A stretch of 64,000 nucleotides of DNA from Atribacterota bacterium. Lineage in GTDB: Bacteria; Atribacterota; Phoenicimicrobiia; Phoenicimicrobiales; Stramentimicrobiaceae. A program made the translations under genes and the position numbers. The notes under the pieces are model-generated. The model searched no databases, had not been told where the DNA came from, and saw only the letters and a program-made list of their open reading frames with translations. Positions within the stretch are counted from its first letter, which is position 1, and each line of letters opens with the position of its first letter. Positions 1-64,000 of the stretch are shown here, one piece after another. The stretch covers positions 96,001 through 160,000 of the forward strand of contig JAXGNR010000005.1 of NCBI GenBank assembly GCA_040767965.1. Reading direction: 5' to 3'.

Positions 1-22
1 AAAAAAAGAAAACCTGCTGAAA

Positions 23-2062
23 TTGCAAATTATTTTATTGCTGATACTTTTATTCTGCCATATTAGTTCATTAGCTAATCCAGTAAATATAAGAGAATAC
101 CTGAATGGAAGGTTTCCTGCTGTTTATGTTTTGTACCTGGATTCCTTAGACGATCTTGATGCTTATGAAAAGGAGTTTGTTGATTTATTGGAAATATTGC
201 CTGAGCAGGAGCAGAGATCCTATATTAAAGAAATCTATAAAGAGGGCTTTACCATTGAGAAATTAGAAAGGATAAGACAATGGCAGGAAAAAATTGAAAA
301 ACCTTTTTTAAACATAGCTTTTCCTTCCCAGGGAGAGCTGACTGTCTGGAATAGTCCTTTGTATATTTTTGGAAAAACTGAAACTTCACCAGAGGCAAAA
401 GTTACTGTTAATAATGCAGAAGTAGATCTTTTCGATCATAGAACCGGTAATTTTCTTACATTGATTAATATACCAGAGGGAGAAAAAACAAACCTTGTTA
501 TAGCTTCCAGTGTAGGAGGAGAAGAAACAAAGATAGAAAGAACGGTTTATTATCCCAGGATCTGGGAAGAAATGCCAGAGAGTCCTTTAGCAATTCACTC
601 TACCAGAATGCAGCCTCAAGTAAATCAAGTGTTGAGAATAGGTGACATACTACAGGTAATGTTTCAGGGAAGTCCTGGGGCTGAAGCATCGTTTGTAATT
701 GGTGATAATGGGAAAGAAGTATTGATGGAAGAGATTAATGATTCACGATTACCAATGGGAGGCAACGGTATTTATAAAGGAAGTTATGTGATTACAGAAA
801 ACGATCTGCTTTCAGTAACCGAAATGGTTCCCCAGGCAATAACAGTTACTCTTCGAAATGATTATGAGGAAACAAACAGAGAATTGCCTGGAATGGTTAG
901 CTTTTATTCAAAAGACTATCTTAAAATTGTTGAAATTATAAATCAACAGGCCAGGATTTATAAGGTTTTAGAAGACTCTTTTGCGTTTCAAGGATCAACA
1001 ATCGGAGGAGATGGTCTAATTACTGAGTTACTGAGTTATTACTTATTACCAGGAACGTTATTGGAAATTACCGGAATGTCTGGAAATTATTTGCGAACAA
1101 GACTTGGAACAACTAATTATTTGATACATGAAGGTGATGTTCGAGATGTGAAAGCTAAATATCAAAATAACGACAGGAATATTTCTAAAATACGAATAAC
1201 TGAAAACAGAGAAAAAGCGACAATATTTTTCGATATGGAAGAAGGCACTCCTTTTATTATGGAAGATGGGTTAGACTGGATCAAATTTACTTTATATGGT
1301 ATAAGCGGCAGTCAGAATATCTCTTTTGAAGGTGAGTCGATGATAATTAAAAATATTAAAGCAGAGCCATCTTTTGAGAGAAATTTTACTGCAATTTCAA
1401 TAACTTTAGAGTTATATCAGTCTTTGGCAGGATTTGATTATAAATGGAATAATACAGGTTTAGAAATTAATATAAGAAAAAAACCTGAATTATTGATTCA
1501 AAATCCCCTACAGGGACTTACTATAGTTATTGATCCTGGTCATGGAGGTGAGTATGCAGGAGCTGTTGGACCTGATGATATTCATGAAAAAGATGTTGTG
1601 CTGGAAATTGGAAAATTTTTACAATCTTTGCTTGAAGGCAAAGGTGCAAAAGTGCTTATGACACGGAACAGGGATATAGAAGTAGGCCTTTATGACCGTA
1701 TTTTATTAGCAATAAAAAGTAATGCTGACCTATTTGTCAGCATTCATGCCAATGCTCATGCTGTTGGTGCAGATGCTGTGAATTATCATGGACATATGAC
1801 TATTTTTAATTATGCTTATAATGAAAAACTGGCTGAAAATATTCTGGATGCATTGGTAAAAAGGATGGGACTTCCAAGAGCCAGGCTCTGGAAGAGAGGA
1901 GATCTGATAGTTTTAAGACATCCGGAAGTGCCCAGCGTATTAATAGAAACAGCATTTATGATGCATCCTGAAGATAATTGGTATTTATTACAGCCAATTT
2001 TCCAGAGAGAGTTTGCAATATCTATAATGGAAGGAATACAAGAATATTTCCAGGAATTGTAA
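23..2062 (+). CDS. Secreted N-acetylmuramoyl-L-alanine amidase (Amidase_3) with a long N-terminal extension
   Basis: Signal peptide; C-terminal motifs IVIDPGHGG, EKDV, FVSIHANA and SVLIETAF retain the Zn ligands and catalytic Glu. Confidence 0.85.
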   Translation: MQIILLLILLFCHISSLANPVNIREYLNGRFPAVYVLYLDSLDDLDAYEKEFVDLLEILPEQEQRSYIKEIYKEGFTIEKLERIRQWQEKIEKPFLNIAFPSQGELTVWNSPLYIFGKTETSPEAKVTVNNAEVDLFDHRTGNFLTLINIPEGEKTNLVIASSVGGEETKIERTVYYPRIWEEMPESPLAIHSTRMQPQVNQVLRIGDILQVMFQGSPGAEASFVIGDNGKEVLMEEINDSRLPMGGNGIYKGSYVITENDLLSVTEMVPQAITVTLRNDYEETNRELPGMVSFYSKDYLKIVEIINQQARIYKVLEDSFAFQGSTIGGDGLITELLSYYLLPGTLLEITGMSGNYLRTRLGTTNYLIHEGDVRDVKAKYQNNDRNISKIRITENREKATIFFDMEEGTPFIMEDGLDWIKFTLYGISGSQNISFEGESMIIKNIKAEPSFERNFTAISITLELYQSLAGFDYKWNNTGLEINIRKKPELLIQNPLQGLTIVIDPGHGGEYAGAVGPDDIHEKDVVLEIGKFLQSLLEGKGAKVLMTRNRDIEVGLYDRILLAIKSNADLFVSIHANAHAVGADAVNYHGHMTIFNYAYNEKLAENILDALVKRMGLPRARLWKRGDLIVLRHPEVPSVLIETAFMMHPEDNWYLLQPIFQREFAISIMEGIQEYFQEL

Positions 2063-2160
2063 AAACAATATAATTAATTAAGGAATATATTCTTGTTAAA
2101 TATTAAATTAAGTCTAAATAAAAAAAGTGAAAAAATAGTAAAAGATTGTATAACAAAAAA

Positions 2161-2837
2161 ATGAATATAACAATAAAGAAAATTGTAAGAAGCAGCAGAA
2201 AAACCATTTCATTGCAGGTATGTGATGATTCTTCATTGATTATCAGAGTACCCCTGAAGATTAAAAATAGCGAAATAGAAAAAATAATAAAAAAACATTC
2301 TAATTGGCTGAGAAAAAAGTTAAACGAGATTAATTCCAGAAATGCAGGGTTTACACAAAAATATTTTGTTGAAGGAGAATCTTTTCTTTATTTAGGCATT
2401 ATGTATCCGCTTAAAATTATATCTATGAAAGAACAAAAATGCCCTTTAACTTTCCGCAAAGAAGCTTTTTATTTATCAGAGAATGTTATTGATGCCAGAG
2501 AAGCTTTCCTTGTCTGGTATAAAAAAGAAGCTAAAAAATTATTTACTCAAGCTGTTAGTTTTTATGCAAAAAAATTGGCTTAAATTATAATAAAATAAGA
2601 ATATCCAACGCCCGTAAGCAATGGGGTTCCTGTACAAGCATGAACAATTTATACTTTTCATGGAGACTGATAATGGCGCCACCTTCAGTCATTAATTATG
2701 TAGTTGTGCATGAGCTTGTTCATATAATTGAAAAAAATCATTCACAAAAATTTTGGACAAAGGTGCAGTCAATTCTGCCAGACTTTAATTTGCAAAAAGA
2801 CTGGCTCAAAAAACATGGGTATCTTTTAACAATTTAA
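2161..2837 (+). pseudogene. M48/YgjP (DUF45) family metallo-hydrolase split by a frameshift at an A7 run
   Basis: ORF 2146-2583 is the N-terminal half (RSSRKTISL, GESFLYLG). The -1 frame continues IGLNYNKIRISNARKQWGSC...YVVVHELVH...NHSQKFW. Confidence 0.8.
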
Positions 2838-2943
2838 CATGGAATAAATAAATTATCTGGTATAATTATTTTGCATTAACCTACAAAGTAAAAATAACAA
2901 TCTAAAAAGCAAAGTATGGAAGTTTAAATATATATCTTCAAGT

Positions 2944-2973
2944 TTGACCAGATTATATGCATATTGTTATAAT
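2944..2973 (+). promoter_or_regulatory. Sigma70-type promoter for the nitroreductase gene
   Basis: TTGACC-N18-TATAAT with an extended -10 TG; SD AGGGAGG precedes the ATG at 3024. Confidence 0.55.
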
Positions 2974-3023
2974 TTTATTCTATAAAGAATAATTATATAA
3001 ATTTAACTTTAAGGGAGGACAAA

Positions 3024-3686
3024 ATGGATCTTTATGAAGGAATGAAAAATAGGCAAAGCATTAGAGGTTTTTTACCTCAAGCAATTACCAAAGAAGAAAT
3101 TGAACAGATATTGGAGTCAGCAGGAAATTCTCCGTCTTATACTAATACCCAACCATGGGAAGTAGTAGTGGTAAGTGGAGCCAGAAAAGAAGAATTAAGC
3201 AATAAATTACTGGAGTTAGCCAAAAATCAAACACCTGCCAAGCCAGATATTCCTTTCCCTGCCAGTTGGCCTCTTGATATGGAGAACAGAACTAAAGAAC
3301 ACGGTGCCCGTAGGCTGGACACCCTGGGGATAGCACGAGGAGATGAAGAGGGCAGAAGAAAATTAAATTTAATGAATTATGAATTTTACGGCGCACCATG
3401 TGCAGCATTTTTGTTTATGGATAAAAATCTAGGCGAGTGGTCATTATTTGATATGGGGTTATTTACTCAAAATCTCCTTCTTGCAGCTTATGATAAAGGT
3501 ATTGGAAGCTGTATACATGCTTCAGTTACCGGTTATGCAGAGGAAATCAAAAAACATTTTAACATTGATAAAACAAAAAAATTAGTTGTTTGCGTATCTT
3601 TAGGTTATCCAGATTATAATGCAAAATTGAACAATTATCGCAGTATAAAGAAAGATTTAAATGAATATTATTCCTGGTATGAATAA
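3024..3686 (+). CDS. Nitroreductase family protein
   Basis: RQSIRGF, SPSYTNTQPW, GIGSC and LGYPD motifs. Confidence 0.9.
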   Translation: MDLYEGMKNRQSIRGFLPQAITKEEIEQILESAGNSPSYTNTQPWEVVVVSGARKEELSNKLLELAKNQTPAKPDIPFPASWPLDMENRTKEHGARRLDTLGIARGDEEGRRKLNLMNYEFYGAPCAAFLFMDKNLGEWSLFDMGLFTQNLLLAAYDKGIGSCIHASVTGYAEEIKKHFNIDKTKKLVVCVSLGYPDYNAKLNNYRSIKKDLNEYYSWYE

Positions 3687-3715
3687 AATTCCATAAAAAG
3701 TTAAAAAGGAATAAG

Positions 3716-4312
3716 ATGAATATATTTTTATTTAAAATTATAGCATTATTTATTTTATCTTTATTTACCTTCTTTGTTTCTGATCTCAGGAACAAAGAAG
3801 GTATGACCCCTTTAGTAAAAAAACAGCTGATTTTCTTTATCAAAGCTTTCTATTCTGTTCCGATTTTGGTTTATATTTATACAATAATGAAACTGGAAAA
3901 TATTTATATCTCCAGTTATTTTGGATTAGTTATCAGTTGCGCAGGTGCAATTTTAGTAATAAAAGCTAAGGTGGATTTAGGGAAATATCATACCTGGACC
4001 GGTCATACTCTATCTTCAACAAAAATTGTCAAAAATGGGATTTACGCTTTCATCAGACACCCTCTTTACACAGGTATTCATATTTTTATTTTTGGTGGAA
4101 TATTAATAGGAATTAATAACAATCCTTTCTCCTCATTGACTGTTTCAGCGATATTATTTTTTATTTTTTTGATAATGCTTTTTTTGAATTTCAGTGCTTT
4201 AAAAGAAAATAGTTTTTTGCATGAGAAGTTTGGCGAAGATTATCTTGAATATAAGAGACAGGTACATGCTTTCCTGCCAATTAGAAAATACAGTTTTAAT
4301 CAGGAAAATTAA
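3716..4312 (+). CDS. Isoprenylcysteine carboxyl methyltransferase (ICMT/PEMT) family membrane protein
   Basis: Several TM helices; GIYAFIRHPLY and FGEDYLEYKRQV motifs. Confidence 0.8.
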   Translation: MNIFLFKIIALFILSLFTFFVSDLRNKEGMTPLVKKQLIFFIKAFYSVPILVYIYTIMKLENIYISSYFGLVISCAGAILVIKAKVDLGKYHTWTGHTLSSTKIVKNGIYAFIRHPLYTGIHIFIFGGILIGINNNPFSSLTVSAILFFIFLIMLFLNFSALKENSFLHEKFGEDYLEYKRQVHAFLPIRKYSFNQEN

Positions 4313-4402
4313 TTTTACCTGCTTATAAAAGTTATATTTATCTTGAGAATTGTAACATTTAAAAATCGTTTTAAACAGATTATAAGTTTAGGATAGGAAA
4401 TA

Positions 4403-5146
4403 ATGTCTGATATTTGTATTATAGCCCATCGTGGAGCTTCAAATATTGCCCCTGAAAACACAATGATAGCTTTTCAGAAAGCATATCAAATAGGTGCTGA
4501 CGGAGTAGAATTTGATGTTCACTTAACCAGGGATGGAAAACCGGTGGTTATCCATGATGAAAGAGTTGACAGGACGACAAATGGTATTGGTTATGTAAAA
4601 AGCTTAACTTTATCTGAAATAAAAAAACTAGATGCCGGAAGTTATTTTCATCCAAGATATTCTGCAGAAAAAATATTAACCCTGGAAGAAACTCTGGATT
4701 TGGTAAAAAACTTTAAAATAATTAATATTGAAATAAAAAATAATCTGCTGGAATATAAGGGTATTGAAGAAAAGGTAACAAACATAATTAGAGATAAAAA
4801 AATGGAACAAAAAGTAATCTGCTCATCTTTTAATCATTTCAGTATGCTTAAAATAAAAAAGATAGACCCGAACATTAATACTGGCTTGCTTTACATCTCT
4901 CATCTTTTTCAGCCATGGAAATATGCCCAAAGGTTAGGAGCACAGGCCATCCATCCTTTTTTTATCAGTGCCTCCGGAAAAATCATTAAACAGTGTCACG
5001 ACAATAATGTTAAAGTAAATGTCTGGACTGTTGATAAAGAAAAATATATCAGGAAAATGATCACAAATAAAGTAGATTGTATTATAACTAATAATCCAGA
5101 AATAGCCTTAAAAATTTTGAAAGGAATAAAAAATAGAAATTGTTAG
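4403..5146 (+). CDS. Glycerophosphodiester phosphodiesterase
   Basis: IIAHRGAS, PENT, EFDV, IHD, NIEIK and VWTVD motifs. Confidence 0.93.
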   Translation: MSDICIIAHRGASNIAPENTMIAFQKAYQIGADGVEFDVHLTRDGKPVVIHDERVDRTTNGIGYVKSLTLSEIKKLDAGSYFHPRYSAEKILTLEETLDLVKNFKIINIEIKNNLLEYKGIEEKVTNIIRDKKMEQKVICSSFNHFSMLKIKKIDPNINTGLLYISHLFQPWKYAQRLGAQAIHPFFISASGKIIKQCHDNNVKVNVWTVDKEKYIRKMITNKVDCIITNNPEIALKILKGIKNRNC

Positions 5147-5642
5147 TTAAATAAAACACATTTGTGATATATTCAAATTAACATAGAAACAAATATAATA
5201 AATTTTAGAAACAGAATAGTCTTTAATAGAAGAAAAAGATATAATAAATACAGTAAAGTATTCATTTTATTATAATGAAATTATATTATAATTTACTCCT
5301 AACAAGATTATTCTAATATATTTAAATTTTAGCTTTTTTCAAGAACAGAAATGATTTTAAAAGAAACAAAAAAGCTGCAATCTAGGCTAAATTAAAAAAT
5401 ATTTTCTGAAAAGAAAATATCAATTATAATAAATTAAAGCAGATATCAATGAATTAATTTAAAATTACCAAGCATCAGGGGAAAAGATAGCAAACTTACA
5501 GAATATTAGTTAAAAATCAGATGTCCTGCAGGGGGTGATAGAAAAATATTTAAGTAAACAGACATATTAAGTTAGAGTATTATTAAAAATGTAATAATAA
5601 TACATAGCTTAATATTAATCCAAAATTAAAAGGAGAAGATAA

Positions 5643-6773
5643 ATGAAAAAAATATTATTCGTTTCTTTTGCGCTGATATTGTTATTTTCTGTTTCCAGCG
5701 GAAGTTTTGCTCAAGATATAGTTAAGTTTGGTATTTCCGAACCAATGACCGGGGCAATGGCAGTTGGCGGTGAGCTCTGTATGCAAGGGTATGAACTTGC
5801 TCATGAACAGAATCCCACTGTTTTAGGTAAACAAGTTGAATTAGTACTGGTTGACAATAAAAGCGACAAAGTTGAAGCAGCAAATGCGGTTTCCAGACTT
5901 ATTGAAAGAGACAATGTAGTTGCAGTATTCGTTGGTTATGGCAGTAGTATGGCTATCCCGGGTGGAGAAGTAGCTGATAAGGCAGGGATTCCTATGCTTT
6001 CAGCCAGCGCAACAAATCCTCTGGTAACCCAGGGCAAAGATTATGTTTTCCGTGCCTGCTTCCTGGATCCTTTCCAGGGGGAAGTCATGGCACGCTATAC
6101 CTACAATGATCTGGGAATTAAGAGAGCAGCCCTTCTGGTTGATATTGCTCAGGACTATTCAGTAGGTCTTGCTAATTTTTACAAAAGAACCTTTGAGTCT
6201 CTTGGTGGCCAGATAGTTAGTGATGTAAAATACAACACAGGTGATCAGGATTTCAGTGCACAGTTAAGCCAGATTATCAACTCCGGAGCAGAAGCTTTGT
6301 TTTTCCCTGGATACTTTGGGGATGTCGCCCTGATCGCAATACAGGGAAGAGAATTGGGATATACCGGGCAATTCCTGGGAGGAGATACATTGCATAATCC
6401 AACTTTGATAGAATTAGCAGGAGAGTCTGCTGAAGATTTGATTGCCAGCACTTTTTTTGTTGATGATGAGGCTTTGCTTGAGGCCAATCCGGAAGCCGGG
6501 AAATTTGTTCAATTGTTTAAAGAAAAATACAATGAATCTCCTAACGCAGTCTCAGTTCTCACTTATGACTCTTATAATTTAATGATTGATGCCATTGAAA
6601 GAGCAGGATCGTTGGATCCGGCTGCAATCAGAGATGCTTTAGCAAATACTAAAGAATTTCTTGGTGCTGGTGGCTCTATCACTATTGATGAAAATGGGGA
6701 TGCAGTAAAACCGGCAATTCTGGTTAAAGTTGTCAATGGCGACTTTGTCTATGAAACAACAGTTAATCCTTAA
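5643..6773 (+). CDS. livK: Branched-chain amino acid ABC transporter substrate-binding protein
   Basis: Signal peptide; DNKSD, ATNPLVT, FRACFLDPFQG and DFSAQL motifs; first gene of the liv operon. Confidence 0.88.
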   Translation: MKKILFVSFALILLFSVSSGSFAQDIVKFGISEPMTGAMAVGGELCMQGYELAHEQNPTVLGKQVELVLVDNKSDKVEAANAVSRLIERDNVVAVFVGYGSSMAIPGGEVADKAGIPMLSASATNPLVTQGKDYVFRACFLDPFQGEVMARYTYNDLGIKRAALLVDIAQDYSVGLANFYKRTFESLGGQIVSDVKYNTGDQDFSAQLSQIINSGAEALFFPGYFGDVALIAIQGRELGYTGQFLGGDTLHNPTLIELAGESAEDLIASTFFVDDEALLEANPEAGKFVQLFKEKYNESPNAVSVLTYDSYNLMIDAIERAGSLDPAAIRDALANTKEFLGAGGSITIDENGDAVKPAILVKVVNGDFVYETTVNP

Positions 6774-6794
6774 TTCTACCCATCTTTAATGTGA

Positions 6795-6836
6795 TTCAAA
6801 AGAGAGGCAGATTGTATAATCTGCCTCTCTTTTGAA
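6795..6836 (+). terminator. 19-bp perfect stem-loop between the SBP and permease genes (partial terminator or mRNA stabiliser)
   Basis: TTCAAAAGAGAGGCAGATT-GTAT-AATCTGCCTCTCTTTTGAA. Confidence 0.75.
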
Positions 6837-6933
6837 ATGATCTTGATAAGTATTTTAAGAAAATCGATATTTAAATTTAAGATATGCTTTTTATTTTATA
6901 TGGATAATTTCAATAAATAATGAGGAGTAACTT

Positions 6934-7827
6934 ATGTCACTAAATTTGTTGCTGCAGAACATTGCCAATGGCTTCTCTTTAGGTAGTTTGTATGCATTAA
7001 TAGCTATAGGATATACCATGGTCTATGGAATATTGAGATTGATAAATTTTGCCCATGGTGAAATATTTATGCTGGCACCTTATTTTTTGTATTTCGGCTT
7101 TTTAATGTTTCACCTTCCCTGGTGGCTATCTGTCCTTGTTGCTATTATTTTAACTGCTCTTACAGGCATGTTGACTGAAAGAGTTGCCTATAGGCCTTTA
7201 AGGGATGCTCCAAGAATTTCAGCCTTAATTTCCGCTATAGGGGTATCATTTTTTTTGCAAAACCTGGCCATAGTTCTTTTTTCAGGAGTTCCAAAATCTG
7301 TTCATAGGCCAGAATTTTTCAGAACTTTATTTCAATTTGGAGAAATCAGAATCCAATCCACACTTATTGCTTCAGTAATTATTTCTGCTTTATTTTTAAG
7401 TATATTGCTTTACATTATATATAAAACTAAAACAGGCTTAGCCATGCGGGCAATTTCAACAGATATAGAAACTTCCAGGCTAATGGCTATTGATGTAAAC
7501 AAGACGATATCAATTACTTTTATAATAGGATCAGCGCTGGCAGCAATTGGTGGAATCTTGTGGGCTTTAAGATTCCCTCAAATAGTCCCTACTATGGGAT
7601 TGATTCCTGGTTTAAAAGCTTTTATTGCAGCTGTCGTAGGGGGGATTGGCAATATTTCAGGAGCTATGCTGGGAGGATTTATCTTGGGAATGGCTGAAAT
7701 ATTGTTTGTAGCTTTTTTCCCTGAACTTTCAGGATATCGGGATGCTTTTATATTTTTGATATTAATATTGATTTTATTATTCAAGCCTGATGGTATTCTG
7801 GGCAAAAATGTCCAAGAGAAGGTGTAG
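6934..7827 (+). CDS. livH: Branched-chain amino acid ABC permease
   Basis: GSLYALIAIGYTMVYG, INFAHGE and KAFIAAVVGGIG motifs. Confidence 0.92.
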   Translation: MSLNLLLQNIANGFSLGSLYALIAIGYTMVYGILRLINFAHGEIFMLAPYFLYFGFLMFHLPWWLSVLVAIILTALTGMLTERVAYRPLRDAPRISALISAIGVSFFLQNLAIVLFSGVPKSVHRPEFFRTLFQFGEIRIQSTLIASVIISALFLSILLYIIYKTKTGLAMRAISTDIETSRLMAIDVNKTISITFIIGSALAAIGGILWALRFPQIVPTMGLIPGLKAFIAAVVGGIGNISGAMLGGFILGMAEILFVAFFPELSGYRDAFIFLILILILLFKPDGILGKNVQEKV

Positions 7828-7831
7828 CAAC

Positions 7832-8896
7832 ATGAAAAAACAACACGAAAAATATTTGACCATTATTTCAATAATTATACTGGGAATTGTTGTTTATTTA
7901 GCTCAAAACTATTTGGATGCCTATAAACTCAGGATTCTTAATCTGGGAGCTATCTATGTTACTCTAGGAGTAAGTTTAAATTTAATTTATGGGTTTACCG
8001 GGCAATTCTCTTTAGGCCATGCCGGGTTTATGGCAATAGGTGCTTACACCACAGCCTTATTAGTCCTTCCTCCTTATTATAAAGAAATAATATTTATTAT
8101 TGAACCTTTGGTTTGGCCATTTACTGTTTTACATACACCATTTATATTTGCATTATTGTGCAGCGGTTTTTTTGCGGCTATCGCTGCACTGTTAATAGGA
8201 TTACCAGTGTTAAGATTAAAAGGTGATTATCTCGGTATTGCTACTCTAGGGTTTGCAGAAATCATAAGGATTATAGCCAACAATATTCCTCAAATCACGA
8301 ACGGGGCATTAGGTATTAAAGGGATACCTGAATTTACAAACCTTTGGTGGTCTGTGGGGGTAGCACTATTTACAATATATATCATCAAAGGACTAATACA
8401 GAGCAGTTATGGTAGAGCGCTAATGGCAATCAGGGATAATGAAATTGCTGCTGAGGTTATAGGAGTAAATTTGACTTATCACAAGGTAATGTCTTTTACC
8501 ATAGGAGCCTTTTTTGCTGGTGTAGCAGGGGGTTTATTTGCATGCCTGTTAACAACAATTGACCCGAAAGCTTTTATGTTTGTTATGACTTTTAATATCT
8601 TAATTGTGGTTGTCCTGGGAGGTTTTGGCAGTATTACAGGTACTGTTATAGCAGCATTTTTGTTTAATTTTTTCCTGGAATACTTAAGACCTGTGGAAGA
8701 TGGACTTGATTTAGGCATATTTTCAATACCAAAAATACCAGGATTAAGAATGGTGACATTTTCTGCTTTACTGTTGATTATTATTCTTTATAAACAAAAA
8801 GGATTACTGGGTGGAGTAGAATTTTCGTGGCAGGGGCTTTTCCAGTTCTTCAATAGATTCTTCAATAAAAAATCTTCAGAGGGGAGTGCAAAATAA
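7832..8896 (+). CDS. livM: Branched-chain amino acid ABC permease (start placed at ATG 7832)
   Basis: GFTGQFSLGHAGF, LRLKGDYLGIATLGF and GRALMAIRDNE motifs. Confidence 0.92.
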   Translation: MKKQHEKYLTIISIIILGIVVYLAQNYLDAYKLRILNLGAIYVTLGVSLNLIYGFTGQFSLGHAGFMAIGAYTTALLVLPPYYKEIIFIIEPLVWPFTVLHTPFIFALLCSGFFAAIAALLIGLPVLRLKGDYLGIATLGFAEIIRIIANNIPQITNGALGIKGIPEFTNLWWSVGVALFTIYIIKGLIQSSYGRALMAIRDNEIAAEVIGVNLTYHKVMSFTIGAFFAGVAGGLFACLLTTIDPKAFMFVMTFNILIVVVLGGFGSITGTVIAAFLFNFFLEYLRPVEDGLDLGIFSIPKIPGLRMVTFSALLLIIILYKQKGLLGGVEFSWQGLFQFFNRFFNKKSSEGSAK

Positions 8897-9669
8897 TGGA
8901 ATTATTGAATATGGATAATGTAACAATGAAATTCGGAGGTTTAACTGCTGTTAATAATTTTAGAATAAAGATTAATACAGGTGAATTAATTGGATTAATC
9001 GGGCCCAATGGTGCCGGGAAAACTACTGTTTTTAATATGATTACCGGGATATATAAACCTACTGTTAACAAGATATATTTTCAAGGACAGGATATTACTG
9101 AAGTAAAACCAGATAAAATTGCCAAAGTCGGAATAGCCAGAACTTTTCAAAATATGAGACTTATGAATAATTTGAAAGTAATTGATAATGTGATGATTGG
9201 CTTTCATCTTCATCTAAAGTCCAATCTGCTCTCGGCAATCTTGAAGCTCCCCGGTTATACGAAAGAAGAAGAAGAAATATATAATAATTCTATGGAATTG
9301 CTGAAAAAAGTTGATCTGGAAAAATATGAAAATGAAAAAGCAGGGGGCTTGCCATATGGACAACAACGAAAACTTGAAATAATAAGAGCCCTGGCTACAA
9401 AACCAAAATTACTGTTATTGGATGAACCGGCAGCAGGAATGAATCCTCAAGAGACAAGAGAATTGATGGATTTTATCCAACAAATACAAGACGAGTTTGA
9501 GTTAACTGTATTTTTGATAGAACATGATATGAAAGTTGTCATGGGAATTTGTAAAAGAATATTAGTTATGGATTATGGGGTTATAATTGCAGAGGGTAAA
9601 CCAAAAGAAATACAGGACAATCCGGAAGTAATAAAGGCTTATTTGGGGGTGGATTCAGACTATGCTTAA
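8896..9669 (+). CDS. livG: Branched-chain amino acid ABC ATPase
   Basis: GPNGAGKTT, ARTFQN, LPYGQQRKLE, LLLDEPAAGMN and IEHDM motifs. Confidence 0.93.
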   Translation: MELLNMDNVTMKFGGLTAVNNFRIKINTGELIGLIGPNGAGKTTVFNMITGIYKPTVNKIYFQGQDITEVKPDKIAKVGIARTFQNMRLMNNLKVIDNVMIGFHLHLKSNLLSAILKLPGYTKEEEEIYNNSMELLKKVDLEKYENEKAGGLPYGQQRKLEIIRALATKPKLLLLDEPAAGMNPQETRELMDFIQQIQDEFELTVFLIEHDMKVVMGICKRILVMDYGVIIAEGKPKEIQDNPEVIKAYLGVDSDYA

Positions 9670-10366
9670 GATTGAAAATTTAAATGTTTATTTTGGTGGC
9701 ATACATGCTTTAAAAGGGGTAACTTTTGATGTTCCGGCTGGAAAAGTGATAACTTTAATTGGAGCCAATGGAGCAGGCAAAAGTACTACACTAAGAAGCA
9801 TTTGTGGATTACTCAAGCCAAAAGAAGGGAAAATAAAGCTGGATGATGCTGAAATAAATAATATTTCTGCTGATAAAATTGTAAAAAGAGGGATTGCTCT
9901 GATTCCAGAAGGTAGAAAAATATTTCCTAATTTGACAGTACAGGAAAACTTAGCCCTGGGTGCATATGCACGTGGGGATAAAGAAGAAATTGAAAAAGAT
10001 CTATCATGGATCTATGAATTATTTCCCCGGGTAAAAGAAAGGCTCTGGCAAAAAGGGGGAACCCTTTCAGGCGGAGAACAGCAAATGTTAGCCATTTCCC
10101 GCGGCTTGATGTCTCGACCAAAATTGTTAATGATGGATGAGCCATCTTTAGGATTAGCACCACTGTTAGTAAAAGAAATATTCGAAATTATTAAACGTAT
10201 TCATCAAGAAGGTGTAACCGTGCTTTTGGTTGAACAGAATGCTTTTGCAGCATTAAAAATATCTGATTATGCATATGTGCTGGAGACTGGCAAAGTTGTG
10301 TTGCAGGGAACCGGGAAAGAATTATTGCAGGATGCCAGAGTAAAAAAAGCTTATCTGGGAGAGTAG
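9662..10366 (+). CDS. livF: Branched-chain amino acid ABC ATPase
   Basis: GANGAGKST, PEGRKIF, LSGGEQQML and DEPSLGLAP motifs. Confidence 0.93.
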   Translation: MLKIENLNVYFGGIHALKGVTFDVPAGKVITLIGANGAGKSTTLRSICGLLKPKEGKIKLDDAEINNISADKIVKRGIALIPEGRKIFPNLTVQENLALGAYARGDKEEIEKDLSWIYELFPRVKERLWQKGGTLSGGEQQMLAISRGLMSRPKLLMMDEPSLGLAPLLVKEIFEIIKRIHQEGVTVLLVEQNAFAALKISDYAYVLETGKVVLQGTGKELLQDARVKKAYLGE

Positions 10367-10420
10367 AAGAAAAGAAGAAAGGGATAATAAAAAATACCAA
10401 GGCAAAGGAAGTGATATAAG

Positions 10421-10885
10421 ATTAATATAAATATATTTGATGATTTACAGCAAATTTTCAATAATCGAATTCTTTTGATTGCGTTAACAGTATGGAGCAT
10501 CAACCAGATTATTAAGGTGATTCTTTTTTATATTACTGAAAAAAAAATGGATCCTGGTAGAATTTTTGGAGCCGGAGGAATGCCAAGCACTCATTCTGCT
10601 TTGTCAGTTAGCGTAGCAGTTTCTATAGGATATAAAGAAGGATGGGAGTCTACTATATTTGCTTTGGCATTAACTACAGCAATTATAGTGATGGCTGATG
10701 CAGCTGGAGTTAGAAGGGCTACAGGAGAGCAAGCAAAGGTTTTAAACAGAATTATTATTGAATTTTTTGAAGAAATAAAAATTAGAGATGAGCGATTAAA
10801 AGAGTTCATCGGTCATACTCCTTTTGAGGTAATAGTCGGTGCTATTATAGGATTAATTATTGCTACTATAATGTCTGTTTATTAA
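10421..10885 (+). CDS. Divergent PAP2 / DUF212 family membrane protein (possible ATT start at 10421; track start is TTG 10475)
   Basis: GGMPSTHSA, DAAGVRR and GHTPFEV motifs; the frame is open upstream to 10415. Confidence 0.85.
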   Translation: MNINIFDDLQQIFNNRILLIALTVWSINQIIKVILFYITEKKMDPGRIFGAGGMPSTHSALSVSVAVSIGYKEGWESTIFALALTTAIIVMADAAGVRRATGEQAKVLNRIIIEFFEEIKIRDERLKEFIGHTPFEVIVGAIIGLIIATIMSVY

Positions 10886-10921
10886 AAAGTTAAAAATCTA
10901 AAATCAGGTATAGATAAATAT

Positions 10922-11272
10922 ATGGATCGTAAAAAAGAATTAAAACAACAATATAAGCAGATGAAGACAAAGATGGGGTTATATATGATATACTCTGCTG
11001 CAAATAAAAAATCTTTTATTGAAACTACCAAAGACTTAAAAGGTAGAATAAATATGACCAAATTTAAATTAGAACTGGGAAATCATCCGGTAAAATCCCT
11101 CCAGGAAGACTGGAAAAAATTTGGTAAAAGTAATTTTACTATTGAAATTCTTGAAGAGGTTGGATATGAGGAAGGTAAATTAGAGAATGATTACCAGGAT
11201 GAACTATCATTTATGGAGATGATCTGGGAAGAAAAACTTCTAAAGCAAAATGTAGAACTATATAAGAAATAA
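10922..11272 (+). CDS. Small GIY-YIG-like protein (LuxR-associated subfamily)
   Basis: MDRKKELKQQYK, MGLYMI and LQEDWKKFG..NF.IEILE pattern. Confidence 0.7.
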   Translation: MDRKKELKQQYKQMKTKMGLYMIYSAANKKSFIETTKDLKGRINMTKFKLELGNHPVKSLQEDWKKFGKSNFTIEILEEVGYEEGKLENDYQDELSFMEMIWEEKLLKQNVELYKK

Positions 11273-11286
11273 TCAAACTAAAAAAT

Positions 11287-12360
11287 TTAACTACTATGCT
11301 TTTGCTGATTATGATTTTTTAAGATATTTTTATATAATTTACCTATCTTCCTCTCTTTTTGCCTTTTCTCAGCATAAGACATTTCGTAAAATTCTGATTC
11401 TTTCTGCATTTTAAGATAATTATCATATCTTTCTTGTGAAAGCAATCCACTGTTTAATGCTTCCAGGACAGCACATCCTTTTTCTGAAGCGTGCGTACAA
11501 TTACTAAATCGGCACTGCAAAGCTAGTTCTGATATTTCCTGAAAAGTTTGGCTAATTCCTTTTTGAGAGTCAGTTATACCTAATTCTTTCATTCCAGGGG
11601 TATCAATAATAGTACTGCCATTAATGAGTCTGATTAGCTGGCGATTGGTAGTTGTGTGTTTTCCTTTACCATCTTTGCGGACCTCTCCAGTTTTAAATAA
11701 ATTTTTTTCCAGAATATGATTCAGAAGAGTTGTTTTACCTACTCCCGATGAACCTAATAAGCAATAAGTCATCCCGCAGGAAAGTAATCCGGATATTTGC
11801 TCCAGATTGCTTCGTAGAAAATTGCTGAAAGGTATTATGATAAGATCTGGCATAATAGAAACTATTTCTGAAATTTTGCTGTCTGTTTCCTTTTGAAATA
11901 AAAGATCACTTTTACTGAGTAGTATTATTGGCTGTATATTACTCTCCTTGCTGATTGCAATGTAACGTTCCAGTCTCCTTAAATTAAAATCCTGGTCCAA
12001 TGATTGGATAATTAACGAAATATCAACATTGGCGGCAATTAATTGATATTCAGTTTTTCGACCGGCGATCTTTCTCTTTAATAATGTTTTTCTAGGGATA
12101 ATAGCATGGATAATAGCTGATTGATTTTGATTAAAAGGTTGTGTAAGAACCCAATCTCCCACTGTAGGAAAATCTAAAGATGATTCCAGATTGAATAAAA
12201 GATTACCGCTTAGTTCAGCAAAGACTTCATTGTGATCTCTGATTATCGTATAGCTATTTTTATGAACACTGGAAATCCTGGTAATCTCAAAATTGTCAAA
12301 TTTAAACGGTTTTGCTTTTTGTAAGACCCATTGAGGGATGTTCAAATTATTTATATTCAT
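11287..12360 (-). CDS. rsgA: Ribosome small subunit-dependent GTPase A
   Basis: PTVGDWV, AANVD, SKSD, GSSGVGKTT, GKHTT and DTPG motifs; C-terminal CRFSNCTHASEKGC Zn finger. Confidence 0.93.
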   Translation of the reverse strand: MNINNLNIPQWVLQKAKPFKFDNFEITRISSVHKNSYTIIRDHNEVFAELSGNLLFNLESSLDFPTVGDWVLTQPFNQNQSAIIHAIIPRKTLLKRKIAGRKTEYQLIAANVDISLIIQSLDQDFNLRRLERYIAISKESNIQPIILLSKSDLLFQKETDSKISEIVSIMPDLIIIPFSNFLRSNLEQISGLLSCGMTYCLLGSSGVGKTTLLNHILEKNLFKTGEVRKDGKGKHTTTNRQLIRLINGSTIIDTPGMKELGITDSQKGISQTFQEISELALQCRFSNCTHASEKGCAVLEALNSGLLSQERYDNYLKMQKESEFYEMSYAEKRQKERKIGKLYKNILKNHNQQKHSS

Positions 12361-12564
12361 TACTGGTACCTTTATTAAGTTTTACTTTGGTAAAAATTCT
12401 CCGATATTGACTTTCATTATAAAATTGTTAATTAATAATATTATGAAAAAAACATAAAAGCAAATATAATTAAGATAGTAAAAACTGAGAATATACGCCA
12501 AAATAGACAACAGAGTAATTATAATTATTTTATCTAAAAAATGTTTAGAAAAGGAGAATCATCA

Positions 12565-13452
12565 ATGGATAAAACATTAAGAGAAGAAGAGATTAAGGAA
12601 TTGAAAAAAGCTCAACAGGATGAACTGGTCGGGCAGGAAGTTTATGGCAAGTTAGCAAAATTAGTTAAAGACAAACATAATTCTGCTGTTTTAGCAAAAA
12701 TTGCTGAAGATGAGAGAGAACATGCCAAAATATTTCAAAAATACACAAAAACTGACTTAAAAGTGAACAAATGGCGTGTATTCTTTTATGTCTTAATATC
12801 CCGGGTATTTGGGTTGACTTTTGGCATTAAGTTACAAGAAAAAGGAGAAGAGGCCGCTCAAAATAGCTATAAAAAAATGCTGCAGGCTATTCCTGAAATG
12901 AAAGCAATTATAGAAGCTGAAGAAAAACATGAGGCTGAATTAATTGGTATGATAAATGAAGAAAGATTATCTTATATGAGCTCAGTTGTTTTGGGTTTAA
13001 ATGATGCACTTGTAGAATTAACCGGAGCCCTGGCTGGTTTTACTTTATCAATTCAAAATTCTAGAATGATTGCCCTGCTTGGATTGATCACTGGAATTTC
13101 TGCATCATTTTCCATGGCTGCCAGCGAATATTTATCTACCAAGTCAGAATCTGATCCAGAGGAACAAAAGAGGGCAGGTAAATCAGCTTTATATACCGGA
13201 ACTGCCTATATTTTAACTGTAATTGCTTTAGTTGTTCCGTATTTTTTAATTAGCAATTATATCTACAGTCTTTTAACCACAATCGTTATTGCTTTATTTA
13301 TAATATTTATCTTTAACTATTATATTTCAGTTGCCAATGATTATAACTTCAAAAAAAGATTTATGGAAATGGCTACAATTAGTATTGGTGTAGCAGCCCT
13401 TTCTTTTGTTATTGGATATTTAGTAAAAAACTTTTTAGGTTTTGAGCTATAG
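12565..13452 (+). CDS. Ferritin/rubrerythrin-like domain fused to a VIT1/CCC1 transporter
   Basis: EDEREH and EAEEKH di-iron motifs; LGLNDALVE and SMAASEYLS VIT motifs; SD AAGGAG before ATG 12565. Confidence 0.85.
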   Translation: MDKTLREEEIKELKKAQQDELVGQEVYGKLAKLVKDKHNSAVLAKIAEDEREHAKIFQKYTKTDLKVNKWRVFFYVLISRVFGLTFGIKLQEKGEEAAQNSYKKMLQAIPEMKAIIEAEEKHEAELIGMINEERLSYMSSVVLGLNDALVELTGALAGFTLSIQNSRMIALLGLITGISASFSMAASEYLSTKSESDPEEQKRAGKSALYTGTAYILTVIALVVPYFLISNYIYSLLTTIVIALFIIFIFNYYISVANDYNFKKRFMEMATISIGVAALSFVIGYLVKNFLGFEL

Positions 13453-13601
13453 GTATAATCAATAAATATTTCAGAACAGAACAAATTAATTTTATTGTTT
13501 GATAACATTTTTGAAAGTAATAATCTTAATATAATTGTATTCTTGTAATTAATATAATAGAATAATCAATATTTTATTATGAAAAGAAAAGGTGGGGAAA
13601 A

Positions 13602-14159
13602 GTGAATAATGAAGAAGACAAACAGAAAGTTGAACTTGACTGTGCAAAAGAGCAAATAGCAAGAGTGTGCCAAAGACTGGCTCTTTTGCACCTGTCATTT
13701 GCAAAAACAATTACCGATAAGCTGGGCAAAGAAGAAGGAAGAAAGCTGATTTTGGAAGCAATTAAAGATTATGGTAACAGAATTGGAGTAGAGGCAAAAG
13801 AACTGACAGAAAGACAGGGACTTGCAAATACACCTGAAAATTATAAAAGTGATCTGCCTTTTTTTGGTATGCATGAAAAGGTTGAAGAGGTAAAAGTGGA
13901 TGGAGAAGATAGAAAAAGATCCTATGGGTGTGTAATGGGAGAACTCTGGAAAAAATTAGGAGAAAATGAACTTGGTCGCTTGTATTGCTATGTTGATCCT
14001 GCAAAATATATGGCTTACAATCCTGAATATGTTTTAGTTCATAGAAAATCCATTCCGGATGGTGATCAATTCTGTGAATTCATTGTCAGGAAGACAACTA
14101 AAAAGGAACAGAAAGATTTTCAAAGCCAGGAGCAAGATTGGTCTTATATTGATGAATAA
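13602..14159 (+). CDS. ATC-hydrolase-like (L-2-amino-thiazoline-4-carboxylate hydrolase family) / V4R-like protein
   Basis: GC..W..LG...LGRLYC.VD and GDQFCEF pattern. Confidence 0.6.
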   Translation: MNNEEDKQKVELDCAKEQIARVCQRLALLHLSFAKTITDKLGKEEGRKLILEAIKDYGNRIGVEAKELTERQGLANTPENYKSDLPFFGMHEKVEEVKVDGEDRKRSYGCVMGELWKKLGENELGRLYCYVDPAKYMAYNPEYVLVHRKSIPDGDQFCEFIVRKTTKKEQKDFQSQEQDWSYIDE

Positions 14160-14305
14160 TAAATCAGGCGGAAAAACAACAGAACAGAAACTCAATTAAA
14201 ACTTTATTATTCTTAGTAACAGCATATTTAAATATTTATATTCAATATAAAAGAATATTGTTGAATCTAGTTAAAAAAGAAAAAATTGAAAGAAAAGAGG
14301 CTAAA

Positions 14306-14788
14306 ATGTGGTTTATATATTTAACCGGAACTATATTATCTTTATCTTTCTTGCTGGATAGGGGAAAAACTAAATTAGCCCTGATAAAGGCTGCAAAAAG
14401 ATTTTTGTTTATTATACCTTCTTTTATGATAATGCTAGTATTTGTGTCGATAATATTATTTCTTTTCCCGCAAGAAAAAATAGTAATTTACCTTAACCAG
14501 GGTAACCAGATGTTAAATGTCATCTTGGCTGCATTGGTAGGCTCAATTACTATTATGCCGGGTTTTGTGGTTTTCCCACTAGCAGGTATTCTGAGAAATA
14601 GTGGAATATCTTATACTGTTATTGCTTCCTTTACTACTACTTTGATGATGGTGGGAACAATAACATTTCCTGTTGAGATAACTTATTTTGGCAAAAAAGT
14701 AACTGTAATCCGTAATGTGGTCAGTTTTTTAATCGCAATTATTATTGCATTAGCGATCGGGATTTATTTTAAAGAGGTTTCTTTATGA
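14306..14788 (+). CDS. Predicted permease (DUF318/ArsP-like), first of a pair
   Basis: Hydrophobic; GSITIMPGFVVFPLA and TLMMVG..TFP.E...FG motifs. Confidence 0.7.
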   Translation: MWFIYLTGTILSLSFLLDRGKTKLALIKAAKRFLFIIPSFMIMLVFVSIILFLFPQEKIVIYLNQGNQMLNVILAALVGSITIMPGFVVFPLAGILRNSGISYTVIASFTTTLMMVGTITFPVEITYFGKKVTVIRNVVSFLIAIIIALAIGIYFKEVSL

Positions 14789-15318
14789 AAAAAGATACAA
14801 AAAATAAAAAAAATAAATATATTCAGCTTAGCATTATAGCTTTTTATCTGGTTTTCATTTTACTTTCATTTATTTTTAAAGTTGATGCGGGAGTTGAAAT
14901 AGGGAAAAATTTAATTTCTTTTTTGCTTTATATGCTAAAAATATTACCCTGTGCTTTCATATTAATTGGCTTGTTTGAGGTTTGGGTTTCCAGAGAAAAA
15001 GTTGAAAAACATCTTGGTTATGCAGGTGGTATAAGAGGGTATATCTGGGCAATAATTTTAGCAGGCACAATGGCAGGAGGTCTGCTGGTTGCATTGCCTG
15101 TTTCATCGGCATTATATCATAAAGGTGCCCGATTAAGTGTTATTTTTACCTTCATAAGTGCTTCTGCAATAGTGAGAATACCTATGACTTTATTTGAGGC
15201 TTCTTTTTTAGGAATAGAATTTACTATAATAAGATGGCTTATTTCAATTCCTTTAATAATTACCTTTTCCATATTTTTAGAAAAATATTTAAAAAAACAA
15301 AATTTTTCAATTACATAA
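14785..15318 (+). CDS. Predicted permease (DUF318/ArsP-like), second of a pair
   Basis: LIGLFEVWV, L.HKGA and RIPMTLFEASFLG motifs; ATGA overlap with the previous gene. Confidence 0.7.
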   Translation: MKKDTKNKKNKYIQLSIIAFYLVFILLSFIFKVDAGVEIGKNLISFLLYMLKILPCAFILIGLFEVWVSREKVEKHLGYAGGIRGYIWAIILAGTMAGGLLVALPVSSALYHKGARLSVIFTFISASAIVRIPMTLFEASFLGIEFTIIRWLISIPLIITFSIFLEKYLKKQNFSIT

Positions 15319-15374
15319 TTAGATCTTAACAAACAAATAAAATGGATTATTATAAGAAAATAAAGAGGAATTAT

Positions 15375-15402
15375 TTGACTTTTTTTGTAAATGTTGTATA
15401 AT
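15375..15402 (+). promoter_or_regulatory. Sigma70-type promoter for the RRM gene (about 140-nt 5' UTR)
   Basis: TTGACT-N16-TATAAT. Confidence 0.5.
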
Positions 15403-15551
15403 TTAATGGTTAATTAAAATTTTTTTGTATAATACAGAAAATATTTTTTTGTAACAGAAATACAGTAATATAAAAATAGAGTTTTGATTTATCTTGATAT
15501 TTTTACCTCTAAATTTAATGTTACTGAAAAAATAAAAAGGAGGGAAAAAAT

Positions 15552-15824
15552 ATGCAAGGTAGTAAAGTTTACGTAGGAAATCTAAATTATTCAGTGAATA
15601 ACCAACAACTGGAAGAGCTTTTTGCTAATTATGGCACTGTTAAGAGTGTTAATATTATCGAAGGCAAAGGTTTTGGTTTTGTGGAAATGTCTTCTTCTGA
15701 AGAAGCAGAATCTGCTAAACAGGCATTAAATGATACTGAATTTAACGGTAGACCATTAAAAATAGACGAAGCTAGACCTCAAAAGCCAAGAAGAGATTTT
15801 GGCGGATATAGAAATCGTTATTAA
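15552..15824 (+). CDS. RNA-binding protein (single RRM domain)
   Basis: RNP2 VYVGNL and RNP1 KGFGFVEM. Confidence 0.95.
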   Translation: MQGSKVYVGNLNYSVNNQQLEELFANYGTVKSVNIIEGKGFGFVEMSSSEEAESAKQALNDTEFNGRPLKIDEARPQKPRRDFGGYRNRY

Positions 15825-15830
15825 TAGATA

Positions 15831-15870
15831 AAAAAGCCCTTTTGATGGAAATCAAGAGGGCTTTTTCTTT
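15831..15870 (+). terminator. Rho-independent terminator
   Basis: AAAAAGCCCTTTTGAT-GGAA-ATCAAGAGGGCTTTTT followed by CTTT. Confidence 0.85.
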
Positions 15871-15918
15871 ATGTATTTTTTGCCTGATAAAAACAAAAAA
15901 AATACTACAGGACGCAGA

Positions 15919-16785
15919 ATGGATAAAAAAGAAATAAAAAGTATTGCAGCAGATTATATTAAAAATTCAAATGATAATTACATTAATGAAAAATATGCCA
16001 TTTCAAAAAAATTAATTGGTACTAAAATATTTAATATACCTATATTTTCCTTTGGCAGTGCAGATGATGAATTATTTAAAAAACTAAAAGAACCATCAGT
16101 TATAGGTGAACATTTTTTATTACCGAAAGAATGGCTAACAAATGCCAAAACCGTAATTTCTTTCTTTTTGCCATTTAGTAAACAAGTACGAGAAAGCAAT
16201 TACCATGATCAAAAATGGCCTTCAGCAGAATGGTTACATGCCCGCATAGAAGGTCAGGAATTACTGAATAAATTATGTTCTTTTTTAAAGGAAAAAATAG
16301 AAAAGGAAAATTACAAAAGTATTGTACCTATATTTGATTCAAGGTTTTGGAGTAATACAAATGATAAGAAAAAAGAACTAATTAAGAATAAAAACCAGCT
16401 TGATCCACCTCTTTTTACCAGCAATTGGTCAGAAAGGCATACAGCATACATCTGTGGTCTAGGCACTTTTGGCCTTTCCAAAGGATTAATAACAAAAAAA
16501 GGAATAGCTGGCAGGTTTGGAAGTATTGTTACAGAAAAATATTTCCGACCAGATAAGCGAAAATATGACATGGTATCTGAATATTGCAGCAGGTGTGGGG
16601 AATGCGCAAAGCAATGTCCTGTAAATGCAATTTCTTTGCAGAATGGCAAAAACCATTTTATTTGTTCTGATTTTTTGAAGATTACCAGATCAAAATATAG
16701 TCCCCGTTATGGCTGCGGGAAGTGTCAGGTAAATGTCCCCTGTGAAAACAAAATACCTGTTAAATCCCTTAAAGAAAGTACTTAG
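15919..16785 (+). CDS. QueG-like (epoxyqueuosine reductase family) Fe-S protein
   Basis: WSERHTAYICGLGTFG and GRFGS motifs; CSRCGECAKQCP and CGKCQVNVPC cluster motifs. Confidence 0.75.
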   Translation: MDKKEIKSIAADYIKNSNDNYINEKYAISKKLIGTKIFNIPIFSFGSADDELFKKLKEPSVIGEHFLLPKEWLTNAKTVISFFLPFSKQVRESNYHDQKWPSAEWLHARIEGQELLNKLCSFLKEKIEKENYKSIVPIFDSRFWSNTNDKKKELIKNKNQLDPPLFTSNWSERHTAYICGLGTFGLSKGLITKKGIAGRFGSIVTEKYFRPDKRKYDMVSEYCSRCGECAKQCPVNAISLQNGKNHFICSDFLKITRSKYSPRYGCGKCQVNVPCENKIPVKSLKEST

Positions 16786-16797
16786 TTAATTTTATAG

Positions 16798-17064
16798 TTA
16801 ATGCCGATCCCTTTCCAGGTCATAAATCATTTTTTCTAAATACCATTCTTCAGATCGATTTGGGTATTTTTGCTTAAGATTTGCTAATAGCCTGTCTATT
16901 GTTTCATCTGCTAACTCAGGGGTCAGACGTAATAAGGAATAACACCTTTGTCGCAATACCTTTTTCTTGCCGGGTACCTTGCTTTTTTTAGCTATATAAA
17001 ATATATAAATATAGATTACTACCAGAAATAAGGCTGTCCCGAAGATATAGAAAACCTGCTTCAT
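16798..17064 (-). CDS. Small hypothetical membrane-anchored protein
   Basis: N-terminal TM helix; C-terminal KYPNRSEEWYLEKMIYDLERDR resembles a conserved hypothetical tail; SD AAGG. Confidence 0.65.
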   Translation of the reverse strand: MKQVFYIFGTALFLVVIYIYIFYIAKKSKVPGKKKVLRQRCYSLLRLTPELADETIDRLLANLKQKYPNRSEEWYLEKMIYDLERDRH

Positions 17065-17113
17065 AATAAAATACCTTTTTAGAATATGATTTATAAAAAT
17101 AGTTTCTTAAAAA

Positions 17114-17226
17114 TGCCAGTCACATCTTTAGTTGTATTGGTAGGTTATTTTAACACTACTATAAATGTTTTTACAAGTTTTTATAAGCATATGTTATAAT
17201 TTAAAATCAAAAAGTTGCCAATCACA
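17114..17226 (+). promoter_or_regulatory. Extended -10 promoter flanked by two 11-bp direct repeats
   Basis: TGCCAGTCACA (17114) and TGCCAATCACA (17216) flank TGTTATAAT (17192-17200). Confidence 0.45.
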
Positions 17227-17301
17227 AAAAAACAGCCGAACAGAAAAATTGATAGCATTTATTTGTTTAAAAAATATTGTTTTGGATAATGGAGAGATGT
17301 T

Positions 17302-18339
17302 TTGATCGATATTGGAAGAGAAGAAGAGTTAATATCTTATTTACGCAAAATTAATTTTATCTCAACAGGAAATCCAGTCCAGATAAGCGAGTTTGGCGGA
17401 GGAGTCTCCTGTAAAGTAATTCAGGTAAAAACAAACGGAAATAGCTTTGTAATAAAACAGGCTTTATCAAAATTAAAAGTAAAAGACAGTTGGTATTCTG
17501 ACAGAAGTAGAATAATAAATGAAAGAAAATGTTTAGAAGTATATCAGGAGATAATTCCCGATTTCGTTCCCGGGATTTTATATCATGATGACGCCAACTA
17601 TCTTTTTATCATGGAATCAATATCGCCCAATGCAATTCCCTGGAAAAATATACTGTTAAAAGGGAATATTGATTATGATGTAGGGAGAAAAATATCATTT
17701 GCCCTGGCGAAAGTTCATGAACATTCATCAGGGGATTCCAAAATTAAAAATATATTCAATAGTGATAAATTTTTTATTGAGTTACGAATAGAACCTTATC
17801 TGGAGACAATTAAACAAAAACATCCGGCTTTAAATAATCTTATCAGTCAGGCAATCTATTTGCTTTTAACAGACAAAACAGTCCTGGTACATGGTGATTA
17901 TAGCCCAAAAAATATCCTAGTATTACATAAAAATATATTTATCCTGGATTTTGAGGTTGCTCATTGGGGGAATCCTATCTTTGACCTTGCTTTCTTAACC
18001 AACCATCTGCTGCTGAAGTCTATTAAAAATCCCCGGTTGATAGATGAATATCTGGGATTAATGATAGAGATGGTAAATGTGTATTTTGAAAACCGGGGAA
18101 GCGTAAATCGCGCGATTGTTGAAAAAGATACTATTAATTTATTAGCCCTTTTGTTTTTAGCAAGAGTTGATGGAAAATCCCCTGCTGAGTATATTGAAGC
18201 AGAAAGTGATAAAAAAGCAGTGAGAGAACTTAGCTATTCAATGTTATTAGAAGATAATTATGAAAAATATGAACAATTGCCTGATTTATTCAAAAAATAT
18301 TTATTGAAATTTAAGAAAGTAGAGGAATTAGATAAATAA
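17302..18339 (+). CDS. APH/choline-kinase-fold phosphotransferase, distantly methylthioribose-kinase-like
   Basis: GGGVSC loop, VIKQAL Lys, HGDYSPKN catalytic loop, LDFE and DLAF motifs. Confidence 0.82.
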   Translation: MIDIGREEELISYLRKINFISTGNPVQISEFGGGVSCKVIQVKTNGNSFVIKQALSKLKVKDSWYSDRSRIINERKCLEVYQEIIPDFVPGILYHDDANYLFIMESISPNAIPWKNILLKGNIDYDVGRKISFALAKVHEHSSGDSKIKNIFNSDKFFIELRIEPYLETIKQKHPALNNLISQAIYLLLTDKTVLVHGDYSPKNILVLHKNIFILDFEVAHWGNPIFDLAFLTNHLLLKSIKNPRLIDEYLGLMIEMVNVYFENRGSVNRAIVEKDTINLLALLFLARVDGKSPAEYIEAESDKKAVRELSYSMLLEDNYEKYEQLPDLFKKYLLKFKKVEELDK

Positions 18340-19637
18340 TGAGAGGCAGCAAAATTAAAGCAATTAACGCAAGGCAAATATATGATTCAAGAGCCAACCC
18401 GACAGTTGAAGTAGAGATATTTTTGGAAGGAGATATCATTGGTAGAGGAATAGTTCCTTCTGGAGCATCGAAAGGACGTTTTGAAGCATTAGAGTTGAGG
18501 GATGGTGATAAAGGCAGATTAAACGGTAAAAGTGTATTCAATGCTATTGAAAACATTAAAAATATTATTTCACCCAGACTATTGGGTATTGATGTTACTC
18601 AGCAAGAGAAGATAGATCAAATTTTAATAGAATTGGATGGCACTGAAAACAAATCCCGTTTAGGGGCAAATGCAATTTTGGGTGTTTCAATGGCGGCTGC
18701 ATGGGCTGGTGCCAGTTTTTTTAGAGTTCCACTTTATCGATACCTGGGAGGAGATGAAGCAAATCTGATACCAACTCCAATGATTCAAATTATTGGTGGC
18801 GGAGCCCATGCTAATAATGTTATTGATCTGCAGGATTATTTGGTGATACCGATGAAATCTGACAGTTTTGCTTCAGGCTATGAAATGGTTGTTAATGTCT
18901 ATGAAAGCACTAAAAAAATATTTAACCAAAAAAATAAGCCTTTAGGGATTGCTGATGAAGGTGGTTTTTGGCCTTCAGATTTTAAAACTAATGAGGAAGG
19001 ACTGGAATTGTTAATGAGCGGGATAATTGCCGCTGGTTATATACCAGGGGAAGATATTGCAATTGCCCTTGATATTGCCTCCAGTGAGTTTTATGATCAA
19101 AAAATAAAAAAGTATGTATTTGATCTAGAAAAAAAACAATTCACAAGTGCTGAATTTGTAGACTATTTGTGCAGTATTCAACAGAGATATCCAATAATTT
19201 CTATTGAAGATGGGATGGCTGAAGATGATTGGGAAGGCCATCAGCAATTATCAAAAAAACTAAAAGGAAAAGTACAGCTTATAGGTGATGACTTATTCAC
19301 TACTAATGTTAAACGAATAAAAAAAGGTTATGACTTTGGTATTAATAATGCTGTATTGATTAAAATGAATCAGATAGGTACCTTATCAGAAACATTAAAT
19401 GTAATAAAATATACTAAGGAAATAGGATATTTGCCTGTAATTTCAGCAAGATCTGGTGAAACTGAAGATGTGACAATAACTCATTTGGCAATAGCTACCA
19501 ATGCAGGCCAGTTAAAAGTAGGATCTGTAGTCAGGTCAGAACGAACTGTTAAATGGAATGAGGTTATCCGTATTGAAGATAAACTTGGCCAAAAAGCAAA
19601 ATATCTTGGCAAGCATGTTTTTGATAGTATTATTTGA
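18339..19637 (+). CDS. Enolase-family protein (divergent paralogue)
   Basis: DSRANPTVE, PSGAS, LGANAIL, DEGGF, GDDLF, LIKMNQIG and RSGETED motifs, with several non-canonical active-site residues. Confidence 0.88.
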   Translation: MRGSKIKAINARQIYDSRANPTVEVEIFLEGDIIGRGIVPSGASKGRFEALELRDGDKGRLNGKSVFNAIENIKNIISPRLLGIDVTQQEKIDQILIELDGTENKSRLGANAILGVSMAAAWAGASFFRVPLYRYLGGDEANLIPTPMIQIIGGGAHANNVIDLQDYLVIPMKSDSFASGYEMVVNVYESTKKIFNQKNKPLGIADEGGFWPSDFKTNEEGLELLMSGIIAAGYIPGEDIAIALDIASSEFYDQKIKKYVFDLEKKQFTSAEFVDYLCSIQQRYPIISIEDGMAEDDWEGHQQLSKKLKGKVQLIGDDLFTTNVKRIKKGYDFGINNAVLIKMNQIGTLSETLNVIKYTKEIGYLPVISARSGETEDVTITHLAIATNAGQLKVGSVVRSERTVKWNEVIRIEDKLGQKAKYLGKHVFDSII

Positions 19638-19855
19638 AATTATACTGGGACCATATTTTTTTCCATCGTAAATATAAAAGCAAGATGGATTCATTAAAAA
19701 AACTATATCTAAGCTAAATTGGAATTGCCATAATTTGAGCATTCCTTTTTCTTATTGGGAAAAACAGAAAGAAAAACAAAAAGATCTATTTGTGATCATA
19801 TTCTGAAAACTATTACTTGTTATCGGAAAAAATATAGTTTGCAGGAGGTTAAGTT

Positions 19856-20386
19856 ATGAAAAAAATAATTAAAGGAATTACAATAGAGTGTATTGTTGGA
19901 GATATTGCAACTCAAAGTGATATAACTGCAGTGGTTAATGCCGCAAATGCTCAATTAAGAACAGGCGGCGGTGTAGCTGGTGCACTCCATAGGGCTGCCG
20001 GGCCAGGATTAGAAGAAGAATGTCGTCCTTTGGCTCCAATTAAGCCAGGAGAAGCAGTTATAACCGGGGCCCATAAATTGCCAAATCGTTTTGTTATTCA
20101 TTGTCTGGGCCCAGTATATGGAATTGATAATCCAGAAGATGTTTTACTGGCTAATTGTTACCGAAATTGTCTTAAAATTGCTGAAGAACATCATATCGAT
20201 TCAATTGCATTTCCTGCAATCTCCACCGGTTCCTTTGGATATCCTATTCAGGAGGCTACTGAAATTGCCATATATGCAATTCAGGAGATGATCTGCAAGC
20301 TGAAAAGTATAAAGCATATTCGTTTTGTTTTGCATGACCAGAATGTACTATATATTTATGAAAATTTAATAGAAAGAATTTTATAG
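19856..20386 (+). CDS. Macro domain protein (YmdB-like O-acetyl-ADP-ribose deacetylase / ADP-ribosylhydrolase)
   Basis: GDI, VNAAN, GGGVAGALH and AFPAISTG motifs. Confidence 0.92.
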   Translation: MKKIIKGITIECIVGDIATQSDITAVVNAANAQLRTGGGVAGALHRAAGPGLEEECRPLAPIKPGEAVITGAHKLPNRFVIHCLGPVYGIDNPEDVLLANCYRNCLKIAEEHHIDSIAFPAISTGSFGYPIQEATEIAIYAIQEMICKLKSIKHIRFVLHDQNVLYIYENLIERIL

Positions 20387-20421
20387 TCTACCATTAAAAA
20401 ATTGAGATAAATCAAAATAAT

Positions 20422-20466
20422 AAAAGAATGTTTGAAATAGAATTATTCTTTCGAATATTCTTTTAT
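20422..20466 (+). terminator. Probable terminator after the macro-domain gene
   Basis: AAAAGAATGTTTGAAA pairs with TTTCGAATATTCTTTT (2 G-U), followed by a T-rich tract. Confidence 0.55.
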
Positions 20467-20607
20467 TATTATTTTTTGTGTATTTACAGGGGTTAAAGTA
20501 ATATTTTTCAATATTTATTTGTGCTATAAGCTTTTCTTTTTAATATTTGTATATTATAATAACTTTAAAAATATAAATTTTAATGAATTGAGAAAGGAGA
20601 ATTTAAA

Positions 20608-21627
20608 TTGAAGAAAAGTTTACTGATTTTATTGGTCATGATAATGGCTGTTTTTGCCTTAACCGGGTGTGATGGCATTACTCCGGCTGAAGGTGAAGGA
20701 GAAGGTGAGGGAGAAGGCGAATTTGAAGGGTCCTGTCCTGAAATAAGCCTGTCTGGTTCAGTTGTTATTGATGGCAAAACTTACGTAAGGGGTATGAGTA
20801 TTTGGGACTTGGAAGGCCCTGAATTATTAGATCTTTATGATGATATTACTCTTACCATAACCTATAAAACCCCTACTGAAGGAACTGCTGCTTATTTATC
20901 TGGTTTTACCTATGGGTTAATTGACACTATTTTTGAGGATGTTATTAAAGACAAAGAAATAGGATTGCTTGACTTAGAAATTCCCATGTTCCCTAATGAA
21001 GATTATACAGTGTACACAGGTTCTTTAAAGCCATACTTGTTAGGCTGGCAAACTGATTGCACTGCTTTTATGATCAAAGTAATTTCCTGTGATGGAGATT
21101 GTGTTTGCAAATTACCTTTTATAGTAGACAATAAACCTCCGTATGCAAGCATAGAAATAGATTTGGACGAAGAGGCTTGTCCTTGTGATGGATGCGCTTT
21201 AACATTTACTTCTGAAATTTTAGAACCAGACTGTGATGATGATATCCTTTGCTGTGGTGATGATTGTTCTGGTTTTGCAGGTTGGTCTATTGCTATTTAT
21301 GATACAAACCCACATAATAAGTGCTGCTCTATTCCATGCGCAGAACCAGTGTTTACCTGTTCGGGAACAGATTGCCCAATTGAATGCACTACAGATTGTT
21401 TGGAAGAAGGTACGTATTATGTAATTACAAATCTGGTAGACAATGTTGGTATAGAAAAAGAATACTATGTAAAAATTGAAATTGGTTCTGATTGTGATAT
21501 AGTAGAAATCATTGAATATGAAGCAAACATCAACATGGATCAATGCCCAGACTGGGAAAATGATTATTATAACATCACTGAAAGTAAAATTTATGGTGAT
21601 TGCGGAAAATTTGAATTTATTGGTTAA
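20608..21627 (+). CDS. Cysteine-rich acidic lipoprotein with a (GE)n linker, function unknown
   Basis: Lipobox LTGC, EGEGEGEGEG tract, 23 Cys; SD AAGGAG. Confidence 0.8.
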   Translation: MKKSLLILLVMIMAVFALTGCDGITPAEGEGEGEGEGEFEGSCPEISLSGSVVIDGKTYVRGMSIWDLEGPELLDLYDDITLTITYKTPTEGTAAYLSGFTYGLIDTIFEDVIKDKEIGLLDLEIPMFPNEDYTVYTGSLKPYLLGWQTDCTAFMIKVISCDGDCVCKLPFIVDNKPPYASIEIDLDEEACPCDGCALTFTSEILEPDCDDDILCCGDDCSGFAGWSIAIYDTNPHNKCCSIPCAEPVFTCSGTDCPIECTTDCLEEGTYYVITNLVDNVGIEKEYYVKIEIGSDCDIVEIIEYEANINMDQCPDWENDYYNITESKIYGDCGKFEFIG

Positions 21628-21643
21628 TTAAAACAATATACTG

Positions 21644-21679
21644 AATAAAAAAGGGCCTTTTAAAAGGCCCTTTTTTATT
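21644..21679. terminator. Bidirectional terminator, perfect 36-bp palindrome
   Basis: AATAAAAAAGGGCCTTTT|AAAAGGCCCTTTTTTATT between convergent genes. Confidence 0.88.
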
Positions 21680-22304
21680 TTAAAATTTTTTTAACCTCAT
21701 GTACCGGAATAATATTGGGTTTTTTACCTAAAATAGCTTGCATTACTGTCAGGTAGGCAGATGTTTCCAGAGTTTCCATTCTGGCATAAGCTGTTTCAAT
21801 TGAGCTTCCACAAGTAGTAGCTCCATGATTTTCCATAATAAATACATTGTATCCATCTCGCACTTCTTTAACAAATTTTTCTGCAAATAATTCAGTACCC
21901 GGCTTGCAATAGGGCAAATAAGCAATTTTTTCTAATATTACAAGCGCTTCAGGAAGAGTATTTAATAAGATTTGCAGATTATTGATTGCGCATAATAAAA
22001 CATTTCTGGGATGGGCATGGAAAATGCTTTTAATATCTTTTTTGTTCTGATAAATTTTTATATGCATTTTAATCTCTGAAGAAGGTTTATATTTTCCCTC
22101 TAATTGTTTACCATTAAGATCGGTAACAACAATATCTTCTTTAGTAAAAAAATGTTTAATAAAATTAGAAGGGGTTATATAAATTCTATCATTTAACATG
22201 ATACTCATATTGCCTCCAGTAGATTCGGTGAGCTGTCTATCCCAGGTTAACCGTACATAGCTGACAAATTTTTGTAATAGTCTTTCCTCAATACAATTAT
22301 TCAA
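21675..22304 (-). CDS. Class II aldolase (L-fuculose-1-phosphate aldolase-like)
   Basis: GGNMS, ITPS, PSSE..MH, HAHP and ENHG motifs; divergent from fucU-fucI. Confidence 0.85.
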   Translation of the reverse strand: MNNCIEERLLQKFVSYVRLTWDRQLTESTGGNMSIMLNDRIYITPSNFIKHFFTKEDIVVTDLNGKQLEGKYKPSSEIKMHIKIYQNKKDIKSIFHAHPRNVLLCAINNLQILLNTLPEALVILEKIAYLPYCKPGTELFAEKFVKEVRDGYNVFIMENHGATTCGSSIETAYARMETLETSAYLTVMQAILGKKPNIIPVHEVKKILK

Positions 22305-22530
22305 AATTTCCTCCTGACTTTATTGTATTTTCTAAAAATATTTTGCTATTACTTTTAAAAATTATATCATTGTTTCTAAAAAAAAGTTTAAAAGTCAAAA
22401 TATTTTAAAAAAACTGTTATAATTAATATCATAGGATTTTAAATAAAAATATATAAAAATGCTAATCCTTCAATTATTGCAAATTTCCAAAAGATCTTTC
22501 AATCTATTTTTTTAAGGAGGATTCTCTTTT

Positions 22531-22950
22531 ATGTTGAAAAATATTCCCCCAATACTATCTCCCACATTAATGTTATCAATTATGGAAATGGGACACGGTG
22601 ATGAAATAGTTCTAGCAGATGGGAATTATCCCGTTGAGTCAACTGCAACCATTTCAGTAAGAGCTGATGGACATGGAATTCCAGAATTATTAGAGGCAAT
22701 TTTAAAGTTTTTCCCCTTAGATCAACAAGCCATAAACAATGTCTTTTTCATGAAAAAAGATGAAAAGGAAAAACCATCAATCTGGCAAAAATACCAAACA
22801 ATTCTTGATAATTCTCAAGAAAAATATGCAATTGAAAAATTAGACAGGTTCCAGTTTTATGAAAGGGCAAGAGAGGCTTACACTATTGTTGCTACTGGAG
22901 AAAAAACACTCTATGCAAATATAATATTAAAAAAAGGTGTTGTGGAATAA
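22531..22950 (+). CDS. fucU: L-fucose mutarotase (RbsD/FucU family)
   Basis: MGHGDEIVLADGNYP, RFQFYE and YANIILKKGV motifs. Confidence 0.9.
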   Translation: MLKNIPPILSPTLMLSIMEMGHGDEIVLADGNYPVESTATISVRADGHGIPELLEAILKFFPLDQQAINNVFFMKKDEKEKPSIWQKYQTILDNSQEKYAIEKLDRFQFYERAREAYTIVATGEKTLYANIILKKGVVE

Positions 22951-23031
22951 CAAATTTATTTAAAGGATGCTGTAAGGGGATTTTTAAAATATAAAATCTT
23001 TTAATTAATAAAAGTAAAAAAGGAGAGTTTT

Positions 23032-24819
23032 ATGAAATTTGAGAACAGATTAATCGGGTCAATGCCAAAAGTTGGAATCAGGCCTATTATTGACGGGAGA
23101 AGAAGAGGGGTACGGGAATCGTTGGAGAAACAGACAATAGAGATGGCCAAGGATGTTGCAAAATTAATAAGTTCCAACTTGAGACATTCTAATGGCACGA
23201 ATGTTGAATGTGTTCTAGCTGATACCACTATTGGAGGTTTTGCTGAAGCAGCAAAGTGTGCCGATAAGTTCTCCAGGGAAAATGTGGGGGTTTCCCTAAG
23301 TGTAACTCCATGTTGGTGTTATGGAATGGAAACTATTGATCTGGATCCGTATTTGCCAAAAGCCATTTGGGGTTTCAATGGAACCGAAAGACCTGGGGCA
23401 GTTTATCTGGCAGCTGCCCTTGCTGGTCATGATCAGTTAGGGTTACCAGCTTTTGGAATTTATGGAAAAAATGTAAGAGATTTAGAAGATAAGAATATTC
23501 CTGAAGATGTGCAATCAAAAATATTTCAATTTGTCAAATCCGGATTAGCAGTTTCTTATATGAAAGGAAAATCATACCTGGCTTTAGGCGGAGTTTCTAT
23601 GGGGATTGCCGGATCAATAGTAAATCCAGAATTTTTTCAAGACTATTTAGGAATGCGAACTGAATTTGTTGATATGTCTGAATTTGTACGCCGTTTAAAA
23701 GAAGAAATTTTTGACAAAGAGGAATTTACTAGAGCTCTTGATTGGGCAAAAGAAAATTGTAGAGAAGGTGTTGATAGAAACAATGAAAAAATAAGACACT
23801 CTCGCAAAAAGAAAGATGATGAATGGGGTACAGTTATAAAAATGACTTTGATTGCCAGAGATTTAATGATTGGAAATAAAAAATTGATTGATTTGGGCTA
23901 TGAAGAAGAAGCAGAAGGCCATAATGCGCTAGCTGCAGGATTTCAAGGACAAAGGCAGTGGACAGATAATTTCCCTGACGGAGATTTTATGGAAACAATA
24001 CTTAATACTTCCTTTGACTGGAATGGAGTTAGAGAGCCATTTATCTTTGCAACAGAGAATGATTGTTTAAACGGTGTAGCTATGCTATGGAATCATCTTA
24101 TTTCCAATCGGGCTCAGATGTTTTCTGATGTAAGAACATTCTGGAGCCCTGAAGCAGTTTTCAGAGTAACTGGAAAACAATTAACAGGAAAAGCTGAAAA
24201 TGGTATAATTCATCTGATTAATTCAGGATCCACTACCCTTGATGCAACCGGTCAGCAAAAAGATAATCAGCAGTCAGTGATGAAACCTTTCTGGGAATTA
24301 AACCAGGAAGACGTGAAAGCTTGTTTAGAAAATACCAGCTGGAGTCCAGCAAATTTGGAATATATGCGTGGAGGTGGTTTTTCATCAACATTCTGGACTA
24401 AAGGCGAAATGCCAGTAACCATGTCCAGAATTAATTTAATTAAAGGAATAGGCCCGGTTTTACAAATTGCCGAAGGTTATACAGTTGAATTATTGGAGGA
24501 GATAAGCTTTATTTTAACTGAAAGGACTGACCCTGCCTGGCCAACCACCTGGTTTGTCCCTATATTAACTGGAAAAGGTGCGTTTCGAGATGTTTATTCA
24601 GTAATGAATCATTGGGGAGCAAATCATGGAGCTATCAGTTATGGACATATCGGAAAAGATTTAATTACACTAGCTTCCATACTGAGAATTCCAGTAGCAA
24701 TGCATAATATTTCTGAAGAAAATATATTCAGACCTAAGACATGGGGCTCGTTTGGTACTCAAGATCTGGAAGGAGCAGATTATAGGGCATGTAAAAATTT
24801 TGGACCATTGTATCGATAG
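23032..24819 (+). CDS. fucI: L-fucose isomerase
   Basis: [42 protein letters not shown] and WGANHG motifs. Confidence 0.96.
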
Positions 24820-24934
24820 TTTCAATTACTCTCTTGACAAATATTTAAATGAATATTTATTTATTCTAAAAATAAATATTTCATTTTTAAACTTACTAAA
24901 AAATTATTCGGAAATTAAAAAATCGAGTAATTTT

Positions 24935-27772
24935 TTAGTAGGTAAATATTTTAAACCTGGTTTTCTGAATAACTTCAAAAAAGATAGCTACTAAATCAGG
25001 GTCAAACTGAGTTCCTGCTTTCTTAGATATCTCTTCTAATGCTTCTTTTTGACTCATTACCTCTTTATAAGGTCTTTTTGTCTGCATGGTGTCAAAGGCA
25101 TCAATGATTGCAATTATCCTGGACAATATTGGAATTTCTTGACCAGTAAGACCCACCGGATATCCTGATCCATCCCATTTTTCGTGATGATAAAGGATTT
25201 CTTTGCAGATTGATGCAAAATCAGGAATGTTTTTGGTAATTCGGTATCCTATCTGGCAATGAGTTTTCATTATTTCCCATTCAGAAGGAGAAAGCGGTTC
25301 TTTTTTTAATAAGATACTTTCAGGTATGCCGATTTTGCCGATATCATATAATAATACCAATAAATGAAGCCTGTTTAATTCATAATAATTGAGATTGATT
25401 TTTTCACCAATTTCCAGAGCTATGGCAGCCATACAATTTCTGTTATTTTTTATATGAGGGTTTCTTTCTGACAGAATCGTAAGAAAGGCATTTAAAAGAT
25501 GCTTTTCTCTACTTTTAGTGCTGAACAATTTATTCTGATACATTTTTTCATCTGCTTCTCTAAAAAGCTCTTCTGATGTCTTTGATGAAGTTGCCTGTGT
25601 GGAATACCCTACAGAAATGTTTGGATTTAAATAAGCTGGAGAAAAATTATTCTGCTGACAGTAAGAAAGAAGTCTCTGGCAAAAAGCCTCAGCATCATTA
25701 GAGCTTGTGTTTGGTAAAATGATAGCAAATTCATCACCTCCTAAGCGAGCTATAATATCTCCACCTCGAGAAATATTTTTAAGTAATTGAGCCAGGTTTT
25801 TCAACAATTGATCTCCCTGTTGATGTCCAAAAGCATCATTAACTGCTTTTAAGCCATTAACATCAATCATTACTACATTAAGCGGATAATAACGGGGATT
25901 ATTCATTCTGTTTAATTCTTCTTCTAAAAAAGATCTATTATATAAACCGGTAAGAGAATCATGAAAACTAATATAAGTTATTTCTTCTTCGCTTTGCTTG
26001 CGGATGATGGCAGTGGCAACCTGATCAGCCACAATTTCCATTAATTTAATATCTTTTTCAGTATAACAATTAGGATTATAGTAGTTCTGGACAGTCATAG
26101 CACCGATTACATTCCCTTCAATTTTTAAAGGAACGCTAAGCCAGCAAATATCTTTTGTTATTTCACCAGGGTTTTTAACATCATTATTATCAATTAATTG
26201 ACATATATTGGAATAATTCAGCAATAAGGATTGCCCTCTTTCAAGTAAATATCCTGTTAAAGTGTTTTTGTAAATTAAATTTTCTGAAGAGAAATTATTT
26301 TCTTTTTCATCATATGCATATACAAAATCAAGCTGGTCACGTATTTTATCAAGCAAGGCAATGTAAAAATTTTTAGCGTCGATTACCTGGTTTAGTTTTT
26401 TATGAATAAGAGAATAAAGCTCTGACAGTTTTATTTGGGAATTAGCTCCCCTGGAGATATGGTAAAGGACCTGGTTTAAATTTTCATTTTGTTTTTGTTC
26501 GCTTATATCCTGATAAAGAGCAAATACTCCTTGTACTTTTTCATTATTTTTAATCTGAGAGGTTGAGATTTGTACAGGGATAACAGTTCCATCTTTCTTT
26601 CTGCGTTCAGTTTCATATTTTATCAGTTTTGAAAAAGGAGCTTTTTCTGTTAATTTTTTTCCTTCTTTAATTTTGCCAGAAGGATAAAAATTAATTTTAT
26701 CAATATTGATACCCTGGATCTCTTCCAGAGAGTAGCCAAATAGTTCTGTAAACTTTTGGTTAATGTCTAGAATGAAACCTTTATTATCATGGTAAATTGC
26801 AGCAAGAGGGTTATTTTTAAACAAGCTGGCAAATTTCTCTTCACTATTGCGAATTTTATCTTCTGCTTTTTTTTGTTCGCTTATATCCTGATAAAGGCAA
26901 ACTATTCTACTATTAAAATTGTCTATTTTTAAGGGTGAAGCAGATATGATTACCGGAAATGTAGTGCCATCTTTTTTCTTTCTTATAGATTCATATCTAA
27001 CTGGTTTATTTGCTGCAATCCTGGTTAATATTTCGCCCTGTTTTTTGGTTTTGGGAGGATGCAGGAATCCTTGATCAATATTTTTTCCCAGAAGCTCTTC
27101 TTTGGTAAAACCAAATACCTCAGTAAAACGGGAATTAACATCTAGAATAGTTCCTTCCGGGTCTATGTAAACCAAAGATTCTGGATTATATTGAAATAAA
27201 TGAGAGAATTCAAGGCGGCTTTGCCTTAAATGTTCTTCGATTTTCTTTTTTTCAATAACAGTTGCAATTTGCTCAGAAACAAATTCCAATAGGTGAATAT
27301 CTTTTTCGGAATAAATGTCTGGTATGTTGTAATTTACTACTGCCAGAGATCCAATTATTTCATCGCCATATTTAAGAGGAACTCCCAACCAGGAGGTTTT
27401 TGGCGTCAGAGTTCCCAGTTTGTTAATGCTTATGACATTTTTTGCTGCCATCCCAAGTATTTGCTCATAATTAACCCATAATGACTTGCCATATTTGATA
27501 TTGTAATTTGCAAGAGTTCCTGATGCATCAAACTGGTTAACTTCTGAGCCTAACCGGTCTTTTTCATCAACAAAATAGGAAAATGTTACCATATCTTGAT
27601 TTTTTTCTTTTAATGCAATATGTAAATTGGTTGCGTCGATAATAGTATTTAGTTCTTTATAAATGATACTGTAAAGTTCCTGTAATGAAATATCAGAATT
27701 AGCAGCCTTTGAAATATTATAAAGAACTTTATCTAAGTTTTTATTTTTATTGATTTTCTTTTTTGTACCCAT
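24935..27772 (-). CDS. GAF-PAS-PAS-GAF-GGDEF-HD-GYP c-di-GMP signalling protein
   Basis: Two GAF domains (WLGVPLK, WLSVPLK), two PAS/PAC domains (KKDGT), HDSLTGLYNR, RLGGDEF and HHEKWDGSGYP. Confidence 0.9.
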   Translation of the reverse strand: MGTKKKINKNKNLDKVLYNISKAANSDISLQELYSIIYKELNTIIDATNLHIALKEKNQDMVTFSYFVDEKDRLGSEVNQFDASGTLANYNIKYGKSLWVNYEQILGMAAKNVISINKLGTLTPKTSWLGVPLKYGDEIIGSLAVVNYNIPDIYSEKDIHLLEFVSEQIATVIEKKKIEEHLRQSRLEFSHLFQYNPESLVYIDPEGTILDVNSRFTEVFGFTKEELLGKNIDQGFLHPPKTKKQGEILTRIAANKPVRYESIRKKKDGTTFPVIISASPLKIDNFNSRIVCLYQDISEQKKAEDKIRNSEEKFASLFKNNPLAAIYHDNKGFILDINQKFTELFGYSLEEIQGINIDKINFYPSGKIKEGKKLTEKAPFSKLIKYETERRKKDGTVIPVQISTSQIKNNEKVQGVFALYQDISEQKQNENLNQVLYHISRGANSQIKLSELYSLIHKKLNQVIDAKNFYIALLDKIRDQLDFVYAYDEKENNFSSENLIYKNTLTGYLLERGQSLLLNYSNICQLIDNNDVKNPGEITKDICWLSVPLKIEGNVIGAMTVQNYYNPNCYTEKDIKLMEIVADQVATAIIRKQSEEEITYISFHDSLTGLYNRSFLEEELNRMNNPRYYPLNVVMIDVNGLKAVNDAFGHQQGDQLLKNLAQLLKNISRGGDIIARLGGDEFAIILPNTSSNDAEAFCQRLLSYCQQNNFSPAYLNPNISVGYSTQATSSKTSEELFREADEKMYQNKLFSTKSREKHLLNAFLTILSERNPHIKNNRNCMAAIALEIGEKINLNYYELNRLHLLVLLYDIGKIGIPESILLKKEPLSPSEWEIMKTHCQIGYRITKNIPDFASICKEILYHHEKWDGSGYPVGLTGQEIPILSRIIAIIDAFDTMQTKRPYKEVMSQKEALEEISKKAGTQFDPDLVAIFFEVIQKTRFKIFTY

Positions 27773-28210
27773 ATTTTTATTAGCAATCTATTAAAATCTG
27801 ATGTTTTTTCATATTAGATGGAAATTATTGTAAATAAAAAAGAATGTTTTAAAAAAATTAAAACATCTTAAATATTTAGAAAAACATTTTCTCAATAGTA
27901 ATATACTTTTTTTATTCATTTATTGTCCAAAAAGATGGCTTATTTTTATAATGATTTAAATTTATTATAAAATATTTATTTTAATATTGTCAAAATATTA
28001 ATTTTATAAGTATTTATGGAAATTAAGAAAAAGAGCGTTCGCTGTATAACCGGGAAACACCAATATAGACTGTTAAATGATAGAAAACAATATTCTCCTA
28101 TAGCCGGGAATTTTACATATGATATAATTATATAAATATATTGATAAAAATTAAGAATATACTTAGTACTCTAATAAGATTTAATCTTTAATATAAATAA
28201 ATGCAAAATT

Positions 28211-29233
28211 ATGAGAAAAAATATAATTGATAATATTAATTCTAGTGTTAATAATTCTACAGATCATACTGAAAATTATGAATATATGCAGGATTTTCAA
28301 GCCATGGGAACAACTATTCAGTTGCAGTTTAATGCTCCAAAGCAAGAGTGGAAGAGAATAGCTGAAAAATCCATCCGACTTATTGACAACCTTGAGCAGG
28401 TAATGAGTTTTTACAAAATAGATAGCCAGATTAGCCAGCTTAATAACAGGGCAGGAAAAGAATGGCTTTCAGTAAGTCCTGAACTATTTTTTATTTGTAC
28501 AGAAGCAAAAAGATATGCGCGTTTAACGGAAGGTTTTTTTGATATAACTGTTGCCGCTCTAACAGAAATCTGGCAGCTATACGGTAAAAATGAAAAAATT
28601 CCCCCACAAAGCATTATCGAAAATAGAATGAAGCTGACAAATTATGAAGGAATACTAATTGATGAAGAAAACAAAAAAATAAAACTAGAAAAGGAAGGGC
28701 AGAAAATAGATTTGGGTGGTATTGCTAAAGGATATGCTGCTAATCGGGTTATAAGTTTGTATAGAGAGCTGGGAATTAAATCCGGGCTGGTCAATCTGGG
28801 AGGGAATGTAAGTTTACTTGGTTGTCATTATAATGGAAAGTTTTGGGGAGTAGGGCTACAAAACCCCAACAATCTCCGGGGCGAATGTTTGGGAGTATTG
28901 CTTTTAGAAAACACTTCGGTTGTTACCTCAGGTGATTATGAGCGCTTTTTCAGCGAATCTAATAAATATTATCATCATATTCTAGATCCCTTTACAGGAT
29001 ATCCTGCACGAGGCGGGTTAAGAAGTGTTATTATAGTTCATCAGGATTCAATGTTAGCTGATGTACTATCCACAGCAGTTTTTATTCTTGGCATGAATAG
29101 AGGAATAGAACTAATTAAAAATTTTGAAGATGTTGAAGTTATAATGATAACTGATAATGAAATATACCTTTCCAGTAAGATTATTAAAAGTTTTCACTTG
29201 ACGGAAAATTGTTTTACTGTTTTTCAAATATAA
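28211..29233 (+). CDS. apbE: FAD:protein FMN transferase
   Basis: AMGT, DLGGIAKGY, NLGG, TSGDYER, HHILDPFTGYP and ADVLSTA motifs. Confidence 0.93.
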   Translation: MRKNIIDNINSSVNNSTDHTENYEYMQDFQAMGTTIQLQFNAPKQEWKRIAEKSIRLIDNLEQVMSFYKIDSQISQLNNRAGKEWLSVSPELFFICTEAKRYARLTEGFFDITVAALTEIWQLYGKNEKIPPQSIIENRMKLTNYEGILIDEENKKIKLEKEGQKIDLGGIAKGYAANRVISLYRELGIKSGLVNLGGNVSLLGCHYNGKFWGVGLQNPNNLRGECLGVLLLENTSVVTSGDYERFFSESNKYYHHILDPFTGYPARGGLRSVIIVHQDSMLADVLSTAVFILGMNRGIELIKNFEDVEVIMITDNEIYLSSKIIKSFHLTENCFTVFQI

Positions 29234-29289
29234 TTTCTAAAAATATTCAGAATACGGAGATATTTAGTATGTCAGGGAGGATAAAAAAA

Positions 29290-29670
29290 ATGTTAAAAAT
29301 TTTATTATACATCGTCATTACAATATTTATTATCTTTGGCGCAGCATTTGCCTACTTCAATCAAGGGTTAATTAAGTATCGTAAAATGGCTATTAATGAT
29401 GTAGATTTACAGAAAACAGAAGATGGGATCTACCTGGGAGAGTTTACTGGTGGCAGATGGAAAAATAAAATAGAAGTGACAATAAAAGATCACAGGATTA
29501 CAGATATTAAAATGCTGCAAGCATCTGATATGTCAGGGTTGAAAGATATAGGAGAAAAGGTTTTTAAAAAAGTGGAAGAGAAGCAATCTCTTCAGATAGA
29601 TACTGTTTCAGGTGCTACTGTTCATACGAAAGCAATATTGAAATCAATTGAAAATGCATTACAAAAATAA
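29290..29670 (+). CDS. Membrane-anchored FMN-binding domain protein
   Basis: N-terminal TM helix; DGIYLG motif and DTVSGAT flavinylation motif; SD GGAGG before ATG 29290. Confidence 0.88.
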   Translation: MLKILLYIVITIFIIFGAAFAYFNQGLIKYRKMAINDVDLQKTEDGIYLGEFTGGRWKNKIEVTIKDHRITDIKMLQASDMSGLKDIGEKVFKKVEEKQSLQIDTVSGATVHTKAILKSIENALQK

Positions 29671-29703
29671 AAACCCTTATGCTTAAGCATAAGGGTTTTT
29701 ATT
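29666..29703. terminator. Bidirectional terminator, perfect 38-bp palindrome
   Basis: AATAAAAACCCTTATGCTT|AAGCATAAGGGTTTTTATT between convergent genes. Confidence 0.88.
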
Positions 29704-29715
29704 AGAATAAAATAC

Positions 29716-30711
29716 TTAATTGCTAATCCATGGAATCATGTCACGAATTGTTTTGCCAACTTTTTCAAGAAGGGAAGTTGATTCCTGATGGCGCATAGCA
29801 TTGAAGAATGGTCTTCCTACCTGGTTTTCTAATAACCAATCTCTTGCAAAAGTTCCATTTTGGACTTCCTTTAAGATTTTTTTCATTTCTTTTCTGGTAT
29901 CTTCGTTAATAACTCTACTACCAGATTTAAAACTGCCATATTCAGCTGTATTACTGACATCATTGTGCATATGGGTAATTCCACCCTCATAAATTAAGTC
30001 AACAATTAATTTAAGCTCATGAAGACATTCAAAATAAGCTACTTCTGGCTGGTATCCTGCCTCGACCAGTGTATCAAATCCTGCTTTTATCATAGCGGTA
30101 ACTCCGCCACATAAAACAGCCTGTTCTCCAAATAGATCGGTTTCGGTCTCTTCCTGGAAAGTAGTTTCCAAAACTCCTGCCCTAGTTGCCCCAATTGCCT
30201 GCGCATAAGCTAGTGCAATATCTTTAGCATTGCCTGAATAGTCTTGATAAACTGCTATTAAACTGGGAACCCCTAAACCCTGGGTATAAATTTTTCTTAC
30301 AATTGCACCGGGTCCTTTTGGAGCAACCATTACTACATCAACATTTTTAGGTGGTATTATTTGTTTAAAGTGAATATTAAATCCATGAGAAAACATTAAT
30401 ACTTTGTTTTCAGTTAAATTTTTATCAATGCTATTATTATAAAAAACTTGTGTTTGAACTTCATCAGGAACTAGAATCTGGATTATATCAGCCTGTTTTG
30501 CAGCTTTCTCTACAGTTTCAACTTTTAAACCTTCTTTTTTTGCTTTATCCCAGGAACTGCTATTTTCTCTTAATCCTATTACAACATTTACTCCACTATC
30601 TTTTAAGTTTAAAGATTGTCCTCTACCTTGACTACCATAACCGATAACAGCAACAGTCTTGTTTTCCAGGAATTTTTTTTGTGCATCCTGATCATAATAA
30701 ATTTTTGCCAT
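29716..30711 (-). CDS. ilvC: Ketol-acid reductoisomerase (class I)
   Basis: [32 protein letters not shown] and YFECLHE motifs. Confidence 0.97.
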
Positions 30712-30800
30712 TATAAAATCCTCCCTAAATATTATTTATTTATTGTTTTAATTTCACTTAAAATACAAGTATATCAGAAAAAATAGTTACTCGGTATCTT

Positions 30801-31295
30801 TTACTTCAATATTTTATCTGCACCTCTGGTAAGTGCTATTTTGCCAGTTCTGGAAATTTCCAGTATGCCAAATGATTCTAATAGCTTTAGTTTAGCATTT
30901 ATTTTTTCCTGAGTCCCGGTAATTTCAATTGTAAGAGCTTGTTTGTCTATGTCTACTATATGACCCCGAAAAGCTTCAATTAATTGCATTATTTCTGTTC
31001 TCTGGTCTGTTGTTTTTGTTCTTACTTTTATCAAAGCTAATTCTCTTTCAACAGAAGTTTCTCTGGGTAAGTCTCTTACTCTGATGACATCTACCAGTTT
31101 GTTGAGCTGCTTGGTTATTTGCTCCAGAATGCCTTCATCACCTTCAGTAATTATTGTAATGCGAGTGATGCCTTTTTTTTCTGAATGTCCGGCAGCTATA
31201 CTTTCAATATTAAATCTCCTTCGATTAAACAAACTGGAAACTCGAGCTAGCACTCCCGGAGTATCTTTAACTAAGATGGCAATAGTGTGTTTCAT
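30801..31295 (-). CDS. ilvN: Acetolactate synthase small subunit
   Basis: PGVLARV, FNIESI, QITKQLNKLVDV and ERELALIKV motifs. Confidence 0.95.
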   Translation of the reverse strand: MKHTIAILVKDTPGVLARVSSLFNRRRFNIESIAAGHSEKKGITRITIITEGDEGILEQITKQLNKLVDVIRVRDLPRETSVERELALIKVRTKTTDQRTEIMQLIEAFRGHIVDIDKQALTIEITGTQEKINAKLKLLESFGILEISRTGKIALTRGADKILK

Positions 31296-32974
31296 GATTC
31301 ATTTACTCCTAACATTTTATTAATTGGTTCCCCGGGTGCAACCATGGGGAATACATTTTCTTCTGGTGGTACCAGACAGTCCAACAGGATAAATTGATTA
31401 CAGGATAATGCCTCTTCAAGAGCTTTGTCAAAATCATCTTTGGTAGCAACTTTGATCCCTTTACCTCCATAAACTTCGGTTAATTTTGCAAAATCCGGAG
31501 TTCCTTCCAAAGAGGTAAAAGAGTATCTCCGGTCAAAAAACAATTCTTGCCATTGTCTGACCATTCCCAGGTAACCATTATTCATAATTATAGTTATTAT
31601 TGGTAATTTGTTATTGATGGCAGTTGCTAATTCTTGAACATTCATTTGAAAACCTCCATCACCTGCAATACAGAATATTTTTTTCTGTGGACATCCGAAT
31701 TGTGCCCCTATTGCAGCAGGCAATCCAAATCCCATTGTGCCTAATCCACCTGAGGTGATAAAGCTTCTTGGGTAGACATATTGATAATATTGGGCAGACC
31801 ACATTTGGTGTTGGCCAACATCTGTGACAATAATAGCGTCGCCTTTAGTTTTTTCTGATATTTTTTCAATAATATATTGTGGTCTAAGATATTCATCTCT
31901 TTTATAATTTAACGGTTTTTTTAATTTTAGCTGGGCAATTTTTGTAAGCCATCCTGTTTCATTTTTTGGTTCTACAAGCTGACCTAGTTTTCCAAGAACA
32001 TATTTCAAGTCACCCACAATAGGAATATCTATTTTTATATTCTTACTAATTTCTGCCGGGTCAATATCAACATGGATAAAGCTGGCTTTAGTGCAAAATA
32101 ATTTTTTACTGCCAGTTACCCGGTCATCAAAGCGAACTCCCAGAGCAATAATCAAATCTGCTTCATTGAGAGACATATTGGCACAATAAAGGCCGTGCAT
32201 TCCCAACATACCTAGAGATAGCGGGTGATTTTCTGGAAAACCACCTAACCCCATTAATGTTGTTGTTACAGGAATATTAGCTTTTTCAGCTAGTCCAAGT
32301 AATTCTTTTGCTGCGTTAGAAGTAATAACTCCTCCTCCGGCGTAAATGACCGGTTTTTTTGCTTTTTGAATCGCATCAGCAGCTTTTTTTATCTGGTTTA
32401 GATTTCCCTTTACAGTTGGATGATATCCTATGTATTTGTCTTTTTCAGGATAATGAAATTCTGTTTTTGCAATTTGAACATCTTTGGGTATGTCTATTAA
32501 AACCGGACCAGGCCTTCCGGTTCTTGCCAAATAAAACGCTTCTTTAATTGTGTTCGCAAGATCTTTTACATCCATAACTAAATAGTTATTTTTGGTTACA
32601 GGAAGGGTAATACCAATAGTGTCAACTTCCTGAAAGGCATCAGACCCAATAAGGGGTGATGCAACCTGGCCAGTAAAGGCAACGATGGGAATTGAATCTA
32701 GATAGGCATTTGCCAGGCCTGTGACTAAGTTGGTAGCACCTGGACCTGATGTGGCTATACATACCCCGACATCTCCGGTGGCACGGGCATAGCCGTCAGC
32801 TGCATGAATTGCTCCTTGTTCATGTTTTGTTAATATATGAGTAAAAGTAGCTTTTTCATGGATTGTATGATAAAGAGGTATTACAGCACCTCCAGGTATC
32901 CCGAAAACTACCTGTACCTTTTCTCTTTTAAGACATTCAACGACAATTTCAGTCCCGCTTAATTTCAATCTCAT
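31292..32974 (-). CDS. ilvB: Acetolactate synthase large subunit
   Basis: HEQGA, TSGPGATN, DAFQE, RFDDRVTG, GLGTMGFG, GDGGFQM and LGMVRQWQ motifs. Confidence 0.96.
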   Translation of the reverse strand: MRLKLSGTEIVVECLKREKVQVVFGIPGGAVIPLYHTIHEKATFTHILTKHEQGAIHAADGYARATGDVGVCIATSGPGATNLVTGLANAYLDSIPIVAFTGQVASPLIGSDAFQEVDTIGITLPVTKNNYLVMDVKDLANTIKEAFYLARTGRPGPVLIDIPKDVQIAKTEFHYPEKDKYIGYHPTVKGNLNQIKKAADAIQKAKKPVIYAGGGVITSNAAKELLGLAEKANIPVTTTLMGLGGFPENHPLSLGMLGMHGLYCANMSLNEADLIIALGVRFDDRVTGSKKLFCTKASFIHVDIDPAEISKNIKIDIPIVGDLKYVLGKLGQLVEPKNETGWLTKIAQLKLKKPLNYKRDEYLRPQYIIEKISEKTKGDAIIVTDVGQHQMWSAQYYQYVYPRSFITSGGLGTMGFGLPAAIGAQFGCPQKKIFCIAGDGGFQMNVQELATAINNKLPIITIIMNNGYLGMVRQWQELFFDRRYSFTSLEGTPDFAKLTEVYGGKGIKVATKDDFDKALEEALSCNQFILLDCLVPPEENVFPMVAPGEPINKMLGVNES

Positions 32975-33052
32975 TTCCTCCTTCTGTTAATTAGTCTGAC
33001 TAACTTACTTTCTGTTCTAACTAATTTTTTTAAAATAATGCATCAGATCTTA

Positions 33053-33328
33053 AATAAAAAAACTCTCATCCCTATCCTAATCATTTTAGATTAAAATAGG
33101 GACGAGAGCTCGTGGTACCACCCTAATTCAATAAAGAAAAAATATCTTTATACTTAATTTGGATAACGTATCATAAAATAAAAATATGCCATTGGCAATA
33201 TATGAATACGGTTGAATTTAAATCTATCAACTGAATATGAAAGTGATTTTCAGTAAAACTAAAAACTGCCATTTTGCACCAGGTACAGGCTCTCTTTAGT
33301 TTTTTGTTTTACTTACTCGCTTTTATAA
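33053..33328 (-). ncRNA. T-box riboswitch leader of ilvBNC, Ile (AUC) specifier
   Basis: Minus strand: stem I with AGUA, an AGAGAG bulge, a GGUGCAA distal loop and specifier loop GAAA-AUC-A (33247-33245). T-box AAUUAGGGUGGUACCACG at 33128-33111. Terminator CUCUCGUCCCUAU...AUAGGGAUGAGAG plus U-tract. Confidence 0.92.
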
Positions 33329-33356
33329 ATAAGAAAATACTATTAAATTTCTACCG

Positions 33357-33385
33357 ATTTTACTAAAAAAAAATATAAATGTCAA
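33357..33385 (-). promoter_or_regulatory. Sigma70 promoter of the T-box/ilvBNC transcript
   Basis: Minus strand TTGACA-N17-TAAAAT. Confidence 0.75.
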
Positions 33386-33424
33386 AACAATTTTTATATT
33401 TTTTTATAATTTGTTTAAAAAAGC

Positions 33425-33453
33425 TTGACAGCTGATTTTATTTATGTTAACTT
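33425..33453 (+). promoter_or_regulatory. Sigma70 promoter of the aro operon leader
   Basis: TTGACA-N17-TAACTT with an extended -10 TG. Confidence 0.7.
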
Positions 33454-33484
33454 TTATTTTAATCAAAAAATTAGGAGCAATAAG

Positions 33485-33571
33485 ATGCTAAGGAAACAAA
33501 GCCAAATTCAGTTTTATTTTAGCTATTTATATTTCTATTTTATTGGCGATGTTTGTGCCTTAGTATCATAA
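33485..33571 (+). CDS. Phe/Tyr-rich attenuator leader peptide, 28 aa (MLRKQSQIQFYFSYLYFYFIGDVCALVS)
   Basis: SD AGGAG at 33473-33477; 4 Phe and 4 Tyr within codons 10-19; followed by alternative hairpins and a terminator. Confidence 0.85.
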   Translation: MLRKQSQIQFYFSYLYFYFIGDVCALVS

Positions 33572-33596
33572 GCAAAGCATATACAAAATAGCTAAA

Positions 33597-33641
33597 AAAG
33601 ATACCATAGGCAGAAACATCGAAAATGCCTATGGTATCTTT
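33597..33641 (+). promoter_or_regulatory. Attenuator anti-antiterminator hairpin (16-bp perfect stem)
   Basis: AAAGATACCATAGGCA-N13-TGCCTATGGTATCTTT; the right arm can alternatively pair with the terminator left arm. Confidence 0.8.
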
Positions 33642-33657
33642 ATATGTTAGTACATAT

Positions 33658-33699
33658 AAAGGACTATAGGATTTTTTATACCTATAGTCCTTTTTTTTT
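33658..33699 (+). terminator. Attenuator (conditional intrinsic terminator) upstream of aroH
   Basis: AAAGGACTATAGG-N10-CCTATAGTCC followed by T9. Confidence 0.9.
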
Positions 33700-33771
33700 A
33701 TTCTTTCTTATCTTTCTTATTGAAAGAATATTCAAGTTAAGTTTAATTACGAAATAACAGGAGGAAAATTA

Positions 33772-34149
33772 ATGTCAGTAAGAGGTATCAGGGGTGCAAC
33801 TACAGTAAATGATAATAGTAAAAAATCTATTTTAGAAGGAACTAAGGAATTGTTAATAGAACTGCGAACTGCAAATAAATTCGATACAGAAGATATTGTG
33901 ACCATCTTTTTTAGCTCAACTCCTGATTTAAATGCTGCATTTCCTGCAGCAGCAGCCAGAGAGCTTGGCTGGAATATGGTACCTCTTTTTGGTATGCAGG
34001 AGGCGAACATAAAGGAAGGCTTGAAGAAATGTATCAGAATCCTTATTCAAATAAACAGCAATAAATTACAAGCTGAAATGAAACATTGTTACCTGCATGA
34101 AGCCAAGGGATTGAGAAAAGATTTAATTGATAAAAAAGGGGAGAGATAA
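33772..34149 (+). CDS. aroH: Chorismate mutase, AroH class
   Basis: VRGIRGATTV, DLNAAFPA, CIRIL and H.YL..A..LR.D motifs. Confidence 0.93.
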   Translation: MSVRGIRGATTVNDNSKKSILEGTKELLIELRTANKFDTEDIVTIFFSSTPDLNAAFPAAAARELGWNMVPLFGMQEANIKEGLKKCIRILIQINSNKLQAEMKHCYLHEAKGLRKDLIDKKGER

Positions 34150-34151
34150 AA

Positions 34152-35198
34152 ATGATATTAGTAATGGATAGTCATTCCGGGGAAGAAGAACTTAACAAGA
34201 TCAGCAATAAATTAAAAAGCATGGATTTTGAATTAGAGATAAGCAAGGGAAAAGAAAAGATAATAATTGGAATTATCGGAGATACAAGAAAGCTGCTTGA
34301 TTTTCCTTTTTATTCATATTCAGGAGTAATTGATGTTTTAAAAGTATTAAAACCTTATAAACTTGCCAGTCGGGAGTTTCGGGAAAAATCTACTATTGTT
34401 AAAATTGGGAATACTTTAATAGGAGAGCATGAATTGACTTTTATGGCCGGCCCTTGTTCTGTAGAAAATGAAGAGCAAATGTATGAAGCAGCTGCAGGTT
34501 TAAGCAAAATGGGCGTGAAAATCCTGCGTGGCGGAGCTTTTAAACCAAGAACTTCTCCATATAGTTTCCAGGGATTAGGGAAAAAAGGCTTGGAGATGAT
34601 GAGCGATGCTGCCAAAAAACATAATTTACTGGTAATTACTGAAGTTATGTCAATCGAGCAAATAGATATAATTACTCCTTATGCAGATATCCTGCAGGTA
34701 GGCGCCAGGAATATGCAGAATTTCATGCTTTTAAAGGAATTAGGTAAAATAAAGAAACCCGTTATGCTCAAAAGAGGGATGTCTTCTACAATCGAGGAAC
34801 TTTTATTGTCAGCTGAATACATATTATCAGGAGGCAATAAAAAAGTTATTCTTTGCGAAAGAGGTATTCGTACTTTTGAAACTTACACTCGTAATACCTT
34901 AGATTTAAGTGCAGTACCGGCAATTAAAGAATTAAGCCATTTGCCAATTATTGTTGATACCAGTCATTCTACTGGTCGCAAAGAATTAGTTTGCCCTATG
35001 TCAAAAGCAGCTATTGCCTGTGGCGCTGATGGATTAATGATCGAAGTGCACCCATATCCGAATCTTGCCCTGTGCGATGGAGCACAATCGCTTAGTTTAA
35101 ATGAATTTTCAGATCTATTAGCAGAAACTGAAAAGATAGCTCATGCTATGGGAAAAACATTTCATGCTGCCTGCAGCACTGCTGATACCATAGCTTAG
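34152..35198 (+). CDS. aroF: DAHP synthase type I-beta with N-terminal ACT domain, copy 1
   Basis: AGPCSVE, RGGAFKPRTSPYSFQG, GARNMQNF and LCERGIRTFE motifs. Confidence 0.93.
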   Translation: MILVMDSHSGEEELNKISNKLKSMDFELEISKGKEKIIIGIIGDTRKLLDFPFYSYSGVIDVLKVLKPYKLASREFREKSTIVKIGNTLIGEHELTFMAGPCSVENEEQMYEAAAGLSKMGVKILRGGAFKPRTSPYSFQGLGKKGLEMMSDAAKKHNLLVITEVMSIEQIDIITPYADILQVGARNMQNFMLLKELGKIKKPVMLKRGMSSTIEELLLSAEYILSGGNKKVILCERGIRTFETYTRNTLDLSAVPAIKELSHLPIIVDTSHSTGRKELVCPMSKAAIACGADGLMIEVHPYPNLALCDGAQSLSLNEFSDLLAETEKIAHAMGKTFHAACSTADTIA

Positions 35199-36131
35199 AA
35201 TAAATATTTAATAATTTAATAATAGGACAAATAAAAGGTTCTTTTCAAATTCAGAGAAGACCAGATAAGGATAGAAATTTTTTAAAATTAGATTAGTAAT
35301 AATATTAAAAAGACAGGTAGCCTAAAGGAGAAAAATTATGGTAATAGTTATGGATGGAAAAACTGAAGAGAATAGTATTACAAAGATCAGCGATAAGTTA
35401 AAAAGCATGGGTTTTGAACTACAAACTATTAAAGGAAAAAATAAAATTGTGATTGGAATTATTGGAGATACCAGAAAGTTATTGAATTTTCCTTTTCATT
35501 CTTATGAAGGAGTTGTGGATGTTCTGAAAGTTTCTAAACCGTATAAACTTGCAAGCAGAGAATTTAGAGAATTGTCCACCATTATAAAAATTAACGATGT
35601 GCTTATAGGAGGTCAGGATACTGTTATTATGGCTGGCCCCTGCGCTGTAGAAAACGAAAAACAAATCTATGAAATTGCCGAGAATATCAGCAAAATGGGC
35701 GTGAAAATCCTGCGTGGCGGAGCTTTTAAACCAAGAACTTCTCCATATAGTTTCCAGGGATTAGGGAAAAAAGGCTTGGAGATGATGAGCGATGCTGCCA
35801 AAAAACATAATTTACTGGTAATTACTGAAGTTATGTCAATCGAGCAAATAGATATAATTACTCCTTATGCAGATATCCTGCAGGTAGGCGCCAGGAATAT
35901 GCAGAATTTCATGCTTTTAAAGGAATTAGGTAAAATAAAGAAACCCGTTATGCTCAAAAGAGGGATGTCTTCTACAATCGAGGAACTTTTATTGTCAGCT
36001 GAATACATATTATCAGGAGGCAATAAAAAAGTTATTCTTTGCGAAAGAGGTATTCGTACTTTTGAAACTTACACTCGTAATACCTTAGATTTAAGTGCAG
36101 TACCGGCAATTAAAGAATTAAGCCATTTGCC
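34503..36131 (+). repeat. 443-bp direct repeat (34503-34945 and 35689-36131), plus a 53-bp repeat (34998-35050 and 36184-36236), between the two DAHP synthase genes
   Basis: Read as identical by eye at a constant offset of 1186 bp; flanking sequence is diverged. Confidence 0.88.
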
Positions 36132-36375
36132 TGTCATAGTTGACCCCAGTCATGGAACCGGGAGAAGAGAAATGATTAATTCCATGTCAAAAGCAGCTAT
36201 TGCCTGTGGCGCTGATGGATTAATGATCGAAGTGCATCCGCATCGCGAAATGGCTTTAAGCGATGGTTCTCAATCATTAGACTTTGAAGCATTTAGAAGT
36301 TTGCTGATAGATTTAAAAAGGGTAGCTGATTCAGTAGACCGAACTGTTAATTATAATTATATATCATTTTTATAG
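35338..36375 (+). CDS. aroF: DAHP synthase type I-beta with N-terminal ACT domain, copy 2
   Basis: Same motifs as copy 1, plus DPSHGTG and ALSDG.QSL. Confidence 0.93.
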   Translation: MVIVMDGKTEENSITKISDKLKSMGFELQTIKGKNKIVIGIIGDTRKLLNFPFHSYEGVVDVLKVSKPYKLASREFRELSTIIKINDVLIGGQDTVIMAGPCAVENEKQIYEIAENISKMGVKILRGGAFKPRTSPYSFQGLGKKGLEMMSDAAKKHNLLVITEVMSIEQIDIITPYADILQVGARNMQNFMLLKELGKIKKPVMLKRGMSSTIEELLLSAEYILSGGNKKVILCERGIRTFETYTRNTLDLSAVPAIKELSHLPVIVDPSHGTGRREMINSMSKAAIACGADGLMIEVHPHREMALSDGSQSLDFEAFRSLLIDLKRVADSVDRTVNYNYISFL

Positions 36376-36401
36376 GAAGTTTATAGGAAGGAAATAAACG
36401 T

Positions 36402-37697
36402 TTGGATAATATAGTAAATGGAATAAAAAATAAATTGCTAAAAAAAACTATATATATTCCCGGAGACAAATCAATTACTCATCGTGCAATTATTTTATCT
36501 TCTATTGCATCAGGTGAATCAATAATAAATAATTATTTAAATGCTTTGGATTGTCAGAGTACCATAAAATGCATGCAAAACTTAGGAGTAATAATTGAAG
36601 AAAAAGATCCCATGACATTAAGAATATTTGGCAAGGGGATTAAAGGACTGCAAGCCCCAAGCAATGTTTTGGATGTGGGAAATTCAGGAACAACGATAAG
36701 GCTATTAGCTGGATTACTTTGTGGACAGGAATTTACAAGCACTCTCGATGGTGATGATTCTGTCAGGAAAAGACCGATGGATAGAATCATTAAGCCATTA
36801 TCATTAATGAATGCTGATATAAATAGTTTGACAGAGAAGAAGTTTGCACCTCTGAAGATAATCGGAAAACCATTAAGGCCTATACACTATAGCATGCCAG
36901 TAGCAAGTGCCCAGGTGAAATCGGCAATACTGCTGGCTGGTCTTTATGCTGATGGAGAAACAATAATCAGGGAAAAAGAACAAACAAGAGATCACACTGA
37001 AAGAATGTTAAGTTTTATGCAGGTTGATATTAAAAGAAGGCCAAAAAAGATTATTACTATTACACCCGTAAAAGCACTTAAAAATGTTAATATTGATATT
37101 CCAGGAGATATTTCTTCAGCCGCTTATTTTCTAGCATTAGGGTGTGCCAGAAAAGATTCAGAACTAATCATTAGAAATGTAGGAATCAATAAAACCCGAA
37201 CAGGCTTTCTGGAGGTGCTCAAAAAAATGGGAGCTAACATTACAATTATAAATAAAAAAGTTATTTCCAATGAACCCAGGGCAGACCTCCTTTTAAAAGG
37301 AGGTCTTTTAAAAGGTATAAAGATTGATCAAAAAATAATTGCCAACATTATTGATGAACTGCCATTAGTTGCTGTTCTGGGGGCTCTAGCAAAAGGAAAA
37401 ACTATAGTTGAACAGGCCCAGGAATTAAGAGTAAAAGAAAGTGATCGCATTAAAGCAATTGTGGAAGGATTAGCAAGAATGGGGGCTAAAATCATCGAAA
37501 AAGAAGATGGATTTGAAATTATAGGTCCCGCAAAGCTAAAAGGAAATACGGTTAACAGTTATAAAGATCATCGTATAGCCATGTCTTTGACTATTGCCGC
37601 TTCCTATGCAGAAGGGAAAACAATTATTCAAGATGCACAGTGTATTGATATATCTTATCCCGGATTTGTTAACAGTTATCAGGAAGTAATGAAATAA
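36402..37697 (+). CDS. aroA: EPSP synthase
   Basis: PGDKSITHRA, GNSGTTIRL, ASAQVKS, RDHTE, LRVKESDRI and DHRIAM motifs. Confidence 0.96.
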   Translation: MDNIVNGIKNKLLKKTIYIPGDKSITHRAIILSSIASGESIINNYLNALDCQSTIKCMQNLGVIIEEKDPMTLRIFGKGIKGLQAPSNVLDVGNSGTTIRLLAGLLCGQEFTSTLDGDDSVRKRPMDRIIKPLSLMNADINSLTEKKFAPLKIIGKPLRPIHYSMPVASAQVKSAILLAGLYADGETIIREKEQTRDHTERMLSFMQVDIKRRPKKIITITPVKALKNVNIDIPGDISSAAYFLALGCARKDSELIIRNVGINKTRTGFLEVLKKMGANITIINKKVISNEPRADLLLKGGLLKGIKIDQKIIANIIDELPLVAVLGALAKGKTIVEQAQELRVKESDRIKAIVEGLARMGAKIIEKEDGFEIIGPAKLKGNTVNSYKDHRIAMSLTIAASYAEGKTIIQDAQCIDISYPGFVNSYQEVMK

Positions 37698-37727
37698 ATT
37701 ATTAAAATATTAGGATTTAAAAAAAAG

Positions 37728-38582
37728 ATGAAATCTTTAATTTCTATTTTAGGATTAATAGGAGAGCATATCGAGAACAGCCTTTCTCCTTTTATTCACA
37801 AATCTTTTATCTCTGAGCATAGTCTGAATTATTGTTATTTGCCTTTCCAAATAAAAAAAGAGAATTTGGTAAAAGCAATTATTGGAGCAAAATCATTGGG
37901 GGTTAAAGGACTCAATATTACTTTCCCCTTCAAAGAAAAAACAATTTTGCTGTTAGATGAAATAGACTCAGATGCAGAAAATATCGGAGCAATAAATACT
38001 ATTCTAATTAAAAATAATAAAATATGTGGATATAATACTGATTGGAAAGGGTTTACGATTCCTTTAATTAAAAGAAAAATAAAATTAAAAAATAAAAATG
38101 CCATTGTTTTAGGGGCAGGTGGAGCAGCAAGAGCAGTTGTGTATTCTTTAGCAAAGGAAGAGTGTTCTGCTATCTCTATCTTTAATAGGAATCTGGAACA
38201 CGCTTTAGAAATAAAAAAAGATTTTCAAGGATTGTTTCCGTCATGCAAAATAAATATTTTTTCTTTAGATGATGGTGAATTAAAAAAGATAATAAAAAGT
38301 AGCATTTTGCTTGTTAACACTACTCCTTTGGGAAGCTGGTATTATCTTGAACAGTGTCCTTTGCCTGCAGAGATCGATTTGCCTCCCGAAATGTTTGTTT
38401 ATGATTTAATTTACAATCCGGACAAAACACCATTGGTGAAAATGGCTGAAATAAAAGGCAATAAAACAGTAAATGGCAAAGAAATGCTCGTATATCAGGC
38501 AGCAGAGAGTTTTTCCATTTGGACCGGATTATATCCAGGACAAAATACTATTAACCAAATTTTAGATGGTATAAAAGACTAA
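37728..38582 (+). CDS. aroE: Shikimate dehydrogenase
   Basis: SLSP.IH, GLNITFPFK, GAINT, NTD, GAGGAARA and DLIYNP motifs. Confidence 0.94.
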   Translation: MKSLISILGLIGEHIENSLSPFIHKSFISEHSLNYCYLPFQIKKENLVKAIIGAKSLGVKGLNITFPFKEKTILLLDEIDSDAENIGAINTILIKNNKICGYNTDWKGFTIPLIKRKIKLKNKNAIVLGAGGAARAVVYSLAKEECSAISIFNRNLEHALEIKKDFQGLFPSCKINIFSLDDGELKKIIKSSILLVNTTPLGSWYYLEQCPLPAEIDLPPEMFVYDLIYNPDKTPLVKMAEIKGNKTVNGKEMLVYQAAESFSIWTGLYPGQNTINQILDGIKD

Positions 38583-38608
38583 GAAATAATGTAGTTAAGA
38601 GGTATATT

Positions 38609-39784
38609 ATGGTTTTAAGATTTTTAGATGCAGGAGAATCTCATGGAAGGTGTTTATTAGGAATAATTGAAGGATTTCCTCAGGGCGTTGAATTAAATCA
38701 GGAAAAAATAGATTATCAACTACAAAGGAGACAAGGTGGATTTGGAAGGGGAAGCCGGATGAAAATCGAACAAGATCACCTGGAAATCCTGGCTGGAATT
38801 ATAGAAGGGAAATCTATAGGAAGCCCAATCGGATTATTAATTAAAAACAAAGATTGGGAAAATAATGACCCGAAAAATATGAATGAGTTGACAATTCCCC
38901 GACCCGGACATGCTGATTTAGCAGGGTTAATTAAATATAATCTGGATAACTATCGACCAATTCTAGAGCGAGCGAGTGCCAGAAATACAGCGATGCGTGT
39001 TGCAATCGGAGCTATTGCTCAGCAATTGCTGGAATATTTTTCGATCTATTCATTTAGTCATGTTATCAGCATAGGTAATATTTCTGTTAAAAACGCAATT
39101 TTACAAAAAATAAAAAAAGAAAATTCTGTTGATTCATTGACAGAATTGAAAGATAAGATTAACAAATCAGCTGTTTTTTGTGTAGATGATGAGACATCTC
39201 AAGGAATGGTTCAGAAAATAAAACAGGCAGCTGAAGAGGGCAATTCTTTAGGGGGGCAATTTGAAATAATAGTAAGAAATGTTCCTATTGGGTTGGGTAG
39301 TCATGTTTTCTGGGATAGAAGAATAGATTCGCGCATTGCAGGTGCTCTAATGAGCATTCCCAGTGTGAAAGCTGTAGAAATAGGGGAAGGAATAAAAAGT
39401 TCTAAAAATAAAGGATCTATAGCCCATGATGCGATTTATTTCCAGAAAAACAAACAAAACTCTAATTATTATCGTAAAAAAAATTGGGCTGGAGGGATTG
39501 AAGGTGGAATAACAAATGGGGAGAATATAGTTGTGCGAGTTTACCTGAAGCCAATACCTACACTCTTGCAACCTCTTCCTTCAGTAGATATCAAAACAAA
39601 AAAAGAGATCAGAGCTGATTACCAAAGATCAGATATCTGTGTTGTTCCTGCAGCTAGTGCGGTAGGAGAGGCAGTAGTAAATTGGGAACTGGCCACAGTT
39701 TTTATAGAAAAATTTGGAAATGATTCTTTAAGAGAAATAGAAAATAACTTTAATAATTATCTGAAAAGGATACAGGAGTGTTAA
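38609..39784 (+). CDS. aroC: Chorismate synthase
   Basis: GESHG, PRPGHAD, ERASAR and GGIEGGITNG motifs. Confidence 0.96.
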   Translation: MVLRFLDAGESHGRCLLGIIEGFPQGVELNQEKIDYQLQRRQGGFGRGSRMKIEQDHLEILAGIIEGKSIGSPIGLLIKNKDWENNDPKNMNELTIPRPGHADLAGLIKYNLDNYRPILERASARNTAMRVAIGAIAQQLLEYFSIYSFSHVISIGNISVKNAILQKIKKENSVDSLTELKDKINKSAVFCVDDETSQGMVQKIKQAAEEGNSLGGQFEIIVRNVPIGLGSHVFWDRRIDSRIAGALMSIPSVKAVEIGEGIKSSKNKGSIAHDAIYFQKNKQNSNYYRKKNWAGGIEGGITNGENIVVRVYLKPIPTLLQPLPSVDIKTKKEIRADYQRSDICVVPAASAVGEAVVNWELATVFIEKFGNDSLREIENNFNNYLKRIQEC

Positions 39785-40299
39785 GTAAAAATATTATTAT
39801 TACCGGATTTATGGGGACAGGCAAAAGTACTGTCGGTAAATCTTTGGCGTTTATCTTGAAAAAACAGTTTTTGGATATGGATTCTCTGATTGAAGAAAAA
39901 GAAGGGAAAAGTATCACTGATATTTTTCAACTAAAAGGAGAAAATTATTTTAGAAATTTGGAAAAAAATATCTTAAAAGAAATTATAATGGGAGAAAATA
40001 TGGTTATTGCAACTGGAGGAGGGGCTTTACTGGAAGAAGATAATTTTATATTAGCCAACAAAGAAGGATTGGTTGTATTGCTAAAGGCAACCCCGACTGT
40101 AATATTTTCAAGATTAAAAAAGGATAAGAACAGGCCTTTGCTGTCAGGTGATGATAAATTAAGAAAAATCATCGATTTGATGGAAAAAAGAAAAGAGAAA
40201 TATGACCGTTTTGCTAATTCCATAGATACTTCAGATTTTACAGTAGAACAGATTGTTGGTGAAATAATAAAAATCTATCGGAGAAAATATAATGAATAA
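39778..40299 (+). CDS. aroK: Shikimate kinase
   Basis: GFMGTGKS, GE.YFR, ATGGG and RPLL motifs. Confidence 0.95.
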   Translation: MLSKNIIITGFMGTGKSTVGKSLAFILKKQFLDMDSLIEEKEGKSITDIFQLKGENYFRNLEKNILKEIIMGENMVIATGGGALLEEDNFILANKEGLVVLLKATPTVIFSRLKKDKNRPLLSGDDKLRKIIDLMEKRKEKYDRFANSIDTSDFTVEQIVGEIIKIYRRKYNE

Positions 40300-41383
40300 A
40301 ATAGAATTAAAATTTCAAAAACAATATGATTGTAAAATAATAATAAAAAAGGACATTCTAACAAAAATTGACCATTATCTAATTCCACTGCTGACAGGAA
40401 ACCATATTGTAATAATTACCAATAATTTGGTAAAGAATCTTTATGGAGATAATATCAGTAAAATAATTTCTAAGAAAAATATCACTGTTGACTTTATAGA
40501 AGTGCCTGATAGTGAAAGCAGCAAATCATTAACAGTTGCAGGTATGATTTATGATGAATTATTACAATTAAAAGCAGACAGGTCTACTGTTTTAATTACC
40601 CTGGGAGGAGGCGTAATTGGCGATTTAGGTGGATTTATTGCATCTACTTTTATGAGAGGAATTCCTTTTATACAAATACCTACTACATTGCTGGCTCAGA
40701 TTGACAGTAGCATAGGAGGAAAAGTTGCAATAGATCATTTTAAGGCAAAAAATATAATAGGGAGTTTTAATCACCCTATTGCCAATTTTATTGATCCGAA
40801 TGTTTTGATAAGTTTACCAGTCTCTCATCTGAAAAATGGAATTACTGAAGCAATTAAAATTGCCATAATATTTTCTCCAGATTTTTTCACCTGGATTGCT
40901 GAAAATCTAGATAAAATATTGCAAAAAGATGAAGAGTCGTTAGGTTTTTTGATAAAAGAAGCTGCTCAATTAAAAATTAAGACTGTACTGGAAGATCCCT
41001 GGGAAAAAAATCAACGACATTTTCTTAATCTGGGACATAGTATCGGACATGCAATCGAATCTGTTAAGGGATATGAGACTATTTCTCACGGAGAGGCAGT
41101 TGCCATGGGGATTGTGCTGGAAACAAGAATTGCTTACCAGAAAAGAATATGTAGCCTGGAAACCAAAGAAAAAATTGAGAATATTTTTCAAAAAATAGAT
41201 ATCCTTCCAGAAGTATGTTTGGATAAAGAAACTCTGGGGAAATATTGGAATTCATTGCTTTTAGACAAGAAAAATAAAAACGGAATAATTCGTTTTGTAT
41301 TGCCTGAAAAAATAGGTAAAGTGCAAATGTTTCAGCCGATATATAAAGAAGACCTGGAATTTGCATTTAACTCGCTTAGATAA
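40292..41383 (+). CDS. aroB: 3-dehydroquinate synthase
   Basis: GGGVIGDLGGF, PTTLLAQIDSSIGGK, LNLGHSIGHAIE and HGEAVA motifs. Confidence 0.96.
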   Translation: MNKIELKFQKQYDCKIIIKKDILTKIDHYLIPLLTGNHIVIITNNLVKNLYGDNISKIISKKNITVDFIEVPDSESSKSLTVAGMIYDELLQLKADRSTVLITLGGGVIGDLGGFIASTFMRGIPFIQIPTTLLAQIDSSIGGKVAIDHFKAKNIIGSFNHPIANFIDPNVLISLPVSHLKNGITEAIKIAIIFSPDFFTWIAENLDKILQKDEESLGFLIKEAAQLKIKTVLEDPWEKNQRHFLNLGHSIGHAIESVKGYETISHGEAVAMGIVLETRIAYQKRICSLETKEKIENIFQKIDILPEVCLDKETLGKYWNSLLLDKKNKNGIIRFVLPEKIGKVQMFQPIYKEDLEFAFNSLR

Positions 41384-41405
41384 AAAAGAAAAAAGAGGGA
41401 AAACA

Positions 41406-41849
41406 ATGAAAATTAATATTATTCATGGTCCGAATTTAAACCAGTTAGGCAAGAGAAAGAAAGAGCATTATGGAGTATTATCTCTGGAAGAAATTAACTG
41501 TCTGCTAGAGAAAAAAGCTGCCCAGCTTAATATTCAATTGAAAATATTGCAATCAAACTATGAAGGGAAAATAATAGATTTTATTCAACACTCTTCCCAA
41601 GAGGCTGATGGTTTGATAATTAATCCAGGTGCTTTCACTCATTATAGTTATGCGATTAGCGATGCTTTGGAAGACTGTAAGATTCCTGCTATTGAAGTGC
41701 ATCTGTCCAACATATATTCCCGTGAAGATTTTAGAGCAAAATCGGTAACAGCAAGATCCTGCACAGGTCAAATTGCTGGTTTGGGATATCATGGGTATTT
41801 GCTGGCAATAGAAGGAATGTATTTTTTAATTAATGGGAGGAAAGCTTGA
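41406..41849 (+). CDS. aroQ: Type II 3-dehydroquinate dehydratase
   Basis: HGPNLN.LG.R...YG, INPGAFTHYS and EVHLSNI..RE.FR motifs. Confidence 0.95.
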   Translation: MKINIIHGPNLNQLGKRKKEHYGVLSLEEINCLLEKKAAQLNIQLKILQSNYEGKIIDFIQHSSQEADGLIINPGAFTHYSYAISDALEDCKIPAIEVHLSNIYSREDFRAKSVTARSCTGQIAGLGYHGYLLAIEGMYFLINGRKA

Positions 41850-42742
41850 AAAAGGAGTATTTAATGAATGAAGATAGTGATTTTAGTGAATTTAAAAGGA
41901 TTACAATTATAGGTTGTGGTTTGATCGGAGGTTCAGTCGGTCTTACTTTAAAGAAAAAAAAATACGCAGTTGAAATTGTCGGAATTGATCATGAACAAAT
42001 AATTGAGAAAGCGTCCTCGTTAGGAGCGATCGACTGGGGAACTACAGAAATTAGAAAAGGTGTTGAAGGAGCAGATCTGGTAATCCTTGCTACACCGGTA
42101 AAAGAAATAATAAAACTCATGACAGAGATTAAACCTTTTGTATCAGCTAATTGTCTTGTTACTGATACAGGAAGCTCTAAAGAAAGGATTCTAATAGAAG
42201 CGCAAAAAATATTTTGTGATAAATGTGATTTTATAGGGGGCCATCCAATGGCTGGACTGGAAAATGGGGGAATTGAATTTGCTCAAGCCGGTTTATTTTC
42301 TAACAAACCTTTCATTTCTGTTGAAAAAAAAGGAAATAAGCTGCAAGCCAGACAAAAAATGACTAATTTCATAAAAATGATAAATGCTATAGAAATAAAG
42401 TTAAGAGCTATTGAACATGATCAAATTATTTCCCTGGTCAGTCATGTTCCACAATTAGTTGCTATTATTTTTACTAACTTGTTTGGCCAGCTAATACAGA
42501 AAGATTTTTCTGAAGACTGCTATAAAATAGGGGGTAAAGCTTTTAACGAAATGACCAGAGTAGCAAGCAGTCCTTTTTCCATGTGGGGAGATATCTATGA
42601 AACTAACAACATATGGACAGTTGATTCTATTGAAAAAATAGAAGAAATGCTAAAAAAAATAAAAGAAAAAATAATTAAAAATCCAGAAGAGTTGAAAGAG
42701 GACTTTTTAGCGGCAAAATATTTTAAAGAGAAAATGTCTTAA
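41846..42742 (+). CDS. tyrA: Prephenate dehydrogenase
   Basis: GCGLIGGS, TDTGSSK, GGHPMAG, EHD, SHVPQL and MTRVASS motifs. Confidence 0.92.
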   Translation: MKKEYLMNEDSDFSEFKRITIIGCGLIGGSVGLTLKKKKYAVEIVGIDHEQIIEKASSLGAIDWGTTEIRKGVEGADLVILATPVKEIIKLMTEIKPFVSANCLVTDTGSSKERILIEAQKIFCDKCDFIGGHPMAGLENGGIEFAQAGLFSNKPFISVEKKGNKLQARQKMTNFIKMINAIEIKLRAIEHDQIISLVSHVPQLVAIIFTNLFGQLIQKDFSEDCYKIGGKAFNEMTRVASSPFSMWGDIYETNNIWTVDSIEKIEEMLKKIKEKIIKNPEELKEDFLAAKYFKEKMS

Positions 42743-42824
42743 AATTCTATTAATTTTAAAATATTAAAATAAATAATTACATTAATTAAAAAAATTAAAA
42801 GAATAAAAGAAGAGGTAGTAAATT

Positions 42825-43706
42825 ATGGATGAAAATAGTGATTATGAATATAAGATGAATAAAAAAATAGCTTTACAAGGAGAAATCGGGTCTTTTAGTG
42901 AAATGGCTGCTTTGAATTATTTTGGTTCTGCAATTGAAATATTACCCTGCAACAGTTTTGAACAGGTTAGCCAAAAAATGAAAGAAGGCATGGCAGAATA
43001 TGCGATATTACCAATTGAAAACTCTCAAACTGGTAGCATTAATAGTGTTCATGATATTCTTTTAAATGAAGATTTATTTGCAAATGGAGAGATTGCTCTA
43101 AAAATAGAACATTGTCTTATTACTCATTATGACGTTGTTCAGGAGCAAATTGAGAAAATCTTTTCTCATCCTCAGGCTTTAGCCCAATGTGAAAAATATC
43201 TTTCGCAAAAATTTCCGAACAGGCATATAATCCCAGTGTATGATACTGCAGGCAGCATCAAGCAAATCAAGGAATCGCATGATGTCAAAGCAGCCGGGAT
43301 TGCCAGCAGCAGGGCAGCAGCTTATTACGAAATGCAAATTATGGAAAAGGGAATAGAAGATAACCCGTTTAACTATACTAGATTTTTGGTTTTATCCAGA
43401 GATAGAAAGGAAAACAGAGAAAATAATAAAACATCTATTATATTTGCTGTAGTCAGTGTTCCGGGAGCAATTTACAGATGTTTGCAAGAATTTGCAATCA
43501 GAAATATTAATTTATCCAGATTGGAGTCCAGACCCAGCAGGAGAAGACCATGGGAGTATGTTTTTTATATGGACTTCGAAAAAGGAATACAGGACGAGGT
43601 ATCACAAGAGGCTTTAAATGCTCTTAAAAGTCATACAACATTTGTGAAAATTATCGGCTCATATCCTTCAACAGCAAATCCTTTAAATATGATCAGCTCA
43701 GTATAA
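42825..43706 (+). CDS. pheA: Prephenate dehydratase (monofunctional, with ACT domain)
   Basis: PIENS, SHPQALAQC, NYTRF and INLSRLESRP motifs. Confidence 0.94.
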   Translation: MDENSDYEYKMNKKIALQGEIGSFSEMAALNYFGSAIEILPCNSFEQVSQKMKEGMAEYAILPIENSQTGSINSVHDILLNEDLFANGEIALKIEHCLITHYDVVQEQIEKIFSHPQALAQCEKYLSQKFPNRHIIPVYDTAGSIKQIKESHDVKAAGIASSRAAAYYEMQIMEKGIEDNPFNYTRFLVLSRDRKENRENNKTSIIFAVVSVPGAIYRCLQEFAIRNINLSRLESRPSRRRPWEYVFYMDFEKGIQDEVSQEALNALKSHTTFVKIIGSYPSTANPLNMISSV

Positions 43707-43947
43707 AAAAGAAATAAAATTGATAAAACTAAATAACTTAATTTTATAATTATTTATTTAAAGATTAATTCAACTTTTCAGACGTTTCAATGTTCTTCAC
43801 TTTAAGCCGGCATGGATTTTTTATTATAAATGTTGTAATATATAGAACATCATCATAATATTTAATTATTGTTTTTTCTGTGTTATTATTATTTTTATAT
43901 ATTTAGATGAAAAAGTTAATACATTTTCGGGGGAATTTTTATTTCAA

Positions 43948-45663
43948 ATGAATACTAATAATCATGAATCTAAAGAAAAAGTTAATTTTATTCAAGCAAT
44001 TATAGATCAGGATAAAGAAAAAAATAAATATAATGGCAGAATTCATCTGCGCTTTCCTCCTGAACCAAACGGATATTTACATATCGGGCATGCTAAGTCC
44101 ATTTGTTTAAATTTTGGCTTAGCAGAAAAAAATAATGGGCTTTGTAATTTACGCTTTGATGATACAAATCCATCAAAAGAGGATACAGAGTATATTAATT
44201 CAATTATTCGTGATGTGAAATGGTTGGGATACGATTGGGGAGACCGGCTTTTTTATGCTTCAGATTACTTTGACAGAATGTATGAAGATGCTGTTTCTCT
44301 TATTAAACAAGATAAAGCCTATGTATGCGATTTAAGCCCGGATGAAATCAGGGAATATAGAGGGACTTTTATTAAAACAGGGGAAAACAGCCCTTATCGA
44401 AATAGATCTATAGAAGAAAACTTAAAGTTATTTCAACAGATGAGAGAGGGCAAGTTTGAGGATGGCTCACGAGTGTTAAGAGCTAAAATAGATATGAACT
44501 CACCCAATCTGAATATGCGTGATCCTGTTCTGTACAGAATAGTAAAAAAATCACACCACCGAACCGGAAACAAATGGCATATTTATCCTATGTATGATTA
44601 TGCTCATCCTTTAGAAGACTATTATGAGAACATAACTCATTCAGTATGTACATTGGAATTCGAAGACCACAGGCCTTTGTATGACTGGATTCTTTCAAGT
44701 CTTTATTCAACTGAACTTCCTCAGCAAATCGAGTTTGCCAGACTAAACCTCAGCAGGACTATCATGAGCAAGAGAAGACTTAGAGTATTGGTAGAAGATG
44801 GTTATGTAAATGGATGGGATGACCCTCGTCTGCCTACCATTTCAGGGTTACGAAGAAGAGGCTATACCCCTGAGGCAATTAGAAAATTTTGTGATCGAAT
44901 TGGAGTAGCAAAAACAAACAGTGTGGTTGATATTCAATTTTTGGAACACTGCATAAGAGAGGATTTAAATAAGAGTGCACAAAGAGTGATGGCTGTTTTA
45001 AATCCGTTAAAACTTATAATTGATAATTACCCGGAAGATTATACAGAAGACCTGGAATGTGAAAATAATCCTGAAGATCCTCAGGCCGGAACCCGCAAGG
45101 TCTCCTTTTCCAGAATTTTATACATTGAAAGAGAAGATTTTCATGAAGATCCTCCCAAAAAATATTTTAGACTGGCTCCAGGGAAAGAAGTAAGATTAAA
45201 AAATGCCTATATTATTAAATGTCATAACTTTGTAAAAGATGAACAAACAGGTGAGGTTAAAGAAATACATTGTTCTTATGACCCGGAAACCAAAAGTGGC
45301 GGTCCTGGCGCCAGCAGAAAAGTGAAAGGAACTTTACATTGGGTTTCTGCAAAACATGCTGTAAAAGCTGAAATCCGTTTATATGACTATCTTTTATTGG
45401 AAGAAAGAGATAATAAAGGAGAAGAGGGAAAAGACAATTTTACTGATTGCATTAATAACAATTCTCTGGAAATATTAAAAGACTGTCTGGTAGAACCAGG
45501 TTTGACCAATGCTTTTAAAGAAGATAAATTCCAATTTATGCGAAAAGGTTATTTTTGTTTTGATCCAGACTCAAAGCCTGACAAGTTAGTTTTCAACCGT
45601 ATTGTTACTTTACGAGATAGCTGGGAGAAAATAATAAAATCAAACCAGATTGGTGATAAATAA
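43948..45663 (+). CDS. glnS: Glutaminyl-tRNA synthetase
   Basis: [31 protein letters not shown] and [10 protein letters not shown] motifs. Confidence 0.95.
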
Positions 45664-45700
45664 TGCCTTTATATTACTATAAATACCAGGTTAAATATAG

Positions 45701-46861
45701 ATGAAGATTGCCTTTTTTACCAATTGTTATAAGCCTTTGATAAATGGTGTAGTCAGCAGCATTATTTCATTAAAAACTGCCTTTGAGAAAAAAGGTCACA
45801 GTACTTATATTTTTGCCCCAAAAGTAGAAGGATATACCGATGAAGAAGAAAATATATTCAGATACCACTCTGTTAATTTAACAAATCGGGTAAAATATCC
45901 TATCGCCATCCCTCTTTCGATGAGGGCGAGTAAGGTTATTAATGAATTTAAACCAGATATAATTCATCTTCATCATCCTTTTGTGTTAAGCATGCCTGCT
46001 ATTATGTATGCGGAAAAATTAAAAATACCTAAAATATTGACTATTCACACTCAATACGAAAGGTATGCATATTATATTTCTCCAATACCGCAGGCTATTA
46101 TACAGGAGGCAATTAAAAGAATAATATTTCACCTGGCAGATAAAATTGATGTTATAACTACACCTTCAGAGTCTATGAAAAATTTTATTAATAAGTACAA
46201 AATAAAAAAAGATATAGTTGTTGTACCTAATGCCATTAATTTAAATCTTTTTCAGGACAGGGATCAACAGGAATGCCATTCATTAAAAGAAAAATTTGAG
46301 ATAAAAGAGAATGATACTACTATTCTTTATGTAGGTAGAATTTCTCTGGAAAAAAATATAGAAAAAATCATTCAAGCTGTTGCACTGATTCATGAAAAAG
46401 GTATCATAAACATAAAATTATTATTGGTTGGCGACGGAACAGCTCTGGAACAGATGAAAAAGCTGGTTAAAACATTAAAAATAGATAAAATGGTTCATTT
46501 TGCTGGTGCCGTAAAGAATGAGGTTATTAAAAGTTATTATCAAATATCAGATATATTTGCTTTTACATCTACCTCTGAAACATTTGGACTGGTGATAATT
46601 GAAGCAATGGCTTCAGGTTTACCGGTATTGGCAGTTAAGGCTCCAGGTGCTGTGGATATTATCAGTGATGGTAAGGATGGTATCTTATCTGAAGATGATG
46701 TTGCTAATTTCGCAATTCATTTAGAAAAGTTAATAGTTGATAAAAATTTTAGGAATTATCTTTCTCAAGCTGCTCTTTTAACTGCAAAAAAATATAGTTT
46801 TGATTCTGTTGCTGATAAAATGTTAGAAGTATATCAAAGATTAAGCATGAACCGTAAATAG
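45701..46861 (+). CDS. GT4 glycosyltransferase (diacylglycerol glucosyltransferase-like)
   Basis: Y.P.INGV, HTQYE, YVGRISLEKN and SETFGLVIIEAMASG motifs. Confidence 0.85.
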   Translation: MKIAFFTNCYKPLINGVVSSIISLKTAFEKKGHSTYIFAPKVEGYTDEEENIFRYHSVNLTNRVKYPIAIPLSMRASKVINEFKPDIIHLHHPFVLSMPAIMYAEKLKIPKILTIHTQYERYAYYISPIPQAIIQEAIKRIIFHLADKIDVITTPSESMKNFINKYKIKKDIVVVPNAINLNLFQDRDQQECHSLKEKFEIKENDTTILYVGRISLEKNIEKIIQAVALIHEKGIINIKLLLVGDGTALEQMKKLVKTLKIDKMVHFAGAVKNEVIKSYYQISDIFAFTSTSETFGLVIIEAMASGLPVLAVKAPGAVDIISDGKDGILSEDDVANFAIHLEKLIVDKNFRNYLSQAALLTAKKYSFDSVADKMLEVYQRLSMNRK

Positions 46862-47059
46862 TTTAGGATTACATTTCTGCCAATCTTTATATTAATAGCT
46901 ATTTAAATCTATTTGAGATTCTCAAATAGATTTCTAAATTTTAAGGTAGAAAGTTTATTTATTACATTTTTTAAGCTAAAATCTTTTAGCGTAATACATA
47001 GTAAAAATATTATATTTTATGAAAATATAAATATAGAACATAATAATGGAGGAAAACGA

Positions 47060-48247
47060 ATGGTAAAACCATTACAGGGAATTCGCGTTTTGGATTTAGG
47101 GCATGTTCTTTCTATGCCGACTTGCACCATGCAACTAGCTTCTCTGGGAGCAGAGGTAATAAAAATAGAAAGACCTGGATTAGGCGATGACGCAAGAAGA
47201 TTTGGTCCTTTTATCAATGGAGAAAGCGGATATTTTATAAGTATTAATTGCAATAAAAAAAGCATAACTTTAGATTTAAAAAAAGAAAAAGGGAAAGATA
47301 TTTTTAAAGAATTAGTAAAAAAAGTTGATATAGTTACGGAAAATTTCAGACCTGGTACTATGGCTAAAATGGGTTTAGATTATGAAAATTTAAAAAAAAT
47401 TAATCATGGAATAATATATGCTTCTATAAGTGGTTTTGGCCATAAAAGTGTTGATAAAAAAAGGCCCGGTTATGATATTATAGCTCAGGCTGTTGGAGGG
47501 ATTATGGCTATTACCGGTTACCCGGATAGCCCGCCTACCAGAACCGGCTTTTCAGCTGCTGACATTTTTTCCGGAACATTTTCTACTATTGGAATTTTGG
47601 CAGCTTTGAGATACAGGGATATTACCGGAGAAGGGCAATCTATAGATATAAGCATGATGGATTCAGCTGTTTCAGTTCTTGAAAATGCTCTGGTAAGATA
47701 TACTTCCACCGGGATTTTACCAACCCGTATTGGCAGTCAACATCCTTCAATTACTCCTTTTGATGTATTTGAAACTAGAGACGGATGGGTTGTAATTGCC
47801 ATTGGAAACGACTCTCTTTGGAAAAAATTTTGCAAAGCAGCTAATCTGGAAATACTGCTTGAAAACCCTAATTACAGTACAAACGAAAAACGTACAGAAA
47901 GTTACCAGCAATTAAAGCCGATTATTTCCAAATGGACAAAAAATATTTCTTCTGAATCTATAATCAGTCAATTGAATGAAGCAGGGATTCCAGTTGGTAA
48001 TGTTAATAATGTAGAAGATATAATCCATGACCCTAATATTAAATTAAGGGATATGCTGGTAGATATAGAACATCCTGTAGCGGGAAAAATGACCATTGTC
48101 AATTCACCAATAAAATTGTCAAAAAGTGAAAATGTTGATGTTTCTCCTGCTCCATTACTGGGAGAACACACAACAGATGTTTTGAAAACTATACTGGGAT
48201 TATCACAAGAAAATATTGATAAATTAAAAAAAGAACAGATAGTTTAA
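47060..48247 (+). CDS. Family III CoA-transferase (CaiB/BaiF)
   Basis: PLQGIRVLD, GAEVIKIE, NKKSITLDLK, ENFRPG and PGYD motifs; SD GGAGG before ATG 47060. Confidence 0.92.
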   Translation: MVKPLQGIRVLDLGHVLSMPTCTMQLASLGAEVIKIERPGLGDDARRFGPFINGESGYFISINCNKKSITLDLKKEKGKDIFKELVKKVDIVTENFRPGTMAKMGLDYENLKKINHGIIYASISGFGHKSVDKKRPGYDIIAQAVGGIMAITGYPDSPPTRTGFSAADIFSGTFSTIGILAALRYRDITGEGQSIDISMMDSAVSVLENALVRYTSTGILPTRIGSQHPSITPFDVFETRDGWVVIAIGNDSLWKKFCKAANLEILLENPNYSTNEKRTESYQQLKPIISKWTKNISSESIISQLNEAGIPVGNVNNVEDIIHDPNIKLRDMLVDIEHPVAGKMTIVNSPIKLSKSENVDVSPAPLLGEHTTDVLKTILGLSQENIDKLKKEQIV

Positions 48248-48356
48248 TTATAATAAAAACTATCTGGTACACCAGGACAGACTATATTTTTATTTTTTCC
48301 GTAATGCTATAATATATTTAAAATATTCATATTATAGATGAAAGGAGAAAAGTAAA

Positions 48357-49460
48357 ATGAGAAGACCAGATATGATGAAAAAAAAGATAAATATAATTAG
48401 AAAAGCTCTTTTAATATTAATATTTGCAACTATACTTGCTGTTAATTTGCTGGCTTTTTGCCAGGAAGAAGCAATTGAAAAAGCTACTTTTGCAGGAGGA
48501 TGTTTTTGGTGCATTGAAGCTGCATTTGAAAAATATGAAGGAGTAGTAGAAGCCGTATCCGGTTATATTGGAGGGCATACTATTAATCCTACCTACGAAG
48601 AGGTCTCCACCGGGAAAACCGGACATTATGAGGCTGTGGAAATACATTATAATCCGAAGATTATTAATTATCAAGAATTATTAGAGATATTCTGGCAAAA
48701 TATAGATCCCACTGATGCAGGAGGGCAATTTGCTGATAGGGGAAGCCAGTATTTAACTGCTATTTTTTATCATAACCAGCAACAAAAAGAATTAGCAGAA
48801 ATATCTAAATTAAAAATCGAGGAATCACTAAAATATGAAAGGGATATTGCCACCAGGATATTACCGGCAGCTGAATTTTATCCTGCAGAAGAGTACCATC
48901 AGGATTATTATAAAAAAAATTCTTTTGGTTATACATTATATAGTGTAGCTTCTGGCAGGAAAGATTATCTAGATTCAATCAAGGAGGATAATGTTATGGA
49001 AAGAGCTTGGGATCAAAATTATCAAAAACCAACAAAAGATGAATTAAAAGAAATGTTAACAGATTTACAATATGAGGTTACTCAGGAAAATGGGACTGAG
49101 CCTCCTTTTGAAAACGAATACTGGAACAATAAAAAAGAAGGAATATATGTAGATATTGTTTCCGGGGAACCATTATTCAGCTCTATAGATAAATTTGATT
49201 CTGGTACTGGCTGGCCTAGTTTTACCAAACCTTTAGAGCCGGATAATATAACAGAAAAAGAAGATAGAAGTTATTCGATGTTGAGAATAGAAGTAAGAAG
49301 CAGATATGCAGATTCTCATCTTGGGCACCTGTTTAATGATGGCCCACCGCCAACAGGAATGCGTTACTGCATTAATTCTGCTGCGCTGCACTTCATAGAA
49401 AAAGAAAACCTGGAAAAAGAAGGTTATGGGGAATACCTTGAGTTGTTCAATATTAATTAA
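48357..49460 (+). CDS. msrAB: Bifunctional methionine sulfoxide reductase with an N-terminal export signal
   Basis: GGCFWC and AEEYHQDYY (MsrA); GWPSF, HLGHLF and RYCINS (MsrB). Confidence 0.94.
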
Positions 49461-49504
49461 ATTATTATCCCTTGAATTAATAAAAAATTAATTAATATTC
49501 TGAA

Positions 49505-49572
49505 TTGACTTTCTTTTTTTATGTTGTTATAATGTGTTAAAATATTAATACATTAAAAGTTTAATGGATTAA
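49505..49572 (+). promoter_or_regulatory. Promoter plus tandem TrpR-family operator array
   Basis: TTGACT-N17-TATAAT; TTAA at 49537, 49545, 49553, 49561 and 49569 (8-bp period); palindrome CATTAAA-AG-TTTAATG at 49551-49566. Confidence 0.7.
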
Positions 49573-49604
49573 AGAAAATAAATTAAGTCATTTAGGAGTA
49601 AAAC

Positions 49605-49907
49605 ATGGATAATTTCCCTAAATGGAGAAATGAAATGACCGATCAGCTTTTTAAAGCAATAATGTTGTTGGAAAATATCGGTGAATGTTACAGGTTTTTT
49701 GAAGATGTAGCTACCATAAATGAAATAAAAGAACTTAGTCAACGATTGGAAGTAGCCAGAATGCTCGATGAAGGTTTTATTTATGAAGATATTGTACAAA
49801 AAACCGGAGCTAGTTCAGCCACTATTAGCAGAGTGAAGAAATGCTTAAATTATGGCGCTGATGGCTATCAGCTAATTTTGAAAAAATTTAAAGAACAAAA
49901 AAAATAA
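49605..49907 (+). CDS. TrpR-related repressor (YerC/YecD, HisR-type)
   Basis: ECYRFFEDVAT..E...LSQRLEVA and TGASSATISRVKKCLNYG motifs. Confidence 0.92.
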   Translation: MDNFPKWRNEMTDQLFKAIMLLENIGECYRFFEDVATINEIKELSQRLEVARMLDEGFIYEDIVQKTGASSATISRVKKCLNYGADGYQLILKKFKEQKK

Positions 49908-49922
49908 AAAATGGAGGAATGG

Positions 49923-50696
49923 ATGTATAAAAATAAAAAAATTGTAGCAGTACTTTTTAGTTTGTTATTTTTCTTTGCAAGCCTGGGCTTTTCTGCAGTA
50001 TGTGCTGATAAGGCTATTTATGTTAATGGGATAGATGCCGATTATCCTCCACATGCTTATGTAGATGAACAGGGAAACCCGGCTGGTTTCGATGTTGAAG
50101 CTTTGGATTGGATTGCTGAAGAAATGGGCTTTGAAGTTATTCATCAGCCAACGGCCTGGGATGGCATTGTGTCAAGTCTGTTAGCCAAGAAAATTGATAT
50201 GGTCTTCTCTGGAATGAGTATCACAGAAGAAAGAAAAGAAAGAGTTAATTTTTCGATTCCATACTGGTCAATCGATCAGGCTATTGCTGTGAATATGGAT
50301 TCTGACTTAAATGCCATAGAACTGTTTATGGGCGATTATTTGGTAGGCACTCAACGTGGTTGTACAGCTGCTATGTGGATTGAAGATAATCTGATAAGTG
50401 ACGGATTGTTTTCGAAAGATCAACTAAAGTTATATGAAGGTTTTTCTTTGGCTGTACAAGATCTTTTAAACCAAAGAGTAGATGCTGCAATGATGGATGA
50501 TGTTATGGTAGAGGATGCTATCCGTAAAGGGATGCCAATTAAAATAGTCGGGACTATTAAAACTGGTGAAGAATATGGTATTGCTGTTAGAAAAGATGAC
50601 AAGGAATTATTAGACTTAATCAATGAAGGTCTTAACCGGATAATGCATTCAACTAAATGGGATGAATTAAAAGCAAAATATTTTCAAGCCCAATAA
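49923..50696 (+). CDS. Polar amino acid ABC transporter substrate-binding protein
   Basis: Signal peptide; YPP, GFDV, WDGIV, SGMSITEER and YGIAVRK motifs. Confidence 0.9.
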   Translation: MYKNKKIVAVLFSLLFFFASLGFSAVCADKAIYVNGIDADYPPHAYVDEQGNPAGFDVEALDWIAEEMGFEVIHQPTAWDGIVSSLLAKKIDMVFSGMSITEERKERVNFSIPYWSIDQAIAVNMDSDLNAIELFMGDYLVGTQRGCTAAMWIEDNLISDGLFSKDQLKLYEGFSLAVQDLLNQRVDAAMMDDVMVEDAIRKGMPIKIVGTIKTGEEYGIAVRKDDKELLDLINEGLNRIMHSTKWDELKAKYFQAQ

Positions 50697-50778
50697 AATA
50701 AAGTTAATAATTCAATAAAAATAGTGTGAATTAAGTAATTTAAATAAAAATAATAATCATGTATAACTAAATGAAAAA

Positions 50779-50818
50779 AAGATGGGGATATAGACCTATA
50801 AGTTTATATCCCCATCTT
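50779..50818 (+). terminator. Stem-loop between the SBP and permease genes
   Basis: AAGATGGGGATATAGAC-CTATAA-GTTTATATCCCCATCTT. Confidence 0.65.
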
Positions 50819-50919
50819 AATGAAAATATGATCATTGTAAAAATTAGCGCAGTATGAATAAATCATTATTAAATTATGGGATTGTTTGATTTATATTAAT
50901 ATTATGAAAAAGGTTAAAG

Positions 50920-51585
50920 ATGGAGAATTTTATAGTAATATATCAGGCTTTACCGTTTTTACTACAAGGCATTTTAACCACTTTGGGGCTGGTTTTAAGT
51001 TCCCTTTTTTTAGGTCTTGTAATAGGCCTGCCTTTATCGGTTGGTGAGGTATACGGGCCATGGTATCTAAAAAAATTAATTGGAATTTATATTTGGCTTT
51101 TCAGAGGATTGCCAATTTTGGTTCTTTTATTCTTATTTTATTATGGTTTGTTTAATCTGATAAACTTAAATTTATCTGCTTTTATTTCAGCTGTGCTGGT
51201 TCTGGGTTTACGAAGTTCGGCTTATCAGGCACAAATATTCAGAGGTAGCATTCAATCTTTAAGCCAGGGACAATTGCTGGCAGCACAATCTCTTGGTATG
51301 AGTAAAAATATGGCAATTTGGAGTATTATTCTGCCACAATCATTGAGGATGTCAATCCCTGGCTGGTCAAATGAATATCCTGCTATGCTGACCGAATCTG
51401 CTGTTACCTATTCAATTGGAGTGATGGAAGTATTAACAAGAGGGAACTTTATTGCATCAAGAACTTATAGGCCTATGCCAATCTACCTAACATGTGCCTT
51501 AATATTTTTATTTTTATCATACTCAGGCATGAAATTACTTCACATTTTAGAGGAAAAAGTAAGAATACCTGGATTTGAAGAGTGA
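50920..51585 (+). CDS. Polar amino acid ABC permease
   Basis: FRGLPILV motif and EAA-like loop GQLLAAQSLGM. Confidence 0.9.
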   Translation: MENFIVIYQALPFLLQGILTTLGLVLSSLFLGLVIGLPLSVGEVYGPWYLKKLIGIYIWLFRGLPILVLLFLFYYGLFNLINLNLSAFISAVLVLGLRSSAYQAQIFRGSIQSLSQGQLLAAQSLGMSKNMAIWSIILPQSLRMSIPGWSNEYPAMLTESAVTYSIGVMEVLTRGNFIASRTYRPMPIYLTCALIFLFLSYSGMKLLHILEEKVRIPGFEE

Positions 51586-52378
51586 AAGGTTTACCGGAAT
51601 GACAGTAAAAAAAGAAATAGTATTAAGAGTAAGAGATATACACAAAGCATTTAACGGGAAAGAAGTATTAAGAGGTGTTTCTTTTGATGTATTTAAAGGG
51701 GAAACGAAAGTAGTAATTGGCCCTTCCGGGACTGGTAAGAGCACTCTTTTGAGATGTATTAACCAGTTGACAATTCCTGATCAGGGAACTGTTTGGCTAA
51801 GAGATCAAGAAGTAACACATCATAATTTGAAAGGAATAAATCAATTCCGTCAAAAGATTGGCATGGTCTTTCAAGATTTTAATTTATTTGACCACCTCAA
51901 TGCTGTTGGAAATGTTGAAATTGCTTTAATCAAAGTCAAAAAAATGAATAGGGCAAAAGCAAGAGAAAAGGCTGTATTAGAATTAAAAAAAGTTGGATTA
52001 GGGAAGCAAGCTTTACTTTATCCTGCTCAATTATCTGGTGGTCAACAACAGCGAGTATCCATAGCCAGGGCATTAGCAATGGATCCCGAAGTTATGCTTT
52101 TTGATGAGCCAACATCAGCTCTCGATCCCGAACTTATTGGAGAAGTATTAGGTGTAATGCAAAAATTAGCAAAAGAAGGAATGACTATGATTGTAGTCAC
52201 CCATGAAATGGGATTTGCGCGTTCAGTAGCTGATGACATAATATTTTTAGAAAAAGGAAAACTACTGGAAAGCGGCTCTCCTGATAAATTATTTTATCAA
52301 CCAAAGTACGAAAGAACAAGAAAGTTTTTATTTAAATTGACAGAGTTGTATGGAGATATTAACAAGGAAAAAATATGA
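51575..52378 (+). CDS. Polar amino acid ABC ATPase
   Basis: GPSGTGKST, LSGGQQQRV, FDEPTSALDPE and VTHEMGFAR motifs. Confidence 0.93.
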   Translation: MKSERFTGMTVKKEIVLRVRDIHKAFNGKEVLRGVSFDVFKGETKVVIGPSGTGKSTLLRCINQLTIPDQGTVWLRDQEVTHHNLKGINQFRQKIGMVFQDFNLFDHLNAVGNVEIALIKVKKMNRAKAREKAVLELKKVGLGKQALLYPAQLSGGQQQRVSIARALAMDPEVMLFDEPTSALDPELIGEVLGVMQKLAKEGMTMIVVTHEMGFARSVADDIIFLEKGKLLESGSPDKLFYQPKYERTRKFLFKLTELYGDINKEKI

Positions 52379-53055
52379 TTGGATTAGAATTTTTTTCAAA
52401 TATCTTATTTCCTTCCGTTTTAGAAGGAATGTCAATGACTTTAAAGTTAATCGCCTGGTCAATTCCAATCGGGTTGATTGTAGGGATTTTAGTTGCTATT
52501 GGTAGAGTCTACGGAAATGCGATAATATCATTTTTTAGTAAAGCTTATATTATCTTTTTCAGAGGAACCCCTTTGCTAATTCAACTGTTTATGCTTTACT
52601 ATGCTTTTCCTTCAATAGGGATCTACTTATCACCATTTGTTGCTTCCATTATTGGTTTTGTGCTGTGTAGCAGTTCGTATCATGCTGAATACATACGGGG
52701 TTCTATTCAATCAGTAAAAAGCGGTCAACTTTTAGCAGCGCAAGCATTAGGTATGAGTAAAATAAGTGCTGTCATCAACATAATACTGCCCCAGGCTTTA
52801 CGAAGGGCTATTCCCGGATGTTCAAATGAGGTTATATATTTAATAAAATATTCATCTTTGGCTTTTATGGTTACCTGCATTGAATTAACAGGCGCCGGTA
52901 AAATTGTTGCTTCAAGGTATTTTACATATACTGAAGTCTTTTTGGTAATTGGTGCAATTTATTTGATAATTGTCTCCATAGCTACCAGGATACTTAATAT
53001 TCTAGAAGAAAAATTAGCATATCCTGGTTGGGAAAAAGGAGGAAAAGACAGATAA
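52375..53055 (+). CDS. Polar amino acid ABC permease
   Basis: FRGTPLLIQL and GQLLAAQALGM motifs. Confidence 0.9.
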   Translation: MIGLEFFSNILFPSVLEGMSMTLKLIAWSIPIGLIVGILVAIGRVYGNAIISFFSKAYIIFFRGTPLLIQLFMLYYAFPSIGIYLSPFVASIIGFVLCSSSYHAEYIRGSIQSVKSGQLLAAQALGMSKISAVINIILPQALRRAIPGCSNEVIYLIKYSSLAFMVTCIELTGAGKIVASRYFTYTEVFLVIGAIYLIIVSIATRILNILEEKLAYPGWEKGGKDR

Positions 53056-53056
53056 C

Positions 53057-54055
53057 ATGATCAAACCTCTCTGTTTAGATCATTCCAGCTTGAAACATCC
53101 TCTACCTCCAAAATTAATAGAGGAACTCCAGCCGGAATTACAAAAGATAAATGAATATCCAAGCGGAGGATCATATGATGATCTTTGTAAAAAAACAGCA
53201 GAATATTTTGCTGTATCAACAGAAAATATACTGCCTACAAATGGGTCAGATGAAGCTATTGAGGCTACTACCAGAGCATTTGGAAATAAGCTGATATTAA
53301 TACCTGCACCAACTTTTTCGCAATATGAAGTAAGTGCTTCTAGAAACAATATGCACTTTAAATTAAGTCCTTGTTTATCAGATGATAACTATCAGTTAAA
53401 ATTTATTAATGACAATCTGGAGGATGCAAGTCTGGTCTGGATTTGCAATCCCAATAATCCTACAGGAAATTCTATCCCAAGGGAAAAAATAATTGAAACA
53501 ATTGAAAAGACTAGTGGAATAGTCACTGTTGATGAATGTAATTATGAATACTTGAAAGAAACTGTAATAGATTTGGTAAAAAAATACCCTAATCTGGTAG
53601 TAATTCGCAGTTTTTCAAAAAACTTTGGTCTTGCTGGCTTGAGAATAGGTTTTGTCATTTCATCCAGTAAAAACATTAAGAATATCAAGAGATATTGCCA
53701 ATACTTTCGAGTGAATAAAATTGCTGAAAAGGCAGCCATTAAGGTTTTGCATTATTTGGATGAATATCAGGAGATATGGAATGATATTGCTGTTACACGG
53801 GATACATTTGTAGATAATTTGCAACATCTTAAGATAAAAGCTTTTCCATCTAAAACCAATTTTGTACTGATAGATTTGCATACCAAAAAGGAAACCAGAC
53901 GAATATGGGAATATCTAAGAAGCAAAAAAGTGTATGTTTTAGCATCCTGGGAAGATGAGTTTTCTGGATTAGGGGATCATTATATTCGTTTTGCAATTGG
54001 TAGCTCACAAGAAATGAATTATGTTTTTACATTATTAAAAAATTTTAAAAAATAA
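53057..54055 (+). CDS. PLP-dependent aminotransferase, HisC (class I-beta) family
   Basis: NGSDE, PTFSQY, CNPNNPTG and RSFSKNFGLAGLRIG motifs. Confidence 0.85.
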   Translation: MIKPLCLDHSSLKHPLPPKLIEELQPELQKINEYPSGGSYDDLCKKTAEYFAVSTENILPTNGSDEAIEATTRAFGNKLILIPAPTFSQYEVSASRNNMHFKLSPCLSDDNYQLKFINDNLEDASLVWICNPNNPTGNSIPREKIIETIEKTSGIVTVDECNYEYLKETVIDLVKKYPNLVVIRSFSKNFGLAGLRIGFVISSSKNIKNIKRYCQYFRVNKIAEKAAIKVLHYLDEYQEIWNDIAVTRDTFVDNLQHLKIKAFPSKTNFVLIDLHTKKETRRIWEYLRSKKVYVLASWEDEFSGLGDHYIRFAIGSSQEMNYVFTLLKNFKK

Positions 54056-54329
54056 ATATCAATTCTGCATTTTATTCCAGATATTATTCATATTATTTTA
54101 TTATATCAAAATATAGTGCTGAATCATGTATTACAATAGGTAAATGGATTCAAAATACTAAGCATGATTCATTTATAGAAAACATTCTACGTTAAGAAAC
54201 TGTTGAACACATAAAAAAGATTCTACGGGAATATGAAATCTGTCAAATAATTTACGAAAGTCAGTGATAAAGATATATCAGATAAATATCCTAATACAAC
54301 TAAACCAAATCTATAGACATATCGATAGA

Positions 54330-54358
54330 TTGACAATATCATAAAAAGACAATAAAAT
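54330..54358 (+). promoter_or_regulatory. Sigma70 promoter for the small HTH gene
   Basis: TTGACA-N17-TAAAAT. Confidence 0.7.
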
Positions 54359-54398
54359 ATGTTTAGGTATCATTATATATGTACCAAGGAGGCAGAAT

Positions 54399-54584
54399 AT
54401 GGAAGAGTATCTTACAGCAAAACAGGTGGCTGACTATTTACAGGTGAAACCACTAACAATTTATCAATGGGCAAGAGAAGAAAAAATCCCTGCCATTAAA
54501 ATTGGAAGGATCTGGCGTTTTAAAAAAGATGTTATAGATAATTTTCTAGAAGAACAATTACGTAATAAGGATTTCAAAAAATAA
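54399..54584 (+). CDS. Excisionase-family (HTH_17, BldC-like) DNA-binding protein
   Basis: YLTAKQVADYL..TIYQWA...IPAIKIGRIWRF pattern; SD AAGGAGG. Confidence 0.88.
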   Translation: MEEYLTAKQVADYLQVKPLTIYQWAREEKIPAIKIGRIWRFKKDVIDNFLEEQLRNKDFKK

Positions 54585-54788
54585 TTGAATATTTATAAAA
54601 ATAGCTAGATTAAATATAGATATTTTTAAAAGAATGTTTTTTTATTTTTAGAAATGTGCTATTATTGTTTGAAATAATATATAAACTAGAAACTAGACAA
54701 AACTAGCTATCCTCACATTAATCTTGCCTGGAATCTCTCCAGGAACCCGGGCAAGATAATAATAAAATATTTTATAAAATAAATAAAG

Positions 54789-56735
54789 GTGTATGCAAGA
54801 ATGAATTATGTCAAAAACAATAAATTTAATCACACCCACACTAAAAGCATCAACATAAAAAAAATATTTTTAATTATTCCCATGCTTTTTTTAATAATTT
54901 CTATAAACATTTCAGCACAGCAATATATTGATTACCAGATAAGAGAAGGCGATTGTCTCTGGACTATTGCACGCGAATATCAGCTTTCTATTCAGGAAGT
55001 AGCAAAAGTGAATGATATCAAAGAAGAAGAAATATTATCTCCTGGCCAACTTATAAAAATACCATTAACTCAAACTAGTCAGCAGGATCAAAATTCTAAA
55101 ATAATTATACATACTGTAAAAAAAGGAGAAAGCCTTTGGGATATTGCACAACAATATCGGTTATCACTGGATTGTATTTCTTCGGTGAATGATTTAAAAC
55201 AGCCTGATTCACTTTATATTGGACAGGAAATAAATATTCCCATGGAAGATGACAATATTGAAATAGTTAAAGAACTATCTTTTGTAAAAGCAGATTCTGA
55301 GGAAAATAATTCAAAATACCAGGGAATGAGCTCAAGCCTAAATCAAGAGTTTCAGGAATCGTTAAAAGAAGCAAATTATACAGTAAAAGCTGGAGAAAGC
55401 CTATGGACCATCGCACAGGATTATAAAGTTTCAATAAATGAAATATCCAGAGTAAATGGTATTGAAAACGAAGATAAATTGTCAATTGGTCAAATAATAA
55501 AAATACCACTTTCCGGGAAAGGGAAGGATGAAGATAATTCTTTTGCCTCTGAACAAACTGAGATAAATACAGATGAATTCCAGTATGAATGGGTTGAACA
55601 TATCGTTGAAACAGGCGAAAGTATATCCCTTATCGCACAAAAATACCATGTATCAATAGCAACAATATGTCAATTGAATGACATAACTGAAAAAGATTAT
55701 GTTTATCCAGGACAAAGAATAAAAATTAAGGCCACTCCTTCAGGTGACAACAAAAATAAGATCATTGATGATTACCAGCCAATTTATTATACAGTAAAAG
55801 CTGGAGATACATTATGGACTATTGCCCAGGAGTATAGTGTGACATTAGAGGGAATACTTGCAGTTAATTATTTAAATGATAAAGATGTTTTATCTGTCGG
55901 TCAAAAATTAGAAATCCCTGCAATAGGAGGGGTTAATAGTAAAAAAATGATTCAGACTGTAGAATATTCTGTTGTAAAGGGGGATTCCCTTTGGAATATA
56001 GCAGAAAAATTTAATGTAAAAATGACCGATATTATTAATGCTAACCAGTTACAGAATGTAACTCAGTTATCAGTGGGACAAAAGTTAAATATCCCTTCTA
56101 CTCCATCTGCTATAGCAGCTGTACAGGCAAGAACCACAACTACTACTTCAGCTTCAGAAGTTACAGAGAAAACTGGGGAAAAACCGCAAGACCTAACACA
56201 CTATGTTCAAAAAGGAGAAACCCTCTGGGGTATTTCCAGAAAATACCAGGTCAATATTCAGAATATTACCAGTGCTAACAATATTACTGAAACCAGCAGA
56301 TTAACTGTTGGTCAAAAACTTATTATTCCCAATGTAAGGTATTCTTCAATATCCCCAAGATCATTTGTCTGGCCAGTGAACGGATTAATTACTTCTCAGT
56401 TTGGTATGAGGACGCTTGGAGGAAGAAGAGACTATCATACTGGTATTGATATAGATGGGAATACTAGTACTTCAATTAGAGCTGCTGAGAGCGGTAAAGT
56501 GAGTTTCAGCGGATATATAAATGGATATGGTAATATAATAATCATAGATCATGCTGGTGGTTATTCAACTGTTTACGCTCACAATTCTAGCAATCTAGTA
56601 AAAGAAGGACAGAACATCAATAAAGGAGACCTGATTGGGAAGGTTGGAGCCACAGGCAATGCCACAGGATCTCATTTACATTTTGAGATCAGGGAAAACG
56701 GGAAGCCAATAAATCCTTTAAGTTATCTACCTTGA
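54789..56735 (+). CDS. Seven-LysM M23 peptidoglycan endopeptidase
   Basis: Seven LysM repeats of the V..G(D/E)(S/T)LW.IA type; HTGIDI and HLHFE Zn motifs; N-terminal signal or TM segment. Confidence 0.92.
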   Translation: MYARMNYVKNNKFNHTHTKSINIKKIFLIIPMLFLIISINISAQQYIDYQIREGDCLWTIAREYQLSIQEVAKVNDIKEEEILSPGQLIKIPLTQTSQQDQNSKIIIHTVKKGESLWDIAQQYRLSLDCISSVNDLKQPDSLYIGQEINIPMEDDNIEIVKELSFVKADSEENNSKYQGMSSSLNQEFQESLKEANYTVKAGESLWTIAQDYKVSINEISRVNGIENEDKLSIGQIIKIPLSGKGKDEDNSFASEQTEINTDEFQYEWVEHIVETGESISLIAQKYHVSIATICQLNDITEKDYVYPGQRIKIKATPSGDNKNKIIDDYQPIYYTVKAGDTLWTIAQEYSVTLEGILAVNYLNDKDVLSVGQKLEIPAIGGVNSKKMIQTVEYSVVKGDSLWNIAEKFNVKMTDIINANQLQNVTQLSVGQKLNIPSTPSAIAAVQARTTTTTSASEVTEKTGEKPQDLTHYVQKGETLWGISRKYQVNIQNITSANNITETSRLTVGQKLIIPNVRYSSISPRSFVWPVNGLITSQFGMRTLGGRRDYHTGIDIDGNTSTSIRAAESGKVSFSGYINGYGNIIIIDHAGGYSTVYAHNSSNLVKEGQNINKGDLIGKVGATGNATGSHLHFEIRENGKPINPLSYLP

Positions 56736-56891
56736 TTTTTGCTTAAAATCACCCTATTAATAATTTTGTTCTCTAAATCCCTATTTTATTATTTTTATAA
56801 ATCATCAATGTTTGACTATACAATTTGAATGGTGTATTATTAATTAGGAATTTATTAAAATTAGGCTAATTTATTATGATTAAAACTGGAG

Positions 56892-57398
56892 GTGAAAACG
56901 GATTATTACCCGCTATCAATGTTTAAAAAAGGAGATAAAGTTTCTCATCCTATTTTTGGGGTTGGAAACATCTTAAAAATAGAAGAGAAAAATGTTTTAG
57001 AAAAAAGCGAGAAATATTATATTCTTGATCTGTCAATTAATCATATGACTTTGATGATTCCTGTCAGAAAAGCAAAAGAAATTGGCTTACGGAAAATAAT
57101 AAGCAAAGAGAAAATTCCTGAAGTGTTGGAAGTGTTGTCTTCTGATATGGATGAAATGGATCAGGATTACAAAACCAGGATAAAATCGCAAATGGAAATG
57201 GTTGATAGTGGTAATTTAAAAAAAGTGGCTCAAGTAGTCAAAAACTACAATAGAAGAAAAAAAACAGATGTTTTATCTGCAACTGAAAAAAGTTTACTGG
57301 AAAGAGCAAAGAAAATACTTATTAGTGAAATTAAAGCATCTTATGATATAGACGAAAATTCCACTAAAATAATAATTAAGGATTATTTGAAAAAATAG
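56892..57398 (+). CDS. carD: CarD/TRCF-family RNA polymerase-binding regulator
   Basis: FKKGDKVSHP.FGVG, LMIPV, IGLR and LS..EK.LLERAKKIL..E motifs. Confidence 0.88.
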   Translation: MKTDYYPLSMFKKGDKVSHPIFGVGNILKIEEKNVLEKSEKYYILDLSINHMTLMIPVRKAKEIGLRKIISKEKIPEVLEVLSSDMDEMDQDYKTRIKSQMEMVDSGNLKKVAQVVKNYNRRKKTDVLSATEKSLLERAKKILISEIKASYDIDENSTKIIIKDYLKK

Positions 57399-57445
57399 AA
57401 AAAACAAAACAATTTATACGATTAACTTTGAAATATTATTTTTAT

Positions 57446-57480
57446 AAATCTGCAAGAAAAAGAATTGCAGATTTTTTATT
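57446..57480 (+). terminator. Terminator after carD
   Basis: AAATCTGCAA-N9-TTGCAGATTT followed by a T tract. Confidence 0.7.
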
Positions 57481-57556
57481 TAAAAAAGAATGGTTTCCAT
57501 TATTTTAAATAAATGATATATTTGTAAATAAAACTCTATGGGAAGGTAGTTAACAA

Positions 57557-58438
57557 ATGAACAGTAAAAATAACAATATAATTGACGGGAGGGCTATCGC
57601 TAACGATATTGCAGGAGAACTTAAAATAGAGGCAGAAAAATTTTACCAGCTTAAAAGAATAAAACCAAAACTTTCTGTAATTATATTGGGAGAAGATCCA
57701 GCATCTGTTTTTTACGTTAAAATGATAGAAAAAAGTTGTCAAAAAGTTGGCTTTCAATTTGAGAAAAACAATTTAAAAGAAAATACCGCACAGGAAGATC
57801 TTTTAAAATTAATAAACCTTTTGAATGATAATAAAGATATTCATGGTGTTATTGTTCAGACACCCCTTCCAAAAAATATCAACCAAAAGGTTATCCAGGA
57901 GTCATTGAATCCTGATAAGGATGTAGACTGTTTTAATCCTATCAATATGGGTAAGCTGGCTTTAGGAAATCCCGATTTCCTGCCATGTACTCCCTATGCT
58001 GTTTTTGAAATATTAAAAAGAGAGAAAATAGACTTGGAAGGGAAACATGTGGTGATCATAGGAAGAAGCAGTATCGTAGGAAAACCATTAGCACTGATAT
58101 TATTATTAAAAGACCCAAATGCTAATGCTACTGTTACTGTGTGTCACTCTAAAACACCTGATATTTCATTTTTCACTAAAAAAGCAGATATTGTGATAGC
58201 CGCTGCAGGTAAAGCAGGCTTGATCAGGGCGGGAATGCTAAATAACGGTACAATTATTATTGATGTTGGGACAAATGAAGTTAACGGGAAACTGGTTGGT
58301 GATGTCGAATTTGAAGAAGTAGCACATATTTCTAAAAAGATAACACCAGTACCAGGTGGAGTAGGACCAGTTACAAACATGATGCTTATGGGGAATCTTT
58401 TAAAAGCAGCCAAGATTCAGCAAAAAATATTGTATTAA
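57557..58438 (+). CDS. folD: Methylenetetrahydrofolate dehydrogenase/cyclohydrolase
   Basis: IDGR, AS..YV, KDVD, PCTP, GRS.IVGKP and TPVPGGVGPVT motifs. Confidence 0.96.
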   Translation: MNSKNNNIIDGRAIANDIAGELKIEAEKFYQLKRIKPKLSVIILGEDPASVFYVKMIEKSCQKVGFQFEKNNLKENTAQEDLLKLINLLNDNKDIHGVIVQTPLPKNINQKVIQESLNPDKDVDCFNPINMGKLALGNPDFLPCTPYAVFEILKREKIDLEGKHVVIIGRSSIVGKPLALILLLKDPNANATVTVCHSKTPDISFFTKKADIVIAAAGKAGLIRAGMLNNGTIIIDVGTNEVNGKLVGDVEFEEVAHISKKITPVPGGVGPVTNMMLMGNLLKAAKIQQKILY

Positions 58439-58501
58439 TACTTATTAAATGCAAATATAAAATGTTTGTGACTGAAAATATAGTATTATTTTTATTAAAT
58501 G

Positions 58502-60379
58502 CTAAGATGATTTTTTGCGTTTCATTTTTTCCATATTAATCATTAAAGCAGTTATATCCGAAGGGGTGATTCCAGGAATCCTTTTAGCCTGTCCTAATGA
58601 CACGGGCTTAATTTCGCTTAATCTCTGAATCCCCTCATGAGAGATTCCATAAAGTTCTGCGTAGTTTATATCAGTAGGTATTCTATAATTCTCCATTTTT
58701 TTAAACCTTTTTACTTCATCTTCCTGGCGTTGCAAATAACCAGAATATTTTATTTGGATTTCAACCTGTTCAATGACTTCCTGATTTAACAATGGTCTTT
58801 CCGAATCAAGAATTTTAGAAGAATGATAAGATAACTCTGGTCTTGTCAATAATTCCGACAAGGAAACTGGTTTTTGAAGAGGAGAGGTATTTAGCTTTGC
58901 AAGTTGATTATTGGTTTCAGCAGTTGGGAATATTTTTAATTGTTGCAATCGTGTTATTTCATTTTCAATTGCCTCTTTCTTTTTAAGAAATTTTTGATAC
59001 CTTTCTTTGGAAATTAGTCCGTATTTATAACCAAAAGGAGTTAATCTTAAATCAGCATTATCCTGACGAAGTAATAGGCGGTATTCTGCCAGCCCTGTTC
59101 TTAATCTGTATGGTTCAGTAATGCTTTTTGTGACCAAGTCATCTATTTCAACTGCTATGTAAGCCTGCGATCTGTCCAGAATAAGCGGGTCCTGGTTATT
59201 TAGCAATTGAACTGCATTTATTCCAGCCAGGAGACCTTGCTCGGCAGCTTCTTCATAACCCGATGTTCCATTTATCTGTCCTGCTAGAAAGAGTCCGGTT
59301 ATCATTTTTGTTTCCAGAGAATATTTTAATTGATGAGGAAATATTACATCATATTCAATGGCGTAACCATATCTAACAATGTGACAATTTTCTAATCCTC
59401 TGACAGTTTGTAATGCTTGCTGCTGAATCAGAGGGGGTAGACTTGTAAAAAATCCTTGCAAATAGATTTCTTCAGATGCCTCACTTTCTGGTTCTAAAAA
59501 CAATTGGTGAGACTCGTGTTGAGGAAATCTCACAATTTTATCTTCAATTGAAGGACAGTATCTGGTTGCGGTGCTTTCAACTGTTCCATTAACTAATGGT
59601 ATTTGATGCAGGTTGTCCATTATTATTTGCTGAGTTGTTTTATTGGTACGTGTTATGAAGACTGTATGTTTACTGTAAACTCTTTTTTCAGATTCAAAAG
59701 AAAAAGCAAGAGGTTCCATGGCACTTTTTTGTTCAGTTAATTCTGAAAAGTTTATACTTCTCCGGTCTATTCTTGGAGGTGTGCAGGTATTAAGTCTGGT
59801 TGATTTAAAACCTAATGCTTTTAGCTGGTTTGCAAGATCGACAGAGGCAATTTCTCCAGCCCTACCGGCATTATATCGTGTTTTTCCAATATAAATTATA
59901 CCATTCAGGAAAGTCCCTGCAGCGATAATGGCTGTTGGGGAATAGTACTCTTTCCCTCCTTGTACAGATACTCCTTTTACCTGATTGTCTTTTATTATAA
60001 TACTGGTAACCATTTCTTGTAACAAAAAAAGATTGGCTTGATTTTGAATTGTTTTTATCATTTCTTCTTTATATTTATTTTTATCTACTTGAGCTCTCAA
60101 TGCCCACATTGCCGGACCCTTGCTGGTGTTAAGCAGTCTTATATGTAAAGTAGATTTGTCAGTTATTTTTGCTAGTTCTCCGCCTAAGGCATCAATTTCT
60201 TTAGCTACATGCCCTTTGCCAGGCCCCCCAATGGAAGGATTGCATGGTAACAGGGCAGTGTTGTCCAAATTTGAGGTAATCAAAAGTGTTTTAGCACCCC
60301 GTCTAGCAGCAGCCAATGCAGCTTCACAACCAGCATGTCCTGCTCCGATTACTATAACATCATACTGAAAACGATTCAT
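58502..60379 (-). CDS. mnmG: tRNA U34 modification enzyme MnmG/GidA (start placed at ATG 60379)
   Basis: GAGHAGCEAA, CNPSIGG, RYCPSIEDK and AGQINGTSGYEEAA motifs. Confidence 0.93.
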   Translation of the reverse strand: MNRFQYDVIVIGAGHAGCEAALAAARRGAKTLLITSNLDNTALLPCNPSIGGPGKGHVAKEIDALGGELAKITDKSTLHIRLLNTSKGPAMWALRAQVDKNKYKEEMIKTIQNQANLFLLQEMVTSIIIKDNQVKGVSVQGGKEYYSPTAIIAAGTFLNGIIYIGKTRYNAGRAGEIASVDLANQLKALGFKSTRLNTCTPPRIDRRSINFSELTEQKSAMEPLAFSFESEKRVYSKHTVFITRTNKTTQQIIMDNLHQIPLVNGTVESTATRYCPSIEDKIVRFPQHESHQLFLEPESEASEEIYLQGFFTSLPPLIQQQALQTVRGLENCHIVRYGYAIEYDVIFPHQLKYSLETKMITGLFLAGQINGTSGYEEAAEQGLLAGINAVQLLNNQDPLILDRSQAYIAVEIDDLVTKSITEPYRLRTGLAEYRLLLRQDNADLRLTPFGYKYGLISKERYQKFLKKKEAIENEITRLQQLKIFPTAETNNQLAKLNTSPLQKPVSLSELLTRPELSYHSSKILDSERPLLNQEVIEQVEIQIKYSGYLQRQEDEVKRFKKMENYRIPTDINYAELYGISHEGIQRLSEIKPVSLGQAKRIPGITPSDITALMINMEKMKRKKSS

Positions 60380-60490
60380 GTTTATTCCTTTTCTCCTACT
60401 AATTAAATTATCAATATAAAAAGATAGCATATTATTTGATATTTTGCATCTTTTTGGAAAATAATTGCATTATAATAGCTGTATTTAATG

Positions 60491-60519
60491 TTGCCTGTAA
60501 AAAAGTATTATGTTATACT
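60491..60519 (+). promoter_or_regulatory. Promoter of the tRNA-Ser gene
   Basis: TTGCCT-N17-TATACT with an extended -10 TG, 6 nt before the tRNA. Confidence 0.65.
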
Positions 60520-60525
60520 TGAAAC

Positions 60526-60620
60526 GGAGAGATGACCGAGAGGCCGAAGGTGGTTGCCTGCTAAGCAATTGAGTGGATTTTAAGTCCGCTCCGCGGGTTC
60601 GAATCCCGCTCTCTCCGCCA
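60526..60620 (+). tRNA. tRNA-Ser(GCT)
   Basis: Acceptor stem GGAGAGA/TCTCTCC, discriminator G plus encoded CCA, anticodon arm GTTGC-CTGCTAA-GCAAT, long variable arm, T-loop GTTCGAATC. Confidence 0.97.
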
Positions 60621-60661
60621 TTTTTTAATTCATCCTCATCCATATCACCCGGGGAGGTTAT

Positions 60662-61180
60662 GTGGCTTCCATTTTGAATCAAAAGCTTTTAAGACAAATA
60701 AACATTAACAGTAATTTCCAATATGGTGATTTGGGAAAAGTTTTGCTTTTGCATGGACAGGTTTACCATCAAATATACGGATTTAATCATAAATTTGAGG
60801 CATATGTCGCAGAAGGTCTAGCAGAGTTTGCAAGAAAATACCAAAAGAAGAAAAGCAAATTATGGATTGTTGAAAAATCTGGAACTGCTATTGGCTCAAT
60901 AGCTATTTTAGAAAAGAGCAGCAAGATAGGACAATTAAGATGGTTTTTGGTACACCCGGATTATCAAGGTTTAAAAATTGGGAAGAGTTTATTAGAAGAA
61001 GCTATTATTTTTAGCAAAAAAGTCGGATATAAAGAAATATTTCTCTGGACTTTAAGCAACCTGGAAACAGCCAAAATAATCTATGAAAAAGCCGGATTTA
61101 AACTGAAAGAACAAAAAGAAAGCTTTATTTGGGACAGAAAACTGGTTGAGGAATTTTATATATTAGAATTAGATAATTAA
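60662..61180 (+). CDS. GNAT-family N-acetyltransferase
   Basis: QLRWFLVHPDYQGLKIGK, LWT and A..IYEKAGF motifs. Confidence 0.9.
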   Translation: MASILNQKLLRQININSNFQYGDLGKVLLLHGQVYHQIYGFNHKFEAYVAEGLAEFARKYQKKKSKLWIVEKSGTAIGSIAILEKSSKIGQLRWFLVHPDYQGLKIGKSLLEEAIIFSKKVGYKEIFLWTLSNLETAKIIYEKAGFKLKEQKESFIWDRKLVEEFYILELDN

Positions 61181-61240
61181 ATCAAAAATAAACTAATCCT
61201 AATTATTATATTATTTCAGTAAGAAGGAGAAAAGGAGATA

Positions 61241-61666
61241 GTGAAAAAAATATACAGATCTAGAAAAGATTACATTATTGGTGGTGTATGTGGGGGAATT
61301 GCTGACTATTTTGATATTGATCCAACATTAGTGAGAATTTTGGCTATTCTTATTATATTTCTGGGCGGAGTTGGTCTGGTTGCTTATGTATTAGCATGGA
61401 TAATTATTCCACCAAATCCAGATCAATTAAAAGAAGAGAAAAATGATTCTAGTAATATCAAGAATGATAATTATGAGGAAATAATAAAAAAAGACAATAA
61501 CCAGAAAAATATCTGGGGGGGTTTGTTATTAATTTTTTTAGGATTATATTTTTTACTTAGAAATTTTTTCCCTCGTATAATTTTACTGAAATTTTGGCCG
61601 GTTATATTTATAATTATTGGTGTTATTTTGATTTTTCAATCTTTTATCAAAAAAAGTAATAATTAA
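61241..61666 (+). CDS. PspC-domain membrane protein with a C-terminal LiaF/DUF5668-like TM segment
   Basis: YRSRKD.IIGGVCGGIADYFDIDPTLVR and AYVLAWIIIP motifs. Confidence 0.9.
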   Translation: MKKIYRSRKDYIIGGVCGGIADYFDIDPTLVRILAILIIFLGGVGLVAYVLAWIIIPPNPDQLKEEKNDSSNIKNDNYEEIIKKDNNQKNIWGGLLLIFLGLYFLLRNFFPRIILLKFWPVIFIIIGVILIFQSFIKKSNN

Positions 61667-61810
61667 GACTTAAAATATAAGGGACATTTATTCAACTCCA
61701 CTTTAAAAGATAGAGTAAAAATATTTTAAATATTTACAAAAAATTCATATTTATAAATATAATATTAAATAATAAAATAAATAGTATAACTAAATTATCA
61801 GGAGATAAAA

Positions 61811-63253
61811 ATGAAATTACCAGAATTTAAAACAAAAATTATTTGTACTTTAGGACCGGCAACCCATAATAAAGACATAATAAAAAAATTAGTACTGGCC
61901 GGCATGAATGTAGGCAGGCTCAATCTGGCTCATGATACCAAAGATTATCATCGGAATACATTAAAGTATGTTCGTGAAGTAGAAAAAGAACTAAATGTAT
62001 CAATTCCAGTAATGATGGACATTCCTGGTCCAAAAATAAGAATTGGTACAATAGAAAATGGGCCGGTCGTCTTGAAAAAAGGAGAAATGGTTCGATTAAC
62101 GACAAAAAAAATAATTGGTAATAATGCTATTATACCTGTTGAATATCAGCATTTATTTAAGAGTATAAAAAAAGATAGCCTTGTATATTTATATGATGGC
62201 TTTATTCAGCTTAAAGTAAAAGAGATTATTGATGATGAAGCTTTCTGTCAGGTTATAACCGGTGGAAAACTTGATTCGCATAAAGGCCTTAATTTACCCA
62301 ATAGTAAAATATACCTTGATCCTATCAGCGAAGAAGACCTTGAACTAATATCCTTTGGCTTGGAAGAAGGAGTGTCTATTTTTGGCATATCATTTGTGGA
62401 AAAAGCTGAAGATATTGTTAAGGTAAAAGAATTTGCCCAAAAAAAAGGTAAAGAAATATTTACTATTGCCAAAATTGAGCGAGAAGAAGCTGTAAATAAT
62501 ATAGATGAGATATTAAAAGTTACTGATGCCGTTATGATAGCCAGAGGAGATTTAGGAGTACAGGTTGATATTCAAAACATCCCAGTTATTCAAAAAAAAT
62601 TAATCTCCCAGGCAAATTTAATGAGTAGGCCTGTAATTACTGCAACTCAAATGTTAGTTTCTATGACTGAACATATCCGCCCAACTCGTTCTGAGGTTAC
62701 TGATGTTGCTAATGCTATTTTAGATGGCACTGATGCTACTATGCTTTCAGAAGAAACCGCTGTTGGTCAATTTCCAGTTGAAGCAACCAGGATGATGGCT
62801 AGTATAGCCATATCAACTGAAAGACAATATAGGAATTTAAGTTATACTTCTTCTTTGATGAACAATCTTCATAATTCTTTTCTGCAACAAAAACCATCAG
62901 TTGAAGATGTAATATCAATTCATACAATGGAAAGTAGCCAAATATTAAGAGCTAAATATATATTAACTCCAACGGAAAGTGGAAATACTGCACGTAGAAT
63001 TTCGAGATTTAAGCCTTATTGCTGGATTTTTGCGTTTACTACTAACAAATTCAAGGCTCGTTTTTTAAGTCTTTCGTATGGAGTTATACCTTTTTTGATG
63101 CCTGAACAAAAAGGTGACTGGTATAAGAGTATTTTAAATTTATTAAACGAGAAGAAACTAATCAACAAAGGTGAAAATTTAATATTAACAGAAGGCACTA
63201 TAAGAAGAAAAATAGGTGGTACTGATACAATCAGAATTATTTCAGTAGAATAA
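61811..63253 (+). CDS. pyk: Pyruvate kinase
   Basis: TKIICTLGPA, GPKIR, AKIE, MIARGDLGV, ATQML.SM and DVANAILDGTDA motifs. Confidence 0.94.
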   Translation: MKLPEFKTKIICTLGPATHNKDIIKKLVLAGMNVGRLNLAHDTKDYHRNTLKYVREVEKELNVSIPVMMDIPGPKIRIGTIENGPVVLKKGEMVRLTTKKIIGNNAIIPVEYQHLFKSIKKDSLVYLYDGFIQLKVKEIIDDEAFCQVITGGKLDSHKGLNLPNSKIYLDPISEEDLELISFGLEEGVSIFGISFVEKAEDIVKVKEFAQKKGKEIFTIAKIEREEAVNNIDEILKVTDAVMIARGDLGVQVDIQNIPVIQKKLISQANLMSRPVITATQMLVSMTEHIRPTRSEVTDVANAILDGTDATMLSEETAVGQFPVEATRMMASIAISTERQYRNLSYTSSLMNNLHNSFLQQKPSVEDVISIHTMESSQILRAKYILTPTESGNTARRISRFKPYCWIFAFTTNKFKARFLSLSYGVIPFLMPEQKGDWYKSILNLLNEKKLINKGENLILTEGTIRRKIGGTDTIRIISVE

Positions 63254-63274
63254 AATCAGTGAATAGGATAATGA

Positions 63275-64000
<726 letters not shown>

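Follow-up and report, generated by a model that had tools for sequence, protein, structure and literature searches.

To our knowledge, only one function has been ascribed to the enolase family proper. In the yeast enzyme, Glu168 and His373 lie beside the C3 hydroxyl and are nearly invariant among canonical enolases. MtnK, which belongs to the APH/eukaryotic-like kinase superfamily, phosphorylates a sugar (it is a sugar 1-kinase), not an acid. The arrangement of CdaR with GntP is typical of glycerate kinase clusters, and GntP permeases carry tetronates in E. coli. Two described pathways bear on the locus presented here. In the lower branch of the non-phosphorylative Entner-Doudoroff and glycerate pathways, phosphorylation of a 2-hydroxy acid at O2 precedes its dehydration, which yields an enol phosphate (PMC2063504). 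The Route III pathway for pentoses and 6-deoxyhexoses uses a 2-keto-3-deoxy-acid 4-dehydrogenase and an FAH-family hydrolase and, in the available part of the published account, includes neither a kinase nor an enolase-family step (Watanabe et al. 2019, PMC6336799).

Here, we analyze a kinase gene that overlaps an enolase-like gene in an Atribacterota-like genome (Table 1). The window is the whole 64,000-nucleotide stretch of DNA that was analyzed. That the two genes travel together across many phyla suggests a so far undescribed route of two steps, by which a hydroxy acid derived from sugar would become an enol phosphate rich in energy. We put at roughly 60% the probability that the two genes form one catabolic module, in which phosphorylation at O2 would be followed by enolase-type dehydration to an enol phosphate. 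The overlap described in the first-pass annotation is present, with both open reading frames in place, and the boundary between the genes is a predicted translational coupling junction. The region scanned for promoters contains 29 consensus matches versus 18.6 expected. Two metatranscriptome libraries contain short contigs that match parts of the enolase gene exactly (X17 at 18475-18739 and X20 at 19358-19546). They provide a weak hint of expression; DNA carry-over is possible, strand and level are not readable from contigs, and a lack of coverage elsewhere carries no information. The window also contains a fucI-fucU-fucA-like cluster with no FGGY kinase nearby.

Table 1. Features of the kinase-enolase locus (positions within the window).
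Feature	Position	Strand	Remarks
Intergenic region 5' of the pair	17065-17301	+	Preceding gene (16798-17064) lies on the opposite strand
Promoter-like matches	17180-17207, 17249-17278	+	Consensus matches only
Kinase ribosome-binding site GGAGAG	17291-17296	+	Reported 8 nt 5' of the TTG start
MtnK-fold small-molecule kinase (APH/eukaryotic-like kinase superfamily)	17302-18339	+	345 aa, TTG start
Kinase ATP-site Lys52	17455-17457	+	Invariant column in 19 sequences
Kinase HGDxxxxN catalytic loop, His197-Asn204	17890-17913	+	Includes Asp199; invariant in 19 sequences
Kinase metal-binding Asp216	17947-17949	+	Invariant in 19 sequences
Kinase LARVDGK motif, Arg288 and Lys292			Family-specific
Kinase/enolase junction	18321-18341	+	AGAGGAA ribosome-binding site within the kinase 3' end; junction gataaaTAATGagagg
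Kinase stop TAA and enolase ATG	18337-18339, 18339-18341	+	One base common to stop and start
Enolase-family paralogue	18339-19637	+	432 aa
Asp166 (for yeast Glu168)	18834-18836	+	Clade-defining
Ala205 (for Gly, just before DEGG)	18951-18953	+	Clade-defining
Ala370 (for yeast His373)	19446-19448	+	Clade-defining
Val394 (for yeast Thr397)	19518-19520	+	Clade-defining

The kinase scores 42 bits against the Pfam APH model (PF01636; cut-off 23.2) and 72 bits, over its N-terminal part only, against the MtnK equivalog model TIGR01767, far below the cut-off of 275. Its AlphaFold model (pLDDT 92.9) has the bilobal fold of APH-type kinases, and a Foldseek comparison ranks structures of MtnK first (TMq 0.79-0.84, 14-18% identity). 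No methionine-salvage genes (mtnA, mtnB, or others) occur in the window or among the recurrent neighbor families of 80 loci. Six basic residues are invariant across the kinase family (R70, K115, R162, R288, K292, and R308), which is suggestive of an anionic substrate. The kinase is homologous to neither class of glycerate kinase (I or II); its gene context is compatible with a glycerate 2-kinase.

The partner is an enolase by family membership, with scores of 553 bits against TIGR01060 (cut-off 300), 318 bits against PF00113, and 184 bits against PF03952. Its best solved relative is the Bacillus subtilis enolase 4a3r (472 bits), and its identity to bacterial enolases is about 50%. Residue-level alignment to 4a3r and 1iyx, combined with a motif table, bears out all of the motifs that had been listed as kept (ALD, IED, GDD, LIKMNQ, DEGG, the loop His, and RS) or altered (LQDY, SARS, QIIGG, SGASK, and LKVG). 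Residue numbers (168, 211, 345, 373, 397, and so on) and residue roles follow the yeast enzyme; a literature search on these residues returned nothing useful. The paralogue retains the Mg ligands (Asp245, Glu290, and Asp317), Ser44 (yeast Ser39), His157 (His159), Glu207 (Glu211), Lys342 (Lys345), Arg371-Ser372, and Lys393 (Lys396). Across the aligned linked enolases, the catalytic Lys and Glu, the Mg ligands, and the phosphate-site residues are invariant.

At position 168, all 67 linked enolases carry Asp, whereas all 11 canonical enolases carry Glu. Position 373 is Ala in 65 of the 67 and Gly in the other two, versus His in 11/11 canonical sequences, and position 397 is Val or Ile in 66/67, versus Thr or Ser in 11/11. 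Thus, of the five altered motifs, LQDY, SARS, and LKVG reflect clade-defining substitutions (E168D, H373A, and T397V/I), whereas SGASK and QIIGG are lineage-specific and not family features: most relatives have SGAST, and half have N..SGG. A fourth clade-defining change, Gly to Ala before DEGG (62/67), was missing from the original list. With Asp166 and Ala370 in place of Glu168 and His373, the paralogue lacks the residue signature of a canonical enolase. In a quick maximum-likelihood tree that omits five partial sequences (L034, L037, L056, L058, and L074), 66 linked enolases group together (SH-aLRT 99), and the canonical enolases fall outside this clade. The substitutions at positions 168 and 373 may enlarge the pocket to admit a C3-substituted substrate.

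In the host genome, a canonical enolase (682 bits, with IQEF and SHRS) is encoded on the same contig 95 kb downstream, outside the window (G000:C5:208975-210252), and is the copy that the first-pass annotation had advised seeking; the paralogue is therefore neither the single nor the principal enolase. An enolase of the canonical type (QE..SHRS..KTG) without an adjoining kinase is likewise present in the 10 other pair-holding genomes checked, making 11/11. The claim that the pair lies away from glycolytic genes holds for the neighboring genes at 12-25 kb; the sole pyruvate kinase of the genome lies ~42 kb downstream, within the window. The 2.3-Mb genome carries three more enolase paralogues, each adjoining a gene of the glycerate-kinase (MOFRL) family. 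Among five pair-holding genomes, four encode a class I glycerate kinase. Given that the pocket changes are invariant and that the paralogue is kept beside a normal enolase, the kinase product is perhaps handled poorly by the housekeeping enzyme.

The pairing is conserved, as are the altered residues. Among 80 genome loci found with the kinase profile, 70 have an enolase-like gene directly downstream on the same strand. Three of the 10 remaining loci end within 450 nt of the kinase; thus, in 7 of the 77 loci where sufficient sequence follows, a related kinase occurs in the absence of an enolase, and some members of the kinase family work otherwise. In 68 of the 70 linked loci, the genes overlap by 1-11 nt (by 4 nt in 27) or are separated by <150 nt, and in one locus (L025), they are fused. 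In an independent metagenome set, an enolase lies within 400 nt in 45 of 56 loci having at least 1 kb of downstream sequence. These adjacency counts rest on tblastn, as simple ORF calling merged or missed genes in high-GC loci. Neither a sole enolase nor an unlinked kinase, the two outcomes the first-pass annotation had set against its own proposal, is what we find.

Gene fusions extend the association. Among 71 longer kinase homologues, 28 are kinase-enolase fusions, and 33 are fusions of a D-2-hydroxyacid dehydrogenase to the kinase, the latter being the new element of this analysis. The domain orders are dehydrogenase-kinase and kinase-enolase, and most of the fused enolase domains listed show the QD, DEGG, SARS, and K[VI]G motifs. 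The fused dehydrogenase is of the D-isomer-specific family (PF00389/PF02826). An unfused trio in the order dehydrogenase, kinase, enolase occurs in six of the seven loci that have a dehydrogenase upstream. From the fusions and gene order, we infer that the reactions would run in that same order and that the kinase substrate would be a D-(2R)-hydroxy acid. The earlier idea that the kinase acts on a 2-hydroxyl and the enolase dehydrates the product fits both fusion types. Among more remote homologues of the kinase, the fusion partner is mannonate dehydratase (UxuA), an FGGY kinase, a PfkB kinase, or a lactonase, and thus, kinase specificity may vary.

Given the fusions and linkage counts, the pairing is not due to chance. 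They bear directly on the least probable alternative, an ordinary isozyme that sits beside an unrelated kinase by accident, or a pair devoted to L-glycerate. The TIGR01060 score, which exceeds the cut-off and leads pipelines to name the paralogue phosphopyruvate hydratase, favors the isozyme, and by Route III logic, L-hexonates would presumably yield L-glycerate. Accidental pairing is nonetheless excluded by the linkage statistics and fusions, and the D-specific dehydrogenase argues against an L-acid, so L-glycerate was dropped as a substrate. The fusions also weigh on a second, very unlikely notion, namely that the kinase acts on a neutral sugar, such as a ketose from the nearby fucose isomerase or from the arabinose isomerase of Nanopelagicaceae (acI), with the enolase serving a different, non-consecutive step. 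The nearest solved fold is that of MtnK, and its action on a sugar rather than an acid counts against a 2-hydroxy-acid mechanism; moreover, the fuc-like cluster in the window lacks an FGGY kinase, and one acI operon type encodes AraA, a binding protein, two permeases, the kinase, and the enolase. However, fucose and arabinose isomerases are missing from most of 160 loci, in which the enolase is nearly always present, and the 28 and 33 fusions point to consecutive steps on a 2-hydroxy acid.

We therefore return to the module of two consecutive steps. First, the MtnK-fold kinase would transfer phosphate from ATP to the 2-hydroxyl of a D-(2R)-2,3-dihydroxy carboxylic acid, supplied, depending on the organism, by the D-2-hydroxyacid dehydrogenase, an aldehyde dehydrogenase, a diketo-acid hydrolase, or an uptake system. 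Second, as the retained residues suggest, the paralogue would bind the 2-phospho acid through a pair of Mg ions; removal of the C2 proton would fall to the conserved Lys (yeast Lys345), and the conserved Glu (Glu211), acting as an acid, would expel the C3 hydroxyl. The product would be phosphoenolpyruvate (PEP) if the substrate is D-glycerate and a 3-substituted PEP analogue otherwise. Third, the enol phosphate would give its phosphate back to ADP, such that the dehydration would proceed at no net ATP cost. A structure prediction for a kinase-enolase complex scored 0.00, which says nothing either way on complex formation. Within this mechanism, the odds are about even between D-glycerate and a slightly larger or C3-substituted acid. 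Each choice raises a difficulty: D-glycerate would yield ordinary 2-phosphoglycerate, making a dedicated enolase look redundant, whereas a longer acid would call for a partner that harvests an unusual enol phosphate, yet pyruvate kinase is near the pair in only 1 of 160 loci.

Neighboring genes suggest a catabolic setting and inform this choice. The recurrent neighbors are an SDR (21 loci), an FAH-family hydrolase (12), an aldehyde dehydrogenase (12), an MR/MLE dehydratase (10), a D-2-hydroxyacid dehydrogenase (8), and an IlvD-type dehydratase (7), along with CdaR and GntP. These neighborhoods fit D-glycerate at least as well as an acid of more than three carbons. One possibility, which we regard as tentative, is a private glycerate-to-PEP route in which the kinase would add a new, fourth type to the D-glycerate 2-kinases and the paralogue would be a genuine 2-phosphoglycerate enolase. 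The altered pocket would then leave substrate choice as it is and could, for instance, adjust kinetics or lessen inhibition by compounds such as phosphorylated tartronate semialdehyde. Every residue required for 2-phosphoglycerate dehydration is kept. Hydroxypyruvate-reductase-like dehydrogenases are fused or adjoin upstream, an aldehyde dehydrogenase is directly upstream in five loci (L020, L022, L051, L054, and L080), CdaR and GntP cluster with the pair in three (L012, L015, and L016), and in L131, the gene after the trio encodes a TPP enzyme similar in size to glyoxylate carboligase. The SDR and FAH genes match Route III enzymes, whose action frees a short 2-hydroxy acid (PMC6336799). The pair has no companion genes in many genomes, and thus, its substrate and product should be common metabolites. 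No dedicated downstream enzyme recurs. Against glycerate stand the normal enolase kept alongside the paralogue even in streamlined genomes, the class I glycerate kinases noted above, a MOFRL glycerate kinase in the same cluster in two Natronomonas loci, and the four invariantly altered pocket positions.

The other possibility is a longer or C3-substituted (2R)-2,3-dihydroxy acid (a tetronate, 4-deoxytetronate, or aldonate). In this equally tentative reading, which is the first-pass proposal in its strict form, the pair would do the work of an acid-sugar dehydratase at the temporary expense of ATP, yielding a new enol phosphate of a 2-keto-3-deoxy acid. The pocket is remodeled on the C3 side, the pair is non-redundant with canonical enolase and glycerate kinase, distant kinase homologues are fused to UxuA, a lactonase, and sugar kinases, and GntP permeases of E. 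coli transport tetronates. In addition, four loci (L043, L123, L125, and L126) contain 2-keto-3-deoxy-acid enzymes (SDR and FAH) with no MR/MLE or IlvD dehydratase in view. By contrast, a dehydratase is present in many other clusters (Nanopelagicaceae (acI) loci, L035, L044, and L081), and neither a pyruvate-kinase-like nor an aldolase partner recurs. In its furthest-reaching form, which we likewise regard as tentative, the pair would be a self-contained dehydratase with ATP as co-catalyst, turning a non-glycerate D-2,3-dihydroxy acid (tetronate, deoxy-tetronate, or aldonate) into a novel 3-substituted enol phosphate whose phosphate would pass to ADP via the same kinase or the housekeeping pyruvate kinase.

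A quite different fate for the acid, desulfonation, appears improbable. The idea is that the dehydrogenase would make (R)-3-sulfolactate from sulfopyruvate, the kinase would make (2R)-phosphosulfolactate, and the paralogue would eliminate sulfite to give PEP, in reverse of archaeal ComA. Chemistry and stereochemistry are feasible by the ComA precedent, and the Vibrio hannami cluster L022 (AGE-family isomerase, PfkB kinase, class II aldolase, aldehyde dehydrogenase, kinase, and enolase) resembles a sulfoglycolysis layout. However, its isomerase scores 98 bits against the sulfoquinovose isomerase model (cut-off 700), and a phmmer search of 80 loci with one TauE query, which has limited reach, found no TauE/SafE sulfite exporter. 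Moreover, the substitutions His to Ala and Thr to Val remove polar groups from the pocket and bring in no sulfonate binders, and the general acid Glu211 is retained, though sulfite requires none. Two further candidates were considered and dropped: tartrate with a URO-D-type decarboxylase, and O-methylated acids, an idea prompted by an MtaA/CmuA-like gene, for which a corrinoid partner was not in view. That gene follows the enolase in L012, L014, and L015 and lies upstream of the CdaR gene in L016.

The pair spans many bacterial and archaeal phyla, at times fused. The kinase family comprises 1016 representatives of 50%-identity clusters at E <= 1e-30, with at least 594 matching stretches among species genomes. 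Holders include abundant freshwater Nanopelagicaceae, marine Bacteroidota, Verrucomicrobiota, Planctomycetota, haloarchaea, and Nitrososphaerota. Roughly half of the Nanopelagicaceae genomes in our sample probably have the pair: a low-scoring second enolase is present in 38 of 81 of these streamlined genomes, the variant type being confirmed for one (G001) only, and 37 of the 38 also contain a canonical enolase or fragments of one. Elsewhere, the kinase is rare: of 401 genomes sampled from the phylum to which the Enterocloster holder belongs, one has it, as do two of 86 from the window's own phylum. We read this as patchy, transfer-like spread, a claim limited by the incompleteness of metagenome-assembled genomes. 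In the Atribacterota-like genome, the pair is a rare two-gene operon, probably acquired horizontally.

Pipelines name the paralogue phosphopyruvate hydratase and the kinase a phosphotransferase or methylthioribose kinase, and thus, these names conceal a conserved, probably distinct pair of enzymes across hundreds of species. A second enolase specificity, or a private kinase-coupled route to PEP, would alter reconstructions of carbon flux through sugar and sugar-acid catabolism. The dehydrogenase-kinase-enolase fusions offer a testable reaction order and a short list of candidate substrates. In agreement with the first-pass annotation, which could name no characterized pathway, we found no paper or curated family for the pair in a search of openly accessible papers, nor a specific model in NCBIfam release 20; the available parts of PMC12994016, PMC8305020, and PMC6336799 do not mention it.

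Compared with known systems, the paralogue shares with canonical enolase (EC 4.2.1.11; TIGR01060; PF03952 and PF00113; 4a3r and yeast 1ebg) the two-domain fold family, Mg ligands, phosphate site, and catalytic Lys and Glu. It differs by Asp for Glu168, Ala for His373, Val/Ile for Thr397, and Ala before DEGG, and it forms a separate clade that adjoins or is fused to its own kinase and coexists with a normal enolase. The kinase shares with MtnK (TIGR01767; 2pyw, 2olc, and 2pun) and the APH/choline-kinase fold a KQALP-type N-lobe, the HGDxxxxN loop, and the metal Asp. Unlike MtnK, it is ~50 residues shorter, has its own invariant Arg/Lys-rich motifs (LARVDGK), and is genetically tied to an enolase and a 2-hydroxyacid dehydrogenase rather than to methionine salvage. 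The logic resembles that of a glycerate 2-kinase (MOFRL class II or GlxK class I) acting with enolase, as do the aldehyde dehydrogenase and hydroxypyruvate-reductase-like neighbors, but the kinase fold is unrelated, the enolase is a dedicated variant, and the genes are translationally coupled or fused. With Route III, the pair shares its commonest neighbors, the SDR and FAH-family genes, and a role as an extension of, or entry to, that pathway would be unreported. If the pair is a self-contained kinase-enolase dehydratase, it would replace Fe-S or MR/MLE acid-sugar dehydratases. Finally, the three MOFRL-linked pairs of this genome likewise place a hydroxy-acid-kinase gene beside an enolase paralogue in sugar-acid clusters. 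Those paralogues have lost Glu211 (DEGG to SPGG, PGIT, or DVGG) and His373, whereas the pair studied here keeps Glu211, and thus, their chemistry must differ; in the quick tree, one of the three (C10:95887-97158) is placed, weakly supported, within the linked clade. If the dehydratase reading is true, the two kinds of pair together would define an unexplored pathway class, hydroxy-acid kinase plus enolase-like lyase, with four such pairs in one 2.3-Mb genome.

The kinase and enolase genes look like a two-gene operon, because the gene 5′ of them lies on the opposite strand and a 219-nt gap separates them from the first gene 3′, which encodes a macro-domain protein. At their junction, gataaaTAATGagagg, the stop codon of the kinase and the ATG of the enolase have one base in common, and an AGAGGAA ribosome-binding site lies 13 nt before that ATG. 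The kinase matches Pfam APH at 42 bits and, weakly and N-terminally, the MtnK model TIGR01767 (72 bits versus a cut-off of 275). For a profile of 19 family members, the nearest solved protein is MtnK, at only 51–55 bits, and the AlphaFold model of the kinase (pLDDT 92.9) superposes best on MtnK structures (TMq 0.79–0.84, 14–18% identity). Across the family, Lys52 of the ATP site, the HGDxxxxN loop, and Asp216, which binds metal, are invariant. The enolase paralogue scores 553 bits against TIGR01060 (cut-off 300), matches both Pfam domains of enolase, and aligns end to end with Bacillus subtilis enolase 4a3r (472 bits).

Locations of the gene pair, of surrounding features in the window, and of further enolase-like genes in the same genome (G000; C, contig) and related contigs (L)
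Feature	Location	Strand	Remarks
Kinase gene	17302-18339	+	345 aa; TTG start, GGAGAG 8 nt before it (ORF listing)
Enolase-like gene	18339-19637	+	432 aa (ORF listing)
Gene 5′ of the pair	16798-17064	-
Macro-domain protein gene	19856-20386; L009:8212-8742		O-acetyl-ADP-ribose deacetylase-like, 180 bits, below the cut-off of 200
VIT1-family gene, then two ArsP_1-type permease genes	12541-15318; L009:2056-4451; L162:725-2661		Permeases half-size (~175 aa), with overlapping coding regions
Lipoprotein-like ORF	20608-21627		339 aa; (Gly-Glu)n linker past the signal Cys; many Cys; no Pfam family
fucA-like class II aldolase, fucU mutarotase, fucI L-fucose isomerase	21675-24819	fucA-like: -	fucI 1056 bits
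Pyruvate kinase gene	61790-63253		Genome's single copy, ~42 kb downstream of the pair
MOFRL-linked enolase paralogues	G000 C10:95887-98617; C6:22823-25464; C11:51377-54065		Outside the window
Further divergent enolase-like genes	G000 C10:10808-12061; C10:83928-85208		Outside the window

The paralogue has a remodelled active site. The first-pass annotation had named a set of retained and altered motifs, and alignments to solved enolases together with a motif table bear out every one in this protein. Specifically, the protein retains the Mg ligands, the catalytic Lys, the Glu of DEGG that serves as general acid, the loop His, and the Arg-Ser that binds phosphate; it has LQDY for IQEF, SARS for SHRS, and LKVG for IKTG. 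The paralogue retains all the residues required for binding a 2-phospho carboxylate on two metals, removing the C2 proton, and protonating a C3 leaving group. For positions we use yeast numbers (Glu168, His373, Thr397, Glu211, Lys345) and residue roles that we take from classical enolase knowledge. When 67 kinase-linked enolases were compared with 11 canonical enolases from similar kinds of genomes, six columns separated the groups, four of them in the active-site region. The Glu168 position is Asp in all 67 linked enolases and Glu in all 11 canonical ones; the His373 position is Ala (65) or Gly (2) versus His (11); the Thr397 position is Val (52), Ile (14), or Asn (1) versus Thr (10) or Ser (1); and the Gly preceding DEGG is Ala (62), Gly (3), or Ser (2) versus Gly (11). 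Those residue roles would place the four altered positions around the C3 side. Of the five changes originally listed, those of Glu168, His373, and Thr397 (in LQDY, SARS, and LKVG) characterise the linked clade; a fourth such substitution, of the Gly preceding DEGG, is not in that list. SGASK and QIIGG are no family features: the former is limited to a few close relatives, and the latter marks one of two subclades, the other carrying N..SGG.

Linked enolases coexist with normal enolase. A quick maximum-likelihood tree of 77 rows, from which five partial sequences were omitted, places the 66 linked enolases in a single clade (SH-aLRT 99) separate from canonical enolases. The window genome has the canonical eno that the first-pass annotation suggested looking for: a 682-bit protein with IQEF, SHRS, and IKTG, encoded on the same contig 95 kb downstream of the pair. 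Ten further genomes holding the pair, from ten lineages, likewise have a normal enolase with no adjoining kinase (11 of 11 in total); the Vibrio hannami canonical copy is in two reading frames. Of 81 genomes sampled from the streamlined Nanopelagicaceae, 38 encode a second, low-scoring enolase (345–421 bits), accompanied by a full canonical copy in 35, fragments in 2, and none in 1; the motif check covers only G001 and 13 Nanopelagicaceae-type (acI) loci.

The kinase linkage is conserved. A kinase profile search of one-genome-per-species contigs gave 80 loci, with matching stretches numbering more than 594. In 70 of these loci, tblastn finds a same-strand enolase-like gene directly 3′ of the kinase, starting less than 150 nt from the kinase stop in 68 and with an ATGA-type 4-nt overlap in 27; in one, from a Gaiellaceae genome (L025), kinase and enolase are a single reading frame. 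In three of the ten loci without an enolase (L049, L077, L082) the sequence stops no more than 450 nt from the kinase, and the other seven carry more distant kinases with different neighbours. An independent set of 80 metagenome contigs includes 56 loci with at least 1 kb of downstream DNA, and the enolase lies within 400 nt downstream in 45 and within 1.5 kb in 48. The earlier proposal hinged on a second, canonical enolase in the genome and on a linkage that is conserved; because normal enolase coexists in 11 of 11 genomes and the linkage recurs in both sets, it stands on both points. Some genomes have two paralogue copies (L116 at G494:C39; L119 and L115 in G493), and in Nocardioides L116 the order is reversed, with the enolase first, followed by a more divergent kinase.

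Fusion proteins repeat the gene order. Among 71 longer kinase relatives (605–2000 aa), 28 are kinase–enolase fusions with the kinase N-terminal, 33 are fusions of an N-terminal D-2-hydroxyacid dehydrogenase to the kinase, and 10 are other combinations. Most of the fused enolase parts listed carry QD, DEGG, SARS (or SGRS), and [IL]K[VI]G. The order, in genes and in fusions, is dehydrogenase, kinase, enolase. We propose that the kinase transfers phosphate to the 2-hydroxyl of a D-(2R)-2,3-dihydroxy acid, that the paralogue dehydrates the product to an enol phosphate, and that the enol phosphate would then yield ATP. We put the probability of this two-step kinase–enolase mechanism at about 0.6. 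The dehydrogenase fused to the kinase belongs to the D-isomer-specific family, which argues against L-glycerate as the substrate.

What, then, is the acid? All ORFs of the 80 genome loci were clustered and representatives scanned. The recurrent neighbours are short-chain dehydrogenases (SDRs; 21 loci), FAH-family hydrolases and aldehyde dehydrogenases (12 each), MR/MLE dehydratases and ABC transport ATPases (10 each), D-2-hydroxyacid dehydrogenases (8), and IlvD-type dehydratases (7). Directly upstream of the pair on the same strand lie an aldehyde dehydrogenase (L020, L022, L051, L054, L080), an SDR (the acI loci, L043, L044, L062, L085), an MR/MLE dehydratase (L067, L078, L081), a 2-hydroxyacid dehydrogenase (L086), or sugar ABC permeases following arabinose isomerase (L059, L061, L070, L079). 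In the metagenome set, L123 and L125 are LacI-controlled operons of dehydrogenase–kinase, enolase, and FAH hydrolase; in L131 the trio is followed by a TPP enzyme, and in L143 the pair by a GH127 arabinofuranosidase. Such a gene set is that of non-phosphorylative catabolism of sugars and sugar acids, and it includes enzymes of Route III, the non-phosphorylative pentose/6-deoxyhexose pathway (Watanabe et al. 2019, PMC6336799).

Within the two-step mechanism, the odds are roughly even between D-glycerate and a larger or C3-substituted acid. The hydroxypyruvate-reductase-like dehydrogenases and neighbouring aldehyde dehydrogenases fit D-glycerate, as does the short hydroxy acid released by Route III enzymes. 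So does the layout in anaerobes of CdaR regulator, GntP permease, kinase, enolase, and an MtaA/URO-D-like gene (L012, L015, L016; L014 in part). Moreover, the pair stands alone in many genomes, and a recurrent downstream enzyme is absent, with only 1 of 160 loci having a pyruvate kinase close by. However, for plain D-glycerate the paralogue would duplicate the normal enolase, including in genomes that are streamlined; four of five genomes holding the pair also have a class I glycerate kinase; a MOFRL (class II) glycerate kinase lies within the same Natronomonas clusters as the pair; and the pocket changes are invariant. A larger acid is favoured by clusters in which the enzymes for 2-keto-3-deoxy acids (SDR and FAH) occur with no dehydratase in view (L043, L123, L125, L126), and by distant kinase homologues fused to mannonate dehydratase, lactonase, and sugar kinases. 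Sulfolactate gains no support from sulfite exporters, none of which was found in 80 loci by phmmer with a single TauE query of limited reach.

Several features near the pair are recorded here in their own right. The MtaA/CmuA-family (URO-D fold) gene of the Bacillota and Spirochaetota anaerobes immediately follows the enolase in three loci (L012, L014, L015) and lies ahead of the CdaR gene in L016, with no corrinoid protein in view near it in these four loci. The macro-domain gene lies 3′ of the pair in both Atribacterota genomes, and the VIT1/ArsP_1-type set is kept upstream in three related low-GC contigs. The fucA-like, fucU, and fucI genes lie 2 kb downstream of the window's pair and lack an adjacent fuculokinase gene; FGGY-kinase matches number just two in the genome, on contigs C7 and C4. 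The other Atribacterota genome has the pair next to genes for a sugar-binding protein, a DeoR regulator, and a class II aldolase.

The window's 2.33-Mb genome holds seven enolase-like matches (E ≤ 1e-30); 21 relatives from its family have 0–3. Three extra copies, all lacking Glu211 and His373, each adjoin a DUF4147 plus MOFRL gene of the class II glycerate-kinase family, in sugar-acid clusters containing TRAP/TTT transporters, MR/MLE dehydratase, 2-hydroxyacid dehydrogenases, FAH hydrolase, and HpcH aldolase. The C6 paralogue is in two reading frames, and the C10 MOFRL kinase in two ORFs. Thus, counting the pair, the arrangement of a hydroxy-acid kinase with an enolase-like enzyme occurs four times in this genome, with two unrelated kinase folds. 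Of the two further divergent genes, one comes after the genes for three components of a 2-oxoacid dehydrogenase complex (E1 alpha, E1 beta, E2) and ahead of SDR, acetate-kinase-like, and PTA_PTB genes; the other is near a TauE exporter, gamma-glutamyltranspeptidase, SDR, and MR/MLE genes.

The kinase family is of moderate size, counting 1016 representatives of 50%-identity clusters (E ≤ 1e-30), and its distribution is patchy. Kinase loci occur in Atribacterota, Bacillota, Spirochaetota, Bacteroidota, Balneolota, Verrucomicrobiota, Planctomycetota, Acidobacteriota, Chloroflexota, Actinomycetota, and Pseudomonadota, and, among archaea, in haloarchaea and Nitrososphaerota. Of 401 genomes sampled in the phylum to which the Enterocloster holder belongs, one has the kinase, as do 2 of 86 from the window's own phylum. 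In the tree, the sister of the window's paralogue is the protein of another Atribacterota MAG (76% identity), followed by those of Bacillota and Spirochaetota anaerobes. This patchiness and tree position suggest that the window's genome acquired the pair horizontally. The stretch itself turns up again in metagenomes from landfills, digesters, bioreactors, and wastewater; short identical contigs in two metatranscriptome libraries are only a weak hint of expression.

For either protein, NCBIfam release 20 offers only "eno" and sub-threshold MtnK models, and in the sources the two are called phosphopyruvate hydratase, phosphotransferase, or methylthioribose kinase. The first-pass annotation could name no characterised pathway with this pair, and we find no description of it in the open full-text literature, supplements aside. 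Route III, in the available portion of its publication (PMC6336799), is reported with neither a kinase nor an enolase-family step. The pair amounts to an as yet uncharacterised enzyme of the enolase family together with a kinase of its own.

Follow-up and report, generated by a model that had tools for sequence, protein, structure and literature searches.

We describe a leader on the plus strand, at positions 33461-33699 of a 64,000-nucleotide stretch from the genome of an uncultured Atribacterota bacterium (the window), which is very probably a his-type ribosome-mediated transcription attenuator of an 11-gene aro operon, with six RNA segments that form five mutually exclusive helices. The element is made up of a Shine-Dalgarno (SD) sequence, a 28-codon open reading frame (ORF), the five helices and a terminator with a run of nine T residues (T9), and it lies behind a conserved promoter-like site. 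Our reading draws on this anatomy and its conservation, on covariation in all of the helices, and on the thermodynamic fit of the alternative folds to the positions of a ribosome on the leader. Judged from the sequence and its relatives, control of the aro operon by the leader, its switchable hairpins and the terminator is the most likely arrangement.

The operon in question (33772-43706, plus strand) comprises 11 genes with NCBIfam matches, each above the cut-off for at least one model, in the order aroH, two paralogous DAHP synthase genes, aroA, aroE, aroC, aroK, aroB, aroQ, tyrA and pheA. The first structural gene, aroH, starts at 33772 and encodes an AroH-type chorismate mutase, and the presence of tyrA and pheA equips the operon for Tyr and Phe synthesis; it contains no trp genes. 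An earlier, sequence-only reading of this DNA had placed 12 genes under the leader, a count that we revise to 11, since glnS follows only after a gap of 241 nt from the end of pheA. No excess of terminator-like sites was found inside the operon (10 versus 7.2 ± 2.7 expected from shuffles). On its upstream side an intergenic region (32975-33771) separates the plus-strand aromatic operon from a minus-strand ilvB-ilvN-ilvC cluster, and a gene of the Trp_repressor family lies 6 kb downstream of the operon, given which protein-level control of the aro promoter is also conceivable.

The promoter-like site (33425-33453, plus strand) consists of a -35 box TTGACA (33425-33430), a 17-nt spacer containing a TG dinucleotide (33445-33446), and a -10 box TAACTT (33448-33453), and the transcript would start at about 33461. 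Because the -10 box agrees with the consensus at only 3 of 6 positions, the promoter is absent from the list returned by a simple promoter scan. Nevertheless, in 29 of 30 homologues TTGACA, the 17-nt spacer and a TGnTAAnnT-like -10 box recur with unchanged spacing to the leader, the locus L023 being the exception. The SD sequence AGGAG (33473-33477) is positioned 7 nt upstream of the leader ORF (33485-33571; MLRKQSQIQFYFSYLYFYFIGDVCALVS), which has 28 codons, an ATG start (33485-33487) and a TAA stop (33569-33571); the sequence-only reading gave the same length, and the start is here corrected from 33486 to 33485. That reading had also named this SD sequence and the run F-Y-F-S-Y-L-Y-F-Y-F (33512-33541) in an ORF without Trp, both of which the sequence bears out, so that 8 of 10 successive codons specify Phe or Tyr (four of each).

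Six segments can be delimited in the leader RNA. Segment 0 (33484-33505), which spans the start codon and codons 2-7, is the 5' arm of helix a, and segment 1 (33543-33567), corresponding to the final eight codons of the ORF, serves both as the 3' arm of helix a and as the 5' arm of helix b. Segment 2 (33597-33621) contributes the 3' arm of helix b (33600-33621) and the 5' arm of helix c (33597-33612), segment 3 (33626-33647) the 3' arm of helix c (33626-33641) and the 5' arm of the antiterminator d (33628-33647), and segment 4 (33652-33670) the 3' arm of d and the 5' arm of the terminator e (33658-33670). Segment 5 (33681-33699) ends the series with the 3' arm of e (33681-33693) and T9 (33691-33699). 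Computed pairs and energies show that all five helices proposed earlier are present with the same boundaries: helix a joins 33484-33505 to 33543-33567 in 20 bp (-20.2 kcal/mol), helix b joins 33547-33567 to 33600-33621 in 18 bp (-21.3 kcal/mol), helix c is a perfect stem of 16 bp (-23.5 kcal/mol), helix d has 19 bp and one bulged A (-20.4 kcal/mol), and helix e has 13 bp (-17.1 kcal/mol). The stem of e is GC-containing and closes a loop of 10 nt, and it was missed by a simple terminator scan with a loop limit of 8. Overall, the leader RNA (33460-33705) has a minimum free energy (MFE) of -71.7 kcal/mol versus -39.8 ± 4.1 in 200 dinucleotide shuffles (z = -7.7), none of which equals it, and the MFE structure of the whole leader contains helices a, c and e. 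A further pairing of 12 bp between 33517-33528 and 33586-33597, likewise put forward earlier, is an exact complement but is not conserved, with 4 of 30 sequences reaching -8 kcal/mol or better, and we have therefore left it out of the mechanism.

Several features are expected of an attenuator. The 5' leader of a biosynthetic operon should contain a short ORF that can be translated, with an SD sequence and start codon, and in this ORF codons for amino acids that are the operon's own products should be clustered. An intrinsic terminator should separate the ORF from the first structural gene, and an antiterminator that excludes this terminator should form in dependence on ribosome position. Each of these is found here, with the terminator at 33658-33699 and the coupling seen in thermodynamic folding. 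In the mechanism that we propose, transcription would begin near 33461 and a ribosome would load onto the 28-codon leader ORF. With an ample supply of charged tRNA-Phe and tRNA-Tyr, the ribosome would reach the stop codon (33569-33571) and cover segment 1, allowing segments 2 and 3 to pair as helix c and leaving segment 4 free to join segment 5 in the terminator e, so that transcription would stop at T9 before aroH. If the leader were not translated at all, segment 0 would pair with segment 1 in helix a, and helices c and e and termination would again follow. A ribosome stalled at any of the eight Phe and Tyr codons of the run, by contrast, would break helix a and expose segment 1, which would then capture the emerging segment 2 as helix b; segment 3 would in turn pair with segment 4, and the resulting antiterminator d would block the terminator and permit transcription of the 11 genes from aroH to pheA. 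The switch would act on transcription in vivo, and helix a may double as a pause or single-round device.

The folding calculations are consistent with this scheme. Pairing was barred under a 28-nt ribosome footprint and the transcript was folded at successive polymerase positions, so that the results are thermodynamic only. With the A site of a stalled ribosome at any of codons 10-18, helix b forms (16-18 of its 18 pairs) once segment 2 has emerged. When the A site is on any of codons 10-15, or on codon 17 or 18, helices b and d together constitute the MFE structure once segment 4 has emerged, and the 5' arm of the terminator is occupied, which is the outcome that the sequence-only reading had predicted for a stall at Phe or Tyr codons, naming constrained folding as a check. 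At codon 16 the state with helices a and c is ahead by 0.3 kcal/mol, in a calculation that allows helix a to close round the ribosome, which is sterically doubtful. The termination branch of the earlier proposal held as well: a ribosome that has reached the stop codon covers segment 1, helix c forms and then helix e, and d shrinks to a tip of 6-7 bp, and with no ribosome helices a, c and e form. The terminating and antiterminating states are nearly isoenergetic. When segment 3 is out and segment 4 is not yet (up to 33645), the MFE structure is helix c despite the stalled ribosome, from which it follows that antitermination needs helix b to persist kinetically.

To place the leader among its relatives we used the AroH protein, whose closest matches share 72-74% identity and, where named, are labelled Caldatribacteriota or Atribacterota. 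A locus scan with the single AroH protein gave no confirmed relative, and a second scan with a 35-sequence AroH alignment gave 80 loci. Of these, 29 (L001-L028 and L034) are Atribacterota or bear the same element, and the other 51 are non-Atribacterota; the relatives with names fall into two families, both in the class Phoenicimicrobiia. Together with the window, the 29 related loci make up a 30-sequence alignment (A2), which splits deeply into two clades of 15 sequences each. The element, with a homologous ORF of 26-33 codons and its Phe and Tyr codons, precedes aroH in each of the 29 related Atribacterota loci, a conservation that had been named in advance as a check on the proposal. Gene order is likewise retained, the leader being followed by aroH, DAHP synthase, aroA, aroE, aroC and aroK in 27 of the 29, while the remaining two loci end at aroH. 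An nhmmer search with A2 detected the element nowhere else in the window and in none of the 51 non-Atribacterota loci: its matches were just the 30 input sequences, with minus-strand matches reflecting self-complementarity. The search thus separated members from non-members, and the spread of the element is known from these loci alone.

The leader ORF is conserved in two distinct manners. Start codons are ATG in 15 sequences (window included) and GTG in the other 15. The ATG clade resembles the leader of the window (e.g. MLRKQSQEIFNFNYYYFYFIGDVYALVS), and in the GTG clade the start comes eight bases past AAGGAG (e.g. (GTG)AINREFTKSINSFNFYYYYYTTDVYALTS); an SD-like purine-rich sequence precedes the start in the homologues generally. 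Differences in ORF length are whole codons, the indels being multiples of three. In the 12 codons that precede segment 1, each of the 30 sequences holds 6-9 Phe and Tyr codons in frame (mean 7.5), compared with 1.0 and 3.5 in the other two frames, one of which has a stop in 30 of 30. When the nucleotides of these 36 bases are shuffled the figure is 3.7, with at least 6 and no stop in 5.8% of trials. Trp occurs in only one of the 30 peptides, as the last codon of L012. Codons alternate synonymously across the 30 leaders (TAT/TAC 130/28, TTT/TTC 96/19), and there are Phe-Tyr exchanges too. Segment 1, which covers the last eight codons, is invariant at the nucleotide level, third codon positions included, and where the clades do differ in it the amino acid is altered (Val to Thr) and the RNA partner covaries. 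From the invariance and covariation of segment 1, taken with the frame-specificity of the Phe and Tyr codons, we conclude that the ORF is under constraint as a series of codons at its front and as RNA at its back. The stop codon falls at, or slightly past, the end of segment 1 in all leaders, and the N-terminal halves of the peptides are unrelated between the two clades.

Covariation, the other comparative check named in advance, supports both of the competing folds. In A2 the terminating fold (c and e) has 96.0% of cells paired, versus 37-57% in slid controls, with 59 cells changed on both sides; 11 pairs are changed on both sides versus 4.7 ± 1.2 in shuffles, and 0 of 500 shuffles reach 11. 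The antiterminating fold (b and d) has 96.4% of cells paired (slid controls, 31-53%). Six of its pairs are changed on both sides, a number that 31 of 500 shuffles reach, and 44 cells show compensatory change versus 17.6 in shuffles, a number reached by 0 of 500. Helix e taken singly is 98.9% paired and shows two-sided change in 4 pairs; the hairpin with its T-run is present in 30 of 30. When RNAalifold was run without an input structure, it returned helix c, the tip of d and helix e. The alignment columns 123-168-200-248-273, which span helices b, c, d and e, read G-C-G-C-G in one clade and A-U-A-U-A in the other. Such a covarying chain is expected only if each segment uses both of its partners, making this an unusually clean comparative case in which one covarying position is traceable through four mutually exclusive helices. 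Subsets of the sequences add further compensations, for example GAGGUC/GACCUC replacing GAUACC/GGUAUC in helix c. These two-sided changes mostly follow the one split of 15 versus 15 sequences, and therefore represent few independent covariation events. Helix a was scored per sequence and off A2, since the location of its 5' arm differs between the clades: in one it consists of coding sequence, and in the other (the GTG-start clade) it overlaps the SD sequence. An equivalent duplex is kept in 30 of 30 (mean -17.9 kcal/mol, z < -2 in 26 of 30), including L023, where the start lies further upstream and the duplex reaches -16.4 kcal/mol once more upstream sequence is added. In the GTG-start clade helix a covaries as well, with CTAAGG/CCTTAG versus TTAAGG/CCTTAA.

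On the plus strand a scan with Rfam 15 matched no family to the leader. The Phe_leader family (RF01859) gave 16.9 bits (E = 7.3), far from its gathering score of 55, and the T-box (RF00230) gave no plus-strand match at E up to 10. Across the whole window the one match at the gathering cut-off is a tRNA. A T-box-like match of 71.3 bits (cut-off 93) lies on the minus strand at 33095-33329, where it serves ilvB. Matches to PyrR (33 bits versus a cut-off of 54) and to sRNA families on the minus strand at 33594-33733 were rejected as reverse readings of palindromic hairpins and T/A runs; no gene follows on that strand. We also scanned 14 Bacillota-labelled or Bacillota-like aroH loci, picked by eye from the 51, and Rfam matched nothing directly upstream of aroH in these; its only matches were two tRNAs and, some 2.4 kb downstream, two T-boxes. 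Elsewhere among the aroH loci, 10 of 15 Chloroflexota-labelled ones have, directly upstream of aroH, a small ORF that contains a Phe/Tyr run and precedes a GC-rich terminator; this ORF is unrelated to the Atribacterota leader. These Chloroflexota loci suggest that the Phe/Tyr leader design recurs across phyla and, together with the Atribacterota leader, that Phe/Tyr-sensing leaders before aroH are commoner than the Phe-only textbook cases imply.

Several other explanations of the leader deserve to be weighed. The one that departs least from ours accepts a leader-peptide attenuator and makes Phe its sole signal, with the other codons as tolerated filler. The two kinds of codon are one base apart and freely exchanged among homologues, and in Corynebacterium glutamicum transcription through the aroR leader rises under Phe limitation and is indifferent to Tyr, according to the available portion of a review (PMC11802643). 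We nonetheless find a Phe-only signal unlikely, because all 30 leaders keep both amino acids (Phe 2-6, Tyr 3-7), Tyr exceeds Phe in one clade (e.g. 6-7 Tyr versus 3 Phe), and the operon holds tyrA as well as pheA. It is on the codon content, and on the joint presence of tyrA and pheA in the operon, that we base the view that both amino acids are signals and that ribosomes would stall at both Phe and Tyr codons.

Other explanations would dispense with the reading of codons altogether. The terminator/antiterminator switch might be thrown by some factor acting in trans, whether protein (RNA-binding), tRNA or small ligand, the ORF being incidental; helices b to e would suffice for a working switch, T-boxes serve amino acid genes in other phyla, and a T-box-like leader lies 150 nt off on the opposite strand of the same genome. 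This is improbable in view of the plus-strand Rfam result, in which even the best family, Phe_leader, falls well below its cut-off, and in view of an ORF whose SD sequence, start, frame and frame-specific run of Phe and Tyr codons all 30 sequences retain, with indels in multiples of three and a stop codon always at or just past the end of segment 1. Nor do we give much credence to the idea that the ORF encodes a functional hydrophobic peptide, or a TnaC-like arrest peptide that senses the free amino acid and has no readout of tRNA charging, which we judge to be very improbable indeed. What speaks for it is a C-terminal sequence, D-V-Y/C-A-L-V/T-S, that is near-constant across both clades. However, this stretch coincides with segment 1, where even third codon positions are invariant, and where it varies its residues are replaced (Val to Thr, Ile-Gly to Thr-Thr) together with matching changes in the RNA partner; the N-terminal halves, as noted, are unrelated between clades, and what lies downstream is an intrinsic terminator and no Rho site.

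With a ribosome-mediated attenuator as the preferred reading, the arrangement suggests that the supply of Phe and Tyr jointly sets expression of the entire common aromatic pathway. It provides a concrete candidate regulatory RNA for a candidate phylum with almost no experimental genetics, and it would mean that Atribacterota use classical leader-peptide attenuation besides T-box-like control. Although tentative, and in our estimate holding a little less than an even chance, a broader reading would combine three propositions: that the leader is an OR gate responding to a shortage of either tRNA, that such aroH leaders are recurrent across phyla, and that helix a ensures a single round of translation. 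Were this so, a shortage of charged tRNA-Phe or of charged tRNA-Tyr alone would switch on the 11-gene shikimate/Phe/Tyr pathway. Mixed Phe/Tyr leaders before aroH-led operons would then form a widespread, unrecognised class with several independent origins, represented by the two Atribacterota families, by the unrelated Chloroflexota form and, as a minimal third case, by C. glutamicum aroR. Under the same broader reading, helix a would hide the start codon or SD sequence once segment 1 has been made, limiting each transcript to one round of translation.

Among known systems the closest in architecture is the enterobacterial his attenuator (hisL), a multi-hairpin leader with the successive pairings A:B, B:C, C:D, D:E and E:F. 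As the his system is generally described, the Atribacterota leader shares with it six segments and five consecutive, mutually exclusive helices that end in a terminator, together with the proposed logic whereby full translation or none leads to termination and a stall at the regulatory codons shifts the pairing and removes the terminator. It differs in that its regulatory codons are Phe and Tyr and not His, in that its codon run sits in the loop between segments 0 and 1 and not within the first segment, and in that the two leaders have no sequence relation and come from different phyla. The gammaproteobacterial pheL-pheA and pheM-pheST leaders are likewise similar in having a short ORF with a Phe run, an antiterminator and a terminator before a gene of the Phe pathway, whereas they are Phe-only and control one or two genes, and the leader described here falls outside RF01859.

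Closer in codon content is the aroR leader of C. glutamicum, the one Phe/Tyr precedent that has been put to the test, which was reportedly studied by Neshat et al. in 2014, a work known to us through a review. In the portion of that review available, aroR is a Phe-Tyr-Phe leader upstream of the aroF operon that responds to Phe limitation and not to Tyr availability (PMC11802643). As described there, it resembles our leader in placing a mixed Phe/Tyr leader peptide before a DAHP synthase operon and in using ribosome-stalling attenuation, but its motif has three residues, compared with the 8-11 Phe/Tyr codons of the Atribacterota leader, and its operon is small and does not span the whole pathway. 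It also belongs to the Actinomycetota, so that the likeness, compared by description, is one of design only. A second precedent is uORFC-13-1 of Acholeplasma, a motif ahead of aroF that is predicted to be a uORF containing Phe codons (PMC8632094). Its published description, in the part available, sets a Phe uORF beside an intrinsic terminator and before a DAHP synthase gene on comparative evidence alone; it specifies at least one Phe and mentions no Tyr run in that part, and it concerns a different lineage (PMC8632094). The motif is not among the Rfam matches of the window. T-boxes (RF00230), by which Bacillota usually control amino acid genes at the RNA level, also read tRNA charging through a conditional terminator, but they bind uncharged tRNA directly and do not need translation.

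As to earlier surveys, the text available of an older one reports that the Phe and Tyr genes of Actinobacteria yielded no RNA elements (PMC1262725), and another, in its available part, limits the leader peptides known at that time to Proteobacteria and Actinobacteria and adds its own new Firmicutes cases (PMC2965389). Our search of open-access papers and preprints for Atribacter leader peptides, Tyr-codon leaders and aroH attenuators returned nothing on the element. The sequence-only reading had taken the design to be novel; the element indeed matches no Rfam family, but aroR and the Acholeplasma uORF, as far as their available descriptions go, are precedents for the design (PMC11802643, PMC8632094). 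The mechanism itself is therefore not new, and mixed Phe/Tyr leaders have a precedent. What the leader adds is a new, sequence-unrelated example of an attenuator, apparently the first to be described from this phylum, and for annotation purposes it defines a new family that is a candidate for inclusion in RNA family libraries.

In the clade of Atribacterota leaders that start with ATG, to which the window belongs, the start codon falls within the 5′ arm of helix a (33484-33505 in the window), which pairs with the last 8 codons of the leader ORF (segment 1, 33543-33567), whereas in the GTG-start clade this arm overlies the Shine-Dalgarno sequence and the extreme 5′ end of the transcript. In the relatives L009-L017, L019, L020, L022, L025 and L034, the 5′ ends are the counterparts of 33484-33505 in the window. 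Once segment 1 has been transcribed, the predicted helix a would hide the leader's own initiation site, and such concealment may restrict the leader to a single round of translation.

Between the leader terminator and aroH, five relatives (L010, L012, L013, L020 and L022) carry an additional 100-200 nt of GC-rich, hairpin-forming sequence. This insertion, absent from the window and from most other loci, is possibly a small repeat element. Further into the operon, the window encodes two DAHP synthase paralogues in tandem (34152-36375, plus strand), separated by an AT-rich gap of 139 nt. In the tblastn listing a second DAHP synthase match lies right behind the first in L001, L018 and L021 and farther downstream, past aroK, in L007, with the remaining relatives giving one match each.

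On the minus strand, a T-box-like leader (33095-33329; 71.3 bits, E = 2.9e-15, under the gathering score of 93) and its accompanying terminator-like hairpin and T-run (33108-33063) precede ilvB-ilvN-ilvC (32974-29716), and because of this arrangement the two divergent operons appear to be served by two different RNA sensors within one 800-nt spacer. Judging from the cmscan alignment, the specifier of the T-box-like leader looks like AUC (Ile). Elsewhere in the window, a plus-strand gene series (49605-54055) begins with a Trp_repressor-family protein of 100 aa. Next come the components of an amino acid ABC transporter (a solute-binding protein, two permeases and an ATPase), and after these a class I/II aminotransferase.

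Small ORFs with a Phe/Tyr run were also found upstream of aroH in 10 of the 15 loci labelled Chloroflexota/Anaerolineae (L035, L036, L042, L047, L053, L059, L067, L069, L077 and L080), in each case 100-260 nt 5′ of the aroH match, with runs such as FAFYFYGY, YYYYFGF and SFFFYYY. In all 10 the ORF is followed by a GC-rich hairpin and T-run immediately 5′ of aroH, and the regions 5′ of aroH in these flagged loci have a G+C content of 41-58%. No sequence similarity was found between the Chloroflexota leaders and the Atribacterota element, and the former look like a separate, independent family of Phe/Tyr leader attenuators.
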